A stretch of 64,000 bases of DNA from the human T2T-CHM13v2.0 reference genome, Homo sapiens: assembly GCF_009914755.1 (NCBI RefSeq), contig NC_060931.1; one strand, 5' to 3'. The translations under genes and the position numbers were made by a program. Positions 1-64,000 of this stretch are shown here, one piece after another. Within the stretch, counting starts at the first letter, position 1; each line of letters opens with the position of its first letter. The notes below the pieces were generated by a model that saw only the letters and a program-made list of their open reading frames with translations, made no database searches and was not told where the DNA came from.

Positions 1-564
1 TTGCCCAGTGTCAAGAATTCATTTACAGACTGTGACTGCAGTTACAAAACCCCCTTCTTGGTTGGTTTATGTTATGTTTAAAAGCACAAATCTTTAGTAA
101 AAAGAAGTCCTTTTCTGACCAATTCTGCAGGCCAACTACAATGTATTTTATTGAAGTACTTAAAGTTCTTATTACACACACACACACAAACAGTTTTTCT
201 TCAATAGCATTGAGTGGCAAGTGAATAGGATCCATTTAGGATAATATACTTAACTGGGTTAAAGATCAGCACATTTAGTTGAAATAGGGATTTGCATATT
301 GACATTGGGTGGGACCAAGGCTAAATACTTATAGCAATGTGTACAAAGAAGAGGGGAGGTACAGGAAGGAAATGAGACAGGAAAGTGCCCAGAGATTATG
401 GCTAAACTTAGTTAAGGGCTGGAATGAGATGAGCTGTTCAGACATGCCGGAGAGGTTGTGCTTCTAAATATAGGTGAACCCTGAAGCCTGAGTTAAAGCA
501 AAGTGATGGATTAAACCAGAGAGAATTCAGTAACTAGGATAGCACAGATAATGGAAATTAGTGG

Positions 565-948
565 TATATTAGTTTATTCTTGCATCGCTATAAGGAACAA
601 CCTGAAACTGGGTAACTTATAAAAAAAGTTTTAATTGTCTCATGGTTCTGTGGATGCACAGGCAGGCTTCTGCTTCTGAAGAGGCCTCAGGAAACTTACA
701 ATCATGGCAGAAAGCAAAGGGGAAGCAGGCACATCTTCACATGGCTGGCAGGAAAGAGAGAGAGAGAGGGAAGGAGGAAGTGCTACACGCTTTCAAACAA
801 CCAGATCTCGTGAGAACTCACTCACTATCACCAGAACAGCAAGGGGTAAATCCGCGCCCATAATCCAATCACCTCACACCAGGTCCCTTCCTCAATACTG
901 GGGATTACAATTCAACATGCAGTGGGAACACAGACTCAAACCGTATCA
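565..948 (-). mobile_element. MaLR solo LTR, MST/THE1 group (MSTA-like)
   Basis: Termini tatattagt...aaccgtatca; internal gaggcctcaggaaacttacaatcatggcagaa and accagatctcgtgagaactcactcactatca; near-TSD agtgg/aatgg. Confidence 0.9.
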
Positions 949-1730
949 AATGGTTTTTAACTTCTAATAAAATCTATTGTCCTTCTTCCTCAGAAAAACA
1001 CACACAAGAAACCACACATAGAGTATTGTATTTACTTCTGCATGTAGGGATTGGGATTCTGATAGATGTTTAGCTTAATAGCCACCCAACCCAGGCTCTG
1101 GAATTTGGATGCAGACCCAGAAGAACTCAGAGGACAGATTTGAAACAGCCTGTAGAACCAGCATATGGCTGTAATCAGCAGCAGACACCAAGAATCTTCA
1201 TTCTTCCACCAAGAACCTCCTCATATGCTCTGGTCACTCAGAAGCCAGTCTCATGGTGTAGCTCTGTGTGGTCTAAAGAGTGAGTTTAAAGAAGACTGAC
1301 TTGGGTATGTAAGGCAGAAAGAAGGGTACATCCTAATATCTAGATTGTATTCTCAAGCAAATCTAATAGGTACTTAATAGAATTACCTTTAATTTTTTTC
1401 CTTTAAAGATTCTTGTTATCCTTACACATTTCAGGCACCTTTATGGTATAATTCTTAAACTTGCCCATGTGCAAAAATTGTTGAAAGGCCTCCTTTTTAA
1501 GTTGATGTTCACATATGCTTATATAGTTTATATTCCAGAGTTGTGAAATAATTAAGAAGGAGCCCCAAGTAAGAGTTGAATGAAATAGGTCCCTAATAAT
1601 TGATGAACTACAAATGCCTTTGAGTTGGAAAGATGAAGTGGCATGAGCTTTATCCTCCAAGGTGAGATAGTAAACAGACAGCATTTAGAAAATATTATTT
1701 GAATATTGCCTAGGAATATTTGTCTAAAAT

Positions 1731-2152
1731 TATATTAGTTCATTGTCATATTGCTATAAAGAAATACCTGAGGCTGGGCAATTTGTAAGAAATGAGGTTT
1801 AATTGGTTCACGGTTCTGCGGGTTGTACAGGAAGCAGAGTACTGGCATCTGCTTTTGGGGAGGCCTCAGGAAGCTTACAATCATGAAGGAAGGTGAAAAG
1901 GGAGTGGGCACATTACATGGCGAAAGCAGGAGCAAGAGAGTGAAGAGGGAGGGTGCTACATACTTTTAAACAACCAGATCTCAGGAGAACTCACTCACTA
2001 TTGAGAGGACAGTACCAAGGGGGATGGTGCTAAACCATTCATGAGAAATCTTACCCCATGATCCAATCACCTCCCACCAGGTCCCACTTTCAACATTGGG
2101 GATTACATTTTAATATGAGATTTGGGTGAGAATACACATCCAAACTATATCA
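1731..2152 (-). mobile_element. MaLR solo LTR, MSTA-like
   Basis: tatattagtt...aaactatatca with MST motif ggggatggtgctaaaccattcatgagaa. Confidence 0.9.
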
Positions 2153-2789
2153 GTTACTAGAGTTAGAGTACTAAAATGTCACTTTCTCCTCTTCCCCTTG
2201 TCAAATCTGTAGCTGGAAAAACTATGGGGGTTGAGAAGTCCATATGTTATGTATATCTACACTACCTCCAGAGAGGCCTGAGAATTATCCACATAGACTG
2301 TTCCATCAGAGTGGACTCTCCTGGCCTGTCTGCATATTGCACTCACACTTGGGATCCAGTGTATCAGTTTTTCTCCCTGACTCCTATCACCATCAGTGGA
2401 TACAGAAAGGAATAATTTGGGAATTGGGGGCCACTGAACATGTCATTGCAGCCCTAACTGAAAGTTAGTCTGTGTTTCGAGTTTAGTTTATTTTTAGGAA
2501 GAAGAATAGCTACTACTTATGGACATCTCAAAACATGATCTAAGGAAATGAATGGGAAGCTGTGTTTGGGAAATCCCTTTTAAACAGATGGATATGGAAA
2601 GATCTAACTATTCTTACTTCTAGTGAGAGCAATCATTTGCATTGAACATAAATTACTTGATTATAAATGGTAAGCATAATCCATATATTATTTACTGTTT
2701 GTTATCCATTCTGTGTGTGTGTGAGCATGTGCATGTCTATAATATTAGATGACATGTATTCAGTGTTCTTAGCTGCTATAACTCTATAA

Positions 2790-2915
2790 TGTAGGCAGGA
2801 AAAATGTTAATATTCTTCTTTTTAAATGATGCATAACTGAGGCACAGAGGGATAAGGTAACTTGTCCAAGTTTACTTGCATTGTGAATGGCAGACCCAGG
2901 ACTTGACTCTTACTC
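2790..2915 (-). mobile_element. MIR fragment
   Basis: MIR core aactgaggcacagagggataaggtaacttgtccaag. Confidence 0.7.
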
Positions 2916-3464
2916 TTGGATACCTGAAAATGCCATTTCCCCATCTTCAGAAATGTCTCTGTGATTTATTTTTCCAGAAGTGATGATAAGATTTTGCTTT
3001 ATAATGGTGCCTTTGGGAGCCCCAGTAGCAACGCCCAGGCTAAGACATGTGAGTGGCATAACCTGTATACTTGAAGTGAGTTTTTTCTTCAGGTAGCATT
3101 TAAAATGCATATTCTGGTGATCAAAAGCACGTCCTCATCAACATAAATTGGACAATACAGGCCAACCCAATGAAATGCCTAGAATAGTTCCTGGCTCTTG
3201 GTAGACACATAAAAATACTTGTTGAATTGACTGTTCTTAGTATTACCTACATGACGGAAACTTCTATAGAGTGGGTTTAGTCAGAATAATTATTTAATTT
3301 ATTCAATAATTCAACAAGTATCTATCAAGGACCATTCTATGCTTTGCCCTGCTCTAGGAATTAGAGTGTGTAGCAACAAGGTCCCTGCGTTCATGGAATT
3401 TACAGTCAAGTACAGAGAGACAGATAATTATTTATTTTTATATATATATATATATATTTAAAAT

Positions 3465-4030
3465 GTTATTTTTTAATTGAACATACAAATTGCATATATT
3501 TATGATGTACAACATTTTTAAAAATGTGTATACTTTAGAATGGCTAAGTTAAGCTAATTAATGCATTAACTCACATATTTATCATTTTCTTATGATGAGA
3601 ACACTTAAAATCTACTTTCTTAATGATTTTCCAGTATATAATATATTGTTATTAACCATAATCACTATGTTTTACAATAATCTCTTGAACTTATTTCTCC
3701 TATCTGACTGAACTTTTGTATCTTTTGGCCAACATCTCCCCAGTCCCCTATCCCCAGGCCCAGCCTCTGGCAACCACCATTCTGCTCTCTGCTTCTACGA
3801 GTTTGACATTTTTAGATTACACATATAAATGAGATTGTACAGGGCTTGTCTTTCTGTGCCTGGCTTATTTAACTTAACGTAATGTTCTCCAGATTTATCC
3901 ATGTTGTCGCAAATGACAGGACATACTTCTATTTAAAGGCTGAATAGCCTTTGTGTATTTGTACCACATTTTCTTTATCCATTCATCTGTGTATGGACAC
4001 TTAGGTTGATTCCATATCTTCGCTACTGTG
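3465..4030 (-). mobile_element. L1MA (MA8/MA9-like) 3' end, 5'-truncated
   Basis: cttaaaatctact, ctctggcaaccaccattctgctctctgcttct, ggacacttaggttgattccatatctt; acagata flanks both sides. Confidence 0.85.
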
Positions 4031-4344
4031 ACAGATATTTAAAAAATAAGAGAATTTCATGTGTGATAAGTGATCCAAAGAAAAATGAAAATAATAAGGT
4101 TCTAATGTGGTTGAGTCAGGGGACCAACAGTAGATGGGGTTTGAGAGGCATTTCAGGAAATTCTTCTCTGAAGACGTGACATGTGAGCTGGGACCTGAAT
4201 GATATGAAGATGACTGCTGTGCAAAGATCTGGGGAACCAGCTTTCTGGAAACGGGCTCTAAGAAGGTAATAAGCCAGGTGAGTTTGAGGGACCAAAAACC
4301 CCAGAAGAACAGTGAAGCTGGAGAGTCTGAACAGAGTGAACAAG

Positions 4345-4820
4345 TGCGGGGGTCCATCCCACAGACCCTGACCCACCCCACGACGGGTGAATAAAGTACA
4401 CTGACACAGATATTCTGCTTTGCCAGTCTGGCTGAGCATCCGGGCCATTTACAGACTCCCAGGAGAGTGCTGTAAACAGTTGCGACCGTGGCCCGACCAG
4501 CCAGTGAGACTCGCATTTATTCAGTAAAGATTAATTCACAAAGGCTTGAGTCAACACCATTAGAGGGTAATTGACATTGTGGACTTCATGAGTAGAGAGC
4601 AATTAAGCACCTGCGGTAGATCAAAGTTTAATCTTAGGACCACATGAGTAAACAAGTTAGTTAGATAAATTTCCCACATTCCTTTGTTTCCACTCTAATT
4701 TATTTAACTAAGGGGACAAGGCTGCCTTCAGCCAAGTACTATATGTAAAAACCCCCAGGCCTTCCAAAAGGGTTTGTGTATATTCTCTATAACTAAAATT
4801 TTTCCCACCAGCCTGACTGA
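4345..4820 (-). mobile_element. LTR22-family solo LTR (HERV-K HML-5)
   Basis: Reverse complement begins tcagtcaggctggtgggaaaaattttagttata, as I recall for LTR22; acaag flanks both ends. Confidence 0.75.
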
Positions 4821-6944
4821 CAAGTGGAACACAGTGAGGATGAACAGATAGTCAGGGCCTTACAGACCATGATAGAAAATTTGAAATTTATTCTAATTAT
4901 CCTCAGAAGTTGCTGGAGAGTTTGAAGCAGGGTAGTCACAAAATCTGATTTACATCTTAAAAGATGACTCAGTTCCTAAGGGGCCAGGTAGGAGGCTCCT
5001 GTCAGGGTCCCCATGAGAGATGTTGATGGTGGGAAAGAGAGGCTGTCATGGAAGTGGCAAGAAGTGACTGGGTATACATGTATGTATTGGTCATTCATGC
5101 ATGGATCATACACGGTAGGACTTGGCTGATCTGATTGATTTGGTGGTGGGTTGGGGAGGGAAAAAGAAGAATCCAGGAAGATTCCTATGGTTTAGGCCTG
5201 AGCAACAGGTGGATGGTAGTGCCATTTTCTGAGGAATAGGATTTCTGGGTATGTGGGTGGGTGTGGGGAATCAGCAATGAGGTAGAGGACTGGATGGAGC
5301 TAGGATTGAGAAGGCTGCGGCGGAGTGGGGGGCTTCCTTTGATCTCTCCCTGCTGCGGTATATAGGTTCAGGAAAGTATATTTATAACTCTTTGTGTTTA
5401 TTTCCCTTCTTAAGGAGTGGCAACAGTAAATACTTAAAGATTGTGTATGCACGATAACCTCCCATAAGAGTTTCAAGCTCCTTGGTTTTGGTGTTATATA
5501 AGTGTAAATGGCTCCCCAAAAGGTCAGGCAGTTTATCTTCCCAAGAGTGATTGATGTTAGCAGTTTTGGTTGCTTATCTCTTCAGAACTCAGCTACCAGG
5601 AATAGAAAGAAAACCTTGAGACATCTTTTTCTTCATTAAGCAGTGGGGGAAGTGGTTTAAAGCCCTAAGTTATGAATTAACCACTTAGTTCTGTAATAAA
5701 ATATAAGGAACTCTTTCTTCCTGCCTTATCAGAATATTTCGTATGAGGAGACAAAAGTATCTAAAATAAACAATATAGGTAGTGAAGGTCACTGAAAATA
5801 ACACTTGCCTCCTCCCCACAGTTTAGTCTCTATAAAAATAGAGACTATTTGTATCTCTATTTTTATAAGAGTAATGCAAAGCTTTGAACATCCATGAATA
5901 TTTGACTATAATTTAGTCAGTCTTTTCCTTCACTGGGGTAAAATAAGCTGTCACCTGGAGATAATATTTGAGTGCTGGACAAATGACTTCCCTCACTTCA
6001 TCCAGAACTCTAGATGATCTTTAGACTGGCACTGGTAATAGGAGTCATGAGTGAAGTTAGCCAGAATGCCCAGCTCCCACACACTCTAAATTTAGAGTTT
6101 TTTTTTTCTCTTTACCTACTTAACATTCAAAGACCACCAAGTATTTTTAAAACCCTAAACTTGAGAGACTTTAGACAGCTGGAAATTTGAGGCATTGAAA
6201 GGGTGGAGGGCTTATTTAAAGTTAGGCCAGAATTAGACTCCGAAGAATCCAGGGTCTTATGTGGGTGAAGAAGTTGAAATTTATTTCCAATGACTGATGT
6301 CCCCACCTCACTTAGCTACATTATTCTGCTCCCCACATACCTGGCGTATACTCCTTTCTGGACTTCTCATTTCAGAAGAAGAGATTATGATTGATGAATC
6401 CATGGTTGAATCAAACTGGTGACAATTTAAGGTGTTCTTCTTTGGGTGGCGGAATGGGGGAGGGATTTGCGTATGTAAGTTTAGATACTCAGAGAATGCT
6501 TAGTTTAAGCCGGAAAAAAATGTCTTCATGATGGAATTTTGATCATGTGGCCTGTGGATGGTGGACATGTGTTTGGGGCAAGGAGCGTCACCCTGGTTTC
6601 CTCAAGTCAGGACAAATCCAGGATAGTTTGCTTTATCATTGTGAAGACTGGTTCTGCTGCAGCTTCCACTGATTCTCTGAAGCCCAAGAGGCAATAGGAC
6701 TGAAACATTCATTCCACCACTTGCAGGTCTATTTTATTTAAAATGAAAAGAGTATTTTTACTTGTGTACCCTCTATTAAATATTTGCATACATTTATTTG
6801 AGAAAAATAGCAAAAAAAAACCTTTCTTGCTTAAATTCTCCTGTCTGCCATGTTTCCTTCTTACTAATACATAAGTTGAAGGTAGCTGGTGAAATTAAAG
6901 CCACTAACTGTTGGCATGTTTATGAATGAGCTCTTACCTTAGTG

Positions 6945-7138
6945 CAGTGATTCTCAAACTTGGGTGTCCAGTGGGCAGCAGAACTACTGAAGCGCTTGGT
7001 AAAACACAAATGGATGGGCCCCACCCTGAGAGATTCTGATTTAGTAGGTCTGGAGTGGGGATTGAGAATTTGCATTTCCAGCCATTCCCAGATGGTTCTG
7101 AGGCTACTGGTCTGAGGAGCACATTTTGAGATTTACTG
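6945..7138. mobile_element. MER5A (hAT-Charlie MITE)
   Basis: cagtgattctcaaactt...tttgagatttactg termini; gattctgatttagtaggtctgg core. Confidence 0.85.
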
Positions 7139-7325
7139 ACTTAATTAAGCCTCACTCTCTTCTGACTCCCCCTGCTCTCACTGGGTCCCCCTCACTTGAG
7201 TCTCTGTTAGAGTAATGAAGAGTGGACACAGCAGTAGCCCAGTTCTTTTCACTGAACCAAAGGAACTTAAGCTTTAAAATTTAACCACCAAGTTATTCTC
7301 TATTTTACTTTTGTCAAGAACATCT

Positions 7326-7630
7326 GGCCAGGCATCAGGCTCATGCCTGTAATCCCAACACTTTGGGAGGCCAAGGTGGGCAGATCACTTGAGGTCAGGA
7401 GTTCGAGACCAGCCTGATCAACATGGTAAAAGCCCATCTCTACTAAAAATACAAAAATTAGCCGGCTTGGTGGTGGGAGCCTGTAATCCCAGCTACTCTG
7501 GAGGCTGAGGCAGGAGAATCACTTGAACTTTGGAGGCAGAGGTTGCAGTGAGCAGAGATTGTGCCCTGCACTCCAGCCTGGGTGACATTGTGGGACTCTG
7601 TCTCAAAAACAAAAACAAAACGCAAAAAAC
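7326..7630 (+). mobile_element. AluS (Sx/Sz-like)
   Basis: Full dimer, A-rich tail, acatct flanks both sides. Confidence 0.95.
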
Positions 7631-8714
7631 ACATCTATGTTACACAGGACTTACTACTTAAGAGTTAAGAATAATATATACCTAGACAGCTACCCCAACT
7701 TGTAATAATAACAATTTGAGAGACCCCACTCATTTCAATCACATGCATACTCTGTCTCCTCATGAACTAACTTTCTCTGATGTGCTGGAAACTTGTGTTA
7801 TCTCATTTGGTTTAAAAATCAGATAACAAATTGAGATTAAGCTGCTTCTTAATATTCTTCAGTGGGTTGATAAAAAACTGCCTACTGTTCTGATTCCCTT
7901 TAGCTGCAATGTGATATGATTGGTATCTTCAGGAACTATTTCAAATGATACCTGTTTGTGAAACATTTTCTATTTCTCTTTAGCCTCCCTGTGCATGGCC
8001 CACACCATGCTTATTTCCCATGCCGTTGTTTATCAGGGAATTATGATATGTTTTAGCACAGGACGTTTACTCTCTGTAGATTGTGAGCTCTTTAGGAAGG
8101 ACCAACTGCAATTTTTTGTAACTTCAGTGCCATTTATAATCCCAAGTATGTAATAGATGCTTTATAAATATTGCTAAGTTGATGAGGTTTTAAAAGTTAA
8201 TGTGAAACAAACAAACATTGATGAACAGATGCCAGAAGAGAAGCTCATTCCATCAACAATGATGTACCAATTATCTTTTGGAATAAGCGAGAAACCTAAT
8301 TACATAGTAAATGATAACGGACACAATTTATTAATCTCATGGCTGTCTTGAAGTGTGAGAAACATTTGATGAATGAAATGTTTTTGACTATTAAAAAGGT
8401 GACATTATAAAACAAATATATATATTTCTTATAAGAAATCTGGAAAATAAAGAAGAAAATTTAAAAATCACCCCTAGTTCTACCCCAAATCAAATAATAA
8501 GTGTAAATAGTTAAAATGAAAATTACTTTTTAAAAACTACTACATCCATTCTCTTTCCCAAGAGCTAGTCATGTTAATCTTTAGCTTACTAATTTCACAT
8601 ATGTAAGATTATACTTAATATATTGTTCTATTTCTTGGCTTTTCATTGAATGTTCTATATTTTTATTACTCTGGGTGACACTATCACAAATCTACATTTA
8701 TTCATCTACTTACT

Positions 8715-9290
8715 GTCGGGAAGAGAGTATTTTCATGTTTCTGCTTGATGGGCTTCCTGAGCAAAGGAAACTGACATGTTTGAGCATGTCCCCATCTCCT
8801 CAGATCTCTTTGCTCCTCATGTGCAAGGGTGTTAGACCCGGAGCCATCTGCTTCCATTTGTAGAGTAATAAACCTATCTTTCCCAAACTGTGGAGACATT
8901 CTAAAGGTTGTAAACTGAGAAATGCTTGTCTTAATTTCCCCTTGGAAACACTTACCTATATTCCAAATGATAAGAACCTAGGATTCTTTCCCTTCTGCTC
9001 CTAGAAGAATTTGTTTAGATTGGGGAGCAAAGGTTTCCTTTCTTTTCTAAGGACAAAAGTTGGGGACTAGCTGCCCTCTTCTGTATAAACTCCCAGATTC
9101 ATATTTATGAAGTTCCTCACACCTACAGTACAGACCCTATTCTATATATGATGATATCTATCTGACTCTCATTATACCATCTCAGAAAGGGAAATAATTG
9201 GGGCCAAGGGGGAACAGATGTGATTACAGTAAGTAACAATCTGTCCCTGTACTGAAATCTTGTGTCCATTTCCAAGAATGAATAGACATA
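8715..9290 (+). mobile_element. Probable old ERV(L) solo LTR, family uncertain
   Basis: About 570-bp compositionally distinct insert interrupting L1M, with LTR-like tataaa and a ...gaca end. Confidence 0.4.
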
Positions 9291-9974
9291 GATATCAAAA
9301 GCTGATTACTTATTATTTTCATAGAATGGCTGTGCCTAAGTTATTTAACACTATTCCCTTTTGATGAAAGCATTTAGGTTGTCTCCATTTTTCGTTATCA
9401 CAAATGATGCCTTACTAAGTAGATTTCTGGATGTCTGATTCCTAGAAGTGAAAATGTTCAGTTAAATGGCATGTACATTTAAAATTTTGTCATATATCAG
9501 AAATTTTGACAAATGGCTCTCCAGAAGATAATACTAATGAATACGCCCATCAACACTGTATGTCAGCAACTGAATATTTTTTTTCTAATCTGATTGATCA
9601 AAATCATATTGCCTTGTGTTAATACGCATTTCACTCTTAACTGGTTAGGTTCAGAATCCTTTCATGTGTTTATCATTTGTGTATATTTCTTTTTCTATTC
9701 ATTGTTTGTTCTGATACTCTGTTCCAATCTTTCTACTGTGTTTTTTTCTTAGTGATGCAGTCATCTTTATACCTTAGGAGCACTGATGTTCATCTGCTCT
9801 GTATATTGCAAACATTTTCCTCCAAGATATTGCTTGTTTATTGTTATTGTTTTGGTTTATTTTACTTTTTTATCACTTATTTTACTATATCAAAGTTTAA
9901 ATTTTATGTAGTTCATTCATCAATCTTCCCTTTTATAGCTTCTGAGTTTTCTTTCTTATTGTACAAGGAATTGC

Positions 9975-10593
9975 AAACTGACTCCCTTGGTAAATTTCCA
10001 ACCCGCTTGTAGTATGCTTTACTTCATACTAGAGGCTAGAAAGTAGAAAGACTACAATGTGTAAAAACTAAATTTCAGAAAATCCATCAAAACTTGAATT
10101 TTTCATGTAAACTAATATCTAGCAGACAGTTTCCTGCCTGCCAACATTTAGAAGGTGGAAGTGAAGAGTACATCTATGCCTTTGCTATTCTAGCTATTTC
10201 CACAGGCAAGCAGAGTGGGAGGTGCATTGGATTTTCAGAGACAGCAGTAGTAGAAGTCCCAGTTCCTATCTTTACTTTCATGGCTATCAAGAAATCCGGT
10301 AGATAGGAATTCATTTGGCTGATATGGAAGGGCTAAGGTAGAGTGGTCTTAGTGTTAGTGGATTCCCCAGCTTCCTGATGTTGGAGTTTTCTGATCACAG
10401 AAGAGTTATTGTTTATTTTGGTGGCCAGATCTGCAGCGATGTTTGGAAATCTTTTCTGAAAGTACTACTTAAATCATGCTCCTTCAATCCCTTCTGTTAA
10501 GTTTCTCAGTATTAGGCTCTTTGTGTTAAATTGTTTTCTGCTTAAGCCAGGTAGAATAATTTCTGTTATCTTCAAGTGAACTCTGACTAATAT
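9975..10593 (+). mobile_element. LTR33-like ERVL solo LTR
   Basis: 3' end ttttctgcttaagccaggtagaataatttctgttatc...ctgactaatata; 5' gaggctagaaag motif. Confidence 0.65.
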
Positions 10594-11001
10594 ACTTTGC
10601 AATGCCTACCTCTTAAAGTTATATACTTATTTCCCTATATTTTCTTCTAATACTTTTATAGTTGTGGTTTTTCATTTAAGTAGAGACTACATCTGGAATT
10701 TATCTTTGTATTTGGTGCTGGATAAAGATGTAATGGATAGTTATTAGTTCCAACAAAATTCTTTAAATAGTCAATTCTTTTTCCATGGATTAGAAATGTT
10801 ACATTTATCTTACACCAAGTCCCATATATACAGATAAAGGAATCTGCTTAGACTTTTTATTTTATTGTATTCTTTATTCATTAATGATGTTTATTGTTTT
10901 AATAAATACTACACTATTTGAGTTACCAAAGTTTTTCACAGTATGCTTTCAAATAGATGCAGGGCAAGTTCCCTGTCATACTCATACATTTTCATAGGTA
11001 A

Positions 11002-11296
<295 letters not shown>

Positions 11297-11539
11297 TTTC
11301 ATAGGTAATTTTTAACATTCATATTTGCAGATGAACTAAAGAGTTAATTTTTCATGATCCATTAAAATATTTTTGGCATTTTATTTAAAACTGCATTGAA
11401 ATTATAAATTGAGAAGACTTGTTTTTATTACTAATAACAGCAAACAATGACATTATACTTTACATAAGTTAACTATTTTTATTTTTGACATATTTTTATT
11501 AGTGATAATAGCAGAAAATGACATTATACTTTATATAAG

Positions 11540-11660
11540 TTAATTCATTTAATCCATATAACAACCTAATGAAATATATACTGTTTTCCTTTTCATTTCA
11601 CAGACAAGGGAAAGAAGACATAGGTTAAATAATTTGCCCTACTTATACAACTGGAAAAAT
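11540..11660 (-). mobile_element. MIR fragment
   Basis: tcatttaatccatataacaacc...ttcacagacaaggg...ggttaaataatttgccc. Confidence 0.6.
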
Positions 11661-14600
11661 AGTATATCCAGAAACATACTGTGCATAATGTGATGTTCCA
11701 CTTAATTAAGTCTTTAAACATTTTTTAATAAAGTTTTGATTTTTTTTCTGATAATTTCTTATGATGTTTATTCCAAGGCTTGGGAAACCCCACTTCTCTC
11801 ATGGATATTTGCACCCCTAGGATCAGGAGAGATCCCCTTGTGAGCCCACATCACCAGGGCCTCAGGTCCGACATACAGAGCTGTGTGGAGTCTTGGCAAG
11901 CAGCTGCTCAGGCATGCACAGAGACCCAGGAGCTTTACATACTCCAGCCCCAGGAGCCCCAACAAATGCGTCTGCAATGAAGTCAAGGTGGGAGGTCCAC
12001 ACATAGCCCCAGGAAGAGGGCGGAATCCAGGGAACTGAGTGGCATCATCCTATAGGCCCCACTTTCACAACACCTCACAAGATAAGACCCACTGGTTTGG
12101 AATTTCAGCCAGCCACCAGCAACAGGATGGAGCCTGCTTGAAAAAGGACAGAGTCCCCAGGCAGAGAGGTGGGCACCATCTCGACTGTTTAGTCAGCTCA
12201 GCCATTCTGGCCTGCTGGCTTTGGAGAGTCCGGATGGTCTGGACAAGGAAGGGTCCCCCAAGCAGTGCAGCACAGCACAGCAGCTTTGTTAGATTGTGGC
12301 CAGACTGCTTCTTTAAGCGGGACCCCTATCCATTCCTCCTCACTGGGCAGGACCTCCCAGCTGGGCCCTCCAGCCACACACACCCACATGTATTATAGAC
12401 AGAGCTCTGATCTCTCCCTGGGATGGAGTGCCTAGGTGAGGGGAGGGCCGCCAACTGGGTTGGTTGTATGATTCAGCCATTCCAGCCTGCGGGCTTTGGA
12501 GAGTCCAAGCCAAGGGGGCAGAAGTGGTACCCCACCATGACACAGTTATTTTGTTGAGGCATGGCCAGACTACGTCTTTTAAGCAGGACGCTGATCCACT
12601 CCTCCTTGCAGGGTAGGTCCTCCCAGCCATGGCCTCTGGCCACCCCCACCTGTGTTCTATGGGACTGACAGAGCTCTAAGTTCTCCCTAGGATGGAGTGC
12701 CTGAGGGATGGGGCAGGCCACCACCTTGGCTTTTTGGGCTTCTCAACTGGTTCAGCCTATGGGCCTCGGAAAGCCCAAACTGATTGGGGGCTGAAGGGAT
12801 CCCCAGCATAGCATAGTTGCTCTAACAAAAATCAGCCAGACTGCTTCTTTAAGCAGGTCCCTGAGCCTGTTCCTCCTCACTGGGTGAAACCTTTCAACTG
12901 CGGTCTCCAGCTGCCTCCTATAGACACGTTTGGGCCAGCAATAGGTCAGAACCACCCGGGACAAAGCTTCTAGAAGAAGGGGCAGGCTGCCATCTTTGCT
13001 GTTTCACTGTCTTCCCTGCTGATACCTCCAGGTATGGGAAAAACCTAGGCAACTAGGGTCTGGAGCGGACCCCAGAAATCCACAGCAGTCCTATGAAAGA
13101 GTGGCCAGACTATTAAAAGAAAAACAAACAAACAGAAAACAGCATCATAAACTATATAAAACCCACAAAAAAACCAATCTGAAGGTCAGCAACATCAAAG
13201 ATCAAAGATAGATAAGCCCACAAAGATGAGAAAGAATCAATACAAAAATGCTGAAAACTCAAAAAGCCAGAGTGCCCTTTTACCTCCAAATGACCACAAC
13301 ACCTCTCCAGCAAGGGCTCAGAACTGTGCCAAGGCTGAGATGGCTGAAATGACAGAAGTAAGCTTCAGAATGTGGATAATAACAAACATCACTGAGTTAA
13401 CGAAGCATGTTGTAACCCAACACAAAGAAGCTAAGAATTGCAATAATACAGGAGCTGACAGGCAAAATAGCCAGCTTAGAAAGGAATGTAACTGACCCAT
13501 TGGAGCTGAGAAACACACAAGAACATCACAGTGCAATCACAAGTATTCACAGCAGAATAGACCAAGCAGAGGAAAACCTCTCAGAGCTTGAAGACTGATT
13601 TTCAGAATTAAGACAGGCAGACAAAAATAGAGAAAAGAGAATGAAAAGGAATGAATAAAACCTCCGAGAAATAGGGGATTATGTAAAGAGACCAAATCTA
13701 AGACTGATTGGGGTACCTGAAAGAGACGGGGAGAATGGAACCAAGTTGGAAAACATACTTTAGGATATCATCCAGCAGAACTTTCCCAACCTAGTAAGAC
13801 AGGCCAACATTCAAATTCAGGAAATGCCTAGAACCCTAGTAAGATACTCCGTGAGAAGATCATCCCCAAGACACATAATCATCACATTCTCCAAAGTCAA
13901 AATAAAAGAAAAAATCTTAAGGGCAGTCAGACAGAAAGGCCAGGTCACTTACAAAGGGAAGCCTATCAGATTAACAGTGTACCTCTCAGTGGAAACCCTA
14001 CAAGCCAGAAGAGATTGGGGACCAATATTCAACATTCTTGAAGAAAGAATTTCTAACCCAGAATTTCATATCCAGCCAAACTAAGCTTCAAAAGTGGAGG
14101 AGAAATAAAATCATTTTCAGACAAGCAAATGCTGAGAGAATTCATCATCTCTAGGCCTACCTTGCAAGAGCTCCTGAAGGAAGCACTAAATATGGAAAGG
14201 AAAAACCTGTACCAGCCACTATAAAAACACACTGAAGTACACAGACCAGTGACACTCTGAAGCAACAACATAAACAAGTCTGCAAAATAACCAGCTAGCA
14301 TTATGATGACAAGATTAAATTCACACAAAACAATATTAACCTTAAATGTAAATGGACTAAATGTCCCAATTGAAAGACACAGAATGCCAAGCTGGATAGA
14401 GCCAAGATCCATAGGTGTGAGGTATTCAAGAGACCCATCTCACGTGCAAAGACACACATTGGCTCAAAATAAAGGGATGGAGGAAAATTTGCCAAGCAAA
14501 TGGAAAACAGAAAAAAGCAGGAGTTACAATCCTAGTTTCTGACAAAACAGACTTGCAACCACAAAAAAGACAAAGAAGGGCATTACATAATGGTAAAGGG

Positions 14601-15023
14601 TTTAATTAAACAGGAATAACTAGGTATCCTAAATATATATGCACCCAATATGGGAGCACCCCGATTCATAAAGCAAGTTCTTAGAGACCTTCAAGAGACA
14701 GACTTCCACACAATAACAGTGGGAGACTTTAACACCCCCCACTGATAATATACAGATCATAGAGACAGAAAATTAACAAAGATATTCAGGACCTGAACTC
14801 AGCTCAGGATCAAGTGGACCTGATAGATATCTACAGAATGCTCCATCCCTAAACAACAGAATATACATTTTTCTCATCACCACATGGCACTTACTCTAAA
14901 GTTGATCACATAATTGGAAGTAAAACACTCCTCAGTAAATGCAAAAGAACTGAAATAATAACAAACAGTCTCTCAGACCACAGTGTAATCAAATTAGAAC
15001 TCAAGATTAAGAAATTGACTCCA

Positions 15024-15640
<617 letters not shown>

Positions 15641-17201
15641 ACTCCAAACCACACAACTACATGGAAATTCAAAAATCTGCTCCTGAATGACTTTTGGGTA
15701 AATAATGAAATTAAGGCAGAAATCAAGTTCTTTGAAACTAATGAGAACAAATATACCATATACCAGAATCTCTGGGAAGCAGCTAAAGCAGAGTTAAGAG
15801 CGAAATTTATAGAACTAAATGCCTACATCAAAAAGCTAGAGAGAGCTCAAGTTAACAACCTAACATCTCAACTAAAAGAACTAGAGAACCAAGAGCAAAC
15901 AAACCTCGAAGCTAGCAGAAGACAAGAAATAACCAATAGCAGAACTGAACTGAAGCAGATAGAGCAACAAAAAACAAACAAACAAACAAAAACTTTCAAA
16001 AAATCAGTGAATCCACAAGCTGGTTTTTTGAAAAAATTAACAAAATGGATAAACTGCTAGACTAATAAAGAAGAAAAGAGAGAAGACTCAAATAAACACA
16101 ATTAGAAATGATAAGAAGGGTATCACCACTGACCCCACAGAAATACAACCACCAGAGAATACTATAAACACCTCCATGCAAATGAAGTAGAAAATCTAGA
16201 AGAAATGGATAAATTCCTGGACACATACACCCTCCCGAGGCTGAACCAGGAAGAAATTGAATCCCTGAATAGACCAATAATGAGTTCTGAAATTGAGGCA
16301 GTAATAAATATCCTACCAACCAAAAAATGCCCAGGTCCAGATGGATGCACAGCTGAATTCTGCCAGAGGTTCAAAGAAGAGCTGGTACCATTCCTACTGA
16401 AACTATTCCAAACAATTGACGAGGGACTCCTCTCTAACTCATTCTAAGGGACCAGCATCATCCTGATACCAAAACCTGGCAGAGATACAATAAAAAAGAA
16501 AACTTCAGGCCAATATCCTTGATGAATATCAATGCAAAAACCCTCAACAAAATACTGGCAAGCTGAATCCAGCAGCATATCAAAACCCTATCCACCACAA
16601 TCAAGTAGGCTTCATCCCAGGATGTAAGGTTGGTTCAACATGTGCAAATCAATAAATATGACTTATCACATAAACAGAACTAAAGACAAAAACCACATGA
16701 TTATCTCAATAGAGGCAAAAAAGGCCTTTGATAAAATTCAACATCCCTTCATGTTAAAATCTCTCAATAAACTAGGTATTGAAAGAACATACCTCAAAAT
16801 AATAAGAACCATATATGACAAACTACAGCCAATATCACCATACTGAATGGGCAAAAGCTAGAAGCATTTCCCTTCTAGAAGCACAAGACAAGGATTCCCT
16901 TTCTCACCACTCTTATTCAACATAGTGTTGAAAGTTCTGGCCAGGGCAATCGGCAAGAAAAAGAAATAAAGTGTATTCAAATAGGAAAAGAGGAAGTCAA
17001 ACTATCTTTGTTTGCAGATGACAGGATTCTATATCTAGAAAATCCCGTTATCTCAATGGTTGAGCTTCTTAAACTCAGCCTAAAAGCTTCTTAAGCTGAT
17101 AAGTGACTTCAGCAAAATCACAGGATACAAAATCAATGTGCAAAAATTCTCATGCTATTTTCATTCTATTCCTATTCTCATGCTATTCCTAGATTATTGA
17201 G

Positions 17202-17752
17202 TGTGGTGGTTAATATTTAGGGTCAACTTGTTTAGATTGAAGGATGCAAAGTATTGTTTCTGGGTGTGTCTGTGAGGGTGTTGCCAAAGGAGATTAACAT
17301 TTGAGTCAGTGGACTGGGAGAGGCAGAGTCACCCTCAATCTGGGTGGGTACCATCTAATCAGCTGCCAGTGCGGCTAGGATAAAAGCAGACAGAGGATTG
17401 TGGAAGGACTAGACTGGGTGAGTCTTCTGGCATTCATCTTTCTCCTGTGCTGGATGCTTCCTGCCCTCAGACATCAGACTCCAAGTTCTTCAGCTTTTGG
17501 ACTCTTGGACTTACACCAGTGGTTTGTCAGGGGCTCTCGGGCCTCCAGCCACAGATTGAAGACTGCACTGTTGGCTTCTCAACTTTTGAGGTTTTGGGGA
17601 CTTGGCATGGCTTCCTGGCTCCTCACCTTGCAGACAGCCTATTGTGAGACTTCACTTTGTGATCGTGTAAGTCAATACCCCCTAATAAGCTCCCTTTCCT
17701 ATATACATCTATCCTATTAGTCCTGTCCCTCCAGAGAACCTGGACTAATATA
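17202..17752 (+). mobile_element. MLT2A (ERVL) solo LTR
   Basis: tgtggtggttaat...gtcaactt...gaaggatgcaaagtattg...ccagagaacctggactaatata; near-TSD ttgag/ctgag. Confidence 0.92.
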
Positions 17753-18830
17753 CTGAGTTTATTTCAGGAGTAGTTTTGGAATTTTATCAACTCCCTTTTC
17801 AGCACCTATTATTGCATGAATCAAATAGATTTTCTGGTTTTGTTTATTTATATAAGAAATTAAATGAATACATTTCTTATTATTTAATCATTTAACCACC
17901 CTTTCATTCTTGTAAAAAGTTCTACTTGGTTATGATATATTATTGTAATATGTTGCTACTTTTGATTTGTAATCTTTTAAGAAGACTTTTCCTTTTATAA
18001 TCTTATGTGAGATTTAGAAAAAGGTTATTTTGGATAGTCTTTGTTCAATTTGGTGTTGTGCTAGCTTTATAGAAAAAATAAGGAAATTTTATATCAATTC
18101 AATACCCTGAAACGAATTAGGTCAAACTTGAAAAAATATCTTTCCTTTAAAGGTTGTAGAACTCACTCACACAATGGTCTGGGACTGATGCCCTTTTTTG
18201 TACAGTAGGTTTTTAAAAACCATGTTTTCAAGTCTTTTCTGTGGCTATTTGGCTATTCAGTTGTACATTTTCTCTGATATTCCTTTAATAATCTATGCAT
18301 CCCTAACAATTATTTCCTCTAAAATTTTAGATTTATTGATATAAGTATTAGATAGATTCTTTTGTGGTTTCATAAGTATTATTTGCATCCTTGGCTATGT
18401 TTGCATTCTTATTTCTGTTCTCTCTCTCTCTGTTTCTTTCTCTGTCTGGAGAGAATTGCCAGAGGCTTCTGAGTTTTATTGGGCTTTTTAAAGAACTAAC
18501 TTTATCTTAATTAATCCAGTCTGCCTTTGAGGGGTTATTTTGTATTTAATCTATTTCTGTTTTTATCTTTTAAAATTCATTTATAATTTTTTGTTTTGTT
18601 CTTTTTATTATCATCATGAGTTGAAAGCTTAACGCATTCATTTTCTGTCTGTCTTGTTTTCTAAAAAATGCACTTAAGGCTGTGCGTTTCTACTGAGTAT
18701 TGCTTTGGTCCCATGCCATAGACAGGAAATGCAGTCTTCTCATTGATGCTCATTTTTATTAGTAATTTTAGATGTAACTTCTCCTTTAATGCAAGGATTA
18801 CTTAGAAAAATGATTTTAAATGTCTCAAAT
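17753..18830 (-). mobile_element. Old L1M ORF2 remnant
   Basis: Degenerate antisense L1 phrases (ggaattttatcaa, tttttaaagaactaacttt, actgagtattgctttgg). Confidence 0.6.
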
Positions 18831-19160
18831 GCCTTTACTGTCTCTTCACATCTGTTTTTCATTAGACGAATTCGACTGTGTTCTTTAAATACCACAATAG
18901 GTCCTAAGTACCATTCAGCATCTCATTGTTCCCTTAGCTGAGCAGCTCCCAGATGGTATTCATCTGCCTGCTGAACCATTCCTTTATTATAGACAGACAC
19001 TATTAGAAACCTCTCTGATATCCTTGGTCTCAACTATCAGGGCTTGTTGAATTGAAGCAGCTGAATTCAATACAGTTTAAAGTTGTTTCTTTCAAGAGTT
19101 AACTCATTTTTCTGGGCTTCAGACATTGAACAAGTAATGGCCTGGCCTTATCCAAAACTT

Positions 19161-19165
19161 GTGTG

Positions 19166-19216
<51 letters not shown>

Positions 19217-19253
19217 GTGTATGTGTATGTGTGTGTGTGTGTGTGTGTATATG
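19161..19253. repeat. Compound (TA)n(CA)n(TG)n microsatellite
   Basis: Directly visible alternating purine-pyrimidine tract. Confidence 0.95.
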
Positions 19254-19373
19254 ACCGATTTTGGATTTCAAGATACCTACTCTCCTGAATAATAACATAG
19301 TTGGGGAAGTGAGGATACACGGACTTCATCTTGTAATGGAAGATGTCTCCCAGTTTTGATGATGTTTTGTATA

Positions 19374-19673
19374 TGACTACAGATAGTATGAACCATGTGT
19401 AGTGAGCTCCTGTCTACTTTCCCATTATTTGTCAACCCAGGTCTTATCATTCTTCTTTCCAAATGGATTGGGCTCTATGGTGATGTGACTGATGTCCCCC
19501 TGTGATATTCCTCTGTGGCCCTTTGTAATAAATGTGCATTCCTTCAGATCAGCTAAACACTATGCTCTTAGAGTTAAACAATAAAATTAAAATTAATACA
19601 AGCCATAAACAAAATAAAACCAAAAATGCCAGCTAAGGGTGTTATTCTTCCATCTTTTAGGAAAGGAAGATTT
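19374..19673 (+). repeat. Source copy of a local ~300-bp inverted duplication (partner 24059-24370)
   Basis: Manual reverse-complement alignment: about 15 substitutions plus A-tract indels. Confidence 0.95.
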
Positions 19674-19999
19674 GGGTACCTGAATGACTCCTCTGAAGTT
19701 CCTCAGGGGACAGAAAGAATAGCAGTCCTTAGCCAGGGAACACAGATCTCTACAGGCCAATTTTTCCCTAGAAGCCTCAGCTACTGGTCTGCTCTTCCTC
19801 CTAGGACTTTCTCCTTGGGTCCCTGGGTGCTCCTTGGGCTCACCTCTTTCCTTCAGGACTGGCCAGAGCTCACACCTTCCAAGCCCAGGAGCCATTTGCC
19901 TGGACGGTGTTGTGGCTGTTGGACTGGAAGTGAGGGCCCAGCAAATATTGAGCACACAAAACTAATTCACAGCACTATCCTCCTCCCTTAGACATTTAC

Positions 20000-20320
20000 A
20001 TCTTTGCCAGTCTTATGAGCATAAAATGGCATTTCATTGTGTTAATCTGATTTTTTCTAATTACTGGAAAGATTGAGCATCTTTTAATATGCCATTCAAA
20101 CTCTCTCTTTTGCAAGTTGCTAGTTCATATTGCTTCCCATTTTCATACTGGCAGTTTACCTTTTCCTTAATAATTTGTAGTTGTATATATTAACATACCT
20201 ATACTCTGGACACTAGCCCTTTGTTAAATGTATTACAACTCCCAGTTGGTGGCTTGTCTTCATTTTGCATTGTCTTTTTTTTTTTTTGTACAAAAGATTT
20301 TAATGTTAATCTAAGTAGTT
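20000..20320 (-). mobile_element. L1ME remnant
   Basis: tttgccagtcttatgagcataaaatggcatttcattgtg...gattgagcatctttt. Confidence 0.55.
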
Positions 20321-21683
20321 TATTTTTTTCTTTTTAAAGAAGGGAATAAATTTGAGGATGTCCTGTCTTCTCCACTGCCTCCAATTCCCAAGAAAATGTT
20401 GAAAAGGGGAAAATTAATGATTCACTTCTCTAACTATGATAATAAATAATAAGTGATGTTAATAGGAAAAAACCCAGACGGTGTTAACATTTTTATACTA
20501 GAGCTTTAAAAAGCTGCTTAAATGTCAATTTGTGCTAAAATACAGGCTTTAAAAGAGGCCTGCAAAATTAACTGTCGAGGTTATAAATCCTAAGAAAAAA
20601 ACCAAATCTTAGGTCACATGAATGTCTGCCAGGACTGGGTAATTTTCACTTTAACCACTTTTTAGTTGACAGGAGTAATCTGTAAATGTTGCAACCTTAT
20701 TATGTACAGGACAGGGTGGCTGAGTCATCTTGATATTAAAAGGAAAGAGTTTAAGTGCATTGTGGATCATCTTTATGCTGTAATATTAGAGGGAAGACAC
20801 ATTTAAAAGGAACATAGTTGAAAACAATGGGTCTAAAACGTTGCTACTCACATTTCATCTACGTAGAAAGGGAGGTCTCTGGCCACCATGGTAACTGTTT
20901 TTACACATAAACTCACTGGTCACATAAGGACATCAAGTAGACTAAAAATAAAAATGCCAAATTTTACATTTCAAGACCAAAAGTGAATCCTCTCACACAA
21001 AAAATATTTTTGTAATTAAACATCTCATAGCTGTTCATTTTCACTCCAAACTATGTATTTAACTCTTGATGGAAACATGCATACATTTCTGACTTATTAA
21101 TTCTGAAAACTTGCTTATGACATTTAAAATAATTTAAAGTAGTGGCTTTGAGTTATTATTAGCATTCATCATTTTTTATATCCCATTTTTTCCCCCAATG
21201 CGTGACGTTGGGAAAAAACGCAAAATAATAAACTTATAGATTAATAATTTAAGCAATTTATAACTCTGGTCTTTTAAAAGTGATCTTCTGCAGACTCCTT
21301 CCTTCTTTCCAATCCTTCAGGGCAAGCTAAGCCCTATATTGTGAGAGTGGTCCATCTCAGAGGGTGAGATGTTTATTGGCCCCATTGTTGAGGAAGCCAG
21401 CAAACTGCGTACATCTAGGGTTGGCCAGCCAACTCCTGTGTTGTTTCTGGATGCTGATCAAACAGAATTCAATTCTGTTTGACTTTGATCCCAGTTCCAT
21501 CTTCTAACTTCTAGAAGAAACCCATACTTTCTTGGGTTCTGTGACATCCTTGACTTGTGACTCAGATCCTTGGCAGTGCTATGGGGCCTCAGTTGTTCTC
21601 TAGGTCGCTCTTGTTTCCTCAACCCTGTGATAACTCCCAAGTTGGTCCTTAAAACCTGTATTTAAAAAATTTTTTTTTGAGTA

Positions 21684-22010
21684 TACCATTCGCCCTTTGT
21701 ATTCTCGAGTTTCATATCTGCAGATTCAACCAACCACAGATAAAAAATATTGAAAAATAATAATAATAAATAGCAATACAACAATAAAAATAATTTAAAA
21801 CCAACACAGCATAGCAACTATTTACATAGTATTTACGTGGTGTTATGTATTATAAGTAATCTAGGGATGATTTAAAGTATACAGGAGGATGCGCTTAGGT
21901 TATATTCAGATAATACACCATTTATATCAGGGACTTGAGCATCTGCAGATTTTGGTGTCCATGGAGGTCCTGGAACTAATCCCCCTTGGAAACCTATCCA
22001 AGAGACAATC
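21684..22010. mobile_element. MER2 (TcMar-Tigger)
   Basis: gattcaaccaacc, tattataagtaatctagggatgatttaaagtatac, gggacttgagcatc, gtcctggaactaatccccc. Confidence 0.85.
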
Positions 22011-23396
22011 TGGGGATACATGTAGATAGTATAATGGTTACTATAGTGAGGCAGATTAGCATATCTGTCATCTTACATAGTTGCTTTTTTGTGACAAGAA
22101 CAGCTAAAATCTACTTATTTAACAAAAATCCCTAATGCAATACAATTTTATTAACTTTAGTCTTCATGTTGTATATTAGCTCTTTAGGCTTTTTCATTCT
22201 ACATACCTGCTACTTTGTATCCTTTGTCCTGCATCTCCCTATTTCCTGCCACTCCCCCGACTCTTGGTAACCACTGTTTCACTGTCTGGCTCTATGTATT
22301 TGAACCTCTTTTTACAAATATATTCCACAGGCAGGTGAGATCATACCATACTTTTCTTTCTGTATCTGGCTTATTTCACTCAGCATTTTGTCCTTTAGGT
22401 CCATGCATGTTGTGGCAAATGGCAGAATCTCCTTCTTTTTAAGGTTGAATAATATTCCACTGTGTGTGTGTGTACACATGCCACATTTTCTTTATCTATT
22501 TGTTCATCAGTGGACATTTAGATTGTTTCTATATCTTGGCTATTGTGAATGATACTGGAATGAACATGGGAGTGCAGATATCTTTACAAGGTGGTGATGT
22601 CACCTCCTTTGGGTATATATCCAGATGAGGGGTTGCTGGGCCATATGATAGTTCTATTTTTAATTTCTTTAGGAACCTCCATATTGTTTTCCATAATGGC
22701 TGTACCTATCTATATTCCCACCAACAATGTATTAAGTGTCCCTTTTCTTGAGGCCCTTGCCAACATTTGTTATTTCTTGTGTTTTAGATAATAGTCATCC
22801 TTACGAGTGTGAGGTAATATTTCATAGTGGTTTTAATGTGCATTTTCTGTATAATTAGTGATTATAATTATTTTCATAAACCTGTTGGCCATTTTTATGT
22901 CATCTTTGGAGAATTGTCTGTTAAGATCTTTTACCCATATTTTCATTGGGTTATTTGTTTTTCTGCTATTGAGTTATAAGCGTTCTTTATAAATTTTAGA
23001 TATTAAACCATTATCAAATATGTGGTTTACAATTATTTTTTCCCAGTTCGTAGGTTGCCTTTTCATTTTGTTGATTGTTTCCTTTACTGTGCAGAAGTTT
23101 TTTAGCTTGATGTCGTCCCATTTACTTATTTTTGATTTTGTAGCTTAAGCTTTTGTGTGATAACCAAAAAATTACTGCCAAGGTCAATGTCAAGGAGTTT
23201 TCCCCTATGTTTTCTTCTAGGAGTTTTATGGTTTCAGTCTTACATTTAGGTCTTTTATCCATTTCAAGTTGATTTTTAAGTATGGTATAAGATAAGAGTC
23301 CAGTTTAATTCAGTTTTCCCACCACAATTTATTGAAGAGAGCACCCTTTCCCCATTGTGTCTTCTTGGTACCCTTGTCAAAAATTAGTTGTCCACA

Positions 23397-23986
23397 TATC
23401 TTAGTCCATTTAGTTTTGCTATAACAGAATACCTGAGACTTGTTAATTTACAAAGAAAAGAGGTTTATTTGGCTCACAATTCTGGTGACTAGAAAGAAAG
23501 TCCAAGAATATGGTGCCAGCATCTCCTTGACTTCTGTTGAGGGCCTTGTGCCACCTCATAACATGGCAGAGAAGTAGAAGGGGAAGCAGGCATGCCAAAA
23601 GAGGCCAAACACTAGAGACAACCTTGCTTTATAACAACCTACTCTCCGGGAGGCTGAGGCAGGAGAATCGCTTGAACCAGGGAGGTGGAGGTTTCAGTGA
23701 GCTGAGATCACGCCATTGCACTCCAGCCCTGGGTGACAGAGTGAGACTCCATCTCAAACAAACAAACAAACAAACAAACAAAAAACCTACTCTTGCAGGT
23801 ACAAATCCATTTCTACAAGAACGAGAAATCACTCACTCCTGAAATATGGCATTAGTCTATTCATGAGGGATCTGCTCCCATTATCCAAATAAATACCTCC
23901 CAGTAGGCCTCACATCACAATTCTGCTACATTGAAGATGAGGCTTCTTACATAGAAACTTTTGGGGAACACACTCAAACCATAGCA
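23397..23986 (-). mobile_element. MaLR solo LTR, MSTB-like
   Basis: tatcttagtccattt...gctataacagaatacctgagact...ctcaaaccatagca. Confidence 0.85.
23646..23783 (+). mobile_element. 5'-truncated Alu (right arm only) inside the MST LTR
   Basis: gggaggctgaggcaggagaatcgcttgaacc...(aaac)n tail; TSD aacctactct. Confidence 0.92.
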
Positions 23987-24058
23987 CCCTACATGTTTAA
24001 ATTTATTTCTGTACTCTATATTATGTTCCATTGGTTTATGTTTTTGTTTTATAATTTA

Positions 24059-24370
24059 AAATCTTCCCTGTCCTAAAAGATGGAAGAATAACACCCTTAG
24101 CTGGCATTTTTTGTTTTGTTTTGTTTTGTTTTGTTTTGTTTATGGCTTGTATTAATTTTATTTTTTTAAACTCTAAGACAATAGCGTTTAGCTGATCTGA
24201 AGGAATGCACATTTATTACAAGGGGCCACAGAGGAATATCGCAGGGGGACACCAGTCACATCACCACAGAACCCAGTGCATTTGGAAAGAAAAATGATAA
24301 GACCTGGGTTGACAAACAGTGGGAAAGTAGACAGGAGCTCACTACACATGGTTCATACTATCTGTAGTCA
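24059..24370 (-). repeat. Inverted copy of 19374-19673 fused to an L1 5' junction
   Basis: Same peptide appears in the ORF track on opposite strands ([24 protein letters not shown]); confirmed by manual alignment. Confidence 0.95.
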
Positions 24371-26920
<2,550 letters not shown>

Positions 26921-27884
26921 AAAAAGAATCATCAAGAAAGGATGCTAAAATTTGTCAAATGCTTTTTCTGCATCAATTGTGATGAACATGCGGTTTTAAT
27001 CTTTTGTTCTGTTTATGTGATATATCACATTGATTGACTTGCATGTATTAAACCAGCCTTGCATACTGGAGATAAATTCCACTTGGTCATGATGAATAAT
27101 CTTTCCAATATGTTGCTTAATTCAGTTTGCTAATGTTTTATTGAGGACTTTTGCATTGATGTTCATCAGAAATATTGGCCTGTAGTTTTCTTTTCTGGCA
27201 GTGTTTTTGTCTGGCTTAAGTATCAAGGTGATGCTGACCTTATAAAATGTGTTTGGAAGTGTTTAGCTCTGTTTTTGGAAAATTTTAAGAAGTGTTCATA
27301 ATAATTCTTCTTTAAATGTTTGGTAGAATTCAGCTGTGAAGCTATCTGGTCATGGCCTTTTCTTTGTTGGAACATTTTTAAATCTGTTTTAGAGTGACAT
27401 GGAGCAACTTTAAACTGTTATAAAGAAGTTCTTCCCTGATAATAGTGTATTCTTTTAAATTAAAAACATTGATGTGTGGGATTTGGGGAATCGGTGTATT
27501 CCAATGTTCTTTGTTTCCCTCAGATAGGTTGTTCTCCTCTTTTTTAATGCCAGGAGTTCTTTTCCCCAAGACAGTCCAGCTCTGGGATCCTCTGCTTTCA
27601 AATGAAAGGCTTCACATTCTCCCCCAGAGTGAGGGAAGCCCAGAATTCCCTAAAACTAAGCCCAAATTACTCTCTTAGGAGGGAAACAAAAATACAGGCC
27701 TGGGTAGATTGGGGATGGGGCACCCTTAGCCGTATCCCTAAATGATACATCATATAGTGAGGCTGTTGTTATTATTATTGCTATTATTATTATTTTTATC
27801 GTTGTTAGATTTTTTTTTAGTTCACCAGTAAACAACTCACCTTTTCTTTTCAGAGGGCACCTCAGCTTCCAGGTAACAACAGTT

Positions 27885-28085
27885 AGTATGTGTTAAGTTC
27901 TGTAATGGCTTTATATGCAATTCCCACATGCGTTGTCACAACCACCCCATGATACAAGGACTGTTAACATTACCATCCCCATTTTACAGATAAAGACACT
28001 GAAACCTAGAAAGTTTAAATAATTGCCAAGTCCCACAGGAGGTAATGCTGGATGCAGCTCAGAAGCCCCTCTCTGAAGAGTCCAG
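27885..28085 (-). mobile_element. MIR
   Basis: ccccattttacagataaagacactgaaacctagaaagtttaaataattgcc. Confidence 0.75.
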
Positions 28086-28215
28086 AGGCTACTTTTTTTT
28101 TTTCCTCCCGGGACTCTGCCTGACAGTTGCATGGTGCTGCAGGGTACATCCAAAACTGCTTTTCCCTTCCAGATAATTATGGCCCAATGCCAGACTCTTC
28201 CTTCTCCAAGAGGGA

Positions 28216-28340
28216 TTCCCTTCCCCTCCCCTCCCCTCCCCTCCCCTCCCCTCCCCTCCCCTCCCCTCCCTTCCCCTTCCCTTCCCTTCCCTTCCCTTCC
28301 CTTCCCTTCCCTTCCCTTCCCTTCCCTCCCCTACCCTTCC
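28216..28340. repeat. (CCCCT)n(CCCTT)n polypyrimidine microsatellite at an Alu tail
   Basis: Directly visible pentamer arrays. Confidence 0.95.
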
Positions 28341-28341
28341 C

Positions 28342-28620
28342 ATCTCTCTCTGTTGCCCAGGCTGGAGTGCAGTGGCATGATCTCCGCTTACTGCAACCTC
28401 CATTTTCTGGGTTCAAGGGATTCTCCTGCCTCAGCCTCCTGAGTAGCAGAGATTACAGGCGCCTACCATCACGCCTAGCTAATTTTTCTGTATTTTTAGT
28501 AGTAACAGGGTTTCACCATCTTGGGCAGGCTGGTTTCAAACTCCTGACCTCAAGTGATCTGCCTGCCTCTACCTCCCAAAGTGCTAGGATTACAGGTGTG
28601 AGCAGCCACCATGCCCAGCC
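28342..28620 (-). mobile_element. Alu (old S/J-type)
   Basis: tgttgcccaggctggagtgcagtgg...cctcccaaagtgctaggattacagg. Confidence 0.93.
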
Positions 28621-30892
28621 AGGGGGAAATTCTTTCTTAAGGACATACCTAGATTCTCTCAGTTCCCCTGCTTCTTATCCTGGTCCATCAGCTGAGTCTT
28701 TGAACTGTGTACATGTAAACATAACTTGTTATTCAAAATTTTTTTCCCCAAGAGAGTCTTTAATTCCCATATAAGTCAGAGGATGAGACTAAGTATGTAC
28801 TTATCAAGCAATTCCAAGTTCTATCTATAGTCTAATCATGACCTATGCTAAGAGCTAGGAATTATGATTTATAAATGCAGTTGCCCCTTCTTTCCTTCCT
28901 CCTTTCCTTCCCAGAAGTTATATATTTCCTCCTATTCACTAGGTCTACAATTAAGGAAAATTACAACCAGGTGAACAGTAAGTAACACATGGATTGCATT
29001 TTTATGGTGTGAATATAGATTTGGTTTACTGGAAGTATGAGTAGCCACATTTACGCTCAAATCTGTCTGTCTTTCTGTCTGTCTGTCTACCTGCCGCTTT
29101 TTTTTTCCCTGCAGAGCTGATACTCAGAAGGCATGCACCAGTATGACCATACTGGGTATTTGTAGCCAGTCTCTGTCCTAATTAGTTGATCCTAAGCTGG
29201 TTGTAAAATATTTTTAATATTACTACAGTGTATATGTATTCACAGAATCACATATCTATATTTAGATTTATATCTATCTCCATTAAAATAACAAATTGCT
29301 ACATTCAGAATAGTATAATTTTAGATTTTAGATTTGTGCACCCTGAACCATCCAAAGAGAAACAAATGATCAATGGCAATATGTGGAAACTAGAGAGCTT
29401 CTGTGGCTTACCAGAGGACACTAACAGACAGAATGACGTCTGTAATCCACTGGAGATCAAAGTTTTAAAAAAGATAAATATCTGAGTACATTTAGGTAAA
29501 CTGCCCTGTACCTTTTAACAGAGTGCATTTTTATTCTAAGCTTTGGTTCTCCTAACTGACGTTAGAATTTTACCTACAGCTACTAACAGTGAGTATAAAT
29601 TCCTTGATGAAGGATTTCTGCCTCTTGATGACAGTTTCCTCATAATCCAGCTGCTTTCTCCAGCTTCCTCCTCCGACATTCCTAGACTTCCCATTCAGTG
29701 GAAGTTCTCTTGTTAGCTAAATGTTTTTCCATAGCTGCTTGGTCATCATTCTCTACTTGAATTCCCATGTCTATATTTTTTTCCCAAACAGAAGATACAA
29801 ATACTTTCTTCTTTTTTACATTCTTTTCCATCCTTTCTCATTTGCTCCTTTCCATTATATATTTACTTCAAGCTAGCATATAATGGTTAAATCTACTTAT
29901 TTAACATTTTCTTTGTCAATGTACTGTTCCTAAATTTTTGCAGCCTGTCTTTTACCATAGGTTGATTTTGAAAGACATTTGAGATACAAAATTGCAGTTT
30001 ATCCTGGAAGTAACTTTTAAAAGTACATTTAAGAAAATATAACAAGAATTTGATAAAAAGTGTTTTTATATATACTTTCCAATCTGATAATTGAACTGAT
30101 TTTCTACTTACAACAAATTTCAGAGCATCTAAGACCATTTAATTCTGAATTGAAAATTTTCATCTTGATAAATCTTATGATTTAATTCAATTTTTGTATG
30201 TCCCCATCCATCTTTTGTATTTTAAAATCGCTATCAAAATGATTAAATCACTATCAAAATCACTATCAAAATGAACAAAGAAAGACATTTTTCTCCTTTC
30301 CATTTTAGGGAATAGAAAATGAACAATGCCAGATGTATAACAATGTGGGAAAGGGTATAGCTGATAGAGAAGCCTGTCAGGACCATACAAATCTTACTAA
30401 ATTCTATATATTAGTAAGGGATTCTGCTATTGAAAAAGTTGAAGCATCCTCACCTCAGGAAGGTGAGATTCTCAGACATTTTGCTTCCAAAAATAAATAA
30501 GCTTAATAACCAGCTTAATAAATTTAATAACATTGTGCATACTTCAAAAACAATAGAGCTGTGGTTATAAGGTGTGTTAATTCATTTGCTTGGCATTGAA
30601 ACTCTTATTATATGATATCTTTGTCAACTCTGGATCACACAAGAGAAGTAGACGGTGATACTTCCTTGTACTTAAGGATACTGTTTCTAATTTGATGGAA
30701 AGCCACACTGAGCTTATTTAAACCCCTAAAATAAAAATATAAATTCATACAAAACCATATCAACGATTTTTACAAAGTGCCTGCCAAGTGCAAGATATTA
30801 CAGTGTAAATGTGGATCATAATTGTTGCTCTCTTCTTCCTTAATGATAATAGTAAATGTTTATTGAGTGCCAAGGGCTTTTCAGATACCATT

Positions 30893-31332
30893 TCTTATGG
30901 ATTAAATTGTTTCTCCTCAAAAAGATGTACTGAAGTCCTAAGCACCAGTACCTTTCAAATGTAAATTCATTTGCAGACACGGTAGTTGCAGACATAATTA
31001 ATTAGGTCACACTGGAGTAGTATAACCCAATATGACTGATGTCTTTATATGAAAAAGAGAGACACACACAGGGAGATGATGGTCCTGTGATGACAAAGGC
31101 AGAGATTGGAGAGATGCATTTACAAGCCAAAGAACATCAAAAATTGCCAACAAAGGCCAAAGGCTAGAAGAGGCAGGAAGGATTCTCTCCTACAGGTTTT
31201 AGAAGGGGCATAGCCCTACCAACATCTTAATTTTAGACTTCTAGCATCTAGTACTTTGAGACAATGAGTTTTTGTTGTTTTAGGCCAGCCAGTTTGTGGT
31301 ACTTTCTTACAGCAGCTTAGGAAGCTAATACT
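30893..31332 (+). mobile_element. MLT1C-like MaLR LTR inserted in a MIR (30840-31480)
   Basis: ggcagagattggagagatgcatttacaagccaa, gtttgtggtactttcttacagcagc...ctaatac; MIR halves on both sides. Confidence 0.85.
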
Positions 31333-32543
31333 CCGTCTCATTTAATCCTCTCAATAAACTTATGAGTTAGATAATATTATTACCTCCACTTTAGAGGTTA
31401 GAAAATGGAGTAACTTGTTCATAATACCACAGCTGGTAAAGGAATAAGCATAGAGCCTGGATTTGAAGTAAAGCTGTTTAAGTGGTTGTCCTTAATAACT
31501 TCAATGACTCCCATGGATGCAAGAGCTCACATTCCTAGTGCCAGTTTTTAAAGATAGGTATTTTATCTAGACATTTGCTAAATACAGCAATACAATTGAT
31601 CAGGAATTGATATTTTTCATCACACATCTAATAATGTAGCTGATTATAGAAGGAAAAATGTAAAGTCTCTATTTCCAAAGTCGTCATTTGACTGTGGCCT
31701 TTTCCCTCCCCTCCAGCTCCATTTATGGAGCTAGAGTGTCCCTGTGGTGCCACACATATCAGAGGCAGAGCACTGCTTATGGAGCCACATCCAAGCTGCC
31801 TAGTTTAGCCTATGGGGCCTTTCATGATCTGGCCCTTGCCATCCGACCTGTCTTATCTCCTGCCAACCCCATTGACCTTACATTGTGATTATACCCTCAA
31901 CACTACTATTGTTGCCAGAACACTCTATGTCACAAGAGGAAGAATATCCTCTGTCCCTGTGCTGTTTGATTTGCCTGGAATGCCATTCTTCCTCTTATAC
32001 ACCTAGAAAACTGTCTACTTTCAAAACACAACTTTGTGAAACTATCTCCAGAATGCCTTATCTAACCTCCCCCTAACTCTCTTTATTCCTACCCCCAGAG
32101 GGCCTATAAATTATATATTGGGACCCTATACTCAAATCCCCACTAAGCACTCTTCGTCCATGCAGTTGATATACATGGGGCCATTTTTTTCCTACCTTTC
32201 CTCTCATTGTTTGAGTTATGATCAAGGGGAGCTCTGTGGACAGTAAGATGGAAATGGAACCTAATATTGCCCTGTTTTGTTTCCCAGCTTAATGCATTGT
32301 TGGAAAATATTGAGCCTTTAAAGGTTTGGTTTTGTTCATGAGCAATTCAGATATGAGTCCAAGTACCTGGAGTGAAGAGGTGAAAGTGACATGGAAGCAA
32401 TATGTTAAGTTCTGGGAGAGAAGACTGATGTTACTGGGATTTGTAGAGAAGCAATGACTAGCTGAGTTGAGCTGCTCTCAGGGGTGTCTAGAAGACTTTA
32501 TTAGTTTATGGGGGCCCCTGATGGGAAAACGGCTCTACATGGG

Positions 32544-32906
32544 GGCCATGGTCTGAATGTTTATATCTCCCTAAAATTCAGATGTTAAAAGCCTAATCAC
32601 CAATGTGATGCTATTTGGAGGTGGGAACTTTGAGAGGTGATCAGGTCATGAGAGTGCAGCCCTCATGATGGGATTAATAGTCTTATGAACAAGACCCTGG
32701 AGAGCTCCCTCACCTCTTCCACCCTGTGAAGACACAGTGAGAAGGACCATCTATTAAACAGGAAATGGGCCTTCACCCGACACCACATCAATCAGTGCTT
32801 TGATCTTGGATTCCCAGCCTCCAGAATAGTGAAACATAAATTCCTGTTGTTTATTAGCCACCTAGTTTATGATGTTTTGTTATAGCAGCCCTAATGGACT
32901 GAGACA
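32544..32906 (+). mobile_element. MLT1A0-like MaLR LTR
   Basis: atggtctgaatgttt...tgtgaagacacagtgagaagg...atggactgagaca; near-TSD atggg/gtggg. Confidence 0.88.
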
Positions 32907-34299
32907 GTGGGCAACAAAAGAAGCAAGTGTGCCCTTAATCCTCTCCTGCATGTTCCAATATTGGAACTCTCCCAGCGTAATTCCAACCATTAGATGTTTT
33001 TCAAGACTTCTAGTTCCTTCCTAGACATCATAAGGCTTTCTTCCTTTGCTGGACCATTTCAAAGTCTTTTCTTAAAATATATAAGAAGCAGGTTTCCTCT
33101 AATGTGTTGGGAAGAGACAATGCTTAGAAATGACTCATTAAGGAAAATTCTCCCAGAAAGGATAACGATATATTCTGGATTATACCTGAGGAGTTGGCCT
33201 TCACTGACCTTTGGGAAAATAAGTCACAAGCAATTAAAGCCAATCTTTACTTGTTTGGTGTGTAGCTAAAATATGTTTTTAACTTGATGACTTTGAGGGG
33301 CTCAAGACTTTGATGGAGGAAGTAACTCAGATTGAAAGAGTTGCAGTTTTGATGCGGAATTTTGATCTGAGTTGCATATCCTGGCAACAGATTTGGGGAA
33401 GATTGTCCTATGAACTGATTGCTGCATTCAATTTATGAATTTATTTAATTCATACATTTATGAATGTGTCTTAAGGGACAAATGTAAAATATCCTTAATT
33501 TTCTACTTAGAAGACGAAGGCCCCAAAAAGAGTAAGTACTTTTTGAAGTCACCAAGAAGTTTGCTTGGAATAAAACGTGATTCCTGTGTTAATCCCCATG
33601 AAAATCAGGGAAAATATGCCAGAGTGGTCAATGCTGAGCTGTTGAAATGTACTCATATACCAGTTAATATTGTTAGGTTGCATCTGTATGTGCTTTACAT
33701 TTGACAAAGTAATTTCAGTTCTCAGAACAACTAGTTCTATGGAGGAAACTAAAGCACAAAGACTGATTAAGTAGAGCATGAGTTCACACTGAGATCTTCT
33801 GACTCCAATTTAGTAACTATCACCCAGCATGTCAACTCAAGCAGTGAAGAAAGAGATCATGACTCTTGAAAAAATGGTCATTATGGTATGTAAGCAGTCT
33901 GTTGATGAGACACATCCACTAATTTATTTCCCAAGTTATTTTGGTGATATACTTTTTTATAGAACCACTGTTTACAAATCATTTATTAGCATTTATGAAT
34001 TATAGTTTAAGAACATTAAAGCAGCCCAAGTTTCAAGTTCAACTCAACTGGAAGTAATAGCAAAATTATTTTCTTTTGTTAATGCTAAAACGGAACAAAC
34101 ATAAAATGCGTGATTTCCTCATTCTAAAAAACAGATATAGTGCACGAGTACTTCATTTGCAGATTATTTTAAACTTAAATAGCAGTGCCTGGAGCAATAT
34201 TTTTTATAGACCTTGAAGTCTTGTGAGATATTTAAATAAAAAGGCTGATATGGAAAATCTTGATGAAAAGTGATGTTACTTCCTACGTGACAAATTCTT

Positions 34300-34590
<291 letters not shown>

Positions 34591-34627
34591 AAATTCTTTT
34601 TATCTCTTAAATTATATAAATAATAAA

Positions 34628-35935
34628 GATATACCTTTTTAAATTTCTTTATTGTGCTTTGTGGATAATGCTTTTTTAAAGACAAATTGAAAGTTTGTGG
34701 CAACCCTGAGTATAAAGCACATCTATTTGTGCCATTTTTCCAACAGCGTGTGCTCACTTAAAGTCTCTGTGTCACATTTTTGTATTTTTTGCAATATTTC
34801 AAACATTATTATTATATCTATTATGATAATCTGTGATCAGTGATCTTTGATGTTACTGTTGTCATTGTTTAGGGGTGCCATGAACCATGCCCACATAAGA
34901 TGGTGAACATATTCAGTAACTGTTGTGTGTGTTCTGACTGCTGTACCAACCAGCTATTCCCCAATCTCTTGCTGTCTCCTCAGGCCTCCCTGTTCCCTGA
35001 GTTACAACAATATTGAAATTAGGCCAATTAATAATCCTACAATGACCTCTGATTACTCAAGTAAAAGGAAAAGTTGCATATCACTCACTTTAAATCAAAA
35101 GCTAGCAATCGACTTAGTGAGGAAGGCATGTCAAAAGCTGAGATAAGCCAAAAGCTAGGCCTCTTGTGCCAAACAGCCAAGTTGGGAAAGCAAAGGAAAA
35201 GTTCTTAAAAAAAGTAAAACTGCTACTCTAGTGAGCTCAAAAATGATAAGACAGTGTAACAGCCTTATTGCTGATTTGGAGAAAGTTTGAGTGGTCTGGA
35301 TAAAAAATCAAAGCAGCTCCAACATTCTCTAAGTCAAAGCCTAATCCAGAGCAAGACCCTAACTGTCTTTAATTCAATGAAGTCTGAGAAAGGTGAGGAA
35401 GCTGCAGAAAAGTTTGAAGCCAGCAGAGGTTGGTTATGAGGCTTAAGGAAAGAAGAAACCATTCCCATAACATAACCTGCAAGGTGAAACAGCAAGTGCT
35501 GATGTAAAAGCTGCAGCAAGCTACCCAGAAGATCTAGTTAAAATCATTCATGAAGGTGGCTACACCAAACAACTGATTTTTAATGTAGACAAAAAGACCT
35601 CTTATTGGAAGAAGAAAATGCCTTCTAGGACTTTCTTAGCTAGAGCGAAGTCAAGGCCTGGCTTCAAAGCTTCAAACCTCTCTTACTAGGTGCTAATGCA
35701 GCTGGTGACTTTAAGTTGAAGCCAATGTTCGTCTATCATTTTGAAAATCCATGCTAAATCTACTCTACCTGTGCTCTATAAATGGAACAATAAAGCCTGG
35801 ATGGATGACAGCACATCTATTTACAGCATGGTTTACTAAATATTTTAAGCCCATTGCTGAGACCTACTACTGCTCAGAAAATATTCTTCTCAAAATATAA
35901 CTACTCATTGACAAGGCACCTAGTCACCCATGTGA
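34628..35935 (+). mobile_element. Tigger1 5' half with dead transposase ORF (ATG about 35042)
   Basis: aaattgaaagtttgtggcaaccctg; ctcactttaaatcaaaagctag...gtgaggaaggcatgtcaaaagctgagat; gtgactttaagttgaagccaatg. Confidence 0.9.
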
Positions 35936-37409
<1,474 letters not shown>

Positions 37410-38659
37410 CTAGTCACTTGATTAGAATAATTTATTCACTTTAATTTATTTACTTAAAATTATAAATTATATCACACAAACAGAAGTATAGAGAAGGATA
37501 TATCTGTATTCCCCACACAATTTGGATGAGTCTTAATAATTTGCCAAATTTGCTTCATTTATTTAAGAAATCAGATGTTTTGGTATTAAGTCTCTGGTGT
37601 ATCCTTCACTAGAGATAACTACTATTCAAAATTAGGTATTCATCATGTTTTTATATTTAGCATACTAACGTATGCCCACAAGCATTAAAGACTTTATATA
37701 AGGTCTTAAAACTTTGTGTAATTGGATCATACTCTTCATATCCTTTTGCAAATTGATGTTGTTTTTGCTTAACGCATTATGTGTTTAAGATTTATCATGA
37801 TATTGATGAGTCTAGGGGAAAAATGCATTATTTGGGATAATACTAAAACAAGCAGAAAAGTGAGTGAAGGAAGGTGATATGAGACTTCAGATGCTGCTAC
37901 GGAATATAGGCAGAACTTCAGTTGCCATCATGTTTGGAAATCAACTGTCATCTTTGCCATTTTTTTGTGCAAAGTTCTTTATTAAGTTTATTCAGAATTT
38001 TCTTATGGTACCCAAGTGGAAACCACTTAGATAATGTGATTAATATTACTGAAATTTGCTTTTCATTTAGGGGCCATACATTTTGTAAAGGCTGTTTCTT
38101 TTTTAGTTTAAAATTAGGACACTAAAAATCATTTCAAAAATAGTTGAATTTTCTGTGTGTAGGGATAACTTAAAGTAATACTGGTGAATCTGTTTAACTC
38201 TGTTCTTTAGAGTAGGATGAATACTGAATGTTCATCCACCTCTTTTCTTAGATTTCTTTTTTTTCCTCTCTCTCATCTGTTGTACTCCATCTTAATTAAA
38301 TACAGTACAGAACTAAAATATCTAATAGCTTGATGTTCCCAGTTCTAAATTTTAATGCAGCATACTTTTATTTCCTTTTTAGTATAAAAATTTTTTGATG
38401 AATTTTTACTTAGGACAGAAATGTCAATTTTAAAATGGGGGATGTCTCTTCTTCTGATTTAAGGCATTTGAAACTATAATAAGGCCTTGAAATTGGCACT
38501 TTACATAGTGTTTCACAGAAGACCCCATTCTACAAGGTTGTCCTAAGCTAGATGGTTTGTCTGCATCATGGCATTGAATCTTTCATAAAAGCGTTTTGCA
38601 ATGTCTCCATGTCAAAATTATATAAGTTAAAGTGTCATATGCAACTCAGGAAGCTTCCT

Positions 38660-38930
38660 TAAAAAGGAGTGTGTCCTTCCTCACACATCTTGCTTCCTGA
38701 TGACTGGAATGCAAGCAGATAGTTGGAGCTTGAGTAGCCATCGAGGACCATGAGGTGGTATCCATGCATTGTGTGCAGTGGAGCAACAAGACAAAGGAGC
38801 CTGATGATCATGGAGCTGCCATGCTGCCCTGTATAGTTTGCTTCCAGGCTGTATGGAGTACTTTATGGAGTACTTTTTCTGAAAAAGTAGACACAAATCT
38901 ACTTGCTAACCCCATCCTAATGGCAGTACT
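38660..38930 (+). mobile_element. Old MLT1 (J/K-like) LTR fragment
   Basis: ctggaatgcaag...gccatcgaggaccatgagg...gagcctgatgatcatggagctgcc. Confidence 0.65.
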
Positions 38931-38980
38931 TACCCATGCCCTCATTCCTCCCTCCCCACTAATGATATAATCACCATTAA

Positions 38981-39300
<320 letters not shown>

Positions 39301-39494
39301 AATCACCATTAGTCCTTCTGACTGAACTTCCAATAGACTTCTCACCACAGTCCACTACCTGCTTCCAAGGCTGCAGAATGGTGCCTGGAATTGGCTCCTT
39401 CCTTAGCAGGAAGTGCAAAGGCATTTTGAACAGGATAGGAAGGTTCTCTAATTAATAAGGACAATTAGTTACTGGTGTCCTGTGGCTACCGTAG

Positions 39495-39870
<376 letters not shown>

Positions 39871-40779
39871 GTAGAGTTTTATTTCTGTTGTGATAATAGG
39901 CTGTCTGAACTGATATCCTGAGGGCTAACTGATGGCCATGCCTTGTCCTCAGTCTTACGGAGTGTTCTCATTTCTGATTCCTTGCTTTCTGGCTTCTTAG
40001 TTCGGGTTTGACTCCCCAGCTTTGGCCAGCCTTTTCATCCCTTAGCTTTCTTACTTACTCCTTATGAAAGGCTAAATGTTTTCCACATTTCAATCTCGAA
40101 TGAGCCAAATACTCAGTGAGTTGCAAACATGGACCATATTATTTAACATCACATAGCCTTTTATTGAAATGCTTTTTTGACATTATGCCATCTGTTTACA
40201 TGGATGAATGCAATAATAAATAGCTGCATAAAACATAAGCAAATATATTGTCCCACATCACTAACTGACTTTTCAAAGAGAACTCCTGGGAGAAATTTCT
40301 CTCAAATCTCCATGCCAGAAAAAAAAAAAAAGAGTTGTATTTGTCCTTAGTAATGGAAATGTTTTTATGCTATGTCTTTGTGACTTCTGTAACTATTAAG
40401 TGTCCATTCCTGTTTTTACTGCAACAAATGCAACCAAAATTTGTGGTTCATTTATAGCTTACCTGTGATTTTATCTTATTTTTTCCACCCCAATTTTATA
40501 ATATCATTTTAACCTCGTGTGTGTCTATTAAATAAGCTGTCTTAAATTCTTTTTAGGAGAATCTATGATAAAACATAATCATAATTTAAAGGCTGCATTA
40601 TTAATTTCCTGTGTAAGAGACTCTAATGTTGTATTAAGTGTTGCCTTTGCCATCTATGTCCAACATTAAACCTAACTTCTCCATCGTCTGCAGGAATGTT
40701 TACATTCCTGTTCACAAGCAATTGTGATCTAAGAGATATCAGTTATAGATATGAATCTACAAGTATTGGAGTCTGCCTG

Positions 40780-42400
40780 TTGAGGTTCCATTGAGTGTAA
40801 ATTCAATCCTGTGGATCTGGAAAAGATTATGGGATATAAACAGATGGAACCAAGGGACAGAAGCCTGGGAAAAGTGATCAGGCCTGGAGATGCACAAGCA
40901 AGATTTTGGAGTTTACACCAAAGGTGATAGCGTTAGCAGTCATGGGAGATGTCTAGGGAGAGGTAAAAACAGAAGAGCACAGCTCTAAAGAAGTCTGGGG
41001 GAACCTCTCCAGGAAGAGGAGGAGTTTGAAAAGGAAACTGAAACAAAGGGTAGGAGAAAATCAGGGTAGAAGCTGGAGTTCTAAAGGTGCAGGCTTACTA
41101 GTATCAAAAGTAATGATGACATCTTGAGCAATGGGCATAAAAACTATGAACTCCTTGGTTTGTTTATTCACTGGTGAATCCTGGGGGTAAGTTTGATAGA
41201 AAGAGGGAACAGAATCTAGATGGCAGAAGTTTTGGAGAGAATAGGTAGTGGTCAGTGAAATGCAACGGAAACCATTCCCTCTGATTGCTTTTCAGTGTAA
41301 GATGGGCATGAAATTGGACTGAACCCAGAGGGGAAGCAGGGTCAAGGGTTATTTTCCATTTTGTTTATTGGCTTTTGTTTTTCTTTTTCTCCAACCACAG
41401 TGAGAATTAATGATTAAATTATGAACTTGGAGAGAAAAATGAGATTCTGAAGTTTGGGATGGAGGAAAATGGTAGAAAAGGATCAGAGAGAGAGCCTGGG
41501 AAGATGACAGTTTTTTTGAAGGCAGAAGTGGCATCTCTTCTGAAAGAAAAGATAGGAATGAATGAAGGTAAAGAGAGATATTTTAATGTAAATATAAGGT
41601 GAGATGAAGGAATATAAAAGTGATGGCTCAATAGTTTCAGGAAAGTAAGAAGGAGAAGGTTTTAAGTAATCGTGCGAATAACGGAGAGAGGCGGGTTAGT
41701 CTTGATATAAACAGCCACCGTAGGGTGAGAGGAATCAAAAAGAGTGATAACAAAACCCTCCAAAAGTGTGGAGAAAGGCAGTTCAACAGTTCCAGAAAGT
41801 CTGATGAAAATGTACCATGTTAAGACATTGTGCTAGACACAGGAGCAGAGAAGATACAGTCCCTTTCGTCATGGAAATCACACTTAGTAGGAGAGCAGCT
41901 ACATGGGACAGGACCAGTTGACAGTAGATAAAAGTGAAATATTAACATAGTCACAGGATGATTTTCAACAATGTTTGCCAGACTTAGAACAGGAGGAGAG
42001 GATGTTGAGTTGAGGGCTGTGAAGATTCAAGTCAGCTCCTGACCTTATGTCAGTATTAAGAAGGGCAGCATTGATCTTGGTGAACACGACGAGCAGTCCA
42101 GGAAAGGAGTACAAAGAATAACGGCAAGCACTGGTCCTATGTGGAGGGTGTGAAAATGGTGTCAGGTGAAGAGGTATCACCTCCAACAGGACCATCAAGT
42201 TAGACATCTTTTAAGGGATAAGAGGTCCAGAGGTTAAGCCCTGATGGTGGGTCACTGAGACACTGTGGAGGGAAATGGATAAGCCAGGAGTGTTGTGAAG
42301 ATGTAATAAGGGCTGCACATGTCATAATGGGATCTAAACAAATAGGAGGTGTACAGGGCTTGTGGGGAGTTGGCTGCCCAGAAATCTGAGAGAAAATAAG
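40780..42400 (-). mobile_element. Degenerate L2 fragments
   Basis: Purine-rich L2-like tracts; cattgtgctagacacagg...cagtccctttcgtcatggaa. Confidence 0.5.
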
Positions 42401-42521
42401 ACATGTAAAGTCCTGCTCACCCATGAAAGTTTCTAAATACAGGAGCTCTGATTCTAAAATCATCTCCATTTATATTGGTTTATCTTTTTAAGACACTTTG
42501 TTGTTTCAGAGCTACCTTGCC

Positions 42522-42579
42522 ATGAAGATTCATTACCTTTTCTTTGCTCTTTTCTTCCTTGGCCAGCTGTCTACCTCAG
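42522..42579 (+). CDS. Candidate coding exon 1 (signal peptide MKIHYLFFALFFLGQLSTS-G) of a beta-defensin-like secreted peptide
   Basis: gccATG Kozak context; exactly 58 nt ending in phase 1 at donor CAG|gtaagg; K + hydrophobic core + small-residue cleavage region; resembles DEFB103 signal MRIHYLLFALLFLFL (recalled). Confidence 0.6.
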
Positions 42580-43271
42580 GTAAGGCTTTAGTAATAGTAA
42601 GGGAAGCATTTGAGTGAATGAGAAGCCAGCATGAAATGGCATAAACAACCATCTATTGCCAGTGTTAATTAGTAGCTGCTCAATGAACATTTGTTGGATC
42701 AATTTTTTTAATGGATGAATTAGTTTCTCCTTCTAGTCTAAAAAATATAATCGAATTTGAAGAATTCCATGATTCCCTTTCTATTTCATGCCAAATTTCT
42801 CATCTCAACGCTGGGATAGACTTAGGTTATTTCCAAGAAAGGGAATTTAGAGATCATCGCCTCTGTCCGCTAATTTTATAAATAATGATTTTGAGAGCTT
42901 GAGTACAGGTCCTCTAACTCCCAGTATACCATGAAAATGGAATATCTACTCTCATCTTTCTCTGCCTAATCAAAGTAAGGTGCAGATAGTGAGTTTGTTG
43001 TGAGCCTTAAATGTGCTAATTCATGTCAAGGGATTTTAGGAAGTGCTTAGCAAATAGAAAGTGCTTAAGAAATGTTAACGAATATTATCAATATTACTAT
43101 TTCACTTTTTTTTTTTTTAGTTTATCTTCTTCAGCAAGTTCTTCTTTCAGTTCAGAATATCCTCAAGCAGGATGAGCCTGGAGAAAAACTGTGAAATTAT
43201 TGGAGTTTACCTTTAAAACCATAAAATGATAAGGGCCTGATAGGGTTAAGAATCAAAAGAAAGGAATGGTG

Positions 43272-43573
43272 GGCCAGGCACGGTGGCTCACACCTGTAAT
43301 CCCAACAATTTGGGAGGCCAAGGTGGGCAGATCACAAGGTCAGGAGTTCAAGACCAGCCTGACCAACACGGTGAAGCCCCGTCACTACTGAAAACACAAA
43401 AACTAGCCTCAGTCGTGGTGGTGCATGCCTGTAATTCCACTACTCAGGAGGCTGAGGCAGGAGAATCACTTGAACTTGGGAGGCAGAGGTTGCAGTGACC
43501 TGAGATTGTGCCACTGCACTCTAGCCTGGGCGACAGAGCAAGACTTCGTCTCAAAAAAAAAAAAAAAAAAAAA
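43272..43573 (+). mobile_element. AluS in the intron of the candidate defensin-like gene
   Basis: Full dimer, long polyA, TSD aaaagaaaggaatggtgg. Confidence 0.95.
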
Positions 43574-44708
43574 AGAAAGGAATGGTGGAAAGAGATAATG
43601 TAAGGAAGATGAAAAACACTGATGGTATAAAGGAGAGAAGACGGAGGAGGAGCCAGTGATGGAATGATGGCACAGAAGGAGTTTGTGAGGGATTTAGAAA
43701 GTGGTGGTGCTGTTAATAGAAATGTGAATGCAGGGAAGAGGAGCTGATTGAGATGAAGCCAGTGAAAATGATTTTAGAAATTGTTACCTTGAAGTGACAG
43801 CAAGACTTCTAACTGGAGATAATGCAGTAGAGATATGAGACTAGGAAGAAGCTTGTGGCTGATGATAAACATTGTGGGATCCTTCCAAAAAAAGGACAGC
43901 CCTGAAGTTATGTGAATAATTTACTACCTCAAGGGCAATTCTCCCTGTCTCCTTTCTCTTTCTCTTGGGCCTGTTCTGGACATCTTGGTAATAAGTGTCT
44001 GTATTAGTGGAGGACAAGGGCAACACAGAAAACATCCACTCTCTTTTCTTCCTTTTTTCTCCTCTCTCTTCTCACCTTCCTTACTCTTCTCCCCTCTACC
44101 TTTTGGTTTTTTCTTGTTCCTGAACATATAAGGAAGCTTACAAATTACATACAATGCATGGGTTTTTTAAAAGCGAAATAATTAGTAAGAAGATTCAGGC
44201 AGAGGAAAATCAGCTTAGAAAAAAGTAATTTGCAAGAGTGATGATGTTGTTTTCTAAAATGGCCCTGGGTGAGGTAACTGAAAGTGGAGGGTAGTAGAAG
44301 TCCTTGACGTGGATTTCAGATAGGAATGGAGTGGTATATATTGCCTCCTGAGAAACTGTGCCTAAGATTTATACCCCAGCGGCCCTCACCTGCCTGCAAT
44401 GGCAGAACATCCAGCATGTATGATGTTCAGTACTGATCTTCTAGAAAGCCTAGCATTGGGCTCTCTCGGGATTGTCCAATAATGCTAGGCTTATACAGTC
44501 CAAAGGGAGGTCAACTGTTTTTCTGCACCAAGTGAGGTGTACCTGCAGGCCCTGTCAGTCCCTTCTGAAATATATTTTTTAATCTGATTGAAAACTATTT
44601 TGCTACCATGGGCCATTCTCATCAATATTTTCCCACAAAGCTTTATATTTGAAGTCTATTGCAAGTAAGTATATCCTTGTTTTTGTTCATCTATCTGTTT
44701 ATTTTTAG

Positions 44709-44881
44709 GAACTGAAGATGCTTATGAAGTCATTAGTATCATGGACTGTAAAAATCAAACACTGTGTAATTCTCAGAATACAACTAGACACTGCTCTCAT
44801 GGGAAGGAGATTGAACTATGTGTCTTGCGTCTTGGAAAAAATGCAAAGCGACTCACTAACCATGAAGAAACAGCAAATTAG
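44709..44881 (+). CDS. Candidate coding exon 2 (GTEDAYEVISIMDCKNQTLCNSQNTTRHCSHGKEIELCVLRLGKNAKRLTNHEETAN*) of the beta-defensin-like peptide; may be a decayed pseudogene
   Basis: Long pyrimidine tract + ttttag|G acceptor; open in the phase required by exon 1; 4 Cys; TAG at 44879-44881. Confidence 0.55.
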
Positions 44882-44910
44882 GAAGACAGGATGATCAATT
44901 TCCTTGTCTT

Positions 44911-44923
44911 ATTAAAAAATAAA
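44911..44923 (+). terminator. Polyadenylation signals ATTAAA (44911) and AATAAA (44918) with U-rich downstream tract
   Basis: attaaaaaataaagtctgctttcttttctctctcctttttattc, 30-40 nt after the stop codon. Confidence 0.55.
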
Positions 44924-45619
44924 GTCTGCTTTCTTTTCTCTCTCCTTTTATTCTCTAGTGACACATTTATTTATTGACAGTTTGGACAAAAGTTTATCAA
45001 GGAACTTTTCACGCTTAGGATGAATTACAACAAGAACCAACATTTCTTTAGTTCCAGCAGGTGAGAGAATACATACCTGAGAAACCAAAAGAATAGCTGT
45101 CCTGTTTGGGTTGTAGGGGAAAGTTTTGGGAATTGTGAAGTAAAGGAGGGAAGGATCTGGGATGACAATTACAGTGTGAGATACATTGATAAGGGCAGAT
45201 GTGAAAAGAGGTTATCAGGTTTTACTGTAGATTACAAATGGAGTTTTCCCTCAGTGTTTTGCAGGAGATTTTGGTAAAGAATTAGCTTTTAAATGTTTAT
45301 TTTTTGTTAAAATCTTTGATTGTAACATTTTAGCGCTTGCATTACTAAAGTGAATACTTTCTCCAGCTCTACCCAGACCAGACCTGAAAAGGTAGGAAAG
45401 TGATTCTTGGAGCCTGGGACTCCTTTCCATTGTTCTTGTCTTCTACTACGCCTATGATACCTGCAGCCCAGTACCTTTCCTCCACAGTTCCCTGATTCCA
45501 CTATGCTAGCTTCCCTTTGAAACCGCTGTGTTAAATTTTTAGGAAAATACGGGATGATGGAACAATTCTAATTTGGATAGAAAAGAGTGCCTACCCACCC
45601 AGTAGTATCTGTATTTTAT

Positions 45620-45813
45620 TATTTTTTCTTTTCTTTTTCTTTCTTTCTTTTTTTTTTTTGAGATGGAGTTTCACTCTTGGCGCCCATGTTGGCCACACCA
45701 TCTTGGGTCTCACCATCTTGGCCAGGCTGGTCTGGAACTCCTGGCCTCAGGTGATTCACCCGCCTTGGACTCCCAAAGTGCTGGGATTACAGGCGTGAGC
45801 CACCGCGCCCAGC
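45620..45813 (-). mobile_element. Internally deleted Alu with templated junction repeats
   Basis: Tail + about 25 nt of right arm joined to left arm via ccatgttggcc-acaccatcttggg-tctcaccatcttggcc; near-TSD tgtatttta/tgcatttta. Confidence 0.88.
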
Positions 45814-45939
45814 CTGCATTTTAAATAGGAAGCTTATTGCTAGTAGGTGAATTTCAGACTACATAACTAAAGAATTTAAGGCAAATATAGGAGGATCAGA
45901 CAGGATTCTGGCTGGAAACTGATGAGACATTGGAAGAAG

Positions 45940-47000
45940 TTCACAATATAAGGGCGGGGCTCCGGCACTGAAGGAGGGGTCTGGAAGCGCTGCGGGCAGG
46001 AGCAATGAAGGGAAGAAAGGCTTCAACTGACCCCTCGACCTGAAGGCCCACAGCCGGGAACACCGGCAAGGAGAACACAAGAGAATGCACGGGAAAACAC
46101 AAGTCAAAAACAATGGTTTGTCTTTTATTATTATTAAGAAGATGGAGGAGGCCGGGCGCGGTGGCTCACGCCTGTAATCCCAGCAGTTTGGGAGGCCGAG
46201 GCGGGCGGATCACGAGGTCAGGAGATCGAGACCACGGTGAAACCCCGTCTCTACTAAAAATACAAAAAATTAGCAGGGCGCGGTGGCGGGCGCCTGTAGT
46301 CCCAGCTACTCTGGAGGCTGAGGCAAGAGAATGGCGTGACCCGGGAGGCGGAGCTTGCAGTGAGCCGAGATCACGCCACTGCACTCCAGCCTGGGCGACA
46401 GAGCGACACTCCGTATCAAAAAAAAAAAAAAGAAGATGGAGGAGCAGCAGTAAGGCTTATCAACGGAAATATTCGTACTGATGAGCATAGAGGAAGAGGT
46501 TTTGTTTGCTTGTTTAAGAATCCAGGGTGGCAGCAGCAGGCCCTGCTTTTGGGGTAGAGGTGGCCAGCTAGAAGGGCATTGTACCTTCCCTGGGTCCCGC
46601 CCCTTCCCAGGTGAGCTGGGTCCCTTTGTGATGATGATGAAAATGCCTAGGAGGGGGATATGACAATGACTCGCTCCTACCGCCTACTCCAGTCCTCTCC
46701 ACCCCAAGGTAGGCAGCTTCCCGCTCCTCGTCTTGGGACCTAAACCCAGGAAGTCAAATGTCCTTTTCTAGCAGGTCGCCTGGTTAGAGGCCGTGGACGA
46801 AGCGGTCCAGGCACAGCCAGCTGCAGGGCGCGGCCTCGGCGGCGCTGCTCGTGGCCCTGGTCAGTGAGCGCACTCACTCCTGGACTAAGGTAACCCGCGT
46901 GGAGGAGACCCAGCTCCCAGGTGGCCATCCCAGTTCCCACAAAGCCCTCCCTGACTTTTAGATCTGGAAATTGTAGCCCCAGTCCCCGGTCCCAACGTCG
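45940..47000 (+). promoter_or_regulatory. CpG-rich promoter / probable non-coding first exon, split by an Alu
   Basis: Main non-repeat CpG cluster of the window; GC boxes 45952-45960 and 46596-46603; ETS caggaagt at 46747; donors ccag|gtgagc (46610) and taag|gtaacc (46889). Confidence 0.6.
46150..46430 (+). mobile_element. Young AluY with 12-bp left-arm deletion (Yd lineage)
   Basis: gagatcgagaccacggtgaaacc lacks about 12 nt of consensus; CpGs intact; TSD aagaagatggagga. Confidence 0.9.
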
Positions 47001-47399
47001 TGTGCTTTTTAATAGGTGCATGAAAAACGCAGACTGTACTATTGATGCTTCTCATGCTATAAATACATCATTATCTGTTTCTGTACTCAGTAATCCCTCC
47101 CCTCACAAATACCTAGGGCTGGTTGGTCTAGTTTTCCAATTGGTCTCCCAGTCTCAGGCTTGCTCTCAAATTCATTCTCCTTGCTTCCACTAGAGAGATG
47201 GGGAGAGGGAAGAGGGGAGGAAGGAGGGTGAAGCGGAGGGTGAGAAGAAGAGGGGAAGAGAGATGATTCTATGGCTTATCTATTTGTGTGTGTGTGGAGG
47301 GGGGACTGAATTTTAATTCATGTGTTTATGGATATGTGAACCCAAGCAAACAATTGAAACCATTAACAACAGCAATAACAGAAACAACCAGGCAAAACG

Positions 47400-47570
47400 A
47401 TTATTATAACACTTGCAGTGCTTGCTTAATTGCCTATGTGAGATAGGTGCTATTAGTATCACCTGTGTACTGATGAAGAAACTGTGGCATCTGAGAGGTT
47501 GAATAACCTTCTTGGGATCATGCAGGTTGTAAAGGGTGATGCTGGGATTCAAATCCAAGCACGTAAGAAA
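47400..47570 (-). mobile_element. MIR
   Basis: gatgaagaaactgtggcatctgagaggttgaataacct...ctgggattcaaatccaag. Confidence 0.7.
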
Positions 47571-47723
47571 GCAACCAGATACAAACTTGAGGCAACCTAT
47601 CAAGACAAATGCTAGGTAGGGCAGGCTCATAGCAGGCAATACCAACAAGCTTGATGGAGCGAAAATTGGGAGTTCTTTAATTTCTATAGAAGTAGATGTG
47701 TTGCCTTTTAAGTGAAGTTGTAG

Positions 47724-48348
47724 TGTTAATGGAAAGGGGTCCCGATCCTGACCCCTTTCCACTTCTTGGATCTCACTCAAGAAAGAATTTGGGACGAATC
47801 CATAAAATGAAAGCAATTTTATTAAGAGAGTAAAGAAATAAAATAATGGTTACTTCATAGCCATAGCAGCACTGAGGGCTGCTGGTTGGCTATTTTTATG
47901 GTTATTTCTTTATTATATCTAAATAAAGGGTGTATTATTCATGAATTTTCAGGTAAAGGGATGGGCTATTTCCAGAACTGAGGGTCTCTCTGCTTTTTAG
48001 ATCAGATAGGATAACTTTGGAATGTCGCCATGGCATTTGTAAACTGTCATGGCGCTGGTGGGAGTGTCTTTTAGCTAATGCCATATAATTAGTGTATAAT
48101 AAGCAGTGAGGACGACCAGAGGTCACTGTCTTGATTTTGGTGGGATTTGACTGGCTTCTTTACTGCATCCTGTTTTACCAGCAGGGTCTTTGTGACATGT
48201 ATCTTGTGATACTAGTCCTGCTGACCTCCTGTTTCATCCTGTAACTAAGAATACCTAACCTCCTGGGAATACAGCCCAGTAGGTCTCAGCTTTATTTTAC
48301 TCAGCCCCTATTAGAGATGGAGTTGCTCTGGTTCAAATGCCTCTGACA
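47724..48348 (-). mobile_element. MER51-family ERV1 solo LTR
   Basis: tgttaatggaaaggggtcccgatcc...gccatggcatttgtaaactgtcatggcgctggtggg...cctctgaca; 4-bp TSD gtag. Confidence 0.88.
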
Positions 48349-50529
48349 GTAGGGAGCAGGAAATAACAGGAATTGAAGATAATATACAAACAGGAACCAA
48401 CTTAAAAACACAGTCCCTATTTACAAATACGCTTTCAGTTTATAATATCTCCAATGGACTCAGTTAAAAATATAGATATTTTATGAGAGACTGCAATTCT
48501 TTTAAGAAAAGTATGTGCATTAGTATTACAAAGATATCAATTGGAATGAATCTGGATCTAGTCATATTAAGATAAGACAGCGATGCCAAAAGGCTTTGAA
48601 CTTAATCATGATACATTCAGTAGTGTGATGCTTTATTCTTGAGGTTAACAAACCAGAAAATAGAGTGCATATCAATACATTTACCTGTGAATTTATACTA
48701 ATTGGTTGACCAAAATATATGTTAGGCAATGCTTGCTTATTTTCCAAGCAATGTTAAAGAACATTAATAAAATGGATTTGAAATTCTCAGCTTAAAAAAC
48801 AAACAAACAAACAAACAAACAAAAAATAACAAAAAAATCGCCATTATCGAGTTTCCATCTCCCTGAGCTGCATCCTGGAAGTCCCTGCCAGCTGAAAGAT
48901 TTCTGAGAGGCTCTACCAGAACTAATTAGCTAAGCAGTCTGGGGCCACGCCACCACATCCCAGGAAACAGATATTGGAATCTTTGCTTTTTGAAAATCTT
49001 TGTTTTCTGAAAACAAATAGCCATACTTTGATTTCAACTTAATTCAGCGAGTTTACTGGATATTTACTGTATTTTCTGCATGGTCTCAGTTTAAACACAA
49101 ATCTGTATTCAGGAGTCTCTTGGTCTCAGTTACGTAGCAATACTATTTATGCTTCCATAATATAAATTATTTCATATAGTTGCCTGAGATAATGGGATAA
49201 TGTTTTACCAATCAAATTGACAAAGATCATATTAAGTGCTGGTGATAGGGAGGAAAATTGGTATAAGCTTTCTAAAATCACATCAGTATGAATCAGGAAA
49301 CTTGAAATGCTCTTAATTTTTTTTCACCATGTAAATAGATTTAATTAGTAAAAAATAATCTTTTTTAGTCACCTGGTCTCATATGTAGCATCATGGCTAC
49401 AATGGTAGTGCAAGTCCAGGGACAAAGAACTTTGAAAGGCTCTAGTGGTAGCCATCAGATCAGTTCTTCAAATGGTACAATTTTGTTAGTAAAGATGTCA
49501 CCTTTACTATAAAAAACTCAATTCTTTTCAATAACTAGGCAGAAGAGATGCAGTGATATAGATAAGCCATATGAGCTATATCTATCTATATATATTACAT
49601 ATGTTACAAACCTCATAATTCCACTGCTAGCATTATACAAGAAGTAATTAGAAATATGGAAGAGATTAAGGTATATTTATTGTATTGTTTCCCTTTTAGT
49701 TGAAATTCTCTTGTATATGACCATATATGTTGGAGTTCCTCACTCTTTTCATTCTCCTCTTTTTCCAAAAGCCCCTTCATCTTGCCCATAACTTCAGTTA
49801 TTTTCTGTCTATAGAGATTTGCAAATTTACTTCTCCTCTCACAGCACAGCCAAGAAACTAAATTGACACTTCTACTTGGATGTCTCAAAGACATTTCAAA
49901 TTCAGTAGCCCAAAACTGAACTTAGGTTTTTCTATCTGGTCTGCTTCCAAGTTCCTATGAGGAAACTATGTCATTCCTATACTAAAGATACTCAGTGACC
50001 TCCCATAGCTCTTAAAATAAGGCTTTGCCATGGTAATTATAAGGGTGAGTATCAAATTCTAGAAATTAATATGACCAAGCCAGGTAATTTGTTAAATGTC
50101 TTCCTTTAGGTTGTTGAATACCATACTAAACTGCTAGACATTCTAAAACAAGTAGAAATACACCAGGTATCTGACCCCAACATTCTTTTAGCTCAATTGG
50201 TAATTTTTAACTTTCTTTCCAAAGAAACTTATTATGGGTAGTAAAAAGATGATCCTTAAAACAGACTTGAGTTGGAATGAAAAGTGCAAAATGTATAATG
50301 ATTTCCATTATTGAGTTTTATCAATGGTTATTATCCTAAGAAATATTTTCTTGTGGATATAAGGTAGAGTTCTTTTGTCTGTAACTCAGGAAAACCACTG
50401 GTACAGGATCAGAAATAGATGGGTTATTTAATTAACATTCCTTAAATCTTTTGTGCAGCATTATTCTCTTGGATTCACCTTTGCAAAGAATTGAACAAAA
50501 TAGAAGCCAAAGAAGTAGACAGAAAATAA

Positions 50530-51075
<546 letters not shown>

Positions 51076-51175
51076 AGAGTTAAGTATGAATGCATCACTT
51101 TGTTAATGAATTTCTTTCTTTTAAACCTTGATAGCCTTAGAGCTGAGCCTGAGTTTAAAACAAATGCAGATTTTA

Positions 51176-52155
51176 TCTTAATTTTAAAAATATTTTAACT
51201 TTTATTTTACATTCAGGGGTACATATACAGGTTTGCTATATAGGTGAACTCGTGACCTGGGGATCTAGTGTACAGATTATTTTGTCAACCAGATACTAAG
51301 CCTAGTACCCAACAGTTATTTATCCTGAACCTGTATTAGTCCATTTTTATGCTGCTATGAAGACATACCCGAGACTGGGTAACTTATAAAGAAAAGAGGT
51401 TTAATTGACTCACAGTTCTACATGGCTAGGGAGGCTTCAGGAAACAATCATGGTGGAAGGTGAAACAGGCACATCTTACATGGTGGCAGGCAAGAGAAGT
51501 TAGAACCAAGGGAAAGGGGAAGCCCCTTGTAAAACCATCAGATCTCATGAGAACTCACTCACTATCACAAGAATGGTATGGGGGAAACTGCCCTCATGAT
51601 TCAATTATCTCTACCTGGTCCTGCCCGTGACATATGGGGATTATTACAATTTATGGTGAGATTTGGGTGGGGACACAGAAACAAACCATATCAGAACCTC
51701 TCCCTCCTCCCACCCTCCACTCTCAAGTAGGTCCCAGTGTCTGTTGTTCCTTTCTATCTGTCCATGTGTTCTCATTATTTAGCTCTGACTTATAAGTGAA
51801 AATATGTGATATTTGGTTTTCTGTTTCTGTGTTAGTTTGCCAAGGATAATGGCCTCCAGCTCCATCCATGCTTCTGCAAATGACCTAATCTCATTCTTTT
51901 TTATGGCTGCATAGTATTCATGGTATATATGCACCACATTTTCTTTATTCAGTCTACTGCTGATGGACATTTAGGTTGATTCCATGTCTTTGCTATTGTG
52001 AATAGTGCTGCAAAGAACACACGCATCCATGTGTCTTTATGGTAGAATGATTTATATTCCTCTGGGCATATACCCAATAAAGGGATTGCTGGGTCAAATG
52101 GTAGTTCTGTTTTTAGTTCTTTGAGGAATCACCACACTGCTTTCCACAATGGTTG
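51176..52155 (-). mobile_element. L1PA13-16/L1PB-type 3' end, 5'-truncated
   Basis: caggggtacatatacaggttt...; 17-bp TSD aacaaatgcagatttta (51159-51175, 52156-52172). Confidence 0.9.
51332..51693 (-). mobile_element. THE1 (C/D-like) solo LTR inside the L1
   Basis: tgtattagtcc...aaaccatatca; 5-bp TSD gaacc. Confidence 0.93.
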
Positions 52156-52297
52156 AACAAATGCAGATTTTAATGTGGGGATCACAGAAGCAAATTTGAA
52201 GTTTTTTAATACTGTTTCACTGACTGAGAAGGGCAAGAATGAGGAACCAAGATGGTGTGACTTTTAGACAATGCAGCAATATGTAAAAATTTCTTAA

Positions 52298-52622
<325 letters not shown>

Positions 52623-53859
52623 TCATAGCCTAATTTCTTGGACTAGGGGCAGGAAACATCTGAGAAAACAAATTTCTTTTGTGGCAGTCTCCAGAAACAT
52701 GCTTGTCAGCATGCCTGGAAACCTGAGTGTGAAAAGGAGTCCTGCCATAGCCTGTTGGCTTTCTTGTGGGGCACTAGAGCATTGATTGCAGAAGCACTCA
52801 CTTTTTTTTTTGGTTCAGGTAATTTTTATGTATTCACATATTAGGATGCTATAGTTCCTTGATTAACTTATTTTTTCCTCTTAAATATATGACAGATATA
52901 GGAGCAAAGCTACAAGTGCTTAAATGTATACTTTGAGAGCTGGTCCTTAGTATCTTCTGCGATGATACCCTTTGTTTTACCAATCAGCACTTCCCTTAGC
53001 ATCTTAGTGATTCACATCCTCCTCAGAAAGCCACCCCACCCATTCTGAGCTCCACAGCAGAGTGGGGTTTTCATGGTTCTGATATATGACTGATATTCAA
53101 AAGCTCACCGGAACCAACTATGCCTTAAAGCAGAAATTAGCCCTGAGGCATTCTCAAGTTAAGACCCTTCTGCTCCTACTACTATCAAATTGGGTTTAAG
53201 TAATTTTAACAAATCATCTTCTAAACCATTAATTACTAATACTTATTAATTGGAGGTTTTGAATTTCCTTACCTTTATAAAATATCATCAATTTTATTGA
53301 TTTCACTTTTTTAGGAAAGAATAACAAACCTGTCTACATTTATGAAGCAGCACATATTTAGAGGATTTTTTAACTGTGCTGAAGCTATAGTTTTAATTAG
53401 TGAAATGTAATTCACTTTGCAAATAATTTGTTCTTATAAATACTGTTCCAAGTATGTTGGTGGCACTGATACCTGATGGAGATATAAGGCAGAAAAAATG
53501 GTGTTATGCTTTAATGGAAGAGATTGTTAGCCAAAATTATTTTAAATAGTATTACCAAACCCATCTTGGGCCTGACCACCATTTGAATAAATATTCACAC
53601 TTGAAGAAACCCTGCTTGTTAAATTGTAGGTCAGATTTAGAGTCTTGCAACCTGGTTTTCTGTTCCTGACAGCGATAAATAATATTTTTCAGGGGTCATG
53701 GTTGCATTTCATGATACCCCCCAGACTAAGCTGTTACTCAGGCATTCCTACCTTTCTTAGCTTTGGTTATAAATTTATCATAAATTTCTCTAAGCATTTT
53801 AAAAATCAGTTTTATCATGGACTATAAGTTATAGTGTGGGCAATTAAAACGTAGAAATA

Positions 53860-54170
<311 letters not shown>

Positions 54171-54744
54171 CTAATAGGTTTTTTATGTGTCAGCATTTTT
54201 CCTGGGATTTATATGACCTCTAAACACACATTCCATGATATAATGAATTACTTTTTAAATTTTTATTTTTATCTGAGTAATATATAAACATAGTGTTTTA
54301 AGGAAAAAGAGTAGCCCTCAGATATACCCCATCCCCCTGATTCCTGCTTCTAGTCTGTTTTCTGTTAGTTCTTACCCCTGTATTTCTCAATAACTTATGT
54401 TTATTGCTACTTCCTGGCCTTTTTGTTATAAGTATTACATATTAGCTTTCTATCCTGGGAGATGATGATTTAGCATTCTTATATCATCTCTCTCAGACAC
54501 AGAATGTCACACACATACACACACGCATACACACTCCCAACTGCATAGATGCTTCCCCTCCTCCATTCTTTTTATCCTGCTATTTCACAACTTTTGGTTA
54601 AGTCCATATTCAGTGTTTATATCATCATGACACAATTATTATGAACCACATGTAGTGTATCATTATTATATTTCCTTATGGCTTTTCCTTAAGTTAACCA
54701 TACGTTGGTGGTTTTTTGTTTGTTTTTTGTTTTGCTTACCTGGT

Positions 54745-55530
54745 TAGCTATTATTTACTCGACACTTAGCTTATGACAAACACTGTGCTAAACACTTCAC
54801 AATATATTAACAGTTTGCACTTATGAGGTAAATATCATTATCACCCTCATGTTTACAAATGTAACTGAGACAGAGAAGTTGAATAAGTTGCCAGATCGCA
54901 AAGCTAGTAGATGACTAGCTTATGATTTGAACCTAAGCAATTTGACTCCTCCTTAACCACAGCAAAATACAAAGAAATGTCCAAAGTTTTTGAGGCTAGT
55001 TTCTTGAGAGAAGATCAGTGTTGTGAATGAAGATGAAAAAACTGGAGATAGGACTTAGCCTGGATTTTTCTTGGCAAGTGGAGAAGGAAAGGAAATGATG
55101 AATTTGTTTTGGACATGTTAGAATGATGTGATGTCAGGATATGTAAATATTTATATAATAGTTGGACATATGTTAGGAAAGAAACTTGCACTGTGGGTAT
55201 GAGTTGGAGAATCTTTGACATAGAAAAGGTTGGCTATTAGATGAGAAAGTGTGATTTCTCCAAGCAAGTGAATGCACAGAAAGAAAAGCAGAAAAGATGG
55301 GGCTGAACTTTATGGTAAATATGAAGTTAAGGTGGGGGAAAAAGAAGAGAAGCTCAGGTCAGAGAGACAATCATAAAGGTAGGAGAAGAATGAGAGAAGG
55401 GCTGAAATCCCAGCTAGAAAAGACTTTCCCCCAAAATTAACATAATACAAAGAGGGTTGTGTCCTTCAGAGAAATGGAGGAGGGTGATGAGCAAGAAGAA
55501 ATCAATCTGGAGAAAAGGTGGTTATTGACA
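54745..55530 (-). mobile_element. MIR (54745-54960) followed by L2 remnant
   Basis: aactgagacagagaagttgaataagttgcc; L2 tttggacatgttagaatga. Confidence 0.6.
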
Positions 55531-57399
55531 ACCTCCACCACAAACTATTACAAATATTAAATATAAATAACAGGAGATAGTACTACACTCTATTTTGTCT
55601 TGTTTATAATTTTTTTCATGTCTGGTGTTTCGTTATTTATTTGTTTTTGGTAGATAGAAGGAATAAATTATTATTATTATTTATCCAAATATTTCTGGGC
55701 CAAATCCCAGAAATCTGGCCAGAACTTAGGTACTGGCAAAGTCAGAGAACCACAGATCGTTAAAAATGAGAAGGACCTCAAGAGTTCATCCTGGTTTATT
55801 TCATTTTATTTATGGGGAAACTGAATTTCAGAGTGGTTGAGTGACTTCTACTACTGAAGGCTCTTGAGATGGGCCTGGAGGTCTGATGTGAAACCAGGCC
55901 CCTGCTCTCATGTATCTCAATGTGGCTTTGAAACAGCAGGTACGTTCAACTAAAAGCCTTATGCCCCCTTCTGACTTTCATATATCTCACCTTGCGGATC
56001 CAATACTGCATCATGGAGGGATATCCTGGACCAGTAAAGAAGTTTTTAAAAATCCTTAATTGTTGAATCAGAAAACTGAGCTATGCCCAATTTGTCTGGT
56101 CCCACACTTTAGGTGCCTTGATGCCTCTTTTAAATGTAATGGGTAATAGTTAGGATCAGTAGTGTCAGAACAAAATACATAGTTTTTTCTTTAAAGACTT
56201 TAAAATTGTGACATATAACTTGTAACATTGGAAAATACTGAAAATAATGGTGGTTGGGATTTTATGAATTCCTGTGTAATTTCTGTGCAGTTTAGCATAT
56301 TACCATAGCATAGGCTGCTGGAGTCACATCTGTGATTTTCTACCTATGCTGCCTTTTTGGCTGCTGATGCATCTTTTTATTCATTGGGCAGAAGATTTGC
56401 TCTAATATGTTTAGGAAAGTAAGCTGACCAACCAAAAATTTCACCGTATCCAGGAACCCATAGGATGTGTCATCGTTTCTAGAGAGAACTGTGAGCTGTA
56501 TTCTTTTATAATATAAAAACGTGTGCCTGCCATTTCAAACTACTAAACATCTAGACTAGTGAGAGTTTGGACTGTCCTATACAAGGACCCATATATAGAG
56601 TGTGATCATAGAATCATGTGCTCATAGATTGCAGTCTGTGTCTTTGGACCGGTCCATTCTTAATGGCAGTGGGGAAATAAGGCAACTTACTCAACTTCAT
56701 CAGCGACCTTACTAAAGTGGTAGAAAAAACTTCTATTTTACAGTTTAAACTTAGCCAAAAGCTTGTTACTTAAGAGCCAAAAAAACAGACAAAAAAAAGC
56801 TTAAGTACTTTGACACTGTTTTTATTTTTCAGCTCTATGCAACTCATTTTCATCTAGCATTACCTCTCCAAAACCTGAATCTCCACAAGAAAGCCACACA
56901 GCAATTAACCAGTGTTGCAAGAACTGCTTCTGTAATAAAGGTAAACCTGGGAGCTATTGATTTGAATTTTCAAAAATGTGCAAGTGGTAGGATGATTCCA
57001 GGGCAGTGTGTGACTATGTATAGCATGTAAATACACCAGCCTAGAAAACACAATGCATTGCTTGGTTTATATCAGGCAGTACCACAACCCATTTTTTTCT
57101 GAATTTTTTTTGCTGCTTTCTGCTTTTCTTTTTTAACCCTTTTCTGATTGTAGAGATCATATGTACTCATTGTTGAAAATAGGGAAAGTAAAAGAAGTAC
57201 AAATCCCACTACCCACAGCGCCTTCTGCATTTTGTAAAGCTATGACAGCACTCTCAAATATGTAAGTGAAAGAGACTCTTGATAAAAATTGAATTTTACT
57301 TTCTCTTTGCCATTAAATTTTGTGTCTAACAGAATCAGCTTAGGGAGAAATTAGCCCTTCTGACTGTTCTTCAATGTCATTTTACTTACATAGTTTTTA

Positions 57400-58720
57400 T
57401 TATTACTAATAATAAGCTTTCTGTCTGAGCACTTAGCATGTGTCAGGCAGAATGCTAAGAACTGCACATAAATGCTCTCACTTAGTGAAAAACCTAGGAG
57501 CCTGGCACTATCCCCAGTAACTGATTACCGATCATTTAGTGGGCTCAGAGTACTTATATAATGTGCCCAAGGTCATGTGGGAGATAGGATTCAACCTCAG
57601 CCCTCTGAAATCATCATACTACCTTAGTTATGAAAGGAATGGAGGGAAGGAGCTAATTTATTGAGATTCTCCATTAGGTAAGTAATTGTGCTGGACGCTT
57701 TACATGCTGATAGTGTTCAATTCTCACAGCCTCACAAGGTAAATAATATTATTGCCACTTACAAATGTGGAAGGAAACTGAGGCTTAGTGGGACTAAATA
57801 TTTTATTAAAAGTCACACAGCTGATAAGTGGGGAAGCTAGAAAAATGACTTTGCTTTCTTTCTTTCCAAAGCTGTCATTTCTACTTGACCACATGAGAAA
57901 TTTTTTTTTTTTACATCTCTTTCCCCCACCTGACTTCATAAGATCAAAATGTGTTGCCCATTTTGGTAAATTTTTACAAGACAATGCACAAATTGGATTT
58001 GAAGGCTTTTTCAATGAAAGAATGAATCTATAGATTCATGCTAATCTGGACTAATGTCCAGCTTAGGGGATTTCACCAGAGACTCAGCATGATGCCTCAA
58101 GGTTATACTGAATGCATAATCTGATGTCTCAATATTTTAATGTTTAATCTCAAAATAGAGTGGATTTGACAGTCTAGCTTAAAAGAGATAACATTTTTAA
58201 AAATGTATGGAGGAATTCAAGCATATTGCTAAAGTTTTACCAATCAAAGTGTTCTCTCATTTACCAATTAAATAACAAATGAAAAAATAAACGGGTCTGT
58301 CGTCACTTAGAATATGTGTTTGCCCATAAAAATAACTTTAAAGAAATTATAAATAGCTTAGAAAAATGATATAAGAAAGCTAGGTTAGTAGCAGTTACTA
58401 TAGATTATTTATTCAACAAATATGAGGGAAAGAAGTGTGGTGTGTAGGGGGAGATGATTCCAATAATGAGAACAGAGGAGCTCTCCTTGTAAAATGGAAG
58501 CTGTAATTCTTGCCTTATAGTGACAATGCAAGAATGTGGAATGACGTATGCAAAGCTCCCTGTGCTGAGCATAGGCAAAGCCATTATTATATTTTGTAGA
58601 TGAGAAAACAGATGTGGTTTAATGGGGTTAAGTTCACTCAGTTGCTGCCAATTGGCAAAGCTTGGATTCGAACTCAGGTTTTCTGATTCTACGATCTGTG
58701 ATCTTCTCATTTTGCCTGGT
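57400..58720 (-). mobile_element. Cluster of MIR and L2 fragments
   Basis: MIR cores near 57540, 57770 and 58600; L2 end ttattcaacaaatat at 58408. Confidence 0.6.
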
Positions 58721-59199
58721 AGTTGTGTTGTTTCCTCTGGGTACTGATCACACTTGTACAAATGGACAGATGTTGAAAATACATCCACTGGTGGTTAAAC
58801 CTGAAATAAATGCTAATTTTTCATTTTTATAAAGGTTTCTTTTTGATGTATTTGTGTTTTGAGAGTATATTTGCTGTTCAATATAATTTTGTGTCTATGG
58901 AATGTGTTTTAAAAATTATAATCTCTAAGGATATGAATTAATGTACATTAATGTGTAACTAATGTTACAGCTCCTTTTATAGCCACTTGGGTTTTCATGT
59001 TGTTTTTAAGAACTGAGTGCAATTATAGGAAACACATTTGGAATGATGGCATAAGTCAGCCCTAAAGGAATAGCAAAAGTCCTGGGAGTAATCTTGTAGA
59101 GTCCTGTCAACACAAATAAGGGTGCTGATTTAGAATAAAGAACCAATTATGCAAATACCATTATGGTATAAAAATATTATTAGATTTGTTGGGAAGAAT

Positions 59200-60070
59200 T
59201 TTTATATATAACAGTTCTAGTTAATTATTAAATTTCTTTAAAAAATTATACCATTAAGAAAATAGCAGACAAAGAAAAAGATTTTAGTATGTATAATCTG
59301 AGCTAAAGATTACATACAAAGAGTACATTTAGTTATAAGGAAAAAAGCAGTATCCCAGTATAATTGGCAAACACATAAATACAATTTCATCAAAGAATAA
59401 AAAATAGAACTATTAAGGAAACAGTAAAAATGTTTGTGGTTGCTAGTAATCATAGAATGTAAATTAAGACAAAATAACTTATTTTTACATTCAAATTAAT
59501 TAAAGGATATGATCTCGAAAATGTCATGAAAATGGTGCTTTCATATCTCGCAGGTGGGAAGACAAATTGATGCAACCCTCTTGAAAAGCAATCTGGCAAT
59601 ATGAACCAAGAGCCATGAAAAGGCTTATGCTATTATAATTAGTAAGTCAATTTATAGAAATTTGTTTTTTAAAAGTAAAGTAAAATAAGAGAAAACCCTT
59701 GTTGGGAAAGATGTTCATTGCAATATTGCCTACAACAGGAAAAATATTGGAAGAAAAAATCTAACAAATTGATAAAATCATATTAGGTAAATTAGGGTGG
59801 ACCTCTGTGGTAGACAATTATGCAACTGATAGAAATGATAATAATAAAAATCACATAGCAACATAGAAATGCCTTAATTAGAATCTTAAGTGGAAAATGA
59901 GCATATGAAATAGAATGCAGGCTATTGTCATTACATACAATTATGTAGAGAAGACTGAAAGGAAACATTTCAAAGGTTTGTAAGTTATTTAAAGATAGTG
60001 GGATTACAGATTTTTTTTTTTACTTTCCATATATATTCTTCAATGTTGTTATAATGATTTAACAATGAAA
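59200..60070 (+). mobile_element. L1ME-type 3' remnant
   Basis: ttgaaaagcaatctggcaata; aagatgttcattgcaatattg. Confidence 0.6.
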
Positions 60071-61010
60071 ATGTAATTGATAATGTATTATTGCTATTTC
60101 CTTAATTCCAGAATGGCTGTAATGTTGGCTGTAAATATGAAATTTTCTTTCACACACCAATGTTTTCAAGAATGGCATATTCACATGCAGTATGTGGTAA
60201 GTTGCATCATTTCTCTTTGAACTGGGCTGATAATTTTCAAGCTAACAAACCTGTTCCTCCATGAAAGTAAGTTGCCTTAAAGACCTTACTCTTACTATAC
60301 ATAAGCAGTAGTTAACAAAGAGCTATTATTTTGAAATGGCAAATGCTTCCTATACTCAGATGTTTTTATACATTCACAACTCACAAGCAATCAGCCTGAC
60401 TAAAGCACTGGGATTTAAAAAATGCACTGAGACAGCATCTTCATATGCCTCGGAGACAATTCAACCCAGAGGTGCAAATGCAGAATACATGTTTATATGG
60501 AAAGGTCACTGATTTTTCACTACTTAGGAAAGCCATGCTATGTGTGCCAAGATAGATGTACCTAAATCTAAGGCTTTCATGCCTTGAAAGATAGATGGAA
60601 ATCACTTTCTATCGTTCACCTCCTAGATTTTCTAAAACCTAACTTGGAGAGACATCCAGTTCTGTAGGTTAAGCAGAGAATAATGCAAATAGCTTGAGCT
60701 CAAACTACATCCAATTTTATGTAAGATTCTACATTTCTGAGCTTTTCTTCCTAAGCCTGCATCTCTTTTTCTGTTCCCCATCTTAATTAATGTTTCTGAA
60801 TTCCAAACATTTTCCTAAGAGAAACACCTCAAAGTTATTCCAGACTCCTCTCTCTCCTTCATTCAGAGACTGTCAGCTTTTATCACCTGAACCTCTATAA
60901 TGCTTCTTGAGTTGAGTCTCTATTTCTACACTTGAAATATTATATTAGCTTTTTGATAGCTTCTTCCAGAGTTATCTTCTTCAAACAATATTTAAAAATA
61001 TTTAGCTTTC

Positions 61011-61320
<310 letters not shown>

Positions 61321-63220
61321 TTATATTAAAAAATCTTTGGTGGCTCTTTACCGTCTGCAGGATAAAGTCCAATTTTCCTTTTTTTTTTCTTTTTGTTACA
61401 ACATTATCAATGTATTTAATACCACTGAACTCTACACTTAAACATGGTTAAGACACTAAATTTTGTTCTGTATATTTTACTACAATGAAAACATTGGAGA
61501 AAAAATAAGTAAACCTTTTTTAAAGTGGTTCAGTAACTTGTCTAAAATCACATAGCTATTAAGTACAGACATTATTATTCAAAAAATCCTTGTCATACTC
61601 CCAAACGTACTCCTTTTCTATCATAGTCATGGTTTTCATACTGTTGCATGAATGATGCAGTATTTTATTTGAATAAAGGTTCTTTACTGCCCTTTTGTAT
61701 ACTTTTAACATAAAAATGATTAATGCTCACTTTTTACATTACTCTTTCAGATTTAAATTATGGTCTTAGTTTTGTAAAATTTAGCGTATCTTCATGTGTT
61801 TGGAAATTGAAGGGTGCCTGAATGTTTCTTCTTAGTCATTGCTTCTGTAATCCATATATTTTTCTCCAAATAAAAGGTGATGTCTTAAACTGTGACTTAG
61901 CAAGCTACCTATGTATTTGCCTTGAGTGTAAATGGAGATAATAGGAAATACAGTCAATTTTTCTTCACAACTATAATTTTAAAAAAAATCTCTAATTATT
62001 ACTCATAAACATCCTTTGTAAAGTTTTTAAAATCACATATACACTTTGAGTGAATGATGCCAAACTTCAACAGTTAGCTGTTGTAATCTGGTGTAATCTT
62101 AGAATTCATCTAGTGCTTAATGGTAAATTTTTTCTCATGTCTGGGACTAACTCTCCTAAGCCTTGTCAATAAATCTGAGTCACTTAACTGTAGCACTCTT
62201 TATCACACTCTGAGGATCTTGTGACTGTTGTCCCCCCAAAAGTTATCTTTTAAAAAAACATATTGGTCAGTGGTCACCCAATTTTTAACTCTTGTATTTC
62301 TATTTTTCACCTCTTCCTCATGCACTTCATACCTAGACACAGCCCATTGTTTTCTTTCCTTAATTCCAGGAGGCCTTTGCTTGATTCCATGCCTTTGTAT
62401 GAAAATATTTTCTGTAGTACATGACAAACACATAACCATTATTTGCTCATATATGTCTCCCTTACTGCATTATGAGTCATTCAGAACAGAGACCATGTCT
62501 TGTTTATCACTGTATACCAAGCATCTGCAGAGGGTAAAGAGTCGAGATACATTAATTGAGTGAGTAAATAATTTAATTAATCCAGTAGTGTAGAGTGCAG
62601 ATTAAGTTAATGTGATCCTCCAAAGAAACAACTCTTTGGTTTTCATAGATGGGGAGTTTTGGGTGGGGAGATGCTGGGAAGGGGTGAGTCTATAGACCTG
62701 GTCCAGGCTTGACCTGGAAGCAGGGCTCTGAATGTTCACAAGCAGTTCTAACTAAAGCTAGAAAGAAGAGAGCTAAACTGGGAACATGGTAGGGGCTGCA
62801 TTCAAGATCAGGAATTAAATATTAAGTCAAGACTATAATTAAATATTATTAGAGGATCACAGACCCTGTTTCATATTTCCTGGAACCTCCCATAGATAGC
62901 TTTTCTTGCTGCGGATAGGCCAAATTTATATGCTCTGCTAAGAACCTGAAATAGAATCTGTATTATTGATAGAAGTAGAACCCAGTATTTTGACAGGCAG
63001 CTGGGTTGAGGGCAGGGCTGGCTTTTGTTCTTAAATATTAAGAAACTTAACAAACACATACATGCACTGACAACTAGAAGTGGGCCAAATGACATTTCAG
63101 TTAGAAGAAACAGAATGTACAAAGGCTCAGAGATGTGAAACTCTGTACCATGTTTGGGGGATTTCCAATACTTTCATTTGGTGTGAAGATAGGATGTGAG
63201 GGACCAATAGAAGCGATTAG

Positions 63221-63881
63221 TGACTTTTGGGAAAGAGTGAAAGATCCAAGGTGACCCCCATGGTCCTTGCCTCCTGGTGTTCACATGTAATTCTCTCTCT
63301 GTAAGTGTGGCCAAAAACAGTGACTGCATTCGAATGAATAGAATATGGAAGGGTGATGATATATTACTCCTATGATTATACTACATTCTACAATACTCAA
63401 TGTTGGTAGCAGACTCACTCCCTCTCTCCTCTTGCTGGTTTTGAGGAAGTAAGTTGCCATGCATTCTGTAGCCACAAGAAGCTGAATGCTGCCAACAACC
63501 ATTTACAAGCAGGCAGGCAGATTCTACCCTAACTGAGCCTCCCTTCTGTAATCACCTCCATTTGAGTGCAGGCAGAACCTCTGACTTGATTCTAAACAAT
63601 AAAATGTTACAAAGGTGATGGAATATGACTCCTATGAGTTCATTATATTATGTTAGTCTGTCTTACTAGCATACTGTCTCTCTCTCTCTCTGCCTTTTTA
63701 TTTTTAAACAAGTAAGCCTTCGTGAACCTTGTAGCTACAAGAAAGTGAAAATGAATGCTTCCAATAACAACATGAGCAGGGAAATGTATCCTTCCCTAGT
63801 TGAGCTTCCAGATGAGAACCCAGCCTGGGCTAGGGTCTTTGTGCTGTAGTAATTTGTTACTCAGCAATAGATAACTTATAC
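63221..63881 (+). mobile_element. MLT1E/F-like MaLR LTR
   Basis: aaggtgacccccatggtccttgcctcctggtgttcaca...gtaatttgttactcagcaatagataacttataca. Confidence 0.8.
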
Positions 63882-64000
63882 AATAGCAGGAAGCAAAAGC
63901 CCTTGATAATCTCCACTTTCATCTCCAAACAATCTATGCAAACAGTTAAAATATTGTTCAAGGGGGAGAGAATTATATTTTATCTTATCAAGCTTTGTCA

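What the first reader, a model, noticed from the sequence alone, without database searches (positions are those of the whole stretch)
42522..44923. Hidden two-exon beta-defensin-like gene encoding an open 76-aa secreted peptide
Seen: gccATG at 42522 starts a 58-nt exon ending at a strong donor (CAG|gtaagg). A strong acceptor follows 2.1 kb later (ttttag|G at 44709), and the phase-1 splice gives an unbroken frame: MKIHYLFFALFFLGQLSTS|GTEDAYEVISIMDCKNQTLCNSQNTTRHCSHGKEIELCVLRLGKNAKRLTNHEETAN*. ATTAAA and AATAAA follow the stop. Established: a roughly 58-nt signal exon, phase-1 intron and Cys-rich exon 2 is typical beta-defensin architecture, and the signal resembles DEFB103 (MRIHYLLFALLFLFL, recalled). 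Inference: this is a divergent defensin-derived gene or relic. I cannot match it to any human DEFB and see no other clear DEFB in these 64 kb, so it may be an orphan outside the known clusters. Both exons fall below the ORF-track cutoff.
Basis: partly seen in the sequence, partly recalled or inferred. Interest (0 to 1): 0.85.

Follow-up and report, generated by a model that had tools for sequence, protein, structure and literature searches.

The report
Conserved secreted-peptide gene with defensin-type leader
A human "non-coding" RNA gene on chromosome 7 carries an intact reading frame for a small secreted peptide that is also present in rat and mouse, and its signal-peptide exon looks like that of beta-defensin 3 although the rest of the peptide is not a defensin.

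Summary
ATG 42522, donor CAG|GTAAGG after 42579, acceptor at 44709 and the 76-aa frame are all there. These are the first and last exons of the annotated lncRNA LINC03076.

The frame is not a chance ORF. The same 76-aa protein is already in public protein sets (P0003). Homologues exist in rat (rCG28045), mouse (mCG65056) and two unnamed records, at E 7.5e-13 to 5.6e-07. All four mature-region cysteines are invariant and the 50-column mature alignment has one single-residue insertion.

Exon 1 is beta-defensin-like. It has the same 58-nt coding length, phase and CAG|GT end as DEFB103 and DEFB4, and 30 of its first 39 nt match DEFB103. A whole-genome pattern search finds only DEFB103 and this locus.

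The mature part is not a beta-defensin. It has four cysteines rather than six, is not cationic, and gets no Pfam, HMM or profile-profile match.

Best reading: a conserved, fast-evolving secreted glycopeptide gene with a defensin-derived leader. The listed RefSeq transcript interrupts it with a partly repeat-derived middle exon. Translation is untested.

The parts
42366..42579 (+). Exon 1 of LINC03076: 5' UTR plus the signal-peptide coding segment
   Evidence: Exon borders come from the hub's annotation. The donor CAG|GTAAGG was read. The exon is single copy in the genome.
42403..42408 (+). Upstream ATG followed at once by TAA (minimal uORF)
   Evidence: Read directly from the sequence.
42423..42491 (+). 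22-aa upstream ORF in the 5' UTR, ending 30 nt before the main ATG
   Evidence: ORF list of the joined transcripts.
42522..42579 (+). 58-nt coding part of exon 1: a beta-defensin-type signal peptide (19 codons plus 1 base, phase 1)
   Evidence: Translation. 38 of 58 nt are identical to the DEFB103 exon-1 coding part, and 30 of the first 39. DEFB103 and DEFB4 have the same 58-nt length and CAG|GT end. Genome-wide pattern hits are DEFB103 and this locus, plus two poly-T runs in the broader pattern.
42580..44708 (+). Phase-1 intron of the two-exon coding form
43121..43338 (+). 218-nt middle exon of NR_110159.1. Its 3' part (from 43246) lies in a masked repeat. Including it shifts the frame and stops the ORF at TGA 43192-43194 (43 aa).
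   Evidence: Exon borders and the masked stretch 43246-43587 come from the hub's table. Calling the repeat an Alu is my reading of the sequence, not a tool result.
44709..44881 (+). Coding part of the last exon: a 57-residue mature peptide with four conserved cysteines and sequons NQT and NTT, then stop TAG
   Evidence: Translation. Homologues. Invariant columns. Single copy in the genome.
44882..44950 (+). 3' UTR with ATTAAA (44911-44916) and AATAAA (44918-44923). The annotated transcript ends 27 nt after the latter.
   Evidence: and the hub's annotation.

Best explanation
This is a small, conserved, protein-coding-type gene for a secreted peptide, filed in human RefSeq as the lncRNA LINC03076.

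Its ancestral form has two coding exons. Exon 1 supplies a beta-defensin-type signal peptide: 58 coding nt, phase 1, closest to DEFB103. The last exon supplies a roughly 57-residue mature peptide that is not a beta-defensin. It has four invariant cysteines (C-x5-C-x8-C-x8-C), a conserved N-glycosylation sequon just after the first cysteine, and net charge near zero or negative.

Proposed working (inferred):
- The leader sends the peptide into the ER and is cut near Ser19/Gly20.
- The mature part folds as one long beta-hairpin. One disulfide runs across the strands (Cys33-Cys57) and one closes the loop (Cys39-Cys48).
- It is N-glycosylated and secreted.
- It acts as a soluble ligand or coating glycopeptide rather than as a cationic, membrane-active defensin.
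- It evolves fast, as reproductive and immune secreted peptides do.

Origin (inferred): a beta-defensin gene copy that left the clusters before the primate-rodent split. Either its mature exon was remodelled beyond recognition, or its leader exon was joined to an unrelated exon.

In humans, the listed RefSeq transcript carries a partly repeat-derived middle exon that ends the frame early. Only transcripts that skip it can make the peptide.

Shown: the ORF, the splice sites, homologues in other species, the exon-1 likeness, and the absence of a defensin domain. Inferred: secretion, cleavage site, disulfides, glycosylation, translation in humans, and the evolutionary route.
For: ORF and splice sites:
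-.

The protein exists elsewhere:
- An exhaustive phmmer search of 1,835,955,588 representatives found 4 proteins at E<=0.001. They were a 69-aa protein (E 7.5e-13), two 63-aa proteins (5.5e-12 and 5.6e-07), and a 24-aa fragment identical to residues 9-32, which span the exon junction.
- The word-indexed searches returned 1 of 1, 5 of 133 and 5 of 354 candidates. They name the 69-aa protein rCG28045 of Rattus norvegicus and add mCG65056 of Mus musculus.

Conservation:
- In the 5-sequence alignment, 11 of 50 mature-region columns are invariant, and all 4 cysteines are among them (hypergeometric P 0.0014). Only one single-residue insertion occurs.
- Rat and mouse keep the MKIHY start and the junction Gly.
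- The rat protein's best hit in the human genome is this exon, at E 4.5e-5.
- The human sequence is no outlier. It is 42-58% identical to the others, which are 36-54% identical among themselves apart from rat-mouse at 72%.

Defensin-type leader:
-.
- The donor falls at exactly +58, as in DEFB103 and DEFB4. The simulated chance of G|GTRAG at that position is 4.4e-4.
- Published pattern: beta-defensin signal exons stay nearly static while mature exons diverge fast (PMC1156880, passages seen).

Fold:
- Two AlphaFold2 runs give the same hairpin, strands 25-38 and 52-65. Mean pLDDT is 64.5 for the whole protein and 75.7 for the mature part.
Against: - No evidence of translation or secretion was available. 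I had no Ribo-seq, mass spectrometry, SignalP or RNA-seq junction counts.
- RefSeq curates the gene as lncRNA. The one transcript shown to me includes the frame-breaking middle exon (hub table).
- Two upstream ATGs precede the start codon.
- Identity between species is low: 42-58% human to others and only 72% rat to mouse. By my own estimate that is not far above what unconstrained DNA would give. The case for constraint therefore rests on the open, nearly gapless frame and the invariant cysteines.
- Only species whose frame is open can appear in protein databases, so there is ascertainment bias.
- The rat, mouse and human entries are automatic predictions. The two unnamed ones are single-exon ORF calls whose N-termini read through the intron end.
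- In a 100-Mb simulation the best-prefix similarity score to the DEFB103 leader (54) was not reached: 2 of 661,539 open frames reached 48 or more and 0 reached 52 or more. My extrapolation of that tail to 6.2 Gb gives roughly 5-30 equally good peptides by chance. The leader likeness is significant only together with the donor position and the nucleotide match.
- The fold models rest on 5 sequences and match no solved structure.
Confidence: 0.6

Rival explanations
1. The gene was coding in the ancestor, and perhaps still is in rodents, but in humans it now works only as RNA or not at all. The intact ORF is a leftover that has not yet decayed.
For: RefSeq files it as lncRNA, and the listed transcript carries a partly repeat-derived middle exon. 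That exon stops the frame at 43 aa, 144 nt before the last junction, which by the usual rule makes it a nonsense-mediated-decay target. Two upstream ATGs lie in the 5' UTR. The human C-terminus runs 7 residues past the rodent end. No paper or small-protein supplement that I could search lists the peptide.
Against: The human frame keeps all 11 invariant mature-region residues, the start codon and both splice sites. The human sequence is not more diverged than the others. A 24-aa database entry spans the direct exon 1 to last exon junction, so a spliced coding form has been seen or predicted somewhere. A second RefSeq transcript exists that I could not see.
Confidence: 0.22
2. It is a decaying beta-defensin pseudogene or relic. 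The four cysteines are what is left of the six-cysteine motif.
For: The leader and the exon structure match DEFB103 and DEFB4. The span from the first to the fourth cysteine is 25 residues here, against 23 in beta-defensin 3.
Against: The four-cysteine pattern is the same in all 5 sequences and no species has the CC pair. A relic would decay differently in each lineage. There is no Pfam, HMM or profile-profile signal, and the frame is open in at least five records.
Confidence: 0.08
3. It is a chance ORF in a spliced lncRNA, and the defensin likeness is coincidence from a T-rich stretch that translates as Phe/Leu.
For: The transcript is AT-rich (37% GC), and an overlapping 58-aa ORF in another frame shows that open frames arise easily here. 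Two poly-T runs also match the broad leader pattern. The simulation gives a genome-wide expectation above 1 for the peptide score alone.
Against: Homologues reach E values down to 7.5e-13 with invariant cysteines. The exon-1 nucleotide match has z 8.5 against shuffles. The donor position is identical.
Confidence: 0.03
4. The mature part is a reduced Ly6/uPAR-type (three-finger) domain rather than a new fold.
For: For the rat protein, language-model features place Ly6 and three-finger-toxin clusters first, with a best score of 0.81, and all ten best family hits share that clan.
Against: The tool states that scores under 0.9 are leads only, and that a third of shuffled proteins do as well. Pfam gives no UPAR_LY6 or Toxin_TOLIP hit at E<=10. 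There are four cysteines instead of eight to ten. The fold searches list no three-finger chain.
Confidence: 0.04

Closest known systems
DEFB103 (beta-defensin 3) and DEFB4A (beta-defensin 2) genes, chromosome 8p23
   Same: All are two-coding-exon genes. The first coding segment is exactly 58 nt, phase 1 and ends CAG|GT. The leader shares 10 of its first 13 residues with DEFB103, and the other three are K/R or F/L swaps. In the first 39 nt this locus matches DEFB103 at 30 positions, more than DEFB4 does at 27.
   Different: The mature exon has four cysteines instead of six, with no CC pair. Its net charge is -1 (mouse -4, rat +2) rather than strongly positive. It gets no Pfam or profile match. 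The locus is on chromosome 7 with no defensin neighbour. Flanking DNA shows no clear similarity (z 3.0 upstream, 2.3 in the intron).
The beta-defensin evolutionary pattern of a static signal exon and a fast-diverging mature exon (PMC1156880, passages seen; it cites Morrison 2003 and Semple 2003, which I saw only as references)
   Same: A conserved leader is joined to a mature peptide that has diverged strongly. Rat and mouse mature parts are only 72% identical.
   Different: Here the divergence goes beyond the family's defining cysteine frame, so the product can no longer be filed as a defensin.
Mouse cryptdin-related sequence (CRS) peptides
   Same: As I recall, they keep the prepro region of alpha-defensins but carry a different cysteine array. 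That would be the same kind of defensin leader joined to a non-defensin mature peptide.
   Different: They descend from alpha-defensins, are rodent-specific and sit inside the defensin cluster. This gene is beta-defensin-like, is shared by primate and rodents, and stands alone.
Conserved small proteins encoded by genes annotated as lncRNA (a general class; no specific member was checked here)
   Same: A sub-100-codon ORF in an annotated lncRNA, conserved across mammals.
   Different: Most described cases are small membrane or cytosolic proteins. This one has a cleavable-looking signal peptide and a disulfide-bonded, glycosylated mature part. Translation is untested.

Membership tests
Beta-defensin (Pfam PF00711 Defensin_beta / PF13841 Defensin_beta_2) | Six cysteines spaced about C-x4-8-C-x3-7-C-x7-13-C-x4-7-CC | tested here: not met
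   All 5 family sequences have four cysteines, C-x5-C-x8-C-x8(9)-C, and no CC pair. In contrast, 36 of 37 human beta-defensin loci examined carry the motif.
Beta-defensin (Pfam PF00711 / PF13841) | Match to the family HMM at or above its cut-off | tested here: not met
   hmmscan found 0 families at E<=10 for the exon peptides and the 76-aa protein. Genome scans with both HMMs gave no hit in the window. My own HMM, run with --max, ranked the exon ORF 19th of 2894 at E 8.5.
Beta-defensin | Remote homology of the mature domain by profile-profile comparison | tested here: not met
   hhalign of the 5-sequence family against 19 human exon-2 peptides gave probability 0.7% over 5 aligned columns. I used 19 of 24 unique peptides. 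Three were dropped for extra upstream cysteines and two as near-duplicates.
Beta-defensin | Gene layout: signal peptide on its own exon, phase-1 intron, mature peptide on the next coding exon | tested here: met
   The 58-nt coding segment ends CAG|GT, as in DEFB103 and DEFB4.
Beta-defensin | Leader sequence related to beta-defensin leaders | tested here: met
   38 of 58 nt are identical to DEFB103, z 8.5. Genome-wide pattern hits are 3 DEFB103 copies plus this locus. The broader pattern adds only 2 poly-T runs. Caveat: the peptide score alone is not genome-wide significant.
Beta-defensin | Cationic mature peptide | tested here: not met
   Net charge is -1 in human, +2 in rat and -4 in mouse.
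Beta-defensin | Location in a beta-defensin gene cluster | tested here: not met
   Pfam-positive exons lie on chr8, 20, 6, 11 and 4. The nearest chr7 hit is a sub-threshold one (E 1.62) 19 Mb away.
Conserved secreted small protein encoded in an annotated lncRNA | ORF conserved in other species with constrained residues | tested here: met
Conserved secreted small protein encoded in an annotated lncRNA | Cleavable N-terminal signal peptide | tested here: inconclusive
   No signal-peptide predictor was on hand. By eye: Lys2, an uncharged stretch from Ile3 to Leu16, and small residues at 17 and 19 before Gly20. AlphaFold2 makes residues 4-17 a helix. It resembles a known secretory leader.
Conserved secreted small protein encoded in an annotated lncRNA | Evidence of translation | not testable with these tools
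   No Ribo-seq or proteomic data were available. One small-protein supplement held no match, and another could not be opened.
Ly6/uPAR three-finger domain | Match to PF00021 or PF00087, and 8-10 cysteines | tested here: not met
   No Pfam hit at E<=10 and only four cysteines. The sole support is a language-model score of 0.81, below the tool's bar.

The most novel reading that the evidence does not exclude
LINC03076 and its rodent counterparts are the founding members of an undescribed mammalian family of secreted, N-glycosylated, two-disulfide hairpin peptides. The family arose from a beta-defensin gene that kept its leader exon and replaced or remodelled its mature domain. The peptide is translated in humans from the exon-skipping transcript. 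It would be the first beta-defensin-derived gene outside the known clusters, with a non-antimicrobial role such as signalling or reproduction.
Probability: 0.35. Interest if true: 0.7.

Novelty: new variant of a known kind. Interest (0 to 1): 0.55.

Why it matters
If the peptide is made, a human gene now listed as non-coding would be a secreted-protein gene shared with rodents. It could then be studied by knockout in mouse.

It would also show a beta-defensin leader exon outliving the defensin domain itself, on a chromosome with no defensin cluster. That is a clear example of how secreted-peptide families spawn new products.

The practical consequence is annotation. The locus deserves a coding-potential review (PhyloCSF, Ribo-seq) in human, mouse and rat.

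Tried and rejected
**Searches for a known family or fold**
- Pfam on the exon peptides and on the 76-aa protein: nothing at E<=10.
- PDB by profile: 0 matches at E<=10.
- Foldseek against PDB with the first, low-confidence model: 0 matches at E<=0.001 of 217 at E<=10.
- VIA-align wide with the mature-part model: 5 of 48,161 chains reached Z>=2, best 2.5, all generic long hairpins.
- ESM Atlas with the human protein: held letter for letter, no usable hit. With the rat protein: Ly6/three-finger clusters at 0.81, below the tool's bar and not backed by Pfam.

**Searches for relatives in the human genome**
- Paralogues of the mature exon: only the locus itself, the others at E>2.
- A chr22 stretch found with the rat protein (E 0.36) has only two cysteines and is chance.
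- A 20-aa protein search with the leader found only itself, so that search is too blunt for such a short query. The reverse DNA search with DEFB103 exon 1 found only its 3 copies.
- A decayed six-cysteine exon elsewhere in the 64 kb: none. The best was E 0.38 for a 15-aa frame.
- Repeat origin of the two coding exons: both are single copy.

**Papers**
- LINC03076, NR_110159, rCG28045/mCG65056/A6IDZ8, the three leader strings, and TMEM168 with defensin: 0 papers each.
- Beta-defensin with 7q31: 15 papers, and the 10 listed looked irrelevant from title and abstract start.
- LOC101928012: 1 paper that looked irrelevant from its listing.
- Defensin, smORF, secreted, lncRNA and cysteine together: 7 papers, none about this locus in the 5 listed.
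- The supplement of PMC11042228 holds neither the peptide nor the gene name.

As a result, only the DEFB103 and DEFB4 leaders were compared.
- The supplements of PMC13223753, a proteogenomic small-ORF study, could not be opened. They may hold evidence on translation.
Full report
**What is there.**
- gccATG lies at 42522. The coding stretch runs 58 nt to CAG|GTAAGG at 42579/42580.
- The acceptor TTTTTAG|G opens an exon at 44709.
- Joining the two exons gives a closed 76-codon frame ending at TAG 44879-44881.
- ATTAAA and AATAAA follow at 44911-44923.

**Transcript context.** Both splice sites are exon borders of LINC03076 in the hub's annotation table.
- The one transcript listed there has a third, middle exon (43121-43338). 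Its 3' part lies in a masked repeat that I read as an Alu.
- Including that exon shifts the frame and stops it after 43 codons, 144 nt before the last junction.
- Only a transcript that skips the middle exon encodes the 76-aa product. The second annotated transcript was not shown to me.
- Two upstream ATGs, one a 22-codon ORF, lie in the 5' UTR.
- Both coding exons are single copy in the genome.

**It is not a chance ORF.**
The ESM Atlas also holds it letter for letter.
- An exhaustive phmmer pass over 1.84 billion representatives found 4 proteins at E<=0.001: a 69-aa protein (7.5e-13), two 63-aa proteins (5.5e-12 and 5.6e-07), and a 24-aa fragment identical to residues 9-32, which cross the exon junction.
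- Profile searches name the 69-aa protein rCG28045 of rat (UniProt A6IDZ8) and add mCG65056 of mouse. They find no further member: 5 of 133 and 5 of 354 candidates.
- Rat and mouse start with the same MKIHY and keep Gly at the junction.
- The two unnamed 63-aa proteins begin with residues that match the translated end of the human intron. They are therefore unspliced ORF calls over the orthologous exon.
- Over the 50 mature-region columns, 11 are invariant and include all four cysteines (hypergeometric P 0.0014). There is one single-residue insertion and no other gap.
- The rat protein's best hit in the human genome is this exon (E 4.5e-5).
- The human sequence is no more diverged than the others.

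**Caveats on constraint.**
- Identities are low (42-58% human to others, 72% rat to mouse). By my own estimate this is not far above neutral expectation.
- Databases can only show species with an open frame.
- The named entries are automatic predictions.

**The leader is beta-defensin-like.**
- Scanning the genome with Pfam Defensin_beta gave 7 exons on chr8. Upstream of one of them I read a signal exon beginning MRIHY. Its second exon is Beta-defensin 3 by PDB entry 1kj6.
- That exon's coding part is 58 nt and ends CAG|GTAAGA. The beta-defensin 2 gene has the same length and a CAG|GTGAGA end.
- This locus matches DEFB103 at 38 of 58 nt, and at 30 of the first 39. DEFB4 matches DEFB103 at 27 of those 39.
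- All 10 identical residues fall in the first 13, and the other three are K/R or F/L swaps.
- A degenerate pattern for the first nine residues hits four places in 3.1 Gb: three DEFB103 copies and this locus. The reversed control hits none.
- A broader pattern adds only two poly-T runs.

**Against the leader link.**
- The flanks show no clear similarity (z 3.0 and 2.3).
- In 100 Mb of simulated sequence, 2 of 661,539 open frames reached a score of 48 and none reached 52, against 54 here. My extrapolation gives roughly 5-30 such peptides genome-wide by chance.
- Significance comes from adding the donor at exactly +58 (G|GT 0.0108, G|GTRAG 4.4e-4) and the nucleotide-level match.
- I put homology of the leader at about 80%.

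**The mature part is not a beta-defensin.**
- It has four cysteines (C-x5-C-x8-C-x8-C) with no CC pair, in all five sequences.
- Pfam finds nothing at E<=10.
- Defensin_beta_2 finds 52 places in the genome at E<=10, none in the window.
- An HMM of 24 human six-cysteine cores, run without filters over 2894 window frames, ranks this exon 19th at E 8.5. It finds no decayed defensin exon elsewhere.
- hhalign against 19 human exon-2 peptides gives 0.7% probability.
- Net charge is -1 in human, +2 in rat and -4 in mouse.
- An NQT sequon two residues after the first cysteine is kept in 4 of 5 sequences.

**Fold.**
- AlphaFold2 on the 5-sequence alignment gives mean pLDDT 64.5 for the whole protein and 75.7 for the mature part.
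- Both runs give the same long hairpin, strands 25-38 and 52-65.
- In that register Cys33 faces Cys57, and Cys39 and Cys48 bracket the loop. The disulfide pairing is my inference from the register, not a measured distance.
- No solved structure matches.
- A language-model lead to Ly6/three-finger proteins (0.81) is below the tool's bar and unsupported by Pfam.

**How it most likely works.** The leader takes the peptide into the secretory pathway and is removed near residue 19/20. The mature part forms a two-disulfide, N-glycosylated hairpin and is secreted. Because it is not cationic, it probably acts as a ligand or coating glycopeptide rather than by disrupting membranes. These steps are inferred.

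The pattern of a static leader and a runaway mature exon is the published habit of beta-defensin genes (PMC1156880, passages seen). Here it has gone past the family's cysteine frame.

**Novelty.** The ORF is already in protein databases as an unnamed prediction, so it is not strictly hidden. I found no paper on it, on the gene name, on the rodent entries or on the leader strings. One small-protein supplement lacks it, and another could not be opened. The link to the beta-defensin leader, and the recognition of a conserved four-cysteine family, appear to be unreported within what I could search.

**Open questions.** Translation and secretion, the tissue of expression, the share of exon-skipping transcripts, the gene's range among mammals, and synteny of the rodent genes are all untested.

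Noticed in passing
window 43121-43338 (repeat part from 43246): The middle exon of the listed transcript ends at a donor (AAG|GTCAGG) inside a masked repeat that reads like a sense-strand Alu. In the three-exon transcript, an ATG within that repeat opens an 81-aa frame that runs into the same last-exon reading frame and shares its 57 C-terminal residues.
   Followed up: partly
window 42403-42491: Two upstream ATGs lie in the annotated 5' UTR: an ATG-TAA pair and a 22-codon ORF ending 30 nt before the main start.
   Followed up: no
window 44709-44950, other frame: A 58-aa ATG-initiated ORF overlaps the coding frame of the last exon in another frame. Open frames arise easily in this AT-rich exon.
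   Followed up: no
P0007 (no coordinates; residues 9-32 of the 76-aa protein): A 24-aa database entry of unknown source is identical across the junction of the first and last exons. It could come from spliced RNA or from a fragment of the predicted protein.
   Followed up: no
G000 chr8: 7.14-7.16 Mb, 12.03-12.04 Mb, 12.57-12.58 Mb (L001-L003, L005-L007): In this assembly the beta-defensin 2 and beta-defensin 3 exons each occur three times with identical scores, in three blocks of chr8.
   Followed up: no
G000 chr11: 71.76 and 71.81 Mb; chr4: 9.42 and 9.47 Mb (L037-L039, L042): Open six-cysteine exons above the Defensin_beta_2 cut-off lie on chr11 and chr4, outside the chr8, chr20 and chr6 groups of hits.
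   Followed up: no
L050 (G000 chr22:19391896-19392012, minus strand): A 79-codon open frame weakly resembles the rat protein (E 0.36, 41% over 39 residues) but has only two cysteines. I judged it chance.
   Followed up: yes
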